Shown here one piece after another: positions 1 to 56,849 of a DNA stretch of 56,849 nucleotides (position 1 is its first letter; the number at the start of each line of letters is the position of its first letter). Location of the stretch: the IMG/VR virus record IMGVR_UViG_3300032323_001633, positions 1-56,849 of that record; one strand, written 5' to 3'. Origin of the DNA: a virus. Lineage: Duplodnaviria; Caudoviricetes. Made by a program: the position numbers and the translations under genes. The notes under the pieces were generated by a model, which did not search any database, had not been told where the DNA came from, and saw only the letters and a list, made by a program, of their open reading frames with translations.

Positions 1-535
1 CTTGTTGGGCTTGTGCATCTTGAGCAGCTTCAAAAGTCCAGCGAGCTGACAATTTACGTGTCTTAGCTTCAACTGTTTGTTTCAAGATTTGAATGCTTAG
101 TTTGTTACCTGCTACGCCTTCTAAAGCTGATGTAGCAGAAGCTCTACCTGCGTCTGAACCAGAATAACCTTCAGCAATCTTGAATGGGCTTAGTGCCTCT
201 TCGCCAGCTGTTGTAGATCCACCTGTTGTTCTGCTGAGTGTATCAGAATAGCGAACACGTAGAGTGTGGATTTGACCAACTGGGCCAGTCATTGGTTGTA
301 CACCAACTAATTCGTTAGCAATAACGGTTGGCATTACACGTCTGATCACTGGAAGGATCACACGATTTAGGGTTGCTACGTTACCGGCGGATGTAGCACC
401 AGCGGTGGCACTTTCTGCGAGATACTTGCGGGTATTCTCTAGAGTGGTTGCCATTACTGAACGCTTGTTACCTTGAAGACCTTCTAATAGGGCCTCTTTA
501 GTCTCCGACCAGCGTGACTCGAGTAATTGTGACAT
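1..535 (-). CDS. gp23: Major capsid protein, T4 gp23-like (N-terminal part; runs off the window edge)
   Basis: Manual translation from ATG at 535: MSQLLESRW...LNRVILPVIRRVMPTVIANELVGVQPMTGPVGQIHTLRVRY. VRR-x-P-x-IA and GVQPMTGP are hallmark gp23 motifs. SD AAGGAG upstream; follows the scaffold and protease genes. Confidence 0.95.
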   Translation of the reverse strand, partial: MSQLLESRWSETKEALLEGLQGNKRSVMATTLENTRKYLAESATAGATSAGNVATLNRVILPVIRRVMPTVIANELVGVQPMTGPVGQIHTLRVRYSDTLSRTTGGSTTAGEEALSPFKIAEGYSGSDAGRASATSALEGVAGNKLSIQILKQTVEAKTRKLSARWTFEAAQDAQAQQ

Positions 536-546
536 TATAGTTCTCC

Positions 547-1641
547 TTAAACTTTTAGTCCCGCAAGCCTGCGGATGTCAAATATCTCAGCGGTTTTTTC
601 TTCTTTACCGCTGGATTGAGGTGCCTGTTTATCGCCTGTAATTTCTTTGCCTTCTGATAGTACTTTCTTCGCCGGTGTACCGCCATTCATTACTGCTGGT
701 AGGTATTTGTCGAAAGCTGTACGTAGCTTTTCTGTTTGTGTTGACTCAAGTAGACTTCCCATTACTTCACGTTTATCTCCAGTCAACGGTCCTAGCAATT
801 CGCTCATAACTTCCTTGCGTTGGTTGTTTTCTTTGATAACACGTAGTTCACGATCTTTTTGTGCTACTTGTTCTTGTGCTTCTGCAACAATCTTTACTGC
901 TTCTTCTAATTCGGCTTCTCTAGTCAGCATAACTTTAAGAAGTTTTGCTGTTTCAGATTTCTCATTTAGATGACTTGCAGCGTATTCGCTTGCGAAGCTT
1001 TCAAAAATCCTGCGACCAAAGTCGTTTCTACGAGCTGATTCAATGTCTTCCTTGAGCTGAGTCATTTCAGAACGTAGTCCGTTCTGCACTGTTTCTGCTA
1101 CTTTTGTGGAAGCTGCTGTGATAAAATCTTTCTTGAGATTGTCAAACTTAGCTCTGCTTTCGCGTACTAATTTTACTTTAGTTTCGGCTAGGTCTTTCTT
1201 ATCTGTGTGGAATTCTGCGATTTCTTTCGCCAGGGCATCCACGATAAAGGATTCTAATTTAGCTACATTGTTTGCAACTGTTTTGCGATCTTCGTGTAGT
1301 TCTGCCAATTCTTTGTTAAGATTATTAAAGATGAATGATTCCATTGCTTTGGAATCGTCTTTCATTTTCTTAGCATACTTGGCACGGGCTTCGATAAGTC
1401 CTTGGCGATCTTCTGCCAATTCACCTAACTCTGCCTGTAGACGGTCAGTTAGCATAGCTTCTACAGCTTCTACCATTGCGCCTTTGTCGTGCTCATACTT
1501 CTGAGCAAATTCTTCACGTAGTTCAGCAGTTACTTGGTCACGGCTTTCTTGAATTCTGCTTTCCCAAGCTGATTCAATTTCCGATTTGATTTCTTCGGAA
1601 ATCACATTGTTTTCAAACAATTGTTTTACGATGTCTAGCAT
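547..1641 (-). CDS. gp22: Prohead core scaffolding protein, T4 gp22-like
   Basis: 364-aa E/K/A-rich coiled-coil protein between the prohead protease and the capsid gene, matching T4 21-22-23 synteny. SD AGGAG. Confidence 0.8.
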   Translation of the reverse strand: MLDIVKQLFENNVISEEIKSEIESAWESRIQESRDQVTAELREEFAQKYEHDKGAMVEAVEAMLTDRLQAELGELAEDRQGLIEARAKYAKKMKDDSKAMESFIFNNLNKELAELHEDRKTVANNVAKLESFIVDALAKEIAEFHTDKKDLAETKVKLVRESRAKFDNLKKDFITAASTKVAETVQNGLRSEMTQLKEDIESARRNDFGRRIFESFASEYAASHLNEKSETAKLLKVMLTREAELEEAVKIVAEAQEQVAQKDRELRVIKENNQRKEVMSELLGPLTGDKREVMGSLLESTQTEKLRTAFDKYLPAVMNGGTPAKKVLSEGKEITGDKQAPQSSGKEEKTAEIFDIRRLAGLKV

Positions 1642-1658
1642 GTGATTCTCCTACTGGG

Positions 1659-2297
1659 TTATTTGAGACCCCTGATGATTTTCATCAGACTCTCTGCTAA
1701 GTATTTCTGTGCCTTTGGGTCGCCTTGGACTTCCTGTGCTATCTGGTATGCCTTATAACCGCCTGTGTTATTGATTAAGTGTTCGTATACTGGTGTAGGG
1801 TAAGCGCCTGGGGCACTTGGCTGTGCTACAATGTCTACTGTAATAATTTCAAAACCTTGTACTTTTCCGCTGCTGTCAACTTCGCCGGATCCCCTGGAGC
1901 TTACACCCAGTTTAACTCCCGACTCTAACATGGTCTGAATCAACTGACCCATTGGAGTTGGGAGGATTTTAAGTTTTCCGTAGCCGTTAGGACCATCCAT
2001 CCACATCTTGGTTATCATGTGACTCACACGATCAAGATTGATTTTTAAATCCTGAGGATGATCAACTTCTCCAAGAACGGAGTAGCCACCAGCGATCTGT
2101 TCATTGAGCGTTTTGACAGCCCTGCCAATTTCTTCAGAAGAGTAAACACGCTGATTTGCATTACGGATGTCTCCTTGAATGCAAATGCCGTTTAGATGCA
2201 GCGACTTTCTGCCGTCGCTGCCTTCGTCGCGCTCCAAGACAATCTTAGCCTGGTCAAAACTCAAATGTTCTGATAGAGTAGTTTTCACCTTTGTCAA
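1659..2297 (-). CDS. gp21: Prohead core protease, T4 gp21-like
   Basis: Motifs NANQRVY, LGEVDHP, INLDRVSH, TPMG, GVSSRGSG (catalytic Ser) and DIVAQPS. Confidence 0.95.
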   Translation of the reverse strand: MTKVKTTLSEHLSFDQAKIVLERDEGSDGRKSLHLNGICIQGDIRNANQRVYSSEEIGRAVKTLNEQIAGGYSVLGEVDHPQDLKINLDRVSHMITKMWMDGPNGYGKLKILPTPMGQLIQTMLESGVKLGVSSRGSGEVDSSGKVQGFEIITVDIVAQPSAPGAYPTPVYEHLINNTGGYKAYQIAQEVQGDPKAQKYLAESLMKIIRGLK

Positions 2298-2303
2298 GTC
2301 CTA

Positions 2304-3131
2304 TTACCTACGACCACGGAAAAGACTTTGCTTGTTGTCAGCGGATTCTTTTGAACCTGCTTTTTCAGCACCGTGTCCTGGCTCTTTCTTAGAAAACGCA
2401 TTACCGTTCTTAGCACCAGGAACATTAATATTACCTAAATTGTCTTCTTTAGCTTTGTTACCTGCTAGGCCACCTGCTGTACCTTTATCACTTGTGTCTT
2501 CTTGACCAAACTTTAAAGATGCACCGCCCATATCATTCTTGCTAAACTTTAGACCGCCGCCGTTGCCGTCAGCTTTTTCAGCAGCGCCTTTCTTTTCTGC
2601 GCCGTGACCTGCTGGAACTTTCTCAACATACTCACGTACAGTTGCTAGGTCCATGTCGTCTTTCATTTTTTCATCGCCCATGTCGCCCATGTCGTCCATG
2701 TCGCCCATGTCGTCGCCGCCTTTGAGTTCGTCAAATTTAGCTTGTAGTTCGTCAACAATGCTGTCTAGATCTTGGAAAAGTTCTTCTTCAGATTTTTCTT
2801 CACCTTCTTCGTCATCCATTTCTGCATCTAGATCACCTTCTAGGTCATCAGTAGGGTCTCCGCCCATTGCAGGCATTTCGTCATCGCCTTCAATGGCAAT
2901 GTCTTCAAATTCTTCGTCGACTTTGTCTTCGTCGTCTTCTTCAGAAGATTCTTCTACTTCTTCTTCATCTTCGTCTTTTTCTTCTTCTTCAGCGATTTCG
3001 CTGTCGATTAAAGATTCATAAATTTCGCGAGATGCTGTAACAACATACTCGTGGAATAATTCTTCTGCTTTAGCTTGATCGTCGTTGACCAAATGCTCAA
3101 GCATCTGTTGTAATAATTTATTGTCGGCCAT
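2304..3131 (-). CDS. Highly acidic prohead core protein (gp67/gp68-like position)
   Basis: Very D/E-rich. Start moved to MADNK (3131) because SD GAGGAG lies just upstream. Sits between the portal and protease genes, as T4 core genes do. Confidence 0.6.
   Translation of the reverse strand: MADNKLLQQMLEHLVNDDQAKAEELFHEYVVTASREIYESLIDSEIAEEEEKDEDEEEVEESSEEDDEDKVDEEFEDIAIEGDDEMPAMGGDPTDDLEGDLDAEMDDEEGEEKSEEELFQDLDSIVDELQAKFDELKGGDDMGDMDDMGDMGDEKMKDDMDLATVREYVEKVPAGHGAEKKGAAEKADGNGGGLKFSKNDMGGASLKFGQEDTSDKGTAGGLAGNKAKEDNLGNINVPGAKNGNAFSKKEPGHGAEKAGSKESADNKQSLFRGRR
2674..2709. repeat. 9-bp tandem repeat TCG(C/T)CCATG x4 encoding DM-G/D repeats
   Basis: tcgcccatg tcgcccatg tcgtccatg tcgcccatg read directly. 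Confidence 0.85.
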
Positions 3132-3191
3132 GGTATTCTCCTCAAATGGTATGGGCTGTTGTATATTTAACACGGAGATTACAAACCGGTG

Positions 3192-3848
3192 TTAAATGGT
3201 AGTTTTTTGATTGATTTGATCTGAATATATAGTATCAGGAAAACTTCTACTAAATTCGTCGTAGGTGATATGACTTAGGTTAGGTAACGTAGGGCCTAGC
3301 TTATCTGGTATAAATGCCCCAGGTTCTATTACCCTAAAAAAATGTGTGTGACGGAATTCTTTGATTACTTTTTCAGTTTGGCTTAACCAGTTTCCGTGGT
3401 ATGTAGCTGCGTCTGTTGATTTTTTATAATTGAATGTATCTGCGTACACATTGTTAAATTTACCATTTAATCCCTGATAATCAAAACCAAAAATATAGAT
3501 GGTCTTGTGTTCTTGGGTAGCTGCAAACCATAATGCAGTGGGTCCTGAGCTCCAGCCTTTATGGGGGCTAAAGAAGTTTATATTGTGTTTGGTTTGTATA
3601 CCTTTGTTGGGATTTGTCCAGACCTGATGTTTTTTGTGGTAGCCGGATTCAATGATTTCGTTGACCATCTTTACATCTACAGCTATTAGATAATTTGGTT
3701 CAAACTCACGATATTGTGCATTGCACCCGTAAGTCACACCTTTGGTCATTAGAGAACGAACGTCTAGACACTGTCGGCTGGTGCCGTTGCCTATAACAAA
3801 TCCAGGATTATTGTGCAGGTGCTGCTTCTTCGCCAACTGGAGTTCCAT
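3192..3848 (-). CDS. Putative Maf/DUF115-like (sialyltransferase-type Rossmann fold) protein
   Basis: FVIGNGTSR, YGCNA, LIAVD, SSGPTAL and IYIFGFDY motif series typical of DUF115/GT29/GT42-like folds. The true start may lie slightly downstream. Confidence 0.55.
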   Translation of the reverse strand: MELQLAKKQHLHNNPGFVIGNGTSRQCLDVRSLMTKGVTYGCNAQYREFEPNYLIAVDVKMVNEIIESGYHKKHQVWTNPNKGIQTKHNINFFSPHKGWSSGPTALWFAATQEHKTIYIFGFDYQGLNGKFNNVYADTFNYKKSTDAATYHGNWLSQTEKVIKEFRHTHFFRVIEPGAFIPDKLGPTLPNLSHITYDEFSRSFPDTIYSDQINQKTTI

Positions 3849-4059
3849 ACATTTGTCTTATAAAGTCCAGTTCAGATTGAGATTCTAATTGATGTGCTTC
3901 GCTTTGAAGCCTCAGTTGATTGATTTGACGCAGTGTAAGACGTATCTTTCTAGTGTCTTTTTTGTCAACAACACTGCTATCTCTGCTGGACTCGTATCTG
4001 CGATCTTGAGCAAAGTCGTTGTTTTTTTCGTTAAAGTAAAAGAATTCGTTAAGAAGCAT
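3808..4059 (-). CDS. Small hypothetical head-region protein (83 aa)
   Basis: MLLNEFF...TRKIRLTLRQINQLR...IRQMYG. Start placed at the ATG right after a TAAATA motif, because the longer ORF overlaps the portal gene. Confidence 0.65.
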   Translation of the reverse strand: MLLNEFFYFNEKNNDFAQDRRYESSRDSSVVDKKDTRKIRLTLRQINQLRLQSEAHQLESQSELDFIRQMYGTPVGEEAAPAQ

Positions 4060-4069
4060 AATGTATTTA

Positions 4070-5767
4070 TTACTGAACTGGTTCTTCTGGTGCTGCTTCT
4101 GCGCCTGGTTCTGCAGCAGCTGCCATATCCAACGGAGCTTCTGCTTCCTGGGCACCAGCATCTGCAGCCATGCCTCCAGGAGTTACACCTATGCCTCGTA
4201 GCTGACTCTGCGCATCAGCAGGTGCTTTGAGATTGGCACCGTTTTCTTCTCTCCACAATCTTTCGTTTTCTTTAACTTCGTCCTCAGTCATTCCTAAGAA
4301 ACGCTTCATAGCAAAGCGTTTGCTGAGATGTGGAATCTGCACTACCTGTGCAAATGTGGCTGCTCGAGCTGTATCAAGTTCTGATTGACGATAAGCAGCA
4401 AAGTTTTGTGGCTGATTAAATTTAAGTTCAAATAGTCCGTTGTCAATGTTAACACCTTGATCATTGAGCCAAAGTTTAAACTCAAGATCAAATGTTTCAA
4501 CTATAATGCTCTGCAGACGTTTGCAGTATTCGTTGAATCGCAGTTCTTGTATGTAAGCTGTGCCTACTTTACCATCACTAACAGTGTTGGCCTGCTCATC
4601 GATCGCTGTGGGCAAGTACGAAGCAGGAATACGTAAAGCACGGAATAACTTGTTGGTAAAATAACGCAAGTCTGTAATTTCACCTAGGTTTGTACCGCCT
4701 GGCAGTGTTTCAACTTTTGATCCTCGACCTTCTGCTGTCTGTGGGAAGAAATAGTCTTCGTTTACACTTAGAGGATTATAACTGGCGTCTATGACGTTGG
4801 CTCCGCCACCGGTTGAGCTAGGAATACGTCTTTGTTGAATTTCGTTTTTAACACGTTCAACAAAACTCATAGCCATGTGTGCCGGCATATTTCCTACGTC
4901 AACGTAGAAAATACGTCTTTCTGGAGCACGTTGGATACGATAGATAATGATAGCATCTTCCAGCAATTCTTTCTGCTTGTAGACTTTAAACACAGATTCT
5001 AATAGACTGTTACCAAAAGGATAATTGTTGTCTAGACCTTCTGACAATGAAAGATGAATAACATGTTTGGCATCTATAGTAATTTCATTAGTTTGATTGC
5101 TAAATCTTGTGCCTACTGAACGTGCTGCATCGCCTGCAAATCCTCTGCCGCCGCCGCCACCGCCGGTTGTATATGAACTGGTGCCGCTAGGAGCTGTGTT
5201 TGTGGTGTTGTGCGGTGTAGTGGCTATAAATTCTTTGAAGTTGAAGTTGAGATCGCGAATCACATACTGTTCAGGAATTTTGCCTTCTGATTCGTTGACA
5301 ATTATCTTAGTGACTTTAGAAGCATCTACAAACAACCATTTTTTAGTTTCTGGATCTCTAACGAAAAAACAGTCACCGTATTTGAATGTGTTACGCAGTA
5401 TCCGAAAGATTCTAGTTTCAAAACTATTCTGTTTGGTCCACTTCTGTAGACTGTCTTTGAGTATTTTTACTTCTGTAGCAGTAGGCTCGCCACGGAAAAA
5501 TGTGTGAAACGGTGTGGCATTTTCTTTGTCTTTCTGTGTGCAAAATTCTGTAAGTATGTCCAAAGCAGCATTGACTTCTGAGTCCATGTCCATGGTATCA
5601 TACTGCATATATCGTTCTACACGATTGGGACTACCTGCGTAAACATCTGGTAGATAGCTGGAATAATTAGCACGAGCAGGACCTGGACGGCCGCGACCAC
5701 TGATTGGACTCATGCTGCCGCCAGTGTTGTCTATGTTAACAGGGGTGAAGTATTTTTTCCAGCTCAT
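4070..5767 (-). CDS. gp20: Portal vertex protein, T4 gp20-like
   Basis: Motifs LLEDAIIIYRIQRAPERRIFYVDVGNMP, EDYFFP, GRGSKVETLPGGTNLGEITDLRYF, LFRALRIPASY and ELRF. Confidence 0.97.
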   Translation of the reverse strand: MSWKKYFTPVNIDNTGGSMSPISGRGRPGPARANYSSYLPDVYAGSPNRVERYMQYDTMDMDSEVNAALDILTEFCTQKDKENATPFHTFFRGEPTATEVKILKDSLQKWTKQNSFETRIFRILRNTFKYGDCFFVRDPETKKWLFVDASKVTKIIVNESEGKIPEQYVIRDLNFNFKEFIATTPHNTTNTAPSGTSSYTTGGGGGGRGFAGDAARSVGTRFSNQTNEITIDAKHVIHLSLSEGLDNNYPFGNSLLESVFKVYKQKELLEDAIIIYRIQRAPERRIFYVDVGNMPAHMAMSFVERVKNEIQQRRIPSSTGGGANVIDASYNPLSVNEDYFFPQTAEGRGSKVETLPGGTNLGEITDLRYFTNKLFRALRIPASYLPTAIDEQANTVSDGKVGTAYIQELRFNEYCKRLQSIIVETFDLEFKLWLNDQGVNIDNGLFELKFNQPQNFAAYRQSELDTARAATFAQVVQIPHLSKRFAMKRFLGMTEDEVKENERLWREENGANLKAPADAQSQLRGIGVTPGGMAADAGAQEAEAPLDMAAAAEPGAEAAPEEPVQ

Positions 5768-8565
5768 GCTTTGTATAGATTCTTGTTAAGGCCTTTAGTA
5801 GCCATTACATTTTCATAAGTGTTTGTAGTGGTCTGCGCCTGCAGTTTTATTAATTGTGCCATCTTAGTATTTAACTCCGCGAGCAGTGTAGAAGGTGATT
5901 CTTGAGATTTTTTATTTTGCTCTTCTTTTTCTTTAGCTGCTGCATCTTCTTTGGCTTTGGCTTCTGCATCTGTTTTGGCTTTGGCTTCTGCTTCAGCTGT
6001 TTTCTTTTCAGCATCTGCTTCTAGAGCCTTTTTACCGCTGTCTACATTGGAAGTTTTAGTAGCCGGCTGTGATTTAGCCAATGCTTCTGCTTTGGTCAGT
6101 GCTTCTAATTTCTTCTCAGCTGCTTCGATTTTTTCCGCAGCAGCTTTCTTTTCGGCACCAGTTTTTGCTGCTGCTAATTCTTTGTCAGCAGCGTCTTTTT
6201 CTTTGCCAATTTCTTGTTTTTTAATACCAATTTCTACAGCACCACCTTGCTTACCACTGAACTGTTTCAACAATTCTTCCGGACCTGCACTGTAATCTAA
6301 TAATTTTTCTTGAGCTTTGACCGCAGCTTCTTTGGCTTCTGCTTCTTTTTTTGCTCCAGCTGTGAGTCTGTCGGAGGTGAGTTTTTGTTCTTTGAATTTT
6401 TTACTGTCTTCTTTAAGTCCGTCTTTCTGTGCTTGTTTAGCTTCGTCATTGTTGGTTTTACGCAATGATCTTTCTTCAGCTCGATCTTTTTTTCGTTGAT
6501 CAGATGCAGCCTTGCGTTCAGCATATTCTGTTTCACTGATACCTGCTAGGCCTTTGGTTAATTTTCCTATAGCAAATAAAATTTGGTCCATTAAATCGTC
6601 AAAGAATGATCCTACATCTTGAACAATATCCATAAACTTTGCCAATCCATTAACTACGCCCTTGACAACAGACCAAAGACCTCCAAGTATGGCTACTACT
6701 GTTTTGATAATTGGTGTAAACATAAAATCAAACACCTTAATTAGCACTCCTATGGCTGTACCTAAGACTTGGAATACTTCTCCTATAAATGCACCTACTT
6801 CGATTAATATCTCACCAAACCCTCCAGTGCTTTCCGAAACTCCAAATAAGTTGCCCATCAGTTCTTTGAACGGTTGAATAATCTGCATCACGCCATTATA
6901 CAGTCCGTCAAACGCTAATATTGCGCCTCTAACTATTCCGCCTAGAACAGGAAACACAGCATTCATAATACCGTCAATGAATTCTACTGTGCCGCCTAGT
7001 CCCGAAGAACCAAATTTTTCACTGAGGTAAGATATCACCGGAGCTAATAGCAAACTCATGCCTTCCCATATCTTCATGGCCACCGACACCACAAGATTGA
7101 AAGCAGGTACCAAATATTTTTCTGCAAGATTAGCTACTGTACCAAACGCACTAATCAAATAGTCTAGTATGCCACTGTTAGCCAGCAGCATTTTAAACTT
7201 GTTACCTACTTCCGCGATTGCAGCTTGGAACTGCTGCATCTTTTGATTCATTTTGTCTGTTTCAGCAGCAGCTTTTTTCTGTTCTTCTGTGGCTTGCTTC
7301 AACCCGTCGGCGTTTATCTGTTGTGTAGCTGCTAATGCGTTAACAGTGCCGCCTAACTCAGCACTGGCAGCTCCCGCATATTTTATGTTCTGTAGATTTT
7401 TTGCACCTTCTTGTTTCATCAAGTTGTTTAAGGCGTTGCGTTCTTCTAAGGTTACTGCTTCGCCTCGCTGCATTTTTTGATTCATTCTCTGCAGCATGGC
7501 CGCGCTCTGAGGCATCATTGCCATGAGCTTTTGATTTTCTTCCGTTGTGGCTGTGCCTGTAGACATAATGTCTTTGGCGAATGTTTCGAGTCCTTTAGGC
7601 AAGCCGCCGGTTACTGCTAAGAAACTGTTTCTCACTCCCTCGCCTAACCCCGACATAGATGCTTGGAACTGTGCATCCTTGGCCATTGCTGCCATTGATT
7701 CTTCTACTTGTGCTCTTGATTGCCCTGTAGCTTTAGCCAGCGCATCCATTTCTTTTAGATAGGTTTTAGCACCTTGTGCTAATTCTGCATTAGATTTTTT
7801 ACCTTGTAGACCTTGAGACTTCATCAATGCACCGTAACTGGCCAATCCTTGATTGATATCCTGTGTACTGAATCCCAACGCATATAATTCACTGCTGGTA
7901 CCGCGCAGTTGTTTTGATACTCGAGCAAAATTACTTGCACCGCCTTCTGTGGTAGTTCCAAACGCAGTCATGGCATTACCGTTCTTCTGAATCATTGATC
8001 CAAACTCTGCCATTGACATACCTGCCTGAGAAGCAGCTGTGGCAAAATTGCTGATACTGCCTCCAAATGTAGCACCGGTCTGTGACACAGCTACAAAAGA
8101 TTTAGTTACGTCATCAGCTGCACCTGCCACCGCACTAAACAGCTTACCAAATATTGGAATACTGCTAAACATTTGGGCAGCACCAGTAGCACTACCATCT
8201 AACCTTGACAATGATTCAACTGCTCCTGTCACAGTATCACTAAACTTTACATAAGCACCAGCGGCCTGTATAGCTGTATCTTTAAGTTTACCTATGCCGG
8301 ATACAGCCATGCCGGCCATGAATCCCACGCTTTTAAAAGATTTACTAACCGCAGCAGAAGCAAGTCCTAACGCACCGCCACCTGCTCCGCCGCCACCTCC
8401 GCCACTTCCTGGGGGGCCACCTCCACCACCACCACCTCCAGGACCGCCACGGCCACCTCCACCTCCACCACCCATTGCAGCAAGTATGGCCTTGAGAGTG
8501 GCTTCAGAAGCTGCGTTTTGAGCTTCAACTTGCCCAATTCCTGGGATGTCGATCATTACTGCCAT
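5764..8565 (-). CDS. Tape-measure-like protein
   Basis: 933 aa, mostly helical and A/G/K/Q-rich, with amphipathic/hydrophobic central repeats and a Gly-rich N-terminus. Divergent from a gp26-like chaperone gene. Confidence 0.65.
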   Translation of the reverse strand: MAVMIDIPGIGQVEAQNAASEATLKAILAAMGGGGGGGRGGPGGGGGGGGPPGSGGGGGGAGGGALGLASAAVSKSFKSVGFMAGMAVSGIGKLKDTAIQAAGAYVKFSDTVTGAVESLSRLDGSATGAAQMFSSIPIFGKLFSAVAGAADDVTKSFVAVSQTGATFGGSISNFATAASQAGMSMAEFGSMIQKNGNAMTAFGTTTEGGASNFARVSKQLRGTSSELYALGFSTQDINQGLASYGALMKSQGLQGKKSNAELAQGAKTYLKEMDALAKATGQSRAQVEESMAAMAKDAQFQASMSGLGEGVRNSFLAVTGGLPKGLETFAKDIMSTGTATTEENQKLMAMMPQSAAMLQRMNQKMQRGEAVTLEERNALNNLMKQEGAKNLQNIKYAGAASAELGGTVNALAATQQINADGLKQATEEQKKAAAETDKMNQKMQQFQAAIAEVGNKFKMLLANSGILDYLISAFGTVANLAEKYLVPAFNLVVSVAMKIWEGMSLLLAPVISYLSEKFGSSGLGGTVEFIDGIMNAVFPVLGGIVRGAILAFDGLYNGVMQIIQPFKELMGNLFGVSESTGGFGEILIEVGAFIGEVFQVLGTAIGVLIKVFDFMFTPIIKTVVAILGGLWSVVKGVVNGLAKFMDIVQDVGSFFDDLMDQILFAIGKLTKGLAGISETEYAERKAASDQRKKDRAEERSLRKTNNDEAKQAQKDGLKEDSKKFKEQKLTSDRLTAGAKKEAEAKEAAVKAQEKLLDYSAGPEELLKQFSGKQGGAVEIGIKKQEIGKEKDAADKELAAAKTGAEKKAAAEKIEAAEKKLEALTKAEALAKSQPATKTSNVDSGKKALEADAEKKTAEAEAKAKTDAEAKAKEDAAAKEKEEQNKKSQESPSTLLAELNTKMAQLIKLQAQTTTNTYENVMATKGLNKNLYKA
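8374..8472. repeat. Low-complexity CCN repeat encoding a poly-Gly/Pro linker
   Basis: ccacctccaccaccacctcc runs; protein GGGGGGGRGGPGGGGGGGGPPGSGGGGGGAGGG. Confidence 0.8.
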
Positions 8566-8593
8566 GGCTTATTTTTTCCTGGATAAATGCGCA

Positions 8594-8622
8594 TATAAAT
8601 ACACTTGCGTATTATATATTTA
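8594..8622. promoter_or_regulatory. Overlapping late promoters for the divergent genes: TATAAATA (+, 8594-8601) and TAAATA (-, 8617-8622)
   Basis: Exact T4 late consensus TATAAATA upstream of 8634 and a reverse TAAATA upstream of 8565; gp55 is encoded in the window. Confidence 0.7.
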
Positions 8623-8633
8623 CCGGAGATAAA

Positions 8634-9497
8634 ATGGACCAAATTCCTAATCAGAGCCAGCAAAAAAAGAACCCGCTGAGCAGCTTTTATAGACAGCCAA
8701 AGATCTATGTCAAACTACCAAGCAAAGGTGAGTTCTATCCACCTGGCAGTTTAGATGTTAGCGCCAACGGAGAATATCCTGTTTATGCAATGACTGCCAA
8801 AGATGAACTGCTGTTCAAGACTCCGGATGCACTGTTAAGCGGACAAAGCACTGTAGAACTGATTAAAAGCTGTATTCCAGCGATAACTAATCCTTGGGCA
8901 ATGCCAAACATAGATCTAGACTTTGCGCTAATATCCATACGTATTGCTACCTACGGTGACAAGATGGAAGTGGGTTGTAACTGTCCTCACTGTGAAGCTG
9001 AAAACAATTACGACATCGATCTCACTGCTTGGTTTAGTGTGTTTAACAATTTCCATTATGAAAAAGATATCCCAATAGATCAACTAACGGTACATGTGCG
9101 CCCGTATACCTACAAAGAAGTTACAAAAACTGCAATCCAGACCATGGAGCAGCAGAGAATATTCCAGATCATCAATGACGATACTTTATCAGACGAAGTC
9201 AAACTGGAAAGATTTGGTACAAGTTTTATCAAACTCACAGAACTCACAGTGGATATTATCGCAGACTGTATCACTGCCATAGATGCACCAGAAGGCACCG
9301 TTACTGATCAAGCCATGATCAAAGATTTTATTGCGAACTGTGCCAAAGATGTATTTGAAAAAATACAGAAACATGTGGTACAGATGAAAGACAATATTCA
9401 GTTTGAAGCACAAAACGTTACCTGTGGAGAATGTAATAAGTCATTTAGCTTGCCTATTACAATGGATCAGGCAAATTTTTTCGCCGTAAAATCTTAA
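8634..9497 (+). CDS. gp26: Baseplate hub / tail assembly chaperone, T4 gp26-like
   Basis: YVKLPSKG, MTAKDE, DLDFALISIRIATYG, two CxxC motifs (CPHC, CGEC) and a C-terminal NFF; SD GGAG. Confidence 0.8.
   Translation: MDQIPNQSQQKKNPLSSFYRQPKIYVKLPSKGEFYPPGSLDVSANGEYPVYAMTAKDELLFKTPDALLSGQSTVELIKSCIPAITNPWAMPNIDLDFALISIRIATYGDKMEVGCNCPHCEAENNYDIDLTAWFSVFNNFHYEKDIPIDQLTVHVRPYTYKEVTKTAIQTMEQQRIFQIINDDTLSDEVKLERFGTSFIKLTELTVDIIADCITAIDAPEGTVTDQAMIKDFIANCAKDVFEKIQKHVVQMKDNIQFEAQNVTCGECNKSFSLPITMDQANFFAVKS
9473..9482 (+). promoter_or_regulatory. Candidate -1 ribosomal frameshift slippery site (A AAT TTT / T TTT TTC)
   Basis: In-frame X XXY YYZ heptamers 4-5 codons before the gp26-like stop; the -1 frame is open through to 9709. 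Confidence 0.65.
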
Positions 9498-9505
9498 CGT
9501 TATCC

Positions 9506-9709
9506 TTGCCGGAGATTTTACGAGAATCTGATCGCTTAGATAAAGAAGGCAAGGATCTCAAAAAAGAATGCATGAAATTGTGTTGGTACATGCGTGGACT
9601 CAGTTTTGCTGAAGTTATGCACATGAGCTGGGACGAGCGAGAAATAATTGCAGAGATTGTTAAAGAAAATCTCGAAACTACAAGAAAAACAGGATTGCCT
9701 TTCTTTTAA
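9506..9709 (+). CDS. Baseplate assembly protein, T4 gp51-like (possibly expressed as a frameshift extension of the gp26-like protein)
   Basis: LCWYMRGLSFAEVMHMSWDEREII pattern (S..E...M...ER). Directly follows the gp26-like gene, with a TTG start and no clear SD. Confidence 0.65.
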   Translation: MPEILRESDRLDKEGKDLKKECMKLCWYMRGLSFAEVMHMSWDEREIIAEIVKENLETTRKTGLPFF

Positions 9710-10131
9710 AGTGTATTTCTATAAGACTTTAGAGCAAATAAGTCTTGACTGTCAAGAGGTCTACCTTGCAGAACTTTGTCAACGGTAGAACCTAATTCTT
9801 TATCGCTGATATCCCCACGATAAGTTCTTAATTTTTGTAGACTTGCGGTGTCTAAAGACTTGCCGGACATGGCTTGATCGATCAACGTCTTAAGTTCGTT
9901 ATTGTCAGTGGGTGCTGAATCAGATTTAGTTTTAGATGATTTTGTTCCAGAGGGCTCAAACCATCTCGATGGAGTTAATAGTTTATCCATCTTATCTTTG
10001 CCAGTGTCATATTGTTGCTTGACGTTGGTACCATCCAACCATTGTGATGGGTCTAATAGTTTTCCCATCTTAGACTTGCCTTTCTCGTAGGTCGCTGGTC
10101 CAACTTCTACTACAATATCACGTATTTTCAT
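9706..10131 (-). CDS. Hypothetical protein with internal duplications; candidate internal head protein
   Basis: N-terminus MKIRDIVVE; two pairs of repeats; overlaps the upstream gene by ATGA. Confidence 0.65.
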   Translation of the reverse strand: MKIRDIVVEVGPATYEKGKSKMGKLLDPSQWLDGTNVKQQYDTGKDKMDKLLTPSRWFEPSGTKSSKTKSDSAPTDNNELKTLIDQAMSGKSLDTASLQKLRTYRGDISDKELGSTVDKVLQGRPLDSQDLFALKSYRNTL

Positions 10132-11300
10132 TTTCTAAATACGCTGATTGTGCCTTGTGATAATCCAGTTTCAAACATTTTTTGCTTGTGCATTTCCACA
10201 CGTTGAGCTAAGGCTTCCGACAATGCATTTCCGTAATTATTTTTACTGGCATTCTGTTGTTGCAGTGTATTAGCCATCTGTCCAAAAACTTTATTGCCTG
10301 TGGATTTTGCTGCGGCTGCTGCTTGACGCTTTTCACGTTTAGCAATCGCGCCAGGTGTTTGACTAACTTGACCTGCTACCTTGCCACCTGTTTTCTTAGG
10401 TGGAGGTTGGTTAGGATTATCTGCGGCTGCTGTGTTTGTTGCACTAACTGGTGCATTAGCCATTGTGTTAGCTGGAGCTGGTGCTGCTCCTGCTGCTGGT
10501 GCTGCTCCTGCTGCTTTATCAGCAGCATCAGATGCGTCCCTGTCAGCCTGAGATTGAAATGGTTGTCCTGTATTACCATCAAATCCAAAACCAGTACCGC
10601 CGGCTGCTGGGCTGGCACCTGGTTTAGCTGCAGGTGCCGCTGGTGCTGCTCCTGCTGCTGGTGCTGCTCCTGCAGCTGGTGCTGCTCCGCCTGCTGCTGG
10701 TTTAGGATCAGGAGTTGCCATTGATTTTTGTAGCAACTGTAAAATTCTCTGCTTGCCTTTCTTATCTAACTTATCTACGTTAGCTTTTACTTGTGCATAT
10801 ACCGTTTGACCTGCTTTAGCAGTAGACTGTTGATCTACTGCTGCGGTTGTTTTAGCCAAAGCAGCACCTGCTGCGCCTGTCTGTGCTGTTGCTGGTGCGG
10901 TTCCTTTAGGACCTTGTGCATTAATATCTTGTGCTGAGGGTGGTGCGCTGCCCGCTGTTGGTGCTCCGCCTGCTGCTGGTGCTCCACCTGGTGCTGCTCC
11001 CGCTGCTGGTGCTGCTGCTCCGCCTGCTGCTGGTGCTGCTCCTGCTGCTGGTGCTTCACCGCCGGCATCGTATCCAGGCTGTCCTTTATTAGGATCCGGA
11101 TCGTCGCCTACAAATGCTTTGCCAGCTTGATAACCTTTCTTCATAGCACGACCTGCACCTACCACTCCGCCTGCCACTGCTCCAACACCTTTGGCAAGTC
11201 CGCGAGCGGCGCCGCCTACAACAGATCCAATTTTATTTAAGATTGGACCTTCTTCTATTTGCTGAAGTTGTGATTCAGTTAAAATTTCGTTAATTCTCAT
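10128..11300 (-). CDS. Ala/Pro/Gly-rich candidate internal head protein
   Basis: N-terminus MRINEILTE; GAAPAA repeats; several L/I-x-E sites. Confidence 0.7.
   Translation of the reverse strand: MRINEILTESQLQQIEEGPILNKIGSVVGGAARGLAKGVGAVAGGVVGAGRAMKKGYQAGKAFVGDDPDPNKGQPGYDAGGEAPAAGAAPAAGGAAAPAAGAAPGGAPAAGGAPTAGSAPPSAQDINAQGPKGTAPATAQTGAAGAALAKTTAAVDQQSTAKAGQTVYAQVKANVDKLDKKGKQRILQLLQKSMATPDPKPAAGGAAPAAGAAPAAGAAPAAPAAKPGASPAAGGTGFGFDGNTGQPFQSQADRDASDAADKAAGAAPAAGAAPAPANTMANAPVSATNTAAADNPNQPPPKKTGGKVAGQVSQTPGAIAKREKRQAAAAAKSTGNKVFGQMANTLQQQNASKNNYGNALSEALAQRVEMHKQKMFETGLSQGTISVFRK
10477..11056. repeat. Three clusters of imperfect 18-bp repeats (TGCTGCTGGTGCTGCTCC) encoding GAAPAA
   Basis: Clusters near 10477-10514, 10639-10700 and 10960-11056. 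Confidence 0.85.
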
Positions 11301-11301
11301 A

Positions 11302-12816
11302 TCAAGCGGTTCCTAGTTGTTTGGTAAGGTAAGCAATCATGCGTTTTCTATCTTTAGTATTTAACTGCGCAATTGCCTTTTTAACTTCTGCATATCCGCC
11401 AGTTGCTGCTTGAGCTTCTGGTGCAGCAGAAATTTTTAAATCTGTATAGACTTTTTTCACTACATCATCGCCAACTCCAGCAGCAGTTAACACTTTAGCT
11501 ACTTCTTCGCTGTCTGTGGGAGATCCAGCTTTTTGCCAAGCTGAATTTAATTTATCAGCAGTGAATTTAGTTGTTAAATTCTTGCCAACAGTTTTTAATT
11601 TATCCATGCCTTTAGCAGCAGCACCTTTGATAAAGTCCATCGGACCTTCGTCTAGTTGTTGATGTGTGCAGACTCTATTGAAGATCATATAAATTTGACC
11701 TTCACTTAATTTTTTACCTGTGGCAGCAAATCCTTCTTTTGGTGCTGGAGTTGCTGCTTTTTCTCCGGCGGCACCTGCTGCTTGTCCTGCTGCTGCTCCA
11801 CCAACAGCTGTCGCTGCCTGTGTTAGGCCTTTGATCCACTGCAACAGACTGTCGTTGTTAAATGCCATTTCTTTGGCAAATCCTGCAACATCCTTCATTC
11901 GTGCTTTGTAATCTGCAGAATGAACCAATCTTCCAAGATCTTGAAGTTGACCAAATGCTGAAGTATCGCCATTTTGTATACCATTTACAGCTGCTCTGAT
12001 CGCAGATGCAGCATCTGCATCAACAACAACATCAAACCCTTGAGTCATTTCTTTCATTTCCATGCCGCCCAAGCGCAATTCTCTTGTTGCCTTGAAACTT
12101 ATTTTTTCAAGCCCGTCGGCGATTTCTATTGATTTTTCACGCAGGCCAGCGGCCCACTTACCAATACCAGCCATTGCGGCTGCTGAGATGCCCGCAACAA
12201 TACCTGCTGTTGCTCCACGTCCGATCGCAGTTGAAGCTTTTTGACCTTGCAGCAAACGGTCAGCAATGTTAACAATACCTACAGCAATCGCAGTTCCTGT
12301 GCCAATGGCCAACACGCTTGCACCTATGCCGCCTGCGACTGCAACACCTAATGCTGCGGCAACAGATCCTGCAATGCCCAGTAAGAATTTGTGTAGTTTA
12401 GGATTATTCTTGGCATACTCACCGTACTTGGCCAAACTGGCTGCTAATTTTGGATTCTTTGCTGCAATCGATGATTTGATCTCTTCAAATTTTTGATCAA
12501 AGGCTTTTACAGGTGTGCTGCTCTGTAACATGCCCCCAAACTTATTAAACCAAGCATCGCTGATTTTGCCAGGAGCATCTTTAACTTTGCCAAGCAGTGT
12601 ACGATCAGAGCCTTTTTCAATAGTCGTGAATAGCTGTTGTATTTGATCAGGTGTTAGTGCAACTTCACAAAGGATAGGATGTATTTCTTTTTCCCATTGA
12701 GTGAAGTAGGTATCACCTTGACCAATGCTTTCAAATATACTTCTACGAGAAGTATTTTCAATAACATCAAAGTTTGATGATAGATTATTGTTTTCTATTA
12801 GATTTTCAATGCGCAT
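11302..12816 (-). CDS. Candidate internal head / ejection protein with a hydrophobic hairpin
   Basis: N-terminus MRIENLIE; hydrophobic stretch FLLGIAGSVAAALGVAVAGGIGASVLAIGTGTAIAVGIV; AATAAATA upstream. Confidence 0.65.
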   Translation of the reverse strand: MRIENLIENNNLSSNFDVIENTSRRSIFESIGQGDTYFTQWEKEIHPILCEVALTPDQIQQLFTTIEKGSDRTLLGKVKDAPGKISDAWFNKFGGMLQSSTPVKAFDQKFEEIKSSIAAKNPKLAASLAKYGEYAKNNPKLHKFLLGIAGSVAAALGVAVAGGIGASVLAIGTGTAIAVGIVNIADRLLQGQKASTAIGRGATAGIVAGISAAAMAGIGKWAAGLREKSIEIADGLEKISFKATRELRLGGMEMKEMTQGFDVVVDADAASAIRAAVNGIQNGDTSAFGQLQDLGRLVHSADYKARMKDVAGFAKEMAFNNDSLLQWIKGLTQAATAVGGAAAGQAAGAAGEKAATPAPKEGFAATGKKLSEGQIYMIFNRVCTHQQLDEGPMDFIKGAAAKGMDKLKTVGKNLTTKFTADKLNSAWQKAGSPTDSEEVAKVLTAAGVGDDVVKKVYTDLKISAAPEAQAATGGYAEVKKAIAQLNTKDRKRMIAYLTKQLGTA

Positions 12817-12839
12817 GAATGATCCACTGTATGATTGTT

Positions 12840-12847
12840 TATTTATT
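12840..12847 (-). promoter_or_regulatory. Late-type promoter AATAAATA
   Basis: One mismatch to TATAAATA, about 24 nt upstream of the 12816 start. Confidence 0.55.
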
Positions 12848-12849
12848 GT

Positions 12850-13306
12850 AAAAACGAGCTTACGCTCGTTTGCGTTTTCGCTTGTCGCTCAACGCGATTG
12901 TCTTCTTCTTAATTGATTTACATTGTAATTGCGAAGCAATTCAAGTATTATGCAGATTGTTCAGTCACACTTTGCCCAGGCCGGGCAAAGATAAGAGCAT
13001 TATGCGAGTTGCACAGTACACTCTAGCGTTACAGCGTTACAGAGGCGGTCATCCGGTACCTCGAGCTGCGTCTTTATACGACGGCGGTGTATACATTTAC
13101 GCTAACAAATGCACACACGTAGGGTATTTCTCCCTTCTTTTTGCCTTGTTTTTCTTTTCAAATAACCAAATCGCAGGTCTTAGTAGCGATCGTCATCCTT
13201 TCGGGTAGTGGTTAAGCACCTTTGCGGCAAGGTTTTCCATCCCTGTGTACACGTAGACCAGGTTTAGAGCGCACGAAATTAAGCCTGCGCCAGCCAAAAA
13301 ACCGCT
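12850..13306 (-). ncRNA. Candidate large structured non-coding RNA, family unassigned
   Basis: Only long intergenic gap in the window. About a dozen hairpins; G-U pairs valid only on the minus strand; GUAA and GAAA tetraloops; possible pseudoknot. Confidence 0.65.
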
Positions 13307-13741
13307 TTATTTTGCCTGAGATTGTTCTAATAGACGCTGTCTGAGTATATTTGAACCGCCTACTCTGACGTTTATAATGCCATTATAGTAGTCGTCGGAT
13401 TCTAAAACCCTGCGTTCAAATTGCTCTCGTGCTTCTAAATATGATAGTTCTGCCTTGGATTTGCAAAGGTAAAGTATTTCTCTTGTGAAGTTTTCCGGAC
13501 CTAATGATTGGACGTCTGCGTTTAACCTGTCAGATGAACCATAGTATTCGCGCCAATCGCTTTCTACTACACTTCTTCTTTTAAGTTTTTTGCCTTTGAG
13601 TGGGGGTTTAGTACGTTTAAATTGTGCTAATTTCTTGCCTATGTACTTCTGTCCGGTGATTTTATTCGTGATTATATAAACAAAGCCAATATAGCCTTCT
13701 GGGATTTCGTCTACTGGTTGATTTTGAAACGTCCATTGCAC
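13307..13741 (-). CDS. Stand-alone GIY-YIG endonuclease (Seg-like catalytic domain only)
   Basis: GFVYIITN...KYIGKK, YYGSS, REIL, conserved Glu in SYLEAREQ, and YYN; 144 aa; GTG start. Confidence 0.85.
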   Translation of the reverse strand: MQWTFQNQPVDEIPEGYIGFVYIITNKITGQKYIGKKLAQFKRTKPPLKGKKLKRRSVVESDWREYYGSSDRLNADVQSLGPENFTREILYLCKSKAELSYLEAREQFERRVLESDDYYNGIINVRVGGSNILRQRLLEQSQAK

Positions 13742-13752
13742 TCTTTAATTAG

Positions 13753-13971
13753 TTAAAGCTTCTTGCCTCTCATGCCTTTTCTGGATTCTTGCTGTGCCTT
13801 TCGTTTGGCCTGTATTTCTACTCTTATGATTGATGCCTCTGTGCGTATTTCTGATAGCCAGTGTCGTGCCTTGATGCCTGCTTCGTTGGATTTTTTGTGG
13901 TGAAAACGATCCTGCCATTTAAAGTATTCTTGAAAGGCATGGATCATGCGATCGTGTGCGTCTGAACTCAT
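13753..13971 (-). CDS. Small basic helical protein resembling the Hc1 (histone H1-like) family
   Basis: F..K.NEAGIKAR..L.EI......R.EIQ pattern with a K/R-rich tail. Confidence 0.45.
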   Translation of the reverse strand: MSSDAHDRMIHAFQEYFKWQDRFHHKKSNEAGIKARHWLSEIRTEASIIRVEIQAKRKAQQESRKGMRGKKL

Positions 13972-15746
13972 GCTACAATTTCTATATCATTGGAATAGCT
14001 GGTGAATCCGTTTTCTTTGATCACTTTGAGTACGTGATTAACACGGCTGGTCAAGTCATCTCTATGCGAAATTAAAAACACGTTCTTGTCACGCTCACGA
14101 GTCATGCGTTTCAGCACAGCAATGCTAGATTCAACACCACTGGCATCCATGCCTGAATCCACAAGTTCGTCAATGAACAACAAGTTAATACTGGTGTATA
14201 GGTTTTCCCATACATCACGGAACGCCCATGACAACGATAGAATCAATCTGTTACGTTCACCGCGGCTTAGATTATCAAAATCTAGATCCTGTCCTAGTTG
14301 TGTGATAATCACAGTTAGGTCATTTTGGAATTCCACTGTGTGCGGCAGACCAATCTTGTCCAAATAGTAAGTCAATCGTTGATTCAAGAATGCAAGATTC
14401 TGATCAATTATTCGTTTGCGAACAAAACTATCTTTGTTAGTCAACAGTTTATGCAAAAACTCTTGATGATCCTTAACACGCACCAACTCGTTGAGACCGT
14501 TCCAATCTATTTCCTGTACCGCTGTTTCTTTGAGTTCAACAATCTGATCATCGTACGGATTTTCTTCCGCAGTCTTGATAGTGATATCACGTTCTAGACT
14601 GCCCAGAGTGTTTTTATGATTTAATGCTTGTTCTAAACTGTCATAGGTCACTGCAGGACATGCACCTAGTTCTCCTAGCAGAGATATAGCTTCAGTGATC
14701 ACACTGAGCTCTTCAAGATGTTCGTTGATAGCACCGCGGCTTTCTTCAATTTGTGTAGACTTAGCAGACATGATTTCTGTGTGCTTGGAATCGTGAAGCT
14801 CTTGACCGCAGGTGTGACACTTGTGTTCTGTTAGACTAACTAATTCTCGTTCCAGCTTTTCTAAAATACGCTGTTCTTTTTCCAAAGCCGACGTCTGTTT
14901 AGCACTCAGCGATGCTAGACTCTCGTGTTCTTTTTTGTTTGCATTCCAATCTGCTAAAGCTCGCTGATTGAGAATTTCTTGATCGATGTCTATGTCGCTG
15001 AGTCTATCTATGCTCTTAAGCAAATTAGTCAGTGAAGTTTCTTTTTGTTCTTCCCACATACGCTGTTTGCGTATCAACGATTCTATGCTCTGTTGTATTC
15101 TTTCGTTACTGGCTTTGACGGTTTCAATTCTTGTGTTTTCTGTCGCAATGCTGTCTTTGCTGATCTTAATTGCATCTTTGAGAGCTTCTGCTTTTTCTGA
15201 CAGTATGGTAATGCCCAACAACTGTTCAATAATAGCACGTTGGTCTGCAGCCTTCATGCTTAAGAACGGTTCTGTGTAGGTGTTTAAAGCAATAAGATGC
15301 TTGAACATTTCGTGTTTCATGCCAAACACTTCTTCAATGGCCTTTTGTGTTTCTCTGCTGTCACCTTGACTTTCGTCAAGATCGTTGAGCTCCTGTTCCT
15401 GATCGTTGATGCTGAATCTCAACAGATTAGGTTTACGGCCTCGTTCAATATGATACTTGACACCATCTTTTTCAAACGTAACAGTACACAGCATGCCTTT
15501 GCTGTTGATTTTATTGATAAGATTGTCACGCTTGATGTTAGTCAGTGCCTGCCCGTAGATAGCATAGCTGAGACCGTTGATGATAGTGGTCTTACCTGTG
15601 CCATTGCGAGCTCCGCTATCATCACCTCCTAGGTCTAAGTTCTCGCCTAGTACCAAAGTAAGTTGTCCGCGATCGAAATCTATGGCCTGGGTTTGATTGC
15701 CCACGCTCATAAAGTTGCGTACTGTGAGATTATTGATTTTAATCAT
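13968..15746 (-). CDS. gp46: Recombination ATPase, T4 gp46 / SbcC / Rad50-like
   Basis: RNFMSVGN, Walker A NGTGKTT, zinc hook CHTC in a coiled coil, signature LSRGE, Walker B LLFIDE, and ISH. Confidence 0.96.
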   Translation of the reverse strand: MIKINNLTVRNFMSVGNQTQAIDFDRGQLTLVLGENLDLGGDDSGARNGTGKTTIINGLSYAIYGQALTNIKRDNLINKINSKGMLCTVTFEKDGVKYHIERGRKPNLLRFSINDQEQELNDLDESQGDSRETQKAIEEVFGMKHEMFKHLIALNTYTEPFLSMKAADQRAIIEQLLGITILSEKAEALKDAIKISKDSIATENTRIETVKASNERIQQSIESLIRKQRMWEEQKETSLTNLLKSIDRLSDIDIDQEILNQRALADWNANKKEHESLASLSAKQTSALEKEQRILEKLERELVSLTEHKCHTCGQELHDSKHTEIMSAKSTQIEESRGAINEHLEELSVITEAISLLGELGACPAVTYDSLEQALNHKNTLGSLERDITIKTAEENPYDDQIVELKETAVQEIDWNGLNELVRVKDHQEFLHKLLTNKDSFVRKRIIDQNLAFLNQRLTYYLDKIGLPHTVEFQNDLTVIITQLGQDLDFDNLSRGERNRLILSLSWAFRDVWENLYTSINLLFIDELVDSGMDASGVESSIAVLKRMTRERDKNVFLISHRDDLTSRVNHVLKVIKENGFTSYSNDIEIVA

Positions 15747-16753
15747 AGGTCGTTATAAATTTCCAACAGTAATTTTTTATCATAGGTATCGCTGTCTATG
15801 TTATTGATCTGATTCATCACGATAGTATCCACAGATTCGAATGTGATATCGATGGGATTTACTGCGCTTTCTACTTCTACTTTTTCTGGGATCAGCATCA
15901 ACTCACGCAGATTGTACTGCGGCATGAATTGTTCTTTGATAAAGTTTGCTTCTTCGAATGTAATAGGCAGGTCAATAGTAACTCGACAATGCATCTTTTC
16001 ACGAAGCAGTTCGTCAGGCCTATCGATGATCTGACTGAGTTTATAAGTTCTATATATAGGCTGATCGGGCCAACTATGATATTCGGGCTTACCGCCCCAT
16101 TCTAGTATCATCATACCGCGATCGTCGTCACCTGCATCCGCATAGTTATGCGGAAAGGCATTGCCTATATAGACCACGTTGCCTTTTTGTTGTCGCTTGT
16201 GAAAGTGTCCAGTAAACACCAATTCTTGATTTTGAAAGTGTCCGGTCTGTAATTGACCGTGATCGGGCATCTGCACCATGGCATTCATGTAAAAATGCGG
16301 CAGTTCAAGATGGCCGAATATGTATCTGCTTTTCAGTTGTTTTACTGTGGTCCACTCGTCACCAATCAGCCAAGGCATGATAGTTACATCGCCTTCTGTG
16401 TACAGTTCACGTATAGGCACGATGTTAGGAAACAGGCGCATAAACTCAACAGAGTTGATTTCACGCTTGTCTTTGTAGAACAGATCGTGGTTGCCTAGAA
16501 TAAAATAGACTTTTTCAAAACTTTGACTGAGTTTTTCTAAGTTTGACACGGTATAATTCATAGTACTCACATCAGTGGTACTGCGATTATGATGCCAATC
16601 ACCTAGAAAAATTGCAGTTTCGCAACCTTGTGCTTTGGCAGTATCACAGAACCAAGACACAAAATTTTCACAGTCCTGGTTGTGTGTACGACTACCGCTT
16701 TTAAGGCCGAAGTGAATATCGGTAAAACATGCTGCTTTTTTGAATAGACTCAT
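15743..16753 (-). CDS. gp47: Recombination nuclease, T4 gp47 / SbcD / Mre11-like
   Basis: Phosphoesterase motifs DIHFG, LGDW, GNHD, GHLE and GHFH; overlaps the gp46 start. Confidence 0.96.
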   Translation of the reverse strand: MSLFKKAACFTDIHFGLKSGSRTHNQDCENFVSWFCDTAKAQGCETAIFLGDWHHNRSTTDVSTMNYTVSNLEKLSQSFEKVYFILGNHDLFYKDKREINSVEFMRLFPNIVPIRELYTEGDVTIMPWLIGDEWTTVKQLKSRYIFGHLELPHFYMNAMVQMPDHGQLQTGHFQNQELVFTGHFHKRQQKGNVVYIGNAFPHNYADAGDDDRGMMILEWGGKPEYHSWPDQPIYRTYKLSQIIDRPDELLREKMHCRVTIDLPITFEEANFIKEQFMPQYNLRELMLIPEKVEVESAVNPIDITFESVDTIVMNQINNIDSDTYDKKLLLEIYNDL

Positions 16754-16759
16754 AGATTA

Positions 16760-16788
16760 ATAATACACTCTTTAGATTTAGAAGTCAA
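16760..16788 (-). promoter_or_regulatory. Sigma70-type promoter TTGACT-N17-TATTAT for gp47/gp46
   Basis: Minus strand reads TTGACT TCTAAATCTAAAGAGTG TATTAT TAATCT ATG. Confidence 0.7.
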
Positions 16789-16790
16789 GC

Positions 16791-17645
16791 TCAATCTTCA
16801 ATAAGCGGAATAGATGAACTAATACTAACCGGTCCAGAACTTTTGCCAACCCCACTACTGTTCTGTCTCGTCCAACTCGGATTCATGCCATTCATTTCGA
16901 GAATGTCGTCTCGAATGTTTTGATTGCGCTTCTCAAGGTTGATAATTCTAACGAATGAATTAGTGACAGCAGCAGTATAGTAAGCAAAAGGATTATCAGA
17001 TTTACTTTCATCGAATTGTAGTCCTATTTGAGTTAGTTGAAGAATGGCTTGACCTTTCATTTCGTCGTTGTAGGTGTAGCCTCTGACGTTGCCTCGAGTA
17101 GCATATCGTTCGCACAGCTTGATAAACATGCGAGCCAAATTGTTGGTCATTTGACCGTGGTCCTTAGCGAATTTTCCTTGATCAAGATCTCCCTGCCAAT
17201 GACTTTTGCCCACGCACACAAGATTATCGTTGGCATCATACTTCCAATGCTGAAACGGTGGAAAGTTAACCTTGTCATGACTGTCAGCAGTATTTTTCAG
17301 CGTCTTCTTACGACCCGGTGCTAATGGCACATGGGTAAAGGTCATCACACGAAATACCAAGTCCTGTTTCTGTACCTTGCGATAGTCTACTTCAAACTCT
17401 TTTGCTGGTATTTTTTTACCAGCCGCTGCCACAGCTGCTTCGTGTGCAGCCTTTGCCATTTTAGATGCTCTATTTCTTTTGGCTTCTGCAATAGTGCGTA
17501 TATTGAGTTTTTCCAAGGTTGTAACGATTAGATCGTATTCGCTATATGCGGGATCAGTGAAACTACAATAGGTATTTTTACTGAGATGTATCTCTCTCAA
17601 TAAATCTTTATTAGTTAGATACTTAATTTTAGGTACGATTGTCAA
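16791..17645 (-). CDS. gp55: Late-transcription sigma factor, T4 gp55-like
   Basis: YLTNKDLL, YTYNDEM, FDESKSDNPFAYYT and FVRIINLEK motifs; 55-47-46 synteny; TTG start with SD GGAG. Confidence 0.92.
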   Translation of the reverse strand: MTIVPKIKYLTNKDLLREIHLSKNTYCSFTDPAYSEYDLIVTTLEKLNIRTIAEAKRNRASKMAKAAHEAAVAAAGKKIPAKEFEVDYRKVQKQDLVFRVMTFTHVPLAPGRKKTLKNTADSHDKVNFPPFQHWKYDANDNLVCVGKSHWQGDLDQGKFAKDHGQMTNNLARMFIKLCERYATRGNVRGYTYNDEMKGQAILQLTQIGLQFDESKSDNPFAYYTAAVTNSFVRIINLEKRNQNIRDDILEMNGMNPSWTRQNSSGVGKSSGPVSISSSIPLIED

Positions 17646-17690
17646 TTAGAATTCTCCGAGGTTAGTTATATAATAGCACATTTTTATCAT

Positions 17691-17698
17691 AATAAATA
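17691..17698 (+). promoter_or_regulatory. Late-type promoter AATAAATA heading the baseplate operon
   Basis: Lies in the divergent intergenic region, upstream of SD AAGGA and ATG 17727. Confidence 0.6.
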
Positions 17699-17726
17699 GT
17701 CTATATGACAAGGAAATCTGCTCAAA

Positions 17727-18992
17727 ATGGCACGTAAGTCTTATCCTGAAACACCGCAAGAAGAAGCTAACAGAATCAATAGTGCCAGTGGTGATCCCAC
17801 CGGTATTACTGCTGCACAGGTAGCTAATAATAGATCTCTCAATGAAAGATTGACAGCATCGTTTGGATTTGGGGGATCAGGCAAACCTTCTTCAGGTCCC
17901 GGCAGCAATCCTACAGCACCTTTTTCGCAGCTGGTGGCAGGCATTTCAGAAGGCATAAGCCAAGCCACTAACGAAGGGCAAGCAGCATTGCAAGATGCTT
18001 CGTCTATGATGGAAAAAGTAAAACTTGATGACAAAGTTTCCGACTTAGCAGCTGGTGCTAAATCAGGCTTAAGCCAGTTAGCTGGAGATGCAAAAAACTT
18101 TGGTAACAGTGCTATGGGCGGTAACGTCACAGTGAATAGTGCAGTAAGCGGCGCTGTAGACAAATTAAGATCAGTAGCAGGATCAACCAGTAACATAGCA
18201 GCAGATATCTCCGGAACAATTAACAAACTCACTGGTGGTAATCTTGCAGGCGGACTAATGAAAGCTGCCGGCAGTATCAGTGGTGCAGCAGGTATGCTCA
18301 ACAACATACTTAGTCTTAAAAGAGGAATCAACATTCCAAAGGGAGCGCAAGTTTTCATGCCACAAGGGCAGGCAATACAGTTGAAAGCAGGCAGTAAAGA
18401 TGACTGGCGTGTGCGTATAAACTGTGAGTGGAACACTTTTAACAGTCCTTTATTTTCAGTTCTTAAAGAAACCGGAGGGGTAGTTTGGCCATACATGCCT
18501 AACATCACAGTTAGTACTAAAGCAGAATACAATACTATTCCTATTACCCATGCCAACTACTCGCAGTACAGTTATAAAAACAGCGTAGTGGATGATATTT
18601 CGATCAGCGGAGAGTTCAGTTGCGAAACCAAAGCAGATGCTGCATACTGGATAGCTGCTACAACATTTTTCAAGACTGCTACAAAGATGTTTTTTGGGCA
18701 AGGCGACCTTGCCGGTAATCCACCTATAATCTGTAATCTCACAGGATACGGCAGTCATGTATTTGACAAAGTACCTGTGATTATAAAATCGTTCTCGGTG
18801 GATTTTAAAGATGATGTTAATTACATACAGTGCGATCCGTTTAACAATCAGAAATATACATGGGTGCCAATCTTGAGTACTATCACAGTAGTAGTTGCAC
18901 CTGTGTACAGTAGACAAGGACTGAGAAAATTCAGCCTCCAAGACTACGCTAGAGGCACAATGTCCGGCGACAAGCAGGTAGGATACATTTAA
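17727..18992 (+). CDS. Baseplate tail-tube cap/initiator-like protein (gp48/gp54-like) with an S/G/A-rich N-terminal extension
   Basis: C-terminal tube-fold-like region (WPYMPNITVS...THANY...GNPPIICNL.GYG..VF..VPVIIKSFSVD); precedes the gp53-like gene. Confidence 0.6.
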   Translation: MARKSYPETPQEEANRINSASGDPTGITAAQVANNRSLNERLTASFGFGGSGKPSSGPGSNPTAPFSQLVAGISEGISQATNEGQAALQDASSMMEKVKLDDKVSDLAAGAKSGLSQLAGDAKNFGNSAMGGNVTVNSAVSGAVDKLRSVAGSTSNIAADISGTINKLTGGNLAGGLMKAAGSISGAAGMLNNILSLKRGINIPKGAQVFMPQGQAIQLKAGSKDDWRVRINCEWNTFNSPLFSVLKETGGVVWPYMPNITVSTKAEYNTIPITHANYSQYSYKNSVVDDISISGEFSCETKADAAYWIAATTFFKTATKMFFGQGDLAGNPPIICNLTGYGSHVFDKVPVIIKSFSVDFKDDVNYIQCDPFNNQKYTWVPILSTITVVVAPVYSRQGLRKFSLQDYARGTMSGDKQVGYI

Positions 18993-19291
18993 TGGCCAAC
19001 TACGCAAAAACCAGTCCGTGGTCAGACACAAGACAAAACACTTTTTATCTTGATCTGTTAGAGATACGACCAGTGCCGTCCGAACCAGATGATTTTAGAT
19101 ACGTGATAGAAAATCAATATAGACACAGACCTGATCTATTGGCCTATGACATTTACGGAAGTGCAAAACTATGGTGGGTATTTGTACAGCGGAACATGAG
19201 TGTGTTAAAAGATCCTATCTATGATTTTGAACCAGGGGTAGTGATATTCCTTCCTAAGAAAACAAATCTACAAAAGTTTTTAGGAGTCTAA
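18992..19291 (+). CDS. gp53: Baseplate wedge protein, T4 gp53-like (LysM-like)
   Basis: RPDLLAYDIYGSAKLWWVF...N...DP motif. Confidence 0.85.
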   Translation: MANYAKTSPWSDTRQNTFYLDLLEIRPVPSEPDDFRYVIENQYRHRPDLLAYDIYGSAKLWWVFVQRNMSVLKDPIYDFEPGVVIFLPKKTNLQKFLGV

Positions 19292-21712
19292 ATGGTAGCA
19301 AGATTTATTCCTGACGGGTTTGGTATATCATTTAAACCTGACGGCTCAGCAGTCATCGCTACTCCTATAACTGGTTCTATTCCAATAGGGTACGCATTTA
19401 GAAAGACCGAGGAAGTGCCACCGAGACCGAGTGATCCAATCAAAGACGGTGCGTCAAAACAAGAAACAAAATCAAACACCACAGCTGCGTCAGCAAAGAA
19501 AAATCTTCCCTCACTGGTTAAAAATCCCATGGAAGTTTTTGCCAGCTCTAACATTTTGTGGACTATGGCCTGCTTGACTCCTGAACAATTTAACGATCCA
19601 AAATTGTATCGAAATAGTCCCAGCGCATTAAAGAATTTAGTGTTTTCGTCTGCTGGCAGATTTGATGCAGATAGGGTATCTACATTTTTTGGATCTCCTG
19701 AATACTATGTTAATAACTTTGTCATGCAGACTGTGATAGGAGCCAACGAAGCCACAGGCAACAGTAATGCTGTGAAATTCTCGTTTGATATCATCGAACC
19801 ACACTCTATGGGACTGCTGTTACAGAGTATGCAGACAGCAGCAATCAAGGCAGGGTACCTCAGTTACTTAGATAATGCACCTTTTGTGTTGAGAATGGAT
19901 ATTCAAGGTTTCAATGAGTTAGGGCAGAATTTATCTCAGATCAAACCAAAGTACTTTGTGATGAAACTGTCCTCTACGAAGTTCACAGTCAACGAAGGTG
20001 GCAGTGTTTATAAGGTAGAAGCAATACCTTATAATCATCAGGCTTTTTCAGATTCTGTTAATACTACTTACAGTGACGTCAAGATATCTGCCAGCGGTAA
20101 CGGTCACGTGTTTGATCTCTTATCAGGCAGTGATACCAGCCTCATGGCCTATCTTAATAAGAACGAAGAAAAACTTAAGGCTGAAGGAAAAATCACAGAA
20201 AAAGATGAGTATGTTATACAGTTTCCAATACTTTCCAGTGACTGGCAAAGTTCAGCAGGTAATCAAGCAGAAATAAAAAGAGCCACAGTTGATCCCAATG
20301 ATCCTTCAGCATTACTAAAAACTGCGGTCCAGGCTTCTATAATTAAAACAGATCCGCAGTTGTTAGATAAGAACAGCATAGCATCTGCCAGTTTGGGATT
20401 TGATCAATCATCAGGTGGACGAGCAGTTTTTAAACGTGCCGGTGATCAATACGATGAAAAAACAGGCGTATTGAAACGAGACGGCATGACCATAGATCCT
20501 AAAACTCGAGCGTTTCAATTTGGACAGAGCCAATCGCTGACTTCGATTATTAATCAAGTGATTCTCAGTTCGGAATACGCTACGAATGCCCTAGAACCTA
20601 AATTTCTTACTCCGCAGGGATTTATCAAATGGTTCAAGTTAGACATACAGATTGAACTGCTGAAATTTGACAAGTTGACAGGCGACTATGCTAAGAAAAT
20701 CACATACAGAGTAGTACCGTATTTGGTGCATCAAAGTATATTTGCTAATGCTACATCGGCTCCGATAGGTTACGCTGAATTAATGAAAGACGTGGTTAAA
20801 GAATATCAATACATCTATACAGGGCAAAACGTTGACATCCTTAGTTTTAACATTGAAATCAACAATTTGTTCTATGCAGGTGCTAATCCCAAGCCAGAAG
20901 CAGAGGCTGCAAATACCGGCAATCAAGATCAAAAAGCAGCGGAAGTTCGACCTTCTTCCACCAGAACAGGTAAAGGCCAAGCCACCGAAGTGCAATCGGC
21001 ACAAACAGGCCGCGCTAGACCTAAACGTGATCCTAGACTGTTGAAAGGATTTAAGGGCGGATCAGAAAACAAAAGCGTAGAACAAAACGTAGCTGAAAAT
21101 TTTCAAGATGCATTTATCAGCGGTAGCAGTGCAGACATGGTAACTATTAATCTTGAAGTTCTAGGCGATCCCTACTGGTTAATAGATTCGGGTATGTCTA
21201 ACTATTTTACAGGTGCAGCCAGTCCTACTGCTCAGATTACCGACGACGGCACAATGAACTATGAAAGCGGTAATGTTTATATCTACATATCACTGAGAAC
21301 TCCGGCAGATATCAACACATTGACCGGATTGTATGACTTTTCAGTTGCAGGTAAGGAAAGTCCGTTTGGCGGTATATATAGGATCGTCAGTTGCGAGAAT
21401 CAATTCACCGACGGTAATTGGAAACAGAAATTAAAATGCATAAGAATGCCTGGACCGCAAGGCCCGGAAGTTAATGAAACTATAACCGGAGATAACGCAT
21501 CTGTGGTGGACAAAGCATCAACTCCTGCTATTGAAATAGGCGACAAAGAACCGCCCAAAACATCTCCAGTTGATACCAGCACCGCTACAAATGTAACTGG
21601 CGCTGATTCAGCCAACAGCACATCAGGTGGTCAACGGGCTACAACTACTACATCTAACCAGCCAACTCGAGTGGTAGGATTTAGATATTACAGAGACTTA
21701 GGACAAAATTAA
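19292..21712 (+). CDS. Baseplate hub protein (gp27/gpD-like)
   Basis: 806 aa between the gp53- and gp5-like genes; C-terminal LEVLGDP...FGGIYRIVSCENQF..G.W.Q.L pattern of hub proteins. Confidence 0.6.
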   Translation: MVARFIPDGFGISFKPDGSAVIATPITGSIPIGYAFRKTEEVPPRPSDPIKDGASKQETKSNTTAASAKKNLPSLVKNPMEVFASSNILWTMACLTPEQFNDPKLYRNSPSALKNLVFSSAGRFDADRVSTFFGSPEYYVNNFVMQTVIGANEATGNSNAVKFSFDIIEPHSMGLLLQSMQTAAIKAGYLSYLDNAPFVLRMDIQGFNELGQNLSQIKPKYFVMKLSSTKFTVNEGGSVYKVEAIPYNHQAFSDSVNTTYSDVKISASGNGHVFDLLSGSDTSLMAYLNKNEEKLKAEGKITEKDEYVIQFPILSSDWQSSAGNQAEIKRATVDPNDPSALLKTAVQASIIKTDPQLLDKNSIASASLGFDQSSGGRAVFKRAGDQYDEKTGVLKRDGMTIDPKTRAFQFGQSQSLTSIINQVILSSEYATNALEPKFLTPQGFIKWFKLDIQIELLKFDKLTGDYAKKITYRVVPYLVHQSIFANATSAPIGYAELMKDVVKEYQYIYTGQNVDILSFNIEINNLFYAGANPKPEAEAANTGNQDQKAAEVRPSSTRTGKGQATEVQSAQTGRARPKRDPRLLKGFKGGSENKSVEQNVAENFQDAFISGSSADMVTINLEVLGDPYWLIDSGMSNYFTGAASPTAQITDDGTMNYESGNVYIYISLRTPADINTLTGLYDFSVAGKESPFGGIYRIVSCENQFTDGNWKQKLKCIRMPGPQGPEVNETITGDNASVVDKASTPAIEIGDKEPPKTSPVDTSTATNVTGADSANSTSGGQRATTTTSNQPTRVVGFRYYRDLGQN

Positions 21713-23307
21713 TGGCAGAACTATCCAGATCGTCAGTTGGCGACTCAGACAGAAGTGGCGGCCTTACTACTGGCATTTATATTGCTAGGGTGATTAGCCA
21801 CCTTGATCCATCATTTATGGGATCAATTGAAGTGACTCTGCTGAAAGACCAAGCCAATACCGCAGGCGATGACAGTCAGACTTTTATTGTAAAATACGCA
21901 TCGCCGTTTTTTGGTTACACTCCGTTTGAGTTTATGGGAAATAATGATGGAACTAAATCAACCATCGACGGATTCAGTGACACACAAAAATCATATGGTA
22001 TGTGGTTTGTACCACCGGATGTGGGTGTCAACGTATTAGTACTGTTTGTAAATGGAGACCCCGCAGCAGGCTATTGGTTTGCTTGTGTACCGGGTATTAA
22101 CATCAATCACATGGTACCAGCTATAGCTGGTAGCACGGTAAACAGTCTTGATGCTGAAGATAAAAAACGATACGGTAATACCTCACTGCCGTTACCTGTG
22201 GCCGAAGTTAACAAACGAATTAACGGAGAAACACAAGAGATTGATCCAGAAAAATTTCCTAGAGTAGTGCATCCTATTGCGGATAGATTTCTTGAACAGG
22301 GACTGTTAGAAGATGATGTTAGGGGATTCACAACATCGTCACCTAGACGAGAAGCTCCTAGCATGGTATTTGGTATTTCTACTCCCGGCCCACTTGATCG
22401 TAGAGCCAGTGCAAAAAAACAACAGATAGGTAAGTCAGACAGCCAAGCTACTGTGCCAGTGAGCAGATTAGGTGGCACACAGTTAGTGATGGATGACGGC
22501 AACGATAGATTTCACAGGGAAAAATCAGCTGCTGAAGGCCCAGTAAAATATATCGATCTATTAGATCCTGTTAATCAACGAAAAGGCGATGCAGGATCTG
22601 CAACTATTCCAGCCAGTGAATATTTCAGAGTGAGAACTAGAACTGGACATCAGATATTGATGCACAATTCAGAAGATTTGATTTATATTGCTAATGCTCG
22701 TGGCACGGCATGGATTGAGCTTACCAGTAACGGCAAGATAGACATATTTGCCGAAGACAGCATTAGTGTGCATACTCAGCAGGATCTCAACATACGTGCT
22801 GCTCGAGATATAAACTTAGAAGCAGGCAGAAACATCAATATGAGAACTGAATCAGGTAAGTGGCATGTGGAAATAGCCACTGACATGGAGTTTCTAGTTA
22901 ACGCAGATGCTAAACTCACAGTAGGTGCTAATCTTGACATATTAGTAGGAGCCAAGACTAAAATATCTACCAACAACGATTTAGATATTGCATCTGGAGC
23001 AGAAACTAAGATCAGTTCTACGTCAGATATAAATCTTGGAAGTGGTGCTGAAGTTAAACTTAACGGCACTAAAATCAATTTCAATGGGCCGAACAATGCA
23101 GAAACTGCTGAAGCCGCAGACTTTGTGAAACCGTATGATCTTAGAGATAACCCTGCTACCAGCACAGCAGCAGGTTGGGACAAACGTTATCAAGCTGGTA
23201 TTGTGAAAAGCTTCATGAAGCGTATACCTATGCATGAACCTTGGGCACTGCATGAGCATAGAGCACCAGATTTATTAACACCAGATAAAACAGATAGGAA
23301 TACTTAA
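21712..23307 (+). CDS. gp5: Baseplate central spike, T4 gp5/VgrG-like (OB-fold plus beta-helix)
   Basis: ARVISHLDP, SYGMWFVPPDVG..VLV.F..GD, RTRTGHQI and 8-residue beta-helix repeats; no lysozyme domain evident. Confidence 0.8.
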   Translation: MAELSRSSVGDSDRSGGLTTGIYIARVISHLDPSFMGSIEVTLLKDQANTAGDDSQTFIVKYASPFFGYTPFEFMGNNDGTKSTIDGFSDTQKSYGMWFVPPDVGVNVLVLFVNGDPAAGYWFACVPGININHMVPAIAGSTVNSLDAEDKKRYGNTSLPLPVAEVNKRINGETQEIDPEKFPRVVHPIADRFLEQGLLEDDVRGFTTSSPRREAPSMVFGISTPGPLDRRASAKKQQIGKSDSQATVPVSRLGGTQLVMDDGNDRFHREKSAAEGPVKYIDLLDPVNQRKGDAGSATIPASEYFRVRTRTGHQILMHNSEDLIYIANARGTAWIELTSNGKIDIFAEDSISVHTQQDLNIRAARDINLEAGRNINMRTESGKWHVEIATDMEFLVNADAKLTVGANLDILVGAKTKISTNNDLDIASGAETKISSTSDINLGSGAEVKLNGTKINFNGPNNAETAEAADFVKPYDLRDNPATSTAAGWDKRYQAGIVKSFMKRIPMHEPWALHEHRAPDLLTPDKTDRNT

Positions 23308-23309
23308 TT

Positions 23310-23747
23310 ATGGCCACAAGACTATACAATCAACAAACAGCAGCACAGCGTTCTGCTACAGTGACTCAGAATCAAGGTCAATTTACCTACAAAGGATTCA
23401 GTTCTAAAGAAGCTAACAAGAACTTCAAACTCTATGATATCAATCTTGTCAAGCAAGATTTAATCAATCACTTTTATATTCGCAAAGGCGAGAAACTAGA
23501 GAATCCAGAATTTGGCACAGTAATCTGGGACATGCTGTTTGAGCCATTTACGCCAGATGTTAAAGAGATCATAGCCAAGGATGTGGAAGCTATTATTAAC
23601 TATGATCCTAGATTTGCAGTCACTGAGATTAATATAGACAGCACAGATCAAGGCATGCGGATACAGGCAGATTTAGTGTATATTCCATTTAATATCACAG
23701 AACGAATGACTATGAATTTTGACAAAACCAACAGTGTAATTAACTAA
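23310..23747 (+). CDS. gp25: Baseplate wedge / sheath initiator, T4 gp25-like
   Basis: LVKQDLINHF..RKGE...PEFG...DMLFEP and YDPR motifs. Confidence 0.92.
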   Translation: MATRLYNQQTAAQRSATVTQNQGQFTYKGFSSKEANKNFKLYDINLVKQDLINHFYIRKGEKLENPEFGTVIWDMLFEPFTPDVKEIIAKDVEAIINYDPRFAVTEINIDSTDQGMRIQADLVYIPFNITERMTMNFDKTNSVIN

Positions 23748-23776
23748 GCAGTTTATTTTTAAGGGTAAATATTGGT

Positions 23777-26700
23777 ATGACTACAACAAGCAGACAAAAC
23801 AATCTCATACTGAATCAAGATTGGACCAGGATCTATCAGACATTTAAAAACGCTGATTTCCGTAGCTACGACTTTGAAAATCTGCGTAGAGTTATTATCA
23901 CATACCTTCGTGAAAACTACCCAGAAGACTTCAACGACTACATAGAATCTTCAGAATACATGGCATTAATAGATGCCGTGGCGTTTCTAGGACAAAGCCT
24001 AGCATTCCGCATAGATCTTGCCAGCAGAGAAAATTTTATTGAATTAGCTGAGACTAAAGAAAGTGTGCTGCGTATTGCCCGCATGCTCAGCTATAATGCC
24101 AAGCGAACTGTAGCTGCCAGCGGCCTGTTAAAATTTACCACGGTGTCAACTACTGATACTATAATAGACAGCAATGGCAAGAATCTTGCTCAACAGTTAA
24201 TAACATGGAATGATCCTACAAATGTTAACTGGTTGGAACAGTTCCTTACGGTGTTGAACAGTGCCATGGCAGACAATACAGAATTTGGTCGCAGCCAGGG
24301 TTCGGCTACTATACAAGGCATTCCTACAGAACAATATAGATTTCGTACAGTGACCGCAGATGTGCCGTTATTCTCGTTCTCTAAAACTGTGGCCAGCAGA
24401 AGTGTAAATTTTGAAATAGTTAGCACCGCTTTTAAAAACAGTGAGAACATTTACGAAGAGCCACCGGTACCAGGTAACCAATTAGGATTTGTCTATAGAA
24501 ATGACGGGTCTGGACCAGGCAGTGCTAATACAGGATTCTTTTTACTGTTTAAGCAAGGCACATTAGAATTAGCAGACTTTGCAGTAGATGTGCCAACCAC
24601 TAATGAAAAAATTGCCGTAGATGCTGGCAATATCAATAATGACGATGTATGGTTGTTTTCTTTAAATTCACAAGGTGCTCAATTAGAAGAATGGACCAAG
24701 GTCTCATCACTGGTAGGCAACAACATTGCATATAACAGCGTAACGCAAGACATACGTAACATCTATGCTATCAATACCAAAGAAAATGATAATATTGATC
24801 TTGTGTTCGCCGACGGTGTCTATGGTAATCTGCCTCAAGGCGCTTTTAGAGTTTTTTATAGAACCAGCAATGGATTATCGTATACCATATACCCTAACGA
24901 GTTGAGAGGCATTAATATTTCTATTTTGTATAGAAATAAAAATAATGTTGAGCATACTCTAACAATAGGCCTGGCATTACAGAGCACTGTGGCTAACTCT
25001 GCTGCATCAGAAGACATTGATAACATTCGTGCCAATGCTCCTGCAGTTTATTACACTCAGAATAGAATGATCACAGCAGAAGATTATAATCTTGCTCCAT
25101 TGTTGGGATCACAGAACATAATAAAAATTAAAGCAGTGAATAGAACCAGCAGCGGCATCAGTAGAAATTTTGATATTCTCGATGCTACTGGAAAATACAG
25201 CAGTATAAATGTGTTTGGAGATGACGGATACATTTACAAACAACAAGATGAATCTATACTGTCATTTAAATTCACCAGCAGAATAGATATTATAAATTTT
25301 ATTAGACGTAATATAGAACCGGTATTTACTGATACCGAAGTTTACAATTTTTATTTTACAAACTTTGACAAAATATTGTTCACAGACGTTAACACAACAT
25401 GGCAATCAGTCACTACATCCACCAGTACAGGTTATTTTAAAAATATCATAGATAATTCTCAACTTAGAGTAGGAAGTTATTCTACCAGTAATTTGAAATA
25501 TGCTTTGATTAATGCATCTGTGAAATTTGTACCACCTGCGGGATACAGATTTAAAAAAGGCAAATTAGTTATAACAGATACTAACGATGCTGATCAAACA
25601 GAATATATCTGGACAAAGATTGTCAAAATCACAGGCGACGGCAGCTATGTTAAAGGGTTAGGCCCAATTACTCTTAACGAAATAGTTCCAACAGGAGCTA
25701 TTGCTCAACGTATAGTTCCGAGATTTGTCAGCGATTTGCCAGTCGCTCTAGAGACTGAAATTGTTAATCAAGTATTTGATACTCAAACGTTTGGTCTACG
25801 ATACGAGAACACAGAATCTCAATGGAAGCTGATAACGTCTAGTAATTTAAATCTCACAAATGATTTTACATTAGGTAAAGCTGGAGATACAACTAACACC
25901 AACATCGATAGTTCGTGGATTATAGCGTTTGTTAGACGGCCCGACAGCTACACAGTGAGAATTAGAAAACAGTCTTATATTTTTGGAAGTGTAAATCAAA
26001 ATAGATTTTATTTTGATAGCAATGAAAAACGCTATAACGATCAAGTAGGTGCAGTAGTTAAGGATCAAATTACGGTGTTAGGTATCAATACTGCAAAAGA
26101 TTTTATTACCCAACTAAGAAAGGATGTTCCTTTTGAAGTCAGCGACACAATAAAATTTGATGACGGATACGAAAGCACATCTGAAATTAAATTGAGTTTC
26201 AGAGATTCGGACGACGACGGCGTGATAGATAATCCAGAAGCATTTGAAAACATTGTTGGTCTAAATCAGGATTTAAATTTTTTATTTTTCCTATCGTCAA
26301 ATGATATATACGGAACAAAAATTCGCACACTGATAGATAATTCAACGGATTTAATTTTAATTAGACCAAAAGAAGCTGGAATTGATTTCAACGATACTGC
26401 ATCTTATCCAGATCAACAGTTGATATATTTCTATGATTCTGCTGAAGACATAGTAAAGCGGGTCGATCGTACTACCAACACATTAATTATCGCTAACGAA
26501 TATACAGCTGCAATTGGCAGAAGAAATTTAAAATTTCAATACTTGCATAATGCCAGCGTGGATCGAAGAATAGACCCTTCAACCAGTAATATCATTGACA
26601 TCTATTTGTTGATTAGAAATTACGATGAAAGTTACAGAATATATCTTGCAGGCGGAACAACTGCAGAGCCAGTGGCTCCTACAAGTGAAGCATTAAGAAC

Positions 26701-27166
26701 CACATTCGGTACCGCACTGTCGTCGATTAAATCCATCAGTGATGACATCATATATCACCCTGTGAAATACAAAACTTTATTTGGCTCTAAAGCAGAACCG
26801 CAATTACAGGCAGTATTTAAGATTGTAAAAAATCAAAGTCGGTCGATTAATGACAACGATCTCAAAGTCCGAGTAATCACTGCTATTAATGATTTCTTTG
26901 ATATTAACAATTGGGATTTTGGCGATAGATTCTATATGGGTGAATTAACCACATATATCTTAAACACAGTAGCCCCAGATCTTGCTAACATTGTTATTGT
27001 TCCAAGACAACCTGCTCAATCATTTGGTAGTCTCTTTGAAATACAAAGTCGATCAGATGAAATATTAATCAGCGCAGCCACTGTAGATGATATAGAAATT
27101 GTCACAGCTATCACAGCATCTGAAGTAGGCGCAAGCATCAATTCTATGGTATCAACCACTTACTAA
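23777..27166 (+). CDS. gp6: Baseplate wedge protein, T4 gp6-like
   Basis: DFENLR, DYIESS, ENFIELA...SV...A..LSY, FADGVYG..P, IRANAP..Y.TQNRMITAEDY. Confidence 0.9.
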   Translation: MTTTSRQNNLILNQDWTRIYQTFKNADFRSYDFENLRRVIITYLRENYPEDFNDYIESSEYMALIDAVAFLGQSLAFRIDLASRENFIELAETKESVLRIARMLSYNAKRTVAASGLLKFTTVSTTDTIIDSNGKNLAQQLITWNDPTNVNWLEQFLTVLNSAMADNTEFGRSQGSATIQGIPTEQYRFRTVTADVPLFSFSKTVASRSVNFEIVSTAFKNSENIYEEPPVPGNQLGFVYRNDGSGPGSANTGFFLLFKQGTLELADFAVDVPTTNEKIAVDAGNINNDDVWLFSLNSQGAQLEEWTKVSSLVGNNIAYNSVTQDIRNIYAINTKENDNIDLVFADGVYGNLPQGAFRVFYRTSNGLSYTIYPNELRGINISILYRNKNNVEHTLTIGLALQSTVANSAASEDIDNIRANAPAVYYTQNRMITAEDYNLAPLLGSQNIIKIKAVNRTSSGISRNFDILDATGKYSSINVFGDDGYIYKQQDESILSFKFTSRIDIINFIRRNIEPVFTDTEVYNFYFTNFDKILFTDVNTTWQSVTTSTSTGYFKNIIDNSQLRVGSYSTSNLKYALINASVKFVPPAGYRFKKGKLVITDTNDADQTEYIWTKIVKITGDGSYVKGLGPITLNEIVPTGAIAQRIVPRFVSDLPVALETEIVNQVFDTQTFGLRYENTESQWKLITSSNLNLTNDFTLGKAGDTTNTNIDSSWIIAFVRRPDSYTVRIRKQSYIFGSVNQNRFYFDSNEKRYNDQVGAVVKDQITVLGINTAKDFITQLRKDVPFEVSDTIKFDDGYESTSEIKLSFRDSDDDGVIDNPEAFENIVGLNQDLNFLFFLSSNDIYGTKIRTLIDNSTDLILIRPKEAGIDFNDTASYPDQQLIYFYDSAEDIVKRVDRTTNTLIIANEYTAAIGRRNLKFQYLHNASVDRRIDPSTSNIIDIYLLIRNYDESYRIYLAGGTTAEPVAPTSEALRTTFGTALSSIKSISDDIIYHPVKYKTLFGSKAEPQLQAVFKIVKNQSRSINDNDLKVRVITAINDFFDINNWDFGDRFYMGELTTYILNTVAPDLANIVIVPRQPAQSFGSLFEIQSRSDEILISAATVDDIEIVTAITASEVGASINSMVSTTY

Positions 27167-27167
27167 T

Positions 27168-30100
27168 ATGGCCAATAAATTTTTTCCTAACAGTCAATTA
27201 CCTATACGTAGATCAGTAGAACTGCTGCCGGTAGTTTTTCAAACTCCTGCAAACGATAAGTTTTTATCTGCGGTAGTTGATCCATTAATCCAGCCCGGAG
27301 TATTAGACAAAGTTGTTGGATATATTGGTCGTAGATACGATAAAACTTTTAACGGCAATGATGTTTATGTTGACACCGACGCTACACTGCGCAGCAGTTA
27401 TCAACTAGAACCAGGGGTAATATTTAAGAATCACGATAAGATAGAAAATTTCTATGACTATGTTGATGTTAAAAACCAATTGAAATTTTTTGGTAATACC
27501 ATTGAACGTGATGACAAAGTAACTGGTCAAACTCATTACACTTGGGATCCTCCTATAGACTGGGATAAGTTTATCAACTATAGAGAATACTACTGGGAAC
27601 CACTAGGACCACGTAGTATTAAAATTTCAGGCCAAAGTGCAACAGTTACCAGCACATATAAAGTTGTTTTAGGAACTACTAAAAATTCATTTGTATTCAC
27701 CCCTGACGCATATACAAATAATCCCACGCTGACTCTATACAGAGGGCAGACCTACAAATTTCGAGTGAATGCCCCGGGTGAAGGTTTAGTTATTCGCACT
27801 AATTTCGATGCCGGTAGTTTATTATTTCAGCCCAGCAGAAGTTACCCACAAGGTAGCGTGGTGGTATATGATTCGAAACTATGGAGAGCTATACGAGATG
27901 TTACAAGTCTAGATACAAGTTCAATAACCATAGACAGCGAAGACTGGCAATACATAGAACCAGCCAGTGCGGCCAACTCATTAGATTACAATAAAGGAGT
28001 GGTAAACAACGGAATTGAAAACGGCATATTGACCTTTGATGTGCCATACGATGCTCCGAACACGCTTTATTATCAAAGCAAAATTACGCCAGATGCCTTT
28101 GGTCGATTCATTATCGCAGACATCGAAGAAAATACTTTTGTCAACGCAGATATAGATATTATCGGAAAAACCACATACACCAGCGGTAACGGTGTTGAAT
28201 TTAGTAACGGCATGATTATAGAGTTTACAGGTAATGTTACTCCTGAAAAATATCTCAATGATACTTGGTTAGTAGAAGGAGTAGGTACTGCTATTACACT
28301 GACTAGATTCAGTGACCTTGCAGCGCCCGCACTTAGCATAGAAGTGCCTGAAGTATTATTTGATAATGAAGGATTTGATACACAGCCATTTGACGATGCC
28401 ACAGAGTATGCTGCGGCAAAAGATTATATAACCATTGCAAGAGATAGCACAGACAATAATCCTTGGTCAAGATACAATCGATGGTTTCATAGATCTATTT
28501 TAGAAAAAGCATATCAATTAAGCGGTCAAGATTTTCCAGCTAATGAAACCGCCAGAGCCAAACGACCGATCATAGAATTCCGTGCTGGCCTGCAATTATT
28601 CAACCACGGTGTAGTCGCTAAACAAAGTGTGGATTACATAGATACCGCAACTACTGATATTTTTTCTATCATTGAAGGATCTAGAGGCTACAACATTGAC
28701 GGTGAATTTTTATTTGATGGAGCAAGAATATTAGTTGTAGCCGATCAAGACAAATTAGTCAACAATAAAATATACACTGTGGAATTTATTACTCATAATA
28801 ATTCTAAACAGATACATCTCAGAGAAAGTGTCGACACAGAATCGATCCTCGGACAATGCGTTACAGTAAGACGGGGAGTAATTAATAAAGGCATAATGTT
28901 CCATTTTAACGGAACTAATTGGGTACCCAGTCAACCTAAGACTGCTGTGAATCAAGAACCAAAGTTTGATGTCTTTGACAGCAACGAAATAAGTTTCAGC
29001 GATCGTACCACCTATCCAGACTCAGAATTTACAGGTTCGAGTATATTAAGCTACAAGCCAGGCAATGCAAGAATTGATAAAGAACTAGGTATTAAACTCA
29101 GTTATCTCAATATTGATAACATCGGTGATATAGAGTTTGACTATGATTGGGACATTGATACGTTTCGTTATACTGTTAATAATCTACCGGTAGACAAAAA
29201 AATATCTACAGGATTCTATAAATTAGGATCTAATTATGCTAATGGCTGGCAGCAATTAAATTCTAAATATCTACAACCTATAATCGACAATCAGATTGTA
29301 GGTGCCGTAACTGACACGTTAACATTTTCTACAATAAGATGGGAAAGTTTAACCACTGACCCCGAAATACACTTCGATCTTAACGGCGCAAAATACACAG
29401 GCACATGGACGAGAAATCTTGGTACCTTTGTATTCAGTAAACAATTTTCAGTGAAAGATGTTGTGGTAATTAAAATTATCACCGATGTTGACCCGGATCA
29501 AGGATACTATGAAATACCTGTTGGACTAGAAAAAAATCCTTTCAACACAGCTATCGCATCGTTTACTTTAGGGCAAGCTGTTGATCATATATCCAGTGCC
29601 GTAGAATGGGACAGCGAATTCCAAGGTCTATTGCCCGGTGCATCTAATCTTCGAGATCTCGAAAATTACAGACTATCTGCTAAAAGATTTTTAAAACACA
29701 GCGGTAATACACCGTTGGCTGTAATGGCGCTGTGTGATAAGACTCACAACATAGTTAAAGCAATTCAATACGCAAAGAAAGAATACACAGATTTTAAAAA
29801 CAATTTCTTGCAGAGAGCTATAGAAATTGATTACAACGATCAACTAATTGATTTTGTAGATGATATTATTAACAGTCTAACCGCAGTTAAAACAGCGCAA
29901 GATGCGTTTGCTGATTCGGACATGATTGGTGCAGGAGCATATACCGCATTAACAACAGTGGTAGAAGATATCGGTATCACTACATTTACATTGTCAGAGC
30001 GATTTGATTTGAACACACTCAGCAGCAGAGCTGTGTATGTGTATCTTAATGGAACTCAGCTACTGAATAGCCGAGATTATGAGTTTAGTCCTGCGTTCAG

Positions 30101-33100
30101 TTTTGTAAAAATTACTAAGCCTTTGACAGAAGGCGACACTATTGAAATCAGAGAATATCTCAGCACTTCTACGAATTTTATTCCGCCTACTCCTACATCT
30201 ATGGGATTGTATAAAAAATACACTCCTGTAAAATTTCTTGATGACACGTACAAGGAACCTAGATACGTTATTCAAGGCCATGACGGCAGTATTACAGCAG
30301 CGTTCGGAGATTTTAGAGACGACCTGTTGTTGGAATTAGAATTACGTATCTACAACAACATCAAACAACAATACGATCCTGCGGTCTTTGATATAGACCA
30401 AATATTAGCCGGCTATTACGGTGTTGGCGAATATTCTAAAAATCAGTTAGATAGGATTGTGGTACAAGATTTTCTAAAGTGGATTCAAAACACTAACATC
30501 AATTATACCTTAAATGAATATTTTGACAGCGAAAATTCATTTACTTATACCTATTCAAATATGTCAGATCCCACCAAGACCAAGAATATTCCTGGCTGGT
30601 GGAGAGGAGTATATCAGCATTTCTATGACACTGATCGCCCACATCGCTGTCCTTGGGAAATGTTGGGATTCAGTGAACAGCCTACATGGTGGCAGACTGA
30701 ATATGGATCAGCTCCATACACCAGCAATAATTTAATCTTATGGGAAGATCTCGAAGCTGGTATCATTCGTCAGGGCGTTCGAGCCGGAAGATACGATAGA
30801 TACAAACGTCCTGGATTGATTTCACATATTCCTGTTGACGGCGATGGTAAATTGCTGAGCCCGTTAGATTCTAATCTTGCTCAGGATTTTTCGCTGATTA
30901 ACAACCGTGGACCGTTTGTGTTAGGAGATGTGAGCCCAGTAGAGTATGCATGGAGATCCAGTTCGGAATGGCCGTATGCAATTATCACAGCTATGTGTCT
31001 CATGAAACCGTTTGAATATATTCCTGATAATTTTGATAGATCTAGAATTAAAAAAAATAAATTAAATCAATACACAAATACAATTACAGAATTATTTGTA
31101 ACTATCGCAGATATCGCACCGTATGTAACAGATCCTATAGCAGTGGGATTGGTAAAATATCTAACCAGTTACACCACAGCTCAAGGATTATCTAAGGATA
31201 GTCTGCAGACTAAAATAGAAAAGTTAGATGTGGCTTTGAGTTTTAGGATGAGCGGATTTGTGGATCAACAGCAGCAAAAATATCTCTTAGATTCTAAAAA
31301 TCCCGCTTCTACCGCTTCCAGCATCTTTATTCCTCCTGAGAATTATGACATTGTGTTTAACGTTAGCAGTCCAGTAGCTTCTGTTAGTTACAGTGGTATG
31401 AGACTGGAAAAAACTTCAGGCGGATGGATAGTAGCAGGTTACGATGATATTCATCCGTACTTTAATTACCATCAAGCTCAGGCCAGCAGTAAAGATCCTG
31501 TAATTTCTGTAGGCGGGGTTAGTGAGTCATTTACAGATTGGGTCGAAGATAAAAACTACAACAACGGTGTGTTAATAAGATACCAAAGTAATTTTTATCG
31601 TGCTTTAAAAACCCATCGTAGTGCAGGGGATTTTGATCGCAGCTTATGGCAGAAATTAGGAGATGTACCTAAGATAGGTGCTGTTGAAGCACTACGCAGA
31701 CGAGTGTTTAATACTATTACTGTAAAACAAATCAGTTATGGTACACTCTTGACCAGTATACAACAGGTAGTAGATCTACTGTTAGGCTATGAAAGCTATC
31801 TTAAAACACAAGGCATTGTGTTTGATAATTATGATCCGCAAAACGCCACCAGCCAAGATTGGCTCAGTGCTGCTAAAGAATTTATGTTCTGGACCAAGCA
31901 CAACTGGGATTCTGGTGCTATAATAGCTCTAAGTCCTTCCGCACAAAAATTAAAAATTTCTATCCCAGTAGGAACACCAGACAATCTGCTTGACGGATTC
32001 TACGATTATCAGATACTGAAAGGTGACGGAACACCGTTGGCTCCGAGATTCCTTAACGTCAACAGAAGTTTTCAGAATTTAGATATAGAAACTACAAACA
32101 CCACAGACGGCATTTATTTTGCAAGCCTACACTATGTAATTAAAGAACACGTTACAGTGTTTGATGATCGCACAGTATTCAATGATATTATCTACGATAA
32201 GTCCACAGGTTATCGTCAAGGTCGCATTAAAATGCAGGCCTTCCGCACAGTAGACTGGGACGGTGATTATACCAGCCCAGGATTCATATTCGACAATGTT
32301 GATATACAGACTTGGCAACCTTTCCGGGATTACAAACTGGGAGATATTGTTTCTTACAAATCGTATAATTGGACCAGCCTTGTAAATCAATTAGGTACAG
32401 AAACATTTAACAATGCCAACTGGACAAAATTAGATTCAACACCGATCAAACAATTGGTATCGAACTTTGACTATAAAATTAAACAGTTCAGCGATTATTT
32501 TGAAACTTCGTCCCAAGGACTTGATCAAAGTCAGCGAGATTTAGCTCGACACGCTATTGGATATCAATCACGAGATTATCTCCAAAATCTCGCAGAAGAT
32601 CCTGTAAGCCAATTTCAACTGTATCAAGGATTTATTAGAGAAAAAGGCACAGCAAACAGTATAACTAAAATTTTCAACAAGCTGAGCAGATCGGGATCTG
32701 ACAGCGTTGTACTTAATGAAGAATGGGCTTTCCGCCTTGGGCAGGTCGGCGGTACAGATCAATTTTCAGAAATTGAAATACAACTAGAAAAGAACAAATT
32801 TAAATTAAATCCTCAACCTCATCTAGTCATCGCCAGCGAACTACCGACGGTATCGGATCAATATTATAGATTCACTGCTAACGATTTTACAATTTCACCA
32901 ATTCCGTACACATCGGATATTTTACCTACCACATCGGAGATTGTGCCGGAATTTACTGCCGGGTATATTAGCTCAGGACAATACCAGCATGTGATCGGTA
33001 GATTAGATCAGCTGACAACTCTCGACATAACCACGGTTAACGAAAACGATCATATCTGGGTAACTTTTTATCAAGACAGCTGGCAGGTACTTCGAGTCAA

Positions 33101-36100
33101 CGAATCACCACTGTTATATGTCACTGAATTAGTGCGGGTAGACGACACTGTAGTCACCTTAACATTAAACAGACCGCATTCAGTATCCGTCGACGATTAC
33201 ATAGGGTTCCGTGAAATAATCAATCTCAGCGGATTTTTTAAAGTCAGTGCAGTGACCAACACTACAGTGACAGTTGAGGTTAGTGCAGACATTGATGATC
33301 CTGAATTAGACGCCAGCACCACAGTTAATATTCAGTTATTGACCACAGCAAGATTTGCAGACTACGCCGCAGTTGATCAACATCCGGCAGCACTTCTAAA
33401 AAATAAATCATTAGTATTTGTAGACAACAATGGTGATGATCTATGGGAAGTAGTGGAGAAAAATAAATTATATACCGCAAAAACCATAGCAGACTTTGGT
33501 ATCACAACTCCGGTATCAGCAGGATCTAAAGTCATTTATGACAACAATAACAAGCATGTAATCAGCAGTATTCCAGGTTCGGGATTTGTTAATGTGCATG
33601 TGGAAACACCTTCAGGGCTGATATTAAAACAGATCATAGCACCACCAATAGGTTTCTTCGACATAGCGTTGGGATCATTCGGTGAAAAGATGGCTGTTAG
33701 TCCTGACGGCAAATATCTTGTGATAGGAGCACCGTTAGCCAGCGGTGTTGTGAATAGATATATGGGCGAATGGCAGACCGAATTTACCTACGAACAAGAT
33801 GACATCGTATTGTACGGTGGCAGACTTTACAGAGCTTTAAATGCCAACGGAAACTTTGTAGGGTTAGGCGACGGCAGCACTCAAATAGCCATAAACTCCG
33901 ACGACTGGGTTCCGCACACCGCAGTGATACCTGCTGCAACCTCAGGACGTAATCCTGGATATTACCAGCAAGGTATGGTAGCTGTTTATGAATTTATCAG
34001 CGGAAGATATATCAATGTTACCGCATTTGTCTCTCCGAGACCCACAGACAACGAAAAGTTTGGATCAGAAATTACCATAGGTGTCAACGGCACCGAATAT
34101 TATATGGCAGTATCTGCCATAGGATCCTATAACAATACCGGTCGAGTATATCTTATCAAGTACACAGGCACAGAGTGGACACACATGGAAAATCCTCTGT
34201 ACAAAGGCACATACAATCTACTTGATTCATACAGACAAGGTGACATAGTATGGCAGGCTGCACAAGATCCTATTTCTGAAACAGTACGAGGCAATCTATG
34301 GCAGAGTCTAGACGGGTCAACGTCAGACGGTAGCACTATAACTTTAGAGTCACAGAATTGGCTCAAAGTCAGCGATATATCCACGCACTGCTCTTTGCCC
34401 ACTAACATCTCTGTGGAAGACGATGGCTCTACCATGGAGTTTACAACCACAGGTCTTTTAACCAATACACAAAAAGCAGAATTAGTCAAGCAAGGCGATC
34501 AGTTTGGTTTTTCTATGGCCATGAGCAGAGATGGCAGCATATTAGTTATTGGTGCGCCCGACAGTGATGGTCAATATTTTGCAAATTATCGAGGGCTATG
34601 GCGCGGCGATGTAGAATATGTCGAGGGCGAAGTAGTTCGTCACAGAGGCTCTCCAGGTGATTCATATCAGTACTATCAGCTTGGCGACGGTTTTTTAGGC
34701 CCAGACAGCACTTACCGTAGCTACAACGAAGATCCATCCGACAGTGCAAATTGGCAACAGGTAGGAGACAGTACCACAACCTCCAGCGGTAAGATATTTG
34801 TATATAAGAAATCTGCATATGATTCATATGAATTCACTCAGATGATCAACGCAGGAACTCTCTCATCGTTCACTGACATAGATTCTGGATTAGTAATCAG
34901 CACAGGGGATCAATTTGGGTTCAGCATGGATATAGATGCCAACGGTACAATGTTGGCAGTTTCAAGTCCTCGAGCAGATATAAATTATCAAGACCAAGGT
35001 GCAGTATACATTTTAGAATTAGATCAATCAGTAACTGAATTCCGCGTTAAACAGCGTTTACAGAGTTACGAAATTTACACCAATGAATATTTTGGATTTG
35101 CTGTATCAGTAAGCCCAGATGGAGCGAAGGTTGCTATAGGAGCGAGAAATTCTAAAACACCATTTCCTGTAAATTTTGATATATTAGAAGGCACAACATT
35201 TGATAATGCAAGAACAAGATTTTATGTAGAACAAGGATTTACTGGCGGAGTATACGTATTTGATAAAAAAGATCAGGTGTTTTTCTTAACAGAAAAACTT
35301 GACAGCGATCTTCAAGCAGACGAATCATTTGGTCACAGCATTGATTGTATAGGTACAAAATTATTAGTAGGATCTCCGTATTATAAAAACGCAATTACAA
35401 ATACCTATCAGGGTATAGTGCGCTTGTTCACTGCAGATGCTGCCGGTTCTAGCTGGACAATATTAGCGAATCAAACGCCGTTAGTAGATCTTAGAAAAAT
35501 TAAAAAAATTGAACTTTATGACAATGTTGCTAATGTTAAAATAGCAGATTTAGATTACATAGACGCTGCGAAAGGAAAAATACTTAACATTGCCGAACAG
35601 GAATTAAAATATAAAACTCCATACGACCCTGCAGTCTATACTGTAGGTACAGCAGAAGTGGTAGTGGATACTACTATAAACTGGTTGGAAAAAAATGTAG
35701 GCAAGTTGTGGTGGAACACTGGCACAGCTAAGTTTCAATATGCAGAACAAAAAGACTCTGCTTATAGAATAGGTAATTGGAATCAACCAGTGCTGGGATC
35801 TAGCATTGATGTATATGAGTGGGTAGAAACAGTACTGCTGCCCAGTGAATGGGCTGCGTTGGCAGACACTAACGCTGGGCTATCTCAAGGAATCAGCGGA
35901 CAACCGTTGTATCCTAACAATGATGTGTACAGTGTAAAATTCTTCTTTAGTCCTACTACCGGTGACGTTTCAGAAACACTGTATTACTATTGGGTACGTA
36001 GCAAAGCTGTAACTCCATCCAATATGCCTGATCGCATAAGATCAGCTGCTGAGGTGGCTGATCTAATTGCCAACCCAGCTGGAACCGGTCTTGCATTCGT

Positions 36101-39100
36101 GGCATTTTTGCAGGCAGATAAATTCTTAAGTTATAATTTTAAATCAATAATGCAGTCTGATACTGCATTGATAAATCTACAGATTAGAAAAAATTTAGAA
36201 TCGCAAGTTCCTATTCACAACGAATATCAACTGTTAACTGAAGGAATAGCAGATAGTTTACCTTCTGCAAAATTAGAAAACAAATGGATTGACAGTCTTG
36301 TTGGTTCCGATATCTCTGGCAATCGTATTCCGGATGCAGCACTGCCTGCAAAACAAAAATACGGGATACAGTATAGACCGCGTCAAACTATGTTTGTTGA
36401 TAGAATATTAGCATTGAAAATTGTTATAGAATATATCAACGGCATTTTACAAAAAGAAACATTTGCAGAAACTATAGATTTTACCAATCTCAACAGTGTA
36501 GACACCGTTCCCAGCATCGAGTTAAATTTATATGATGTAGCAGTAGATACCGATGTTGATTTGCAGGCAGTAGGTACAACAAATATCAAACGTGCAATTC
36601 TACGAGCTAACCTAATCAACGGAGAACTAGACACTGTAGATATTGTGGATCCCGGATACGGATACAAACCTAGAGAATTGTTCGATCAAGAGCTGCCGGG
36701 TGTCTATCTCGGTCCTCCAGTGACTATATCGGGTGATGGTATAAACGCCACCGCAGTTTGTCATATAGATAGTCAAGGTCGAGTTATTCAAGCTGTAGTG
36801 ACTAATCGTGGTAAAAAATACAGCAGTATGAACATCCAAGTTAGGTATTTTTCTGTGTTAGTAAATGCTGATAGAACTTTAAATAATTTCTGGAGTATAT
36901 ATTCTTGGGATGACTCACGAAAAGTATATTTCCGCAGCAAATCGCAGTCGTTTGATACTACAAAATATTGGACTACTGTAGACTGGAAAAAAGAAGGGTA
37001 TGATAATAATCTTAAAATTATCAAAGAATTTATCAGTATCTATGAAATTGTCGACGGCCAAATTAAAGTCGGAGAAGTTATCAGAGTCAAAGAATATGCA
37101 GCCGGTGGCTGGGCAGTGTTTGAAAAAATATCAGACACTGCTGCAGAGTTTTTAGATCGATATCTATTGATCAGCAGACAGAATGGCACCATTCAACTGA
37201 ACTCATCGTTATACGATACAGCTACTATCGGGGTAGGATTTGATAATACACAGGCATTCGATACCACCACATATGATATCGAAAATGCTCAAGAATTGAG
37301 AAATATTTTTACAGCAATTAAACAAGATGTGTTTATCGGTAACTATTCTGTAGAGTGGAACAAATTATTCTTTGCTTCTATACGACACGTTTTAAGTGAA
37401 CAGCAATATGTAGACTGGATATTCAAAACAAGTTTTTTAAACGCCACACACAATGTTGGAGCTTTTGAACAAAAAGTCAATTACAAAAATGACAATCTTG
37501 AAAGCTACCAGGAATATATCCACGAAGTAAAACCATTTAGAACTACAGTGAGAGAATATGTCAGTCGTTATGATACACCGGAAACATATGCATCTGCTGC
37601 TACAGATTTTGATTTACCGCCGGTGTATTCAGTATTTGACGGCCGTGCTAATCCTGTAAATTCTTCCTCAACAGAAATATCTCAGTATCCGTGGAAATGG
37701 TGGGCAGATAATAATGCGTATTCGGTAACAGCTATTGAAGTGTATCAGCAAGGCGCTGGATATAATACCGCACCTAAAGTGTTGATTGAAGGAACAGGTA
37801 CCGGTGCCACTGCTAGAGCATTTATTTCTAATGGCAAGGTTTCTGGTATACAGGTGTTAACTACAGGCTCTGGTTATACTTCAGCACCGACTGTTAGATT
37901 AGTGGGAGGAAATCCTACTATCTCTGTGCAAGCCAAAGCTGTGGCAATAATAGGTGACTCACAGGTTAGAACGTTTGATGTTTCGGTGAAATTTGATAGA
38001 ATTTCAAAAACTGGAATCTACAATACGTTTTCGCAGACACAGACATTTACTGCCACAGGAAGTTCTGCGGTGTTCTTATTAAATTATGCTCCGACCAACG
38101 ACAAAAGTAAAATTACTATAACACGGACATCGTTTGCGACTAAAAAAACACAGGTAGTATTATCCAGCGAATATACTATTAGTTTGTATTATCAGACCAC
38201 TGACAGCTATTCTCTATTACGAGGCAAGTTGATATTTAATGTAGCTCCTACGAAAGATGACACAATCACAGTAAGCTATGATAAAAATGTCACGCTTTTT
38301 GATGCAGTGAATAGAATCAATCAATCCTATGCACCTAAAGCTGGCATGGTCGGAAAAGAACTGAATCAGTTAATGACTGGTATTGATTTTGGCGGAGTAC
38401 AGATACAAGGTACTACCTTTGACGTCACTGGTGGATGGGATGCTCTACCTTGGTTTACTGACAACTGGGATTCAGTTGAGACCAGCGCAGATTATTATTT
38501 TATAGTTGATGGCATACGATCTTTTGTTGACTCTACAGCGATATATTTGAAAGATGAAATTGTGGAAGTCAACGGCATATTGTACAAAGCACTAAAAAAC
38601 AGTGTTGACACCGCAGGCAATGTTATTATTCCTATTATTTCACAGGAGTGGCAGTTATTCTGGGAAATATTCACAGTGAGACTACCTTATGTACCTGCTG
38701 TAGGTCAAAAAATTAATATCTACATCAAGCGCAAAAATACTAATATCACAGTTCGTATAGATGACGAGTTTTACACAGCTAATAATGATTCTAGCACAGG
38801 CGTAAATCCAACAGCAGAAATGCCAACGTTTGTCGGCGACGGCGTTAGCAATGGAATTCAAATTGGCCAATATCTATTAGTCAACAATGAAGACACATTA
38901 ATTTTCCGTCCTATAGAAAGTGACGGTAGTGTTTCAATAAATGATAATAATATTTTAGATACTAGACTCAGCGGTGGATCGCTGTCGGCTATTAGCAATG
39001 CCTATGTCACTGCCGCAGGCACTACAGCAGAAGAAATATCTATCACCGGTGGTAAGTTTATAGACCCTACAGTGGTACCAGCACCCGAAGAAAATGTTCC

Positions 39101-41129
39101 AGGACAGGTTATAGAAAGTGTTTCAATCAAAGTATATAACAACACAACATCTGGCGCAGCACCGCTGCATTCTAACGTAAAAATTGCTGACGGCACAACG
39201 ACTCAGTTTTCTATAGGGCAGGCTGTATTAGAAAATAAATCAGTTTTTGTTTATGTAGACAACATATCAAAGACTGTAGACACTGATTATACAATCAATC
39301 TACAAACCAATACTGTAAATTTTGTTGTAGCCCCATTGGCAGATAAAATAGTAGAAATACTCAGTATAGGTATTGGAGGTGTGGGTATTTTAGATTATCA
39401 GAGCTATATCGCAGATGGAACTACAGGTTTATTTTTAACCAACGCTAATTATGATAACACCAGTAACATATTTGTAAGCGTGAACGGAACTCAAGTAGAT
39501 GTGGGATTCCGTAATAGCACAAATGTAATTGATGCTGTGGGTAAAACTTTGGTTGAATTTGGAATCACACCACAGGTGGGCGATGTGGTAAAAATTGTAT
39601 GTTTAGAAGCCAGCACGGATGCAGATAGCTCAGGACTATCATTAGTACAGATCAATACACAAACTTTTTATTATGAAGGCAGCACAAGAAGTTTCAACAT
39701 CGATGGTCTTAGTGAATTAGCTCGAGGGTCGTTGTTGAGTTCTGTGTTGGTAGAAGTTGACGGACACTTATTGAAAGGACCTGACACAGTGTATGCTGTC
39801 TATAACGGATCTAACAATGTTATCCAACTTGGTGTAGATCCAATTGAGGCCGGCGGCAGCATATTACCAGCAAATCTAAAAGTTCTAATTAATGATCAAC
39901 TTAGATCATTTATTGTAGACTATACATTAGATGGCCCTGCTAAGGTACTAACGTTGAATCCTTTAAAATTATCAATAGGCGATAAAATTACCGTTGTTAA
40001 TGATTTAAGAGCAGAATATTCTATAGACGGGAATACTATTGCAATTTCTGCAGTCTATCCGATGGTCAGCGTTAATGAAACAGACAACGTTCCAATTGTA
40101 GTGACTTGGTTCGGCGAATATCCATCTATGAATATCATTCAAGATGAAAGTACCGGTAGTCGTGTTCAGTATCAATTATCAAGACCTCCTATCTCTGTAA
40201 GCTATGTGTGGGTATACAAGAACGGTATACGCCTTAGCCAAGACAAGGATTATTATGTGATTTTACCGAGAGCGGTAGTTTACCTTACAGTAGATTCATT
40301 GCCTTCCGATGAAATCAAAATTGTTAATTTCAGTAATGATATTTTTAAATTACCATCAGCATATGAAATACATAAAGATATGTTGAATGTATATCATTAT
40401 AACAGATTTTCAAAAGACAAATGCAAATTAGCTCAACCGTTAAACTACTTTGATACTAACATATTAGTTACAGACGCTACTGGGCTGTCGCAACCCATTA
40501 CTACTAGAAATTTACCGGGAGTCGTGTTTATAGATGGAGAACGCATCGAGTACATGGTTAAATCGGGTAATACACTAAGTCAATTGCGTAGAGGGGCTCA
40601 AGGCACAGCTATAGCACAAATACATGCCGAGGGCACAGCAGTAGTTGACGTAGGATACAGTGAAGTAATACCATATAACGAAACTCAGCAGAGAACAGAT
40701 TTTACCAGCGACGGTAGTACACTGCTGATAGGGCCACTAGATTTTACGCCTCAAAAAGCATCAAGAAGCGGTACCTGGTACAGAAACACTATCCCATCTA
40801 CTTACGGTCCTTGCGATCAAATAGAAGTGTTTGCTGCAGGTCGAAGATTGAAAAAAGACCCACAGTCTGTGTATGTAGAAGCCAACGGTGCTGCCAGTCC
40901 AGCGGCAGACGAAACACAAGAAGCAGAATTCAGCGTAGACGGAGCTGCGGCTCAGATAAGACTAACAGCAGCATTGCCAGCAGGCACACGAGTGACTGTG
41001 TTGAGAAGACAGGGTAAAACATGGCATAGCAGAGGAGAAACCACAGCTACTAACGGTGTTAGTTTAATAGATTCTGATACAGCTATAGCAAAATTCATTG
41101 TGGAAAAGACCACCGCGATACCTGAATAA
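27168..41129 (+). CDS. Giant baseplate wedge (gp7-like position) / adhesin protein with an FG-GAP propeller and CBM5/12-like modules
   Basis: 4653-aa uninterrupted ORF directly after gp6; N-terminal LLP.VFQT; FG-GAP repeats; W....Y..GD.V.Y....Y repeats; G.GY...P.V repeats. Confidence 0.7.
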   Translation: MANKFFPNSQLPIRRSVELLPVVFQTPANDKFLSAVVDPLIQPGVLDKVVGYIGRRYDKTFNGNDVYVDTDATLRSSYQLEPGVIFKNHDKIENFYDYVDVKNQLKFFGNTIERDDKVTGQTHYTWDPPIDWDKFINYREYYWEPLGPRSIKISGQSATVTSTYKVVLGTTKNSFVFTPDAYTNNPTLTLYRGQTYKFRVNAPGEGLVIRTNFDAGSLLFQPSRSYPQGSVVVYDSKLWRAIRDVTSLDTSSITIDSEDWQYIEPASAANSLDYNKGVVNNGIENGILTFDVPYDAPNTLYYQSKITPDAFGRFIIADIEENTFVNADIDIIGKTTYTSGNGVEFSNGMIIEFTGNVTPEKYLNDTWLVEGVGTAITLTRFSDLAAPALSIEVPEVLFDNEGFDTQPFDDATEYAAAKDYITIARDSTDNNPWSRYNRWFHRSILEKAYQLSGQDFPANETARAKRPIIEFRAGLQLFNHGVVAKQSVDYIDTATTDIFSIIEGSRGYNIDGEFLFDGARILVVADQDKLVNNKIYTVEFITHNNSKQIHLRESVDTESILGQCVTVRRGVINKGIMFHFNGTNWVPSQPKTAVNQEPKFDVFDSNEISFSDRTTYPDSEFTGSSILSYKPGNARIDKELGIKLSYLNIDNIGDIEFDYDWDIDTFRYTVNNLPVDKKISTGFYKLGSNYANGWQQLNSKYLQPIIDNQIVGAVTDTLTFSTIRWESLTTDPEIHFDLNGAKYTGTWTRNLGTFVFSKQFSVKDVVVIKIITDVDPDQGYYEIPVGLEKNPFNTAIASFTLGQAVDHISSAVEWDSEFQGLLPGASNLRDLENYRLSAKRFLKHSGNTPLAVMALCDKTHNIVKAIQYAKKEYTDFKNNFLQRAIEIDYNDQLIDFVDDIINSLTAVKTAQDAFADSDMIGAGAYTALTTVVEDIGITTFTLSERFDLNTLSSRAVYVYLNGTQLLNSRDYEFSPAFSFVKITKPLTEGDTIEIREYLSTSTNFIPPTPTSMGLYKKYTPVKFLDDTYKEPRYVIQGHDGSITAAFGDFRDDLLLELELRIYNNIKQQYDPAVFDIDQILAGYYGVGEYSKNQLDRIVVQDFLKWIQNTNINYTLNEYFDSENSFTYTYSNMSDPTKTKNIPGWWRGVYQHFYDTDRPHRCPWEMLGFSEQPTWWQTEYGSAPYTSNNLILWEDLEAGIIRQGVRAGRYDRYKRPGLISHIPVDGDGKLLSPLDSNLAQDFSLINNRGPFVLGDVSPVEYAWRSSSEWPYAIITAMCLMKPFEYIPDNFDRSRIKKNKLNQYTNTITELFVTIADIAPYVTDPIAVGLVKYLTSYTTAQGLSKDSLQTKIEKLDVALSFRMSGFVDQQQQKYLLDSKNPASTASSIFIPPENYDIVFNVSSPVASVSYSGMRLEKTSGGWIVAGYDDIHPYFNYHQAQASSKDPVISVGGVSESFTDWVEDKNYNNGVLIRYQSNFYRALKTHRSAGDFDRSLWQKLGDVPKIGAVEALRRRVFNTITVKQISYGTLLTSIQQVVDLLLGYESYLKTQGIVFDNYDPQNATSQDWLSAAKEFMFWTKHNWDSGAIIALSPSAQKLKISIPVGTPDNLLDGFYDYQILKGDGTPLAPRFLNVNRSFQNLDIETTNTTDGIYFASLHYVIKEHVTVFDDRTVFNDIIYDKSTGYRQGRIKMQAFRTVDWDGDYTSPGFIFDNVDIQTWQPFRDYKLGDIVSYKSYNWTSLVNQLGTETFNNANWTKLDSTPIKQLVSNFDYKIKQFSDYFETSSQGLDQSQRDLARHAIGYQSRDYLQNLAEDPVSQFQLYQGFIREKGTANSITKIFNKLSRSGSDSVVLNEEWAFRLGQVGGTDQFSEIEIQLEKNKFKLNPQPHLVIASELPTVSDQYYRFTANDFTISPIPYTSDILPTTSEIVPEFTAGYISSGQYQHVIGRLDQLTTLDITTVNENDHIWVTFYQDSWQVLRVNESPLLYVTELVRVDDTVVTLTLNRPHSVSVDDYIGFREIINLSGFFKVSAVTNTTVTVEVSADIDDPELDASTTVNIQLLTTARFADYAAVDQHPAALLKNKSLVFVDNNGDDLWEVVEKNKLYTAKTIADFGITTPVSAGSKVIYDNNNKHVISSIPGSGFVNVHVETPSGLILKQIIAPPIGFFDIALGSFGEKMAVSPDGKYLVIGAPLASGVVNRYMGEWQTEFTYEQDDIVLYGGRLYRALNANGNFVGLGDGSTQIAINSDDWVPHTAVIPAATSGRNPGYYQQGMVAVYEFISGRYINVTAFVSPRPTDNEKFGSEITIGVNGTEYYMAVSAIGSYNNTGRVYLIKYTGTEWTHMENPLYKGTYNLLDSYRQGDIVWQAAQDPISETVRGNLWQSLDGSTSDGSTITLESQNWLKVSDISTHCSLPTNISVEDDGSTMEFTTTGLLTNTQKAELVKQGDQFGFSMAMSRDGSILVIGAPDSDGQYFANYRGLWRGDVEYVEGEVVRHRGSPGDSYQYYQLGDGFLGPDSTYRSYNEDPSDSANWQQVGDSTTTSSGKIFVYKKSAYDSYEFTQMINAGTLSSFTDIDSGLVISTGDQFGFSMDIDANGTMLAVSSPRADINYQDQGAVYILELDQSVTEFRVKQRLQSYEIYTNEYFGFAVSVSPDGAKVAIGARNSKTPFPVNFDILEGTTFDNARTRFYVEQGFTGGVYVFDKKDQVFFLTEKLDSDLQADESFGHSIDCIGTKLLVGSPYYKNAITNTYQGIVRLFTADAAGSSWTILANQTPLVDLRKIKKIELYDNVANVKIADLDYIDAAKGKILNIAEQELKYKTPYDPAVYTVGTAEVVVDTTINWLEKNVGKLWWNTGTAKFQYAEQKDSAYRIGNWNQPVLGSSIDVYEWVETVLLPSEWAALADTNAGLSQGISGQPLYPNNDVYSVKFFFSPTTGDVSETLYYYWVRSKAVTPSNMPDRIRSAAEVADLIANPAGTGLAFVAFLQADKFLSYNFKSIMQSDTALINLQIRKNLESQVPIHNEYQLLTEGIADSLPSAKLENKWIDSLVGSDISGNRIPDAALPAKQKYGIQYRPRQTMFVDRILALKIVIEYINGILQKETFAETIDFTNLNSVDTVPSIELNLYDVAVDTDVDLQAVGTTNIKRAILRANLINGELDTVDIVDPGYGYKPRELFDQELPGVYLGPPVTISGDGINATAVCHIDSQGRVIQAVVTNRGKKYSSMNIQVRYFSVLVNADRTLNNFWSIYSWDDSRKVYFRSKSQSFDTTKYWTTVDWKKEGYDNNLKIIKEFISIYEIVDGQIKVGEVIRVKEYAAGGWAVFEKISDTAAEFLDRYLLISRQNGTIQLNSSLYDTATIGVGFDNTQAFDTTTYDIENAQELRNIFTAIKQDVFIGNYSVEWNKLFFASIRHVLSEQQYVDWIFKTSFLNATHNVGAFEQKVNYKNDNLESYQEYIHEVKPFRTTVREYVSRYDTPETYASAATDFDLPPVYSVFDGRANPVNSSSTEISQYPWKWWADNNAYSVTAIEVYQQGAGYNTAPKVLIEGTGTGATARAFISNGKVSGIQVLTTGSGYTSAPTVRLVGGNPTISVQAKAVAIIGDSQVRTFDVSVKFDRISKTGIYNTFSQTQTFTATGSSAVFLLNYAPTNDKSKITITRTSFATKKTQVVLSSEYTISLYYQTTDSYSLLRGKLIFNVAPTKDDTITVSYDKNVTLFDAVNRINQSYAPKAGMVGKELNQLMTGIDFGGVQIQGTTFDVTGGWDALPWFTDNWDSVETSADYYFIVDGIRSFVDSTAIYLKDEIVEVNGILYKALKNSVDTAGNVIIPIISQEWQLFWEIFTVRLPYVPAVGQKINIYIKRKNTNITVRIDDEFYTANNDSSTGVNPTAEMPTFVGDGVSNGIQIGQYLLVNNEDTLIFRPIESDGSVSINDNNILDTRLSGGSLSAISNAYVTAAGTTAEEISITGGKFIDPTVVPAPEENVPGQVIESVSIKVYNNTTSGAAPLHSNVKIADGTTTQFSIGQAVLENKSVFVYVDNISKTVDTDYTINLQTNTVNFVVAPLADKIVEILSIGIGGVGILDYQSYIADGTTGLFLTNANYDNTSNIFVSVNGTQVDVGFRNSTNVIDAVGKTLVEFGITPQVGDVVKIVCLEASTDADSSGLSLVQINTQTFYYEGSTRSFNIDGLSELARGSLLSSVLVEVDGHLLKGPDTVYAVYNGSNNVIQLGVDPIEAGGSILPANLKVLINDQLRSFIVDYTLDGPAKVLTLNPLKLSIGDKITVVNDLRAEYSIDGNTIAISAVYPMVSVNETDNVPIVVTWFGEYPSMNIIQDESTGSRVQYQLSRPPISVSYVWVYKNGIRLSQDKDYYVILPRAVVYLTVDSLPSDEIKIVNFSNDIFKLPSAYEIHKDMLNVYHYNRFSKDKCKLAQPLNYFDTNILVTDATGLSQPITTRNLPGVVFIDGERIEYMVKSGNTLSQLRRGAQGTAIAQIHAEGTAVVDVGYSEVIPYNETQQRTDFTSDGSTLLIGPLDFTPQKASRSGTWYRNTIPSTYGPCDQIEVFAAGRRLKKDPQSVYVEANGAASPAADETQEAEFSVDGAAAQIRLTAALPAGTRVTVLRRQGKTWHSRGETTATNGVSLIDSDTAIAKFIVEKTTAIPE

Positions 41130-41136
41130 ATACATG

Positions 41137-41808
41137 ATGGAACAAAAAGAGATCAAAATGCCAAATAATCAAGACCAGCAAGCAAATACCTCTCAATCCC
41201 GCCCAAATGAAACCGGCGGATTTCACTTCGAAGGGCATATCAAAATACACGATCCCGAAACCAAAGAAGTTTTTGTGGATAAACGTAATGCTATTCACTA
41301 TGAAAACATGAGCGTGGCCATGGTTAACAGTCTTAGCAATCAAGGATACGGTACAGTATATCAAATGATTTTTGGTACAGGCGGAACCACAGTAGACCCT
41401 ACGGGGCTTATCACATATCTTACTCCTAACACAGTGGGAGTGAATTCTAGCTTATATAATCAAACCTACCAAAAAGTAGTGGATCAAAATGCCATTGAGA
41501 ATCAAGACCCCATTCGAAATAAAATGCAGATACGGCACATCAGTGGAGCTACCTATAGCGATATTTTGATTAGCTGTTTGTTAGACTACGGTGAGCCGTT
41601 GGATCAAGAAGCGTTCGATAACAGTGTGGACATGAACGGTTCGTTTGTATTTGATGAACTGGGATTAAAAAGTCTTGGACCAAATACCTCAGATGGAAAG
41701 CTATTGACACATGTGATATTCCACCCTGTGCAAAAAAGTTTGAATCGATTACTGCAGATAGATTATACTATACGTGTGCAGAGTTTAACCGGATTTGCTG
41801 AGGTCTAA
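41137..41808 (+). CDS. Baseplate / tail-fibre attachment structural protein
   Basis: GHIKIHD, NAI, LDYGEP, FDELGL and THVIFHPVQKS motifs; lies between the wedge and fibre genes; start uncertain (41134, 41137 or 41158). Confidence 0.55.
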   Translation: MEQKEIKMPNNQDQQANTSQSRPNETGGFHFEGHIKIHDPETKEVFVDKRNAIHYENMSVAMVNSLSNQGYGTVYQMIFGTGGTTVDPTGLITYLTPNTVGVNSSLYNQTYQKVVDQNAIENQDPIRNKMQIRHISGATYSDILISCLLDYGEPLDQEAFDNSVDMNGSFVFDELGLKSLGPNTSDGKLLTHVIFHPVQKSLNRLLQIDYTIRVQSLTGFAEV

Positions 41809-41810
41809 TC

Positions 41811-43928
41811 ATGCCATACATAGTTAATTTTACAGACAACGAAAACAAAAGTCCAATTACAGTATTTGACAATACTTCTAGCACAGATACCAGTCTTACA
41901 TTCCCCGGCCGCAATGTCACTGGCTACGGCCAGATTATCGCAGAAAACTTTTTATCACTGCTGGAAAATTTTGCATCAACTAACCAACCAGTGAACCCAG
42001 TAGAAGGTCAGTTATGGTATGACAGTACTGGAGGTCAGCAGACTCTAAAGATCTGGGATAACACTGCATGGAAAGCAGCATCTGGTATACAAAAAGGTGT
42101 AAGCCAACCTGCTGTAGAAGACAGCAAAGTAGGAGAACTATGGGTAGACACTACAAATCAACAGCTACGCATATTCACCGGCACTAGATGGATTTTAGTT
42201 GGTCCGGTTGAAAGTTCAGTAGGCGGATTGAGATACGGTCCAGTTATAGAAAAAATTGCCGACTCAGACAACGTAGATAGATTTATATTGGTATTTTTTA
42301 TCGCTGATATTCCGGTCATTATATTCAGTAAAGACAGCTTTACTCCTAAAACTATCATCACTGGTTTCGACACCATTCGGTCAGGAATAAACATCAGTGC
42401 TCCTGCTACTTCTGGAGAAATAGCAAATTTCGTAGGAGGGTTTTTACCTATACTCAATGGCACAGCTAAAAATGCTCAAGCATTATCAGTCGGCGGAGTA
42501 GAAGTACCTGCAGGAAATTTTCTTAGAAAGGACACTGTTAACGTCACTGATTTTGAAATAAAAATAAAAAACAACAACGGCGTCTCTATAGGAATCGATG
42601 AAACATTCAAGTTGCTGTCTACAGAATCATCAAGCAGCATTTATAATTCTGCAGCAGGCAGTTCGATTGATTTGCAAACCAATAGAAACGGAATTCCTGC
42701 AACTATAATTAGAGTAATCGATAACCGAGTGGGAATCAACCAAGATAACCCACTAGAAGCATTAGATGTATTAGGTAATATCAAACTCACTGGAACATTA
42801 ACAACTACAAATACCACAGCCAGCACCAATTTAAATAACGGCAGTATACAGACTTTAGGTGGCGTGGCAATTACTAAAAATCTAATAGTAGGTGACGGTA
42901 TAGATGTTACTGGAACACTGCAAACCAACACCATACAGCCAAAAATAACCAACACTTATGATTTAGGCACGTCTCTGAGAAGATTTAATAACGTCCGTGC
43001 TAAAACAATCACTGCAGATATCATACAAGGTGTGTTGGAAGGTAACATCAGCGGTAACGCCAACACGGCCACTTCATTGAGCACAGTGACCAGTTTTCAA
43101 TTAGCAGGCGACGTTGTGTCTCCTGCAATATTATTTGATGGACAAATAGGTGCTGCGACCAAAGTCTTCAATGCCACACTGACCGCCAACATTATCGCGG
43201 CCAAGTCAGAACCTTCACCTAATCGAGGTAAAAAGGGCGATTTCTTATTAACCTATAGACCTAGTGAAAGCACGTTAGCCAGTTCCGGCCTCTTGAAACA
43301 AACCAGAGAACGGTTTATGGCTGATTTAGCTGTGCCGATTGGTGCAATATTGCCTTATGCTGGTGGAACCACACCTGACGGTTATCTCTTGTGTGATGGT
43401 AGTGAAGTTGAAAGATCAAAATACGGAGATCTATTTGACATTGTTGGTGTTACTTTTAATGGCGCCGCACCGTTAGTAGGAGTGGGCACTTTTAGATTAC
43501 CAGATTTACGAGGTAGATTTGCCCTGGGTAGAGACAACATGGACAACGCAGGTACTGTACCTTCGAGTGCAGGACCGTACGTAGATGCAGGTGGTGGTGT
43601 CGCAGGCCGCGTACCTGACGTGCAGGCTACAATTCTCGGAGGCTCGGCGGGATTAAGTTCAGTTCCTCTAACTTTGGCCAACCTACCCGAGCACAGTCAT
43701 ACATTATCAACATCTACGCAAGACTATTCTGCAGTTGCATTAACAACAACACTCGATCCGTTGGCTACTTCTGGACTTGGACCAACAGCACCTGGTCAGG
43801 CGCAGTATCTCAAAGACAGCGGCAACGTTAAAAAACCAGTCGGAGTAACTCTCGGGACTGCTGTGGGATTGATGAATCCGTTTTTAGCAATAAATTATAT
43901 AATCAGATCCGGCCCACCGGCATTCTAA
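41811..43928 (+). CDS. Tail fibre protein with a C-terminal phage tail collar domain
   Basis: PIGAILPYAG...PDGYLLCDG...Y.DLF.IVG...FRLPDLRGRF and NPFLAINYII; N-terminal domain shared with paralogs. Confidence 0.85.
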   Translation: MPYIVNFTDNENKSPITVFDNTSSTDTSLTFPGRNVTGYGQIIAENFLSLLENFASTNQPVNPVEGQLWYDSTGGQQTLKIWDNTAWKAASGIQKGVSQPAVEDSKVGELWVDTTNQQLRIFTGTRWILVGPVESSVGGLRYGPVIEKIADSDNVDRFILVFFIADIPVIIFSKDSFTPKTIITGFDTIRSGINISAPATSGEIANFVGGFLPILNGTAKNAQALSVGGVEVPAGNFLRKDTVNVTDFEIKIKNNNGVSIGIDETFKLLSTESSSSIYNSAAGSSIDLQTNRNGIPATIIRVIDNRVGINQDNPLEALDVLGNIKLTGTLTTTNTTASTNLNNGSIQTLGGVAITKNLIVGDGIDVTGTLQTNTIQPKITNTYDLGTSLRRFNNVRAKTITADIIQGVLEGNISGNANTATSLSTVTSFQLAGDVVSPAILFDGQIGAATKVFNATLTANIIAAKSEPSPNRGKKGDFLLTYRPSESTLASSGLLKQTRERFMADLAVPIGAILPYAGGTTPDGYLLCDGSEVERSKYGDLFDIVGVTFNGAAPLVGVGTFRLPDLRGRFALGRDNMDNAGTVPSSAGPYVDAGGGVAGRVPDVQATILGGSAGLSSVPLTLANLPEHSHTLSTSTQDYSAVALTTTLDPLATSGLGPTAPGQAQYLKDSGNVKKPVGVTLGTAVGLMNPFLAINYIIRSGPPAF

Positions 43929-43941
43929 TAGGTAAAATAAC

Positions 43942-45756
43942 ATGGCATATCAGATTAACAAAACAGACGGAACTATAGTTGCTACAGTTGCAGACGGTCA
44001 AATTGATGATCGATCAACTGCAATTACTTTAATCGGAAAAAACTACAGCGGGTTTGGAGAAATATTTAATGAAAATTTAATTCAAATATTAGAGAACTTT
44101 GCAGACTCAACTCCACCGGACAATCCTATTAGAGGTCAAATATGGTTTGATTCCAGCCAGTCTAAGCTGAAGGTATATAATGGGTTGGATTTTGTTCCAG
44201 TAAGTTCTGCCACTATTTCCAGTTCGCAACCGACAACATTGGCCACAGGTGATTTGTGGTATGATAATGTAAGACAACAATTATTTTTCTTTGATGGTAC
44301 GTCAGCAATACTAATGGCCCCATCATACAGCAGTGCTCAAAGTCGTAGTGGCCTACAAGTCGACACTATTCTTGACACACTTAATCAAACCAGAGTTATT
44401 ACCAGTTTGTACAACAATGGTATTTTGTTAGGTATATTTGCCAAAGACAGCTTTACACCAAAAGTCGCTATCATAGGATTTACAGGCAGTATTGAACCAG
44501 GATTTAATGCAGGTACATTAGCAAATTTTAAAATACGTGCTACTTGTACTAACAGCGACAGTCTCGGTGGAGCAGTAGCCACCACTTATGTTCGAACAGA
44601 CAGCTCAAATGCCATTAATGGTCAACTTCAAATAACTGTAGACTCGGGAATAATATTAGGATCAGCAGGTCAAGGATTACTGTTTGTAAATAGTGGCGAT
44701 TTTGTTTTAGCGAATTCCTCTCAGGATAAGAATATCACACTCAGTGTGAATAAGGCATCCACTCAGGAAAACGCTGTAGTGATAAATGCTTCTGAAAGAA
44801 CCATAGGATTATATCCTACCATTGCTGCAAGCACAGTTAACGTCGGTGGAGATTTAGTAGTAGCAGGTAACCTCACAGTGGAAGGGACTACAACTACATT
44901 AAACACCAGTGTTTTTACAGTAGAAGATAAGAATATTATAATTGCCAATGTGGCCAGTCCTACTAATAGTACAGCTGACGGTGCAGGCATAACAATCAAA
45001 GGCTCCACAGATAAAACTATTGCTTATTCAAATTCCAGTAACTGGTTGGATGTATCAGAAACAGTGAATTTAGCAGCTGGTAAAGCATTGTACATAGGTG
45101 GTACCAAAGTTATAGACGGTAACAGTCTTGGATCCGCAATCACAAGTATCCCAGGCGTGAGTTCATTCGGTACACAAAATGTGTTAAATGTTGGACCGGG
45201 TGCTCCGGCCGTTACACGTATGAGATTGGAAAATAATAGAATCTCTACAGTGGCATCTAACTTTGATATTGAATTAGAACCAGACGGTACAGGAAATGTA
45301 GTACTAATAGGATCGCCGAGAATCACAGGAATGGCTAATCCGACGTCTGCTCAAGATGCTGCTACTAAAGAATACACCGATAATAGAATAGAATCAAGAC
45401 CGTTGATTTTCTCAATTGATATATCTGATGGAAAATCTAATACATATATAATTGCTAATATTTTAAACAATCTTGCTCCTGTGTCCGAATATCGCGCAGG
45501 CACATATGCAAGAATGTTATGTAGTTTAATCAGTAATAATGCACAGTCGCTGGAGATTAATTCGCTGCCACCAGCATTGTCAACATCTGCATTCTTAACT
45601 AATCTTGGTGGTGCCAGCAGCTTGGCTATTACTAATATAAGTTTTCCAACAGCCACTATTGCAGCAGCCAGTGTGTCTGTGACAAGAATAATTAAATTGT
45701 TTCAAATAGTAGGAGGCGTGTGGGCATGGCAATCAGACACAGTGCTTCCTCCATAA
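43942..45756 (+). CDS. Tail fibre paralog
   Basis: N-terminal GKNYSGFGE..NEN....LENFA....P..P..GQIWFD; DAATKEYTD fibre motif. Confidence 0.75.
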   Translation: MAYQINKTDGTIVATVADGQIDDRSTAITLIGKNYSGFGEIFNENLIQILENFADSTPPDNPIRGQIWFDSSQSKLKVYNGLDFVPVSSATISSSQPTTLATGDLWYDNVRQQLFFFDGTSAILMAPSYSSAQSRSGLQVDTILDTLNQTRVITSLYNNGILLGIFAKDSFTPKVAIIGFTGSIEPGFNAGTLANFKIRATCTNSDSLGGAVATTYVRTDSSNAINGQLQITVDSGIILGSAGQGLLFVNSGDFVLANSSQDKNITLSVNKASTQENAVVINASERTIGLYPTIAASTVNVGGDLVVAGNLTVEGTTTTLNTSVFTVEDKNIIIANVASPTNSTADGAGITIKGSTDKTIAYSNSSNWLDVSETVNLAAGKALYIGGTKVIDGNSLGSAITSIPGVSSFGTQNVLNVGPGAPAVTRMRLENNRISTVASNFDIELEPDGTGNVVLIGSPRITGMANPTSAQDAATKEYTDNRIESRPLIFSIDISDGKSNTYIIANILNNLAPVSEYRAGTYARMLCSLISNNAQSLEINSLPPALSTSAFLTNLGGASSLAITNISFPTATIAAASVSVTRIIKLFQIVGGVWAWQSDTVLPP

Positions 45757-45774
45757 TGAATTAGGAGCGGCTAA

Positions 45775-48366
45775 ATGGCCTATGTAATTAATAAGTTTAG
45801 TGGCGAAGAACTAATAGTGCTCGATGACGGCACGTTAGATACCACTACCAGTCTCGGCTTGGTAGGTAGAAACTATGTGGGCTATGGCGAAACACAGAAT
45901 GAAAATTTTCTGTTTCTCTTAGAAAATTTTGCCAACACAGCTCCGCCTTCCAGACCAATCACTGGACAGATATGGTTCAACACCACAGATGACACTGCTT
46001 ATGCCTATGACGGCGCCCAGTGGAATCCTATAGGATCGGCAGCAGTCAGTGCCACAACTCCGACTAACAGTAATGCAGGTGCATTATGGTTAAAAACACC
46101 GGTTAACCAGCTATTTGTTTATACTGGCACAGAATGGAGATTTATAGGTCCTGAAGCTGTAGAAGGGTTTGGCTCAACAAGAGCCAGGGCAGGATCGTTG
46201 GATAATACCGCAGGCGATCCGAGACCTGTGATCTTTTTAGAAACCAACGGCACACCATTTGCTATCTGTACTGCTTCGGCATTTATTATTAATCCTAATA
46301 ATTCGGTTATTGGATTTAGCAATGTTCTACAGGCAGGAATAAATTTATCTGAGACTGCTAAAATCAACGGCAGTATCACTGGCAACGCAGCCACAGCAGA
46401 TCAATTGGCCACAGCAAGATTAATTAATGGTGTGCCATTTAATGCTTCGTCGAATATAACGGTCACCGCCAACACTACTAATACGTTGAAAAAAGGCACC
46501 TACATTGTAGGAGCTGATTTTGATGGTAGTGCAGAACGCACATGGAGTGTCGACGCTTCTTCTGCAAATTTAATAGGCAAAGTAGTAGCACGAAATTCAG
46601 AAGGAGGATTTTCAGCTGGTACTATCAGCGCATCCTTTGTAGGTGATCTCACAGGAAATGTCACTGCCGGCAGCGGAGTAAGTGCATTCAACATCGTTCA
46701 GGCTAATCAGTTTGTTGGCGCACAGCTTACCGGCAATGCCGCCACAGCTACAAGATTAGCCACAACAAGAACTATAAATGGTGTGAATTTCGACGGCAGC
46801 AACAATATTACTGTTCCTGCCAGCGCAGAAACACTGACAGGAAATTCCATTAATAACTCTGTGACATTGAGCGGTTTGACACAGGTGGGAACATTGAGTT
46901 CTTTAAATGTCAGCGACAGCGGTATATTTCTAGGCAGCGGAACGCAACTTAGAGTATTTGTAGACTCTAGTGTTCCGACAATTAGATCAACTACTGGTCG
47001 ATTGAATTTTGATATGGGCGGCAGCGGACCGGATATCAATTTTGTGGATTCTGCAACTTCATTGAGTCTTGGTGGACCTAATGCTCCGGCAGTGATAGGC
47101 GATAACAACACTAATCTTGGTATTACTGGATATAAATTCAACGGTATTTATGCTAATAATTTATTTGGAAATGCCGCCACAGCCACTTTATCTACTAATG
47201 CTACTAATCTTGTTGGTGGCGGGCTGGGTGCTATTCCAGTTCAACAATCTGTAGGGGTCACAGGCTTTTTAGGATTAGGTGCAGATAATTCAGTATTGAG
47301 AGCAAGAACAGGTGGCCCGGCGTGGGAACCATTGATCTTAGAGCAGCTAAACAAAGGCAGCTTTATCAATATGCTCAATTCCACTACCAGCGGTAGTGTG
47401 AATTTCTTTAATTCTTCAGTGCCAGTAACAATATCTGTAGATGCCACCTCCACCAACACAGCCAGTAAAGTAGTAGCACGTGATGCCAGCGGTAATTTCT
47501 CAGCAGGCACCGTGTCAGCAAATTTAAGTTTACCTGCCAGTGGTTTAATAAGTTGGCCAAATGACCAATATGGCGGTAGTGGTGATATTGCAAGAATTGA
47601 AACCTACTCCGGTGGTGGCGAAGCTCTACGGTTGCGGTTGTATGTAAACAATGATGCAGATGACATCATTGAGTTAGATGCTGCTGGCGGAGTTTTAGTA
47701 ACCAGAGGTAATATCACAGCTGCTACAGCACCAACATCAGGCAGTCATATAGCCAATAAAACCTATGTTGATCAAGCAATAGCAAATGCAAGCTACTATG
47801 ATATATTTTCTAATGGAGTTCAAAGCCCAGGACCGCAATCCTTCCCGCAACGAACCATACGAGGTTTTTCAGCATATTCCAGCACTGATTTTCCCGGAGC
47901 ATATTTTGGTGGTATCACAATAAACGGACCTAGTGGTGTGTATTCGGGACAGATTGCTTTCAATTGGAATTCTGAAGAAACTGCTCCTACAGGATTATAT
48001 TTCAGAGTCAACGATGATACCAGTAACACGGCTGCGTGGAGTCCTTGGAAACAAGTAGCTACCACTGATAGTGATTTAGTTTTTGTCTCAGGTGCCGCTT
48101 ATAGTCAGGCAGGGTTTACTAATCAAGTTGGGTCGTTTAATGATGGTGCTAACTATTTTGATGTATTTCCTCCCTTCGGAAAATCAATGGCAAATTTGAG
48201 AGCTTTTATTCCGTCAATTCATGTGATACACTTTGCAGGCGGAGTAAACGGAGACGATAGCCTTAGATGCACCTATACATATTTTGGTGACAGAATAAGG
48301 GTATATGTGCAAAACACAGAACAGCGATCTACGCCAGCAGCAAACTATTTGGCCATTTGGAGATAA
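45775..48366 (+). CDS. Long tail fibre paralog
   Basis: Same N-terminal domain; two GNAATA..LAT.R.INGV.F..S.NIT repeats; VVARD.SG.FSAG repeats; ANKTYVD; a chaperone gene follows. Confidence 0.8.
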   Translation: MAYVINKFSGEELIVLDDGTLDTTTSLGLVGRNYVGYGETQNENFLFLLENFANTAPPSRPITGQIWFNTTDDTAYAYDGAQWNPIGSAAVSATTPTNSNAGALWLKTPVNQLFVYTGTEWRFIGPEAVEGFGSTRARAGSLDNTAGDPRPVIFLETNGTPFAICTASAFIINPNNSVIGFSNVLQAGINLSETAKINGSITGNAATADQLATARLINGVPFNASSNITVTANTTNTLKKGTYIVGADFDGSAERTWSVDASSANLIGKVVARNSEGGFSAGTISASFVGDLTGNVTAGSGVSAFNIVQANQFVGAQLTGNAATATRLATTRTINGVNFDGSNNITVPASAETLTGNSINNSVTLSGLTQVGTLSSLNVSDSGIFLGSGTQLRVFVDSSVPTIRSTTGRLNFDMGGSGPDINFVDSATSLSLGGPNAPAVIGDNNTNLGITGYKFNGIYANNLFGNAATATLSTNATNLVGGGLGAIPVQQSVGVTGFLGLGADNSVLRARTGGPAWEPLILEQLNKGSFINMLNSTTSGSVNFFNSSVPVTISVDATSTNTASKVVARDASGNFSAGTVSANLSLPASGLISWPNDQYGGSGDIARIETYSGGGEALRLRLYVNNDADDIIELDAAGGVLVTRGNITAATAPTSGSHIANKTYVDQAIANASYYDIFSNGVQSPGPQSFPQRTIRGFSAYSSTDFPGAYFGGITINGPSGVYSGQIAFNWNSEETAPTGLYFRVNDDTSNTAAWSPWKQVATTDSDLVFVSGAAYSQAGFTNQVGSFNDGANYFDVFPPFGKSMANLRAFIPSIHVIHFAGGVNGDDSLRCTYTYFGDRIRVYVQNTEQRSTPAANYLAIWR

Positions 48367-48368
48367 TA

Positions 48369-48725
48369 ATGTATTACGTGTGTATCGAAAATAATAATGT
48401 AATAAGTGTATTAAATTACAGGCCGAACGTTCCTTCTTCTGTAACGATAACTGAAATCACAGATGCCCAGTATGGTCAAATAGAGGCTACCACTCATAAA
48501 TTTGACGTAGGGACAAAAACTGTAATAGCAAATCCAGATTATAGTCAGGCGGCAAAAGAACAACAACAGAAAAATGCTGTAGAAAGAGAATTTTTAAACA
48601 GTACAGATTGGAAGATTTTACGGCATATCAGGCAGAAAGCACTGAATATCGCCACAAGTCTATCAGATGCAGAGTATACGCAACTTGAGCAGCAGCGTGA
48701 AACCGCAGCAGCTCGTATAGTATAA
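48369..48725 (+). CDS. Tail fibre assembly chaperone
   Basis: EREFLNSTDW motif with a C-terminal ...R..AR; directly downstream of a fibre gene; start moved to ATG 48369. Confidence 0.7.
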   Translation: MYYVCIENNNVISVLNYRPNVPSSVTITEITDAQYGQIEATTHKFDVGTKTVIANPDYSQAAKEQQQKNAVEREFLNSTDWKILRHIRQKALNIATSLSDAEYTQLEQQRETAAARIV

Positions 48726-48729
48726 CAGC

Positions 48730-48737
48730 AATAAATA
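48730..48737 (+). promoter_or_regulatory. Late-type promoter AATAAATA
   Basis: Intergenic, upstream of SD AGGGG and ATG 48760. Confidence 0.55.
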
Positions 48738-48759
48738 CAAGATATTAGGGGCTAACAGC

Positions 48760-50562
48760 ATGGCATATGAAGTCAATAAATTTAACGGTGTGTTTTTAAC
48801 GTCTGTAGCTGACGGCACTATCGACACCACTACTGATCTAAGATTAGTTGGTAAAAATTACGCAGGCTACGGAGAAGTGCAGAATGAAAATTTTGTACAT
48901 TTATTAGAAAATTTCGCTAATACTACAGCTCCACCAAAATCCGTTACCGGACAAATTTGGTTTGATACAGCTGCCAAAAAACTGAAATTCTATGATGGTG
49001 CCAGATTCAAAGTTGCAGGCGGTGCTGAAGCCAGCGCCACTGCTCCTAGTGGGTTAGTGGTAGGTGACTTCTGGTGGGACACAGGAGCCAAACAACTATA
49101 CACCTACACCGGCACAGAATTTACCCTTATCGGTCCGATCGCAAGTCCAGACTTAGGTACTTCAATAATAAGCCCTTCGGTGGTCTACGGTACTATCAGC
49201 ACCGCAGAAGGACCGCATACCATATTAAAAGTTATATCAGACAACAAAACCATTGCGGTGGTCAGCAAGACTGCATTCACTTTAGACAACAGCAAAAATG
49301 CCATTGATGATTTCACGGTAATTAAGAAAGGTATTACACTGGCTAAATCACAGACAGGTGTATCCACTGACGATTTTACCTTTTGGGGAACAGCATCAAA
49401 TGCTGCTAAGTTGGGAGGATTCACTGCTGACCAATATATTAAAACAGGCGAAAGCGCATTTAATTCAGAAGTTAGCTTTAAGGATCCCGGATTTCAAGTT
49501 GGCGACGGTAACGATCTTAGAATCCGTGTAGAAGGCGGCAATGATGTTATTGTTGAAAACCGTCTCGGTAACGATATTACTTTTAGAATCACAGTCGCTG
49601 AAACCACAGACGAAAGAGATATTGCGATTATAAGACCCACTGGCGTAGTTCCTGGAGTTGGAAATGCATATACTTTGGGATCATCTGCGTTGGCGTGGAG
49701 CGATGTGTATGCTACTACATTTAGAGGTGCATTAGTAGGCGCTGTCACAGGTAATACCACAGGCAGTCATAAAGGTAATGTATTAGCCGACGACAACAAC
49801 GTTATGATCAATGCAGCTACTAAGCAGATAGGATTTGCTGGAGCAAATATTGTAGGGACATTAACTGGATCAATTACAGGTTCAGCTACCACTGCGGCAG
49901 ATGCAGGTACTCTTAACGGATTAGCAGGCAGCGCCACAGTTCCGGGTACATCGGTGGCCACTGTAGCAGTGCGAAACAGCAGCGGCAACTTATTAGCAAA
50001 TCAATTTGTAGGCATAGCTGACAAAGTAGATAGAACATTTCTTGATCGCACAGACGCTAGAGCAGATCCTACATGGTTTGATGGCACCGCCAGCACTCAC
50101 TATAGAACTGCTAGACTCACAGCCACTGCTTACAGTATAGTAGGCAGAGATGTTAGTGGTAATATTACTGCTAACATTTTTAACGGTACAGCTACCGCAG
50201 CTCGATATGCTGACTTAGCAGAGAAATACTTGGCCGATGCAGAATATGAAGCAGGCACAGTGGTTATGATTGGCGGCGAAAAAGAAGTTACAGCATGTGC
50301 ATGGGGTAAACGTGCAATCGGTGTAGTAAGTACAAATCCAGCATTTATGATGAACAAGGATTTAGCAGGCGGAACATATATTGCTCTAAAAGGGCGTGTG
50401 CCAGTTAAAGTGATTGGTCGGGTGAAAAAAGGTGATGATCTAATTGCAACTGACGGCGGTTGTGCAATGATCGCAGTCCCTCACTCCAGCGGTGTGTTTG
50501 CAGTGGCTTTAGAAAGCAACGACAACGAAGGCACCAAGATCATTGAGGCATTGGTACTGTAA
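48760..50562 (+). CDS. Tail fibre paralog with a C-terminal intramolecular-chaperone-like (peptidase G2-like) domain
   Basis: Shared N-terminal domain; ADLAEKY...GTVV...GVVSTNPA...IALKGRVPVKV.G.V.KGD.L. Confidence 0.75.
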   Translation: MAYEVNKFNGVFLTSVADGTIDTTTDLRLVGKNYAGYGEVQNENFVHLLENFANTTAPPKSVTGQIWFDTAAKKLKFYDGARFKVAGGAEASATAPSGLVVGDFWWDTGAKQLYTYTGTEFTLIGPIASPDLGTSIISPSVVYGTISTAEGPHTILKVISDNKTIAVVSKTAFTLDNSKNAIDDFTVIKKGITLAKSQTGVSTDDFTFWGTASNAAKLGGFTADQYIKTGESAFNSEVSFKDPGFQVGDGNDLRIRVEGGNDVIVENRLGNDITFRITVAETTDERDIAIIRPTGVVPGVGNAYTLGSSALAWSDVYATTFRGALVGAVTGNTTGSHKGNVLADDNNVMINAATKQIGFAGANIVGTLTGSITGSATTAADAGTLNGLAGSATVPGTSVATVAVRNSSGNLLANQFVGIADKVDRTFLDRTDARADPTWFDGTASTHYRTARLTATAYSIVGRDVSGNITANIFNGTATAARYADLAEKYLADAEYEAGTVVMIGGEKEVTACAWGKRAIGVVSTNPAFMMNKDLAGGTYIALKGRVPVKVIGRVKKGDDLIATDGGCAMIAVPHSSGVFAVALESNDNEGTKIIEALVL

Positions 50563-51497
50563 TGACTTCGGGTACAAATATACTGGCATCCCAGTTTGTC
50601 ACCATACAAGACAAAGCCCAATCTATATTAGGCGCAGGATCTGGCACCAGAGGCTACGGTCAAACTGTACAATCTGCTGATGTGTTTATCGGCAATACTG
50701 TAACCAAAGCACAATGGGATGCTCTACGATATGATATTATCAACATTCGATTACATCAAGATGGAGTTGTGCCACTAATCGCTACAGTAAATGTAGGTGA
50801 TCCTATTGGGTATGGGGTGAGTTCTCCTAATACCAACTATGACATTCTGATGGAACAGGCAATAGCAAATAGATTTAATATCGCTGGAAATCAATCAGTG
50901 GTTGCTGCCAAAGGTAATGTTACCTACACCAGCGCATGGAGCACACAAGCTCAGACGGTAGTGACAGTGACATTTTTAACTGCTGCTGATGCAAGATACT
51001 TTTTTAACAGCGGCGGAAAAATTAGAGCAGTTTCTCAACTCACAGGTGGTTCAGCTACTCCCCAAGTGAATGCTTGGAAGAATTTTTTAGCCAGTGTAGG
51101 CACAGTGTCTTTTGGAGCTGATACAGGGCCATTTGTAAATTTTTATACATTAACTAATTCCTATCAAACGTTTTATACCAACAGTCTCAGTACTCCATAT
51201 TCCGCTAACAGTTATAGATTAGAAGCCAGCTGTAATGTATCTAATAATTCTTCCGGAACAGCAACACAGGTTTTGATCAGGATCACTCTTTTAGATTCGT
51301 ATACTGATCCAGTTCCGGCGCCCGTACCTACAACTGGTTTTGTCCCATCGGCTGCAGGATTCCCGCCAGGCGATACAGTAGACGGAACTTTAACAATTTC
51401 TGTACAAGAATTAAAAGCATCAGGACAGTTACAGCCAAGTGGAACATTTACAATAACCAGCCCGACGTACTCACTTTCTGCTGTCTCTGCCAGTTAA
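50562..51497 (+). CDS. Virion structural protein (paralog A)
   Basis: T/S-rich; GYGQ, QW..LRYDI.N...H and ARYFFNSGGKIR motifs shared with the next ORF. Confidence 0.6.
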   Translation: MTSGTNILASQFVTIQDKAQSILGAGSGTRGYGQTVQSADVFIGNTVTKAQWDALRYDIINIRLHQDGVVPLIATVNVGDPIGYGVSSPNTNYDILMEQAIANRFNIAGNQSVVAAKGNVTYTSAWSTQAQTVVTVTFLTAADARYFFNSGGKIRAVSQLTGGSATPQVNAWKNFLASVGTVSFGADTGPFVNFYTLTNSYQTFYTNSLSTPYSANSYRLEASCNVSNNSSGTATQVLIRITLLDSYTDPVPAPVPTTGFVPSAAGFPPGDTVDGTLTISVQELKASGQLQPSGTFTITSPTYSLSAVSAS

Positions 51498-51513
51498 TTA
51501 AGTAAATATTCCT

Positions 51514-53421
51514 ATGCCAGCTGTCAATAGCAAGATAATCCAAGCAGATTACAACGATATCAGAAACAAGATGGTAACCATTTTAGGTAGTGGTTCCGGC
51601 AATTTCGGATGGGGCCAACAGGCACGAATCAACAGTTCTGCAGTAGCGGAAGGCAACACAGTCACTATCAACGAATGGGCTAACCTTCGATACGATGTGA
51701 TTAATGCCTACAAACATATCAACGGTTCCAATCCCACCACAGCTCAAGTAGCTGAGGGCAACACCATTAGATATACCTCAAACTTTACACCAGACACCGG
51801 CACACTGGATGTGCCACAGAAACAGTATGATGATTGGGCCAACAATATCACCACAAATAGATTCACCGTGGCAGCAGGAGAAAGTGTAGTTACTGCTGCT
51901 ATATCACAGACAAAAACTGATGCATGGAACGGCACTATAAGTTGTGTGATTGGCTTTTATTTTGGCAGCGCCAACGAAGCTCGTTGGTTTTTCAACAGCG
52001 GTGGGCAGATACGAATTAGTGCAGCCAGAACCGGTGGCACAACCAGTGCTCAAAATACAGCATGGTCGAATCTGTTAACAGCGGTAGGCACACAGATTTT
52101 TGGAGCAAACACTCCCGGCACAGGTACCACACCCGGTGACGGATTAAATTGGTATCGTTGCACCAGTACATTTCAAACATATTATACCGGCACAGCCTCT
52201 AGTCCGTATGGTGCTAACAACATACAGTTACAGGCTCGAGTCACTGACGTTGCTAACAACGCCACAGGCACAGCTGCCTACGGAGAAATTCGAGTGGTAT
52301 TCACCGACGGATATGTTGATGCAGTAGTAGGAATCCCACCTAGCAGAGCGTTTGGACCAGATAATGTACCGCCAGCTGATTTAGTAGACGGCACACTCTC
52401 AGTATCATGTAATCTACGGTATGCAACAGGAATCATGGTCCCCACTAACGCAGTGTTTACAGTGACTCAACCGACGTTAGGTATAGGGGCAATATCAGCT
52501 GATTATACACCGCCTGCAGGGTTGGCTACTTACTCGCCGTCGATATTTTTTGACAGTTTGGTGCTTGAGCTTAACACCTATCTCAGTGAGTATACATCAC
52601 CTATTTCTGGATCTGCGTATAGGTTAGATGGTCAAACCATAGCGGGCTACACAGGCGAGTTTGATCAATATGTGGCCAATGGCAGTGCTCCTGGTCTAGC
52701 TGCCCTCTTTCAAGCTCCCGGGGGCAATTGGACTATTCCAGCCAATGATTCAAACTTTTTTAATGACTATGTCAGTAGCTTTGCTGGGTCGGGTCCTACT
52801 CCTGGCCCAAGTATTCGATATCAAGTAGCCAAAACTACTACGGTATACGACGGTGATTTTTATGTGAAAACTTTCGGCTACGGTGATCAGGATATTCCAG
52901 CCGATCAGCGAAATCCGGGAGTATACGTTTTAAATGATGACCCAGCACCGGATCCAACTGAACCGGTCTACTATCCCGCAGGCAATTATCTTACCAGTCG
53001 TCCTCTAACAGCATTTGGTTATCGTCCAGGATCTAACAGAACCGTAGGTTGGGGTAAAACTGGGAGATGTGCGCCAAACAGTACGCAGACAGTGGCTGTC
53101 GGATTTATCTATGAAAATGCCACAGTCAACACATTCCAAGTGTATGCATATCGAAGATTTTATTATGCAGGCGCACAAAATGTATGCGATCTATATCTGC
53201 TGATAGGGCATCCTAGATGGAACTCAGTGTTTGGGACTGTAACATATTCAGCTACTGATTTCGGCCAACAACAATCTGCGCAATTGAAAGCGAGTGGCAG
53301 CACAAATATATTAGCTGTGACAATGCTATTAAGCAGCGGTGCTGCTGATATCCCAGTAGGACAACTTCAATCTGTAGTACAGAATCTAACCTTCCGAATG
53401 AGGCGATTCTTCTATTTTTAA
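51514..53421 (+). CDS. Virion structural protein (paralog B) with an extra ~300-aa C-terminal domain
   Basis: GWGQ, EW.NLRYDV.N...H and ARWFFNSGGQIR motifs; unique aromatic-rich C-terminus. Confidence 0.6.
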   Translation: MPAVNSKIIQADYNDIRNKMVTILGSGSGNFGWGQQARINSSAVAEGNTVTINEWANLRYDVINAYKHINGSNPTTAQVAEGNTIRYTSNFTPDTGTLDVPQKQYDDWANNITTNRFTVAAGESVVTAAISQTKTDAWNGTISCVIGFYFGSANEARWFFNSGGQIRISAARTGGTTSAQNTAWSNLLTAVGTQIFGANTPGTGTTPGDGLNWYRCTSTFQTYYTGTASSPYGANNIQLQARVTDVANNATGTAAYGEIRVVFTDGYVDAVVGIPPSRAFGPDNVPPADLVDGTLSVSCNLRYATGIMVPTNAVFTVTQPTLGIGAISADYTPPAGLATYSPSIFFDSLVLELNTYLSEYTSPISGSAYRLDGQTIAGYTGEFDQYVANGSAPGLAALFQAPGGNWTIPANDSNFFNDYVSSFAGSGPTPGPSIRYQVAKTTTVYDGDFYVKTFGYGDQDIPADQRNPGVYVLNDDPAPDPTEPVYYPAGNYLTSRPLTAFGYRPGSNRTVGWGKTGRCAPNSTQTVAVGFIYENATVNTFQVYAYRRFYYAGAQNVCDLYLLIGHPRWNSVFGTVTYSATDFGQQQSAQLKASGSTNILAVTMLLSSGAADIPVGQLQSVVQNLTFRMRRFFYF

Positions 53422-53436
53422 TTCAGCACATACCTA

Positions 53437-53471
53437 CTCCTATAAATAAACTACGCAGTTTATATTAGGAG
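53437..53471 (+). promoter_or_regulatory. Late promoter TATAAATA (53441-53448) within an SD-sequestering hairpin
   Basis: CTCCTA (53437-42) pairs with TAGGAG (53466-71); ATAAACT (53446-52) pairs with AGTTTAT (53457-63). Confidence 0.7.
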
Positions 53472-53476
53472 AATGT

Positions 53477-53827
53477 ATGCAACAGCAGCTGAAAGCAGCT
53501 TTGGATTTTGCCAATTATCAACAGACTTTTTCTATCCAGAAAAAAATCCTCAAAGAAAGATCCGAAGCCAAACTCAACTATGGCCACAGTGGTGGTATAT
53601 TTCGCATTGACAGAGATCTGTTAACCTTTGTAGAAATGCTGTGCGCCAAAGGCAGACTCACAGACATAGTACTGCTCGACGTTAACCAAAATCCCGTGTT
53701 GATCAGTGATGTACAGACATTCTGTGATGAAATATTCAGCAGATATTTTGAAGTCACTAATGAATATTTCGCTCAATATCAGCAGATCAAAAAAAGCAGA
53801 TCTGTGGAAAAATTAATACAGTCATGA
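53477..53827 (+). CDS. Hypothetical protein heading the glycosyltransferase operon
   Basis: 116-aa ORF with SD AGGAG; ATGA overlap with the next gene. Confidence 0.75.
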   Translation: MQQQLKAALDFANYQQTFSIQKKILKERSEAKLNYGHSGGIFRIDRDLLTFVEMLCAKGRLTDIVLLDVNQNPVLISDVQTFCDEIFSRYFEVTNEYFAQYQQIKKSRSVEKLIQS

Positions 53828-54684
53828 CCAAAGGCATTTTGATCTATGCGTATAACAATCGCACAGTGGATTATGCTTTGCTCAGCATAATCAGCGGCGG
53901 CCTAGCCAAAAAACATCTTGAGGTGCCAGTGAGTTTGATCACTGATGCTACTACTATTGATTGGATGAAACAGAGTCTAGTTTTTGATTTAGCCAACACT
54001 GTATTTGACCAGATCATATTGACTGAAAAACCACAAACTGGAAATCAACGATTTCTCAGAGATGGCATTGACGGACAGATGGTTCCGTTTACCAACACCA
54101 ATAGACATTCAGCTTGGGAGCTGACTCCATATGAACGAACACTGTTGATCGACAGTGATTATTTCATACTATCTGATAACCTCAACAGCTATTGGGATGT
54201 TGATCAAGACATCATGATAGGGGAATCTATCAACGATATTTACAGTCAACACAGATTAGGATATCTCGATGTCAACATTTCCGAAACCGGAGTAAAACTA
54301 TATTGGGCCACCACAGTGATGTTCACTAAAAATCCTGCGTCTAAACTGTTTTTTGACACAGTGGAGTATGTCAAACAAAATTATCTATATTATGCTGACG
54401 TGTTTAGATTCGATCACAGACAGTTTAGAAACGACATTGCCTTTAGTGTTGCTAAACATCTGTTAGATGGGTTTGAAGAATCTGCATTAGGCAGACTGCC
54501 AGCGGTATTATCAGCGTTAGACAAAGACATTTTATACGAAGTTGATGGATCTACATTGAAATTTTTAGTTGACTACAAATTAGACAATACATATTGTGCT
54601 GCTGCTGTTCGCGGATTAGATATTCATATCATGAATAAACAAAGTATTGTGAGACACAAACAGCAGTTATTGGAGATGATATGA
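53824..54684 (+). CDS. GT-A fold glycosyltransferase (GT8-like)
   Basis: TPYERTLLIDSDY (DxD), WATTVMF.K and FRND motifs. Confidence 0.7.
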   Translation: MTKGILIYAYNNRTVDYALLSIISGGLAKKHLEVPVSLITDATTIDWMKQSLVFDLANTVFDQIILTEKPQTGNQRFLRDGIDGQMVPFTNTNRHSAWELTPYERTLLIDSDYFILSDNLNSYWDVDQDIMIGESINDIYSQHRLGYLDVNISETGVKLYWATTVMFTKNPASKLFFDTVEYVKQNYLYYADVFRFDHRQFRNDIAFSVAKHLLDGFEESALGRLPAVLSALDKDILYEVDGSTLKFLVDYKLDNTYCAAAVRGLDIHIMNKQSIVRHKQQLLEMI

Positions 54685-55520
54685 ATTTTGGATATCTCCT
54701 AATAGTTGCAGAACATGACACAGTTGATTATCTCAGCATGGCCTATGCCCTTGCACTCAGTATCAAGAACACTCAAAAGCCAGGCTACGACAAAGTAGCA
54801 TTGGTAATAGATGATCAATCGAAATTACAAAAACTTAAAAGCCCGTGGGTGTTTGATCATGTTATAGAATGGAACCAAGAAACATTTTGGGACGGACGTA
54901 GCTGGATGGATCAGCTGACCCCGTTTGACCACACTGTATGTTTGGATGCTGACATGTTATTCATGCGAGATTATAGTCATTGGATTGATTATCATATTGA
55001 AAACTCCCAGCTGTATATTGCCAACAAGGTTCATACATATAGAGCACAGATAGTCACCGATAGAACTTACCGCAAATGCTTTGATAAAAATCATCTGCCT
55101 GATGTATATTCTATGTGGACATTTTTCGCTAAAGATTCTCAAATGGTTCGAGAGTTTTTTGACCTGGGCAGACACATTATTAAAAATCCTGTGGAGTTTG
55201 CCAATGTGTTTTTGTCAGAATACAAACCCAAGGTTGTAGGCACAGACGAAGCGTTTGCTCTAGCAGCAAAAATCCTGGACATATCGGATCAAATAGCATA
55301 TCCATTAGAGTTTCCTAGGATTGTTCACATGAAACCCATGATACAGAACTGGCCTTGGCCTGCAGACACTTGGAGCAATCATGTGGGATTTTATCTTGAC
55401 AAAAAAGCACAATTAAAAATTGGCAATTACCAACAGCATGACATTGTACATTACGTAGAAAAAGATAAAATCACCGATGAAGTCATTAACATCTTAGAGG
55501 AAATAGCATGGAAACTATAG
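54681..55520 (+). CDS. GT-A fold glycosyltransferase (GT8-like)
   Basis: Y...A..LALSIK, TPFDHTVCLDADM (DxD), TD.AFA and VHY motifs. Confidence 0.72.
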   Translation: MNFGYLLIVAEHDTVDYLSMAYALALSIKNTQKPGYDKVALVIDDQSKLQKLKSPWVFDHVIEWNQETFWDGRSWMDQLTPFDHTVCLDADMLFMRDYSHWIDYHIENSQLYIANKVHTYRAQIVTDRTYRKCFDKNHLPDVYSMWTFFAKDSQMVREFFDLGRHIIKNPVEFANVFLSEYKPKVVGTDEAFALAAKILDISDQIAYPLEFPRIVHMKPMIQNWPWPADTWSNHVGFYLDKKAQLKIGNYQQHDIVHYVEKDKITDEVINILEEIAWKL

Positions 55521-56134
55521 AAACCATAGAAGATTTTGAAAAATGGATAGCGGAGTATAAGCCCGCACCTACGGTTTACGCCGCAGTGTTTGACCCCACT
55601 ACTGGCAAGGTTATTAGCATTGGTCCCGATTATGCTTTTCCCAACGAAATCAATAAGGTCGTTGTAGATAGTCATTTAGCTGAATCTATAATCAATGCGG
55701 AGATACAGATAGAAAACTGCATGATAGACATCAGCTCAGGAAATTTAGAAATTGCAGAATTGAAAACTTTAATCAAGCTCGATGATGTACTGCATAGAAT
55801 TATTTCAACAGAATATTCCGCAGTCACAAAACCGGATGTATACTTAACATACACTAAACGAACTAAAACATTAAAAATACAATTGTCACAGGAATTCGGC
55901 GGAACAAAAAAATCAAAGACTGAAGGCCAACGAAGAAACTTTGTCTGGGATGGCAGCACTGAAATGAATTTTTTAATCACCGCATATAACGATCCTAACA
56001 TATTGTATCAGAATCATGTTATCACGATCAATGATCTTATCGGTAAGACTGTGACGGTGAAAAATATTGACTTTGACCAGTTCAGTGTATATACAAGACG
56101 ATTGTTTAAAAATTACGTGATAGAATATAAATGA
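55508..56134 (+). CDS. Hypothetical protein
   Basis: 208-aa ORF overlapping both neighbours in the operon. Confidence 0.7.
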   Translation: METIETIEDFEKWIAEYKPAPTVYAAVFDPTTGKVISIGPDYAFPNEINKVVVDSHLAESIINAEIQIENCMIDISSGNLEIAELKTLIKLDDVLHRIISTEYSAVTKPDVYLTYTKRTKTLKIQLSQEFGGTKKSKTEGQRRNFVWDGSTEMNFLITAYNDPNILYQNHVITINDLIGKTVTVKNIDFDQFSVYTRRLFKNYVIEYK

Positions 56135-56849
56135 AAACAGTAGAATTTGATGTAGTTTTTTTAAGCTACGACGAACCTAATGCAGATCTTCACTATGCTG
56201 ATCTCTGCGCCAAGGTGCCTTGGGCCAAGCGTATTCATGGAGTAAAGGGCAGTGACCATGCTCACAAAGCCGCAGCTGAATTATCAGAAACAGATTGGTT
56301 CATCACAGTGGATGCAGATAATATTGTTGATCCTTCATTTTTTAATTTAGATCTCAATATGGACGATCCTAAGATACAGGTATATGGCTGGTGTGGTCGC
56401 AACAGTATTAACGGTTTACGCTACGGCAACGGCGGATTAAAAATCTGGAAGAAAGATTTCGTCCTTAACATGAAGACTCATGAGAACTCGGATAGCGAGC
56501 GAGGTCAGGTAGATTTTTGTTGGGAAGATGGATATCGCAATTTTCCCAGAGTTTACAGTGAAAGCGTTATCACAGGATCACCGTTTCAAGCGTGGAGAGC
56601 AGGATTCCGCGAAGGTGTTAAGATGACCTTACTTGACGGAGTACGTGTACCACCTCAAGAAATTCGAGAACAGATTTGGTGGCATAATATTCATAGACTG
56701 CGTATGTGGTCCACAGTTGGTGCTCATGAAGAAAACGGTATGTATGCAGTCTATGGTGCTAGATTAGGCACATGGTTGGCAAATTGCACTGAATGGAATT
56801 ATGTAGAAGTGCGAGATTTTGAAATTCTTAGAGGTATCTGGGAGCAGTA
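56131..56849 (+). CDS. GT-A fold glycosyltransferase-like protein (partial; runs off the window edge)
   Basis: Manual translation: MKTVEFDVVFLSYDEPNA...AHKAAAELSETDWFITVDADN...NGLRYGNGGLK...PFQAWRAGFREGVK; DxD motif; no stop before the window end. Confidence 0.7.
   Translation, partial: MKTVEFDVVFLSYDEPNADLHYADLCAKVPWAKRIHGVKGSDHAHKAAAELSETDWFITVDADNIVDPSFFNLDLNMDDPKIQVYGWCGRNSINGLRYGNGGLKIWKKDFVLNMKTHENSDSERGQVDFCWEDGYRNFPRVYSESVITGSPFQAWRAGFREGVKMTLLDGVRVPPQEIREQIWWHNIHRLRMWSTVGAHEENGMYAVYGARLGTWLANCTEWNYVEVRDFEILRGIWEQ

Follow-up and report, generated by a model that had tools for sequence, protein, structure and literature searches.

The window, i.e., the whole stretch of DNA that was analysed (56,849 nt), carries on its minus strand a GIY-YIG nuclease gene that is followed by a gap of 490 nt (12817-13306). 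It is the window's largest stretch without an ORF of at least 120 aa; the second-largest measures 402 nt (53422-53823). The earlier note's description of a large non-coding gap that starts at the GIY-YIG stop codon is thus borne out. The gap holds a structured RNA of about 450 nt, whose predicted 3' end we set at the U-run of a terminator. Its parts are given below in 5' to 3' order together with both flanks. Helix numbers refer to a structure model of 88 pairs, which was scored on an alignment of 40 homologues (A1) against slid partners and shuffles.

13307..13741, minus strand: 144-aa GIY-YIG nuclease gene of the SegE type, catalytic domain only (Pfam PF19835); outside the RNA
12850..13300, minus strand: whole structured RNA, about 450 nt, predicted extent (covariation, strand-specific fold z, gap conservation)
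13160..13295, minus strand: 5' domain, Rfam RF01718 Polynucleobacter-1 with helices P1-P4 (101.2 bits; helices 1-7 covary)
13121..13135, minus strand: hairpin AGGG/CCCU after an A-rich linker (helix 8; both-side changes in 4/4 pairs)
13087..13118, minus strand: long hairpin of 12 bp, 13118-13107/13098-13087 (helix 9; both-side changes in 12/12 pairs)
13099-13105, minus strand: long-hairpin loop, serving as 5' strand of pseudoknot PK1; UAGCGU at 13099-13104 pairs with ACGCUA
13078..13082, minus strand: GUCGU, forming pseudoknot PK2 with AUGAC (13048-13052), which belongs to the GAGG/CCUC hairpin loop (helix 11)
13032..13068, minus strand: nested helices CAGC/GCUG and GAGG/CCUC (helices 12 and 13)
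13024..13029, minus strand: 3' strand of PK1, ACGCUA (helix 10; 95.7% paired, both-side changes in 3 pairs)
12998..13010, minus strand: twin loop R1, AACUC then the variable 8-mer GCAUAAUG; invariant columns of A1 cluster here
12970..12990, minus strand: hairpin CUUUGCCC/GGGCAAAG between the twin loops (helix 14; 97.5% paired)
12946..12958, minus strand: twin loop R2, AAUCU then the 8-mer GCAUAAUA, identical to the R1 8-mer in its first 7 letters
12927..12940, minus strand: UUCG-capped hairpin (helix 15; both-side changes in 4/4 pairs)
12872..12895, minus strand: 3' domain, a GCGUU/AACGC stem around a near-invariant GAGCG..AGCGAAA (helices 16-18)
12850..12870, minus strand: intrinsic terminator AACGAGC-GUAA-GCUCGUU then a U-run, read from the sequence (helix 19; both-side changes in 4 pairs)
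12840..12847, minus strand: AATAAATA box, 30 nt before the ATG of the next gene at 12816; conserved past the terminator in A1

Within the 88-pair model, 89.4% of the A1 cells pair, compared to 35-44% for slid partners, and 68/88 pairs show changes on both sides. The covariation score is 0.393 versus 0.055-0.086 for slid and 0.169 for shuffled pairs; none of 500 shuffles reaches the observed value. The minus-strand fold beats its shuffles (z -2.70; 1/100 as good), while the plus-strand fold does not (z -1.01; 20/100 as good). Applied to the raw MAFFT alignment, RNAalifold recovers only part of the structure and adds a doubtful long-range pairing. The minus strand of 12850-13300 is a conserved, non-coding, covarying RNA. 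Its gap is kept in 60/80 related loci, where many of the remaining loci are cut contigs. Across relatives, the gap length is steady at about 450-520 nt while the downstream gene is variable or unrelated. A blastn search with the gap sequence, run on 50,697 phage records, gave no match.

Over 67 homologous RNAs, the median length of the longest ORF is 65 aa, and any ORF of at least 90 aa is found in 13/67. A protein-coding reading of the gap was dropped, as its antisense ORF of 112 aa (plus strand, 12870-13208) lacks conservation. The idea that RNA constraint extends back into the end of the GIY-YIG ORF was also dropped, since third-position entropy is not lowered there.

The earlier note had listed a chain of stems and proposed a covariation check; on the 40 homologues, helices as well as both pseudoknots covary. 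From its list, this holds in the 5' part for GCGCA/UGCGC, CCUG/CAGG, CCUU/AAGG, the UAACC/GGUUA multiloop, CC-GAAA-GG and GAUCGC/GCGAUU. In the rest, it holds for AGGG/CCCU, the long stem, CAGC/GCUG, GAGG/CCUC, CUUUGCCC/GGGCAAAG and the terminator hairpin. The UUCG hairpin and GCGUU/AACGC are further covarying stems. The three G-U pairs it had reported within a 13-bp version of the long stem can be read directly from the sequence. A local CGUC/GACG hairpin, on the other hand, is not supported. Its bases pair instead as PK2 (13082-13078 with 13052-13048; 97.9% paired, 4/5 pairs with changes on both sides), and the inner CGG/CCG stem, which overlaps PK2, is invariant on A1.

Both pseudoknots recur in bacterial homologues of the RNA. 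PK1 is kept in 19/22 of them with other letters (14 GGCACU/AGUGCU, 3 GCCACU/AGUGGU, 2 AGCACU/AGUGCU). For PK2, GUUUC/GAAAC and similar pairs are found in 20/22, where the control is weak (13/22). With nhmmer, the 3' domain is detected at the same downstream distance in distant phage relatives and in part of the bacterial loci.

The flanks of the twin loops R1 and R2, CUC and UCU, are invariant in 73/73 rows. The 7-mer behind the flank is identical in both loops in 66/73 rows, compared to 17.3 +/- 3.1 for shuffled partners, among rows pre-selected for 6 of 8 identities. Counted without selection on identity, an exact second copy is found at the R1 position in 118/133 unique viral loci. The sequence itself differs between lineages (13 different 7-mers among the 73 rows). 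The twin loops are kept in the bacterial copies. Small local hairpins within R1 are, by eye, not conserved. Inside the RNA, the window, the viral flanks and the bacterial flanks, we found no consistent partner sequence for the loops; matches in bacterial flanks lie in unrelated contexts, e.g., the start of an IS3 transposase.

Next, we compared the region with known RNA families. The stretch 13160-13295 matches RF01718 over model positions 1-141/141 with 101.2 bits (gathering score 37; E 8.9e-21), and 15/20 related loci scanned also pass the threshold. On A1, each consensus helix of the family (1-7) has pairs changed on both sides; the weakest is P2, with 68.5% paired in a poorly aligned stretch. 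At gathering scores, no other Rfam family was found in the whole window. The Rfam check that had been proposed before returned a strong match over the 5' third, while the models of GOLLD, ROOL, HEARO, OLE, raiA, group I/II introns, tmRNA and RNase P gave none in the window or in 12700-13800. ARAGORN reports neither a tRNA nor a tmRNA. When E values up to 10 are allowed for 12700-13800, only cow-rumen-2 (22 bits) and SNORD39 (14 bits) are listed besides RF01718. The cow-rumen-2 similarity was taken as chance given a cut-off of 66 bits. The remaining 3' part of about 310 nt matches no Rfam family, and distant phage relatives retain this part without a detectable RF01718 domain.

The earlier suggestion of a new large phage RNA class therefore stands in part. 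The RNA is real, large and pseudoknotted, and its 3' 310 nt or so are without an Rfam model; part of the novelty is removed, since the 5' 136 nt are the known Polynucleobacter-1 motif. In the 2010 survey by Weinberg et al., this motif is placed in Burkholderiales and fresh water and has the table entry 'cis-reg: y' (PMC2864571). A search for papers naming the motif found none besides this survey. A 2023 IMG/VR screen gives RNA candidates of 29-151 nt, and pieces of the RNA's 3' part may be among them.

Bacterial copies occur in a minority of freshwater Burkholderiales chromosomes and are about 100-150 nt longer than the phage form. There, the RNA and a DUF6641 gene are transcribed divergently; integrases are often close by, and there is no GIY-YIG gene. 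DUF6641 is found divergently upstream in 23/25 bacterial-type loci (25/26 in a second count) and in 5/5 further loci from the genus-sample genomes. That sample, drawn from the genus of a carrier genome (Polynucleobacter rarus), has the RNA in 18/151 genomes, some with 2 copies; a sample from the family has it in 2/151. A conserved upstream box and an own 5' hairpin precede the bacterial RNA, with no upstream ORF on that strand. An integrase follows directly in 5 loci and the defence-candidate gene PDC-S14 (PADLOC; E 1.5e-51) in one. DUF6641 is absent from the window and from the viral loci with the RNA (0/115). It has no match among PADLOC and NCBIfam models. Its predicted fold (pLDDT 81) has no informative structural match, with a best E of 0.39 from a Foldseek search of the PDB and a best Z of 5.2 from VIA-align wide, which is at noise level for helical models. 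No papers naming DUF6641 were found.

These neighbourhoods bear on the idea that the phage RNA was captured from a host island, comprising DUF6641, a second small gene and the RNA, and acts as a decoy or antidote against an island protein. Blower et al. (2012) reportedly found such mimicry of a type III antitoxin for the pseudo-ToxI RNA of a phage. The patchy bacterial copies, the almost constant DUF6641 neighbour that viruses never carry along with the RNA, the integrases and PDC-S14 directly behind it and the two direct repeats, which recall repeat-type antitoxin RNAs, would all be in accordance with such a capture. Still, we consider it unlikely: DUF6641 has no informative database or structural match, the gene order is divergent rather than RNA-terminator-toxin, and known antitoxin repeats are far simpler than this RNA. 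As a side remark, a captured RNA would be a specific version of a stand-alone RNA that acts in trans.

The hairpin at 12870-12850, where the phage RNA is predicted to end, has the hallmarks of an intrinsic terminator, i.e., it is G+C-rich and directly followed by U5, and is absent from the list of a simple scan. Behind it, the AATAAATA box resembles the T4 late promoter consensus, TATAAATA. As this late-promoter-like box precedes the ATG at 12816, the next gene is read as a separate unit. Similarly, 6/8 ATAAATA boxes of the window sit 8-39 nt before an ATG-start ORF of at least 100 aa. For the RNA itself, we found no separate promoter in the phage. A TATAAA-like stretch inside the GIY-YIG ORF was dropped as a candidate, as it is not kept in all relatives.

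Six metatranscriptome RNA runs contain part of the stretch. Contigs from four of them cover the RNA and both flanks, where some bridge the GIY-YIG gene into the RNA (e.g., 13038-13420 and 13045-13489) and one (12725-13066) bridges the terminator into the next gene; all of these are assembled, unstranded contigs for which DNA carry-over is possible.

Taken literally, the 2010 table entry would make the RNA a cis-regulatory leader of the gene downstream, and a same-strand gene does lie there. We regard this as extremely improbable, as the terminator and a separate promoter-like box intervene and the downstream genes are unrelated across phages and across bacteria (integrase, PDC-S14 and LysR among the latter). 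As a description of the RNA at full length, 'cis-regulatory' is unsuitable.

The opposite assignment, in which the RNA acts in cis as the 3' part of the GIY-YIG mRNA and governs the stability, processing or translation of this mRNA, would agree with an RNA that begins right behind the GIY-YIG stop codon, with contigs from RNA libraries that span gene and RNA, and with the lack of a separate phage promoter in our search. However, the bacterial RNA has its own upstream box and 5' hairpin and no same-strand ORF ahead of it, a different ORF precedes the RNA in 8 viral loci, and about 450 nt with two pseudoknots would be excessive for an element of a 3' UTR. It is thus a very unlikely explanation.

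The GIY-YIG protein matches Pfam PF19835 SegE_GIY-YIG with residues 3-123 (profile 1-123/123; E 7e-37). Since this domain spans nearly all of the 144 aa, there is no appended domain, just as had been claimed for a catalytic domain without a DNA-binding module. SegE gives this Pfam family its name. The protein further matches PADLOC 'HEase' models and PHROG family phrog_447 (148-position profile; E 4.6e-41), whose label 'NAD synthetase' looks like a misnomer for this short GIY-YIG family. Tblastn with the family finds 693 phage records. The closest cultured carriers, Melnitz and ACP17, have the gene in different genomic contexts without a comparable gap, and their whole genomes gave no RF01718 match.

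Among phages with the RNA, in contrast to such carriers, both elements are tightly linked. The GIY-YIG gene ends 43-114 nt ahead of the search pattern in 102/115 viral loci (GIY-YIG identities 50-97%). For the 112 loci that can be judged, these 102 are joined by 8 with an extra ORF between gene and RNA and by 2 without a GIY-YIG gene. A narrower second scan shows adjacency in 42/42 loci that can be judged. Overall, the scans gave more than 585 viral GIY-YIG loci and more than 120 hits of the search pattern. The RNA begins a few tens of bases past the upstream stop codon, even behind an inserted ORF. On the other hand, 25 bacterial-type loci with the 5' domain have RNA homologues without any GIY-YIG gene; in three of their genomes, RF01718 scores 86-95 bits.

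Nucleotide identities of the GIY-YIG gene to the window form two groups (85-94% and 66-70%). They correlate with those of the RNA's 3' part at only 0.45, compared to 0.88 between the 5' and 3' parts of the RNA and 0.74-0.78 between the RNA and gp46. In several loci, identity drops from the gene into the RNA (94, 88, 77 in locus L018), and in locus L293 a PF24608 PDDEXK (PD-(D/E)XK) nuclease occupies the slot. Judged by these identities, the gene has a mosaic history of its own, distinct from that of the RNA.

The earlier note had proposed a nuclease-RNA ribonucleoprotein. More generally, nuclease and RNA could work together such that the RNA guides, activates, restrains or localises the nuclease, with the twin loops as specificity elements. 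The adjacency down to 50% protein identity, the RNA start close behind whichever stop codon precedes it, a nuclease without its own DNA-binding domain, the fact that the one clear replacement is another nuclease, contigs spanning both and loops that vary like guides are compatible with joint work. Yet the RNA has the same twin loops in the 25 GIY-free loci, the nuclease family also occurs widely where there is no RNA (including whole phage genomes), an extra ORF separates the two in 8 loci, their histories differ and a search of the window and the flanks for a loop-complementary target came up empty. The earlier note had named RNA homologues unlinked to GIY-YIG genes as evidence that would refute the partnership, and the 25 loci are just such homologues. 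The particle idea is poorly supported, and we deem joint work rather improbable. Nevertheless, the adjacency is very strong while a spreading selfish gene is usually patchier, so a functional link between gene and RNA is possible in this phage group.

What we consider probable is that the RNA of about 450 nt stands alone and acts in trans, and that a nuclease gene of the homing type has settled next to it. That the RNA is a unit of its own is supported by the terminator hairpin with its U-run, the AATAAATA box and the unrelated next genes at a steady gap length. Independence from the nuclease is based on the 25 GIY-free bacterial loci as well as on Melnitz and ACP17, whose GIY-YIG genes come without RF01718. 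The RNA would act via two equivalent loops, each presenting an invariant ACUC or AUCU plus the same lineage-specific 7-8-nt sequence. R1 and R2 could thereby each engage one copy of an external partner; this might be a nucleic acid that base-pairs with the loops, or a protein that forms dimers. As no partner sequence was found for the loops, action in trans is a mechanism that we infer. In the phage, the RNA is probably produced by transcription that continues from the GIY-YIG gene.

The gene itself would be a free-standing, homing-type gene and no protein partner of the RNA; when spreading, it may drag the 5' part of the RNA along. Homing-type behaviour is suggested by the two identity groups, the weak correlation with the flank, PF24608 in the same slot and the 8 loci with an extra ORF. 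Less in line with a classical homing enzyme are the good conservation of the protein and the absence of the DNA-binding domain that characterised Seg enzymes possess. Mosaic identities, the other nuclease in L293 and the different genomic contexts in Melnitz and ACP17 speak for mobility, yet the gene is present in 110/112 viral loci that can be judged.

A bolder interpretation, which we rate as quite unlikely, takes the twin loops as programmable specificity elements of an undescribed RNA-directed system with carrier-specific effector genes, where the same 7-8-nt sequence is presented twice for two copies of a nucleic-acid site. Effectors would then be the domain-only GIY-YIG or PD-(D/E)XK nuclease in T4-like phages; in bacterial islands, this role would fall to DUF6641 together with the second small protein and the tyrosine integrases nearby. 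It would explain why a nuclease without DNA-binding domain is kept beside the RNA across deep divergence. Twin loops that change together between lineages offer a practical starting point in the search for the partner and hence for the function.

IscB/TnpB omega-RNAs, too, are structured RNAs beside a small nuclease gene. Here, the neighbour is GIY-YIG with no RuvC protein, and RNA and nuclease are not always together (25 bacterial-type loci; Melnitz, ACP17). IS110 bridge RNAs likewise have two loops with short sequences that change between lineages on a constant scaffold. They differ in that there is no IS110 protein here, no target was found in the window or in the viral and bacterial flanks, and both loops have the same sequence instead of two guides. 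With ToxI and pseudo-ToxI, the RNA shares direct repeats and a phage form homologous to a patchy host-locus RNA beside a small protein gene. In contrast, the number of repeats is just two, and they are embedded in a large scaffold with pseudoknots; DUF6641 is divergent, of no known toxin family and without PADLOC match, and the variable downstream genes do not form a ToxN/AbiQ/CptN-type operon.

SegA-G, the free-standing GIY-YIG homing endonucleases of T4, are the nearest likeness for the nuclease gene, which is of the SegE type, lies between conserved T4-like phage genes, is mosaic and shares its slot with another nuclease family. T4 segB, too, sits beside RNA genes, namely in a tRNA gene cluster. 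The gene found here differs by its mere 144 aa without DNA-binding domain and by being almost fixed in the phage group, not sporadic.

With GOLLD, ROOL, OLE, raiA and HEARO, the RNA has in common its large size, an intricate fold, carriers among phages or mobile islands as well as bacteria, and lake samples (abstract of PMC12286853). It is smaller than GOLLD and ROOL, and no Rfam model of the five classes scores on the 1.1-kb stretch at E up to 10. Large, intricate RNAs of phages or bacteria whose functions have yet to be found are scarce, and every one added so far has led to new research.

As for Polynucleobacter-1, 13160-13295 is a full-length, high-scoring member from the same hosts and habitat. 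The difference is one of extent: the 141-position model covers only the 5' third of an RNA of about 450 nt (phage) or about 550-650 nt (bacteria), to which two pseudoknots, the twin loops and the terminator are added. Two labels are corrected, 'cis-regulatory' for Polynucleobacter-1 and the 'NAD synthetase' that phage annotation attaches to short GIY-YIG proteins. What was an orphan Rfam motif of 141 nt now forms the 5' portion of an RNA of three to four times its size, with pseudoknots that covary across phages and bacteria, a distribution shared by host and phage and a constant bacterial neighbour, DUF6641.

We inspected the surroundings of the structured RNA in the window, which covers a fragment of the record of a T4-like virus. 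The locus is organised as follows.

15743-16753, minus strand: gene of a gp47-like phosphoesterase
13968-15746, minus strand: gene of a gp46-like SMC/AAA protein
13753-13971, minus strand: 72-aa ORF between the gp46-like gene and the GIY-YIG gene
13307-13741, minus strand: gene of the 144-aa GIY-YIG protein, directly 5' of the gap
12817-13306, minus strand: gene-free gap of 490 nt, which holds the RNA
3' of the gap, minus strand: next gene, encoding a 504-aa low-complexity protein

The earlier note had called this gap the only large non-coding one, and it is indeed the window's longest stretch without an ORF of at least 120 aa. The second-longest (53422-53823, 402 nt) has no Rfam match at gathering scores. 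Among relatives, the gap length is constant (about 450-520 nt), while the next gene differs. The two genes 3' of the RNA (10128-12816, minus strand) encode Ala/Gly/Pro-rich, low-complexity proteins of 504 and 390 aa and belong to the most variable regions of this locus when relatives are compared.

The gap encodes a large pseudoknotted RNA, the 5' third of which is the Polynucleobacter-1 motif: RF01718 matches at full length at 13160-13295 (minus strand) with 101.2 bits, given Rfam's gathering score of 37. Since a permissive Rfam search (12700-13800) yields just two further rows, both below threshold, i.e., a snoRNA model and cow-rumen-2 (22 bits vs. a cut-off of 66), the approximately 310 nt between 13160 and 12850 are outside every described family. 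That is, the proposal of a new RNA class applies to this 3' part and fails for the 5' third. Folding beats shuffled sequences on the minus strand (z -2.70) and not on the plus strand (z -1.01). A 112-aa antisense ORF was considered as coding sequence and rejected, as it is not kept among homologues. GIY-YIG relatives occur in more than 585 viral contigs, 80 of which were examined. The gap sequence is conserved 3' of the gene in 60 of these (68-98% identity); the other 20 are mostly contigs ending early or remoter relatives.

To assess the structure, we combined the Rfam helices, the stems proposed in the earlier note and two pseudoknots from a covariation scan into an 88-pair model, counted on 40 aligned non-redundant homologues. 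Standard pairs fill 89.4% of cells, compared to 35-44% after sliding the partners by 1-3 columns, and 68/88 pairs show both-sided changes. The covariation score is 0.393 vs. 0.055-0.086 (slid) and 0.169 (shuffled), and was reached by none of 500 shuffles. The following elements belong to the 3' part.

13104-13099 with 13029-13024, minus strand: pseudoknot PK1 (covariation scan), the loop of the long hairpin pairing with a downstream strand
13082-13078 with 13052-13048, minus strand: pseudoknot PK2 (covariation scan), pairing with the loop of the GAGG/CCUC hairpin
12998-13010, minus strand: twin loop R1
12946-12958, minus strand: twin loop R2
12870-12850, minus strand: 3' end of the RNA, a covarying hairpin followed by a U-run

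PK2 takes the place of the local CGUC/GACG hairpin that had been suggested before. A conserved AATAAATA box lies 3' of the terminal hairpin and U-run, 30 nt ahead of the next ATG.

The twin loops, about 50 nt apart, lie to both sides of the CUUUGCCC hairpin. Both consist of A-R-CUC or A-R-UCU and a stretch of about 8 nt, and the invariant alignment columns concentrate at this module, which is also retained by relatives in which no RF01718 domain is detectable. Within 73 rows chosen beforehand for at least 6/8 identities between the loops, the flanks (fixed alignment columns) are invariant in all 73 and the subsequent 7-mer is the same in R1 and R2 in 66, vs. 17.3 +/- 3.1 rows for shuffled partners; 13 distinct 7-mers occur. 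In an unselected count with R2 as sole anchor, an exact second copy is found at the R1 position in 118/133 unique viral loci. Phage 7-mers include GCAUAAU, GGAUAAU, AGAUAAU and GGAUGAA, bacterial ones AUCGAAA, AGCGAAA and AUCAAAA. Gene conversion might render the loops identical, but this is unlikely because the CUC and UCU beside the 7-mer never turn alike. We infer that the RNA acts in trans via its twin loops; a complementary partner for their sequence was looked for and not found. The loop identity is the best lead to the RNA's function.

Regarding expression, part of the stretch is contained in six metatranscriptome runs. In four of them, assembled contigs span the RNA and both flanks and join the GIY-YIG gene to the RNA; these contigs come without strand, ends or levels and may reflect DNA carry-over. 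ATAAATA occurs eight times in the window (including 12840-12847), and 6/8 copies precede an ORF that starts with ATG and has at least 100 aa by 8-39 nt, in line with expectation for T4-type late promoters.

The RNA is found both in T4-like phages of lakes and in a minority of chromosomes from Burkholderiales. Searching bacterial contigs (one genome per species) with a 5'-domain pattern gave 42 stretches, which profile searches sorted into 28 with the 5' domain, 13 chance matches and one cut stretch. Three of the 28 are phage-type: they have the phage 3' part together with a GIY-YIG gene. In the remaining 25, which are bacterial-type, the GIY-YIG gene is absent; among them are isolate genomes titled Polynucleobacter rarus and Limnohabitans as well as complete Burkholderiaceae chromosomes. 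RF01718 scores 86-95 bits in three such genomes. The distribution is patchy: the RNA exceeds the RF01718 cut-off in 18/151 genomes sampled from the genus of the P. rarus-titled genome (L152), some with two copies, and in 2/151 sampled from the family.

Bacterial RNAs are longer than the phage RNA and follow the same plan (5' domain, PK1, PK2, twin loops, intervening hairpin, terminator), with other letters in both pseudoknots. Among 22 bacterial RNAs, PK1 reads GGCACU/AGUGCU in 14, GCCACU/AGUGGU in 3 and AGCACU/AGUGCU in 2, and PK2 is present in 20. With nhmmer, a GAGCG..AGCGAAA 3' domain was found at the expected distance in about 10/25 bacterial-type loci. All 24 aligned bacterial RNA genes carry, by eye, TAAATA (within ATAAATA or CTAAATA) in a constant position about 70 nt 5' of the RF01718 start; a 5' hairpin and AAUCACUACCGA come next (loci L131-L170). 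The TAAATA element is a poor sigma-70 -10 box and is similar to the ATAAATA late-promoter-like boxes of the phage itself; speculatively, infecting T4-like phages could thereby switch on host copies of the RNA.

A divergent DUF6641 gene lies about 150-250 nt upstream of the RNA in 23/25 bacterial-type loci; a second count found DUF6641 beside the RNA in 25/26, and all 5 further bacterial-type loci from the genus sample have it. The family has 1883 relatives, the source-given names among 120 listed all being 'hypothetical protein', and an informative structural match was sought for its model (pLDDT 81) and not found. Directly after DUF6641, 14 loci encode a second small conserved protein of about 142 aa without Pfam family (e.g., L167 952-1380, minus strand); L166 has the two genes in swapped order. 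Five bacterial loci have a tyrosine integrase 3' of the RNA. In L152, the ORF 3' of the RNA (2-2398, minus strand) matches the PADLOC defence candidate PDC-S14 with its N-terminal 148 aa (E 1.5e-51), and on the far side of the DUF6641 gene there is an IS3-type transposase. A less likely reading of the phage RNA is that it serves as a decoy against the host DUF6641 locus.

Finally, we evaluated the link between RNA and nuclease. Within the lake-phage group it is strong: using the 5'-domain pattern, the GIY-YIG gene (50-97% identity) is directly 5' of the RNA in 102/115 viral loci; it is one extra ORF away in 8, and 3 loci are cut. The extra ORF (sequence examined in L193, L250, L254 and L265; by position in L215, L220, L237 and L244) spans 257-334 aa without a Pfam family above cut-off, and the RNA begins 52-76 nt past its stop codon. 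In locus L234, the pattern lies in an unrelated context, and in L293 the GIY-YIG slot is filled by another nuclease.

L293:1669-2184, minus strand: PF24608 'phage putative PDDEXK endonuclease' (E 1.1e-27), oriented 600-82 nt ahead of the RNA pattern

With another pattern, derived from the twin-loop region, the GIY-YIG gene was found beside the RNA in 42/42 judgeable loci. These counts would suit a lineage-specific functional tie between both, which is possible. The nuclease-RNA ribonucleoprotein envisaged in the earlier note is unlikely in view of the 25 bacterial-type loci, where RNA homologues are unlinked to GIY-YIG; the RNA is separable from this gene as well as from the downstream gene.

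The protein is a complete SegE-type GIY-YIG domain and little more, as had been claimed. Its best PHROG family (PHROG 447, 148 positions) is labelled 'NAD synthetase', an annotation widespread for this short family in phage records that looks wrong because the family's sole domain is the nuclease domain. Via tblastn, it is matched in 693 phage records, mostly cyanophages. Its closest cultured carriers are Melnitz, where one short hypothetical ORF separates the gene from the preceding ribonucleotide reductase small-chain gene and a gap of 148 nt lies on its 3' side, and ACP17, where it is isolated on the opposite strand without a gap; RF01718 is absent from both whole genomes.

The nuclease gene appears not to share its neighbours' history. 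Its nucleotide identities to the window form two groups (85-94% and 66-70%) and correlate with those of the RNA 3' part and gp46 at 0.45 and 0.55, respectively, compared to 0.88 between both RNA parts and 0.74-0.78 between RNA and gp46. In the close relative L028 (3405-4180; nuclease gene 92% identical), an 86-aa ORF lies right 3' of the nuclease gene and just the last part of the RNA is present about 600-770 nt downstream (weak mid part, clear 3' domain), such that the 5' domain seems to be replaced. For the viral locus L018, identity drops from 94% (nuclease gene) via 88% (RNA 5' part) to 77% (RNA 3' part), with gp46 at 74%. The nuclease gene is thus probably a homing-type lodger beside the RNA, and the identity decay from it into the RNA, in L018 and like loci, is as a co-conversion tract would leave it.
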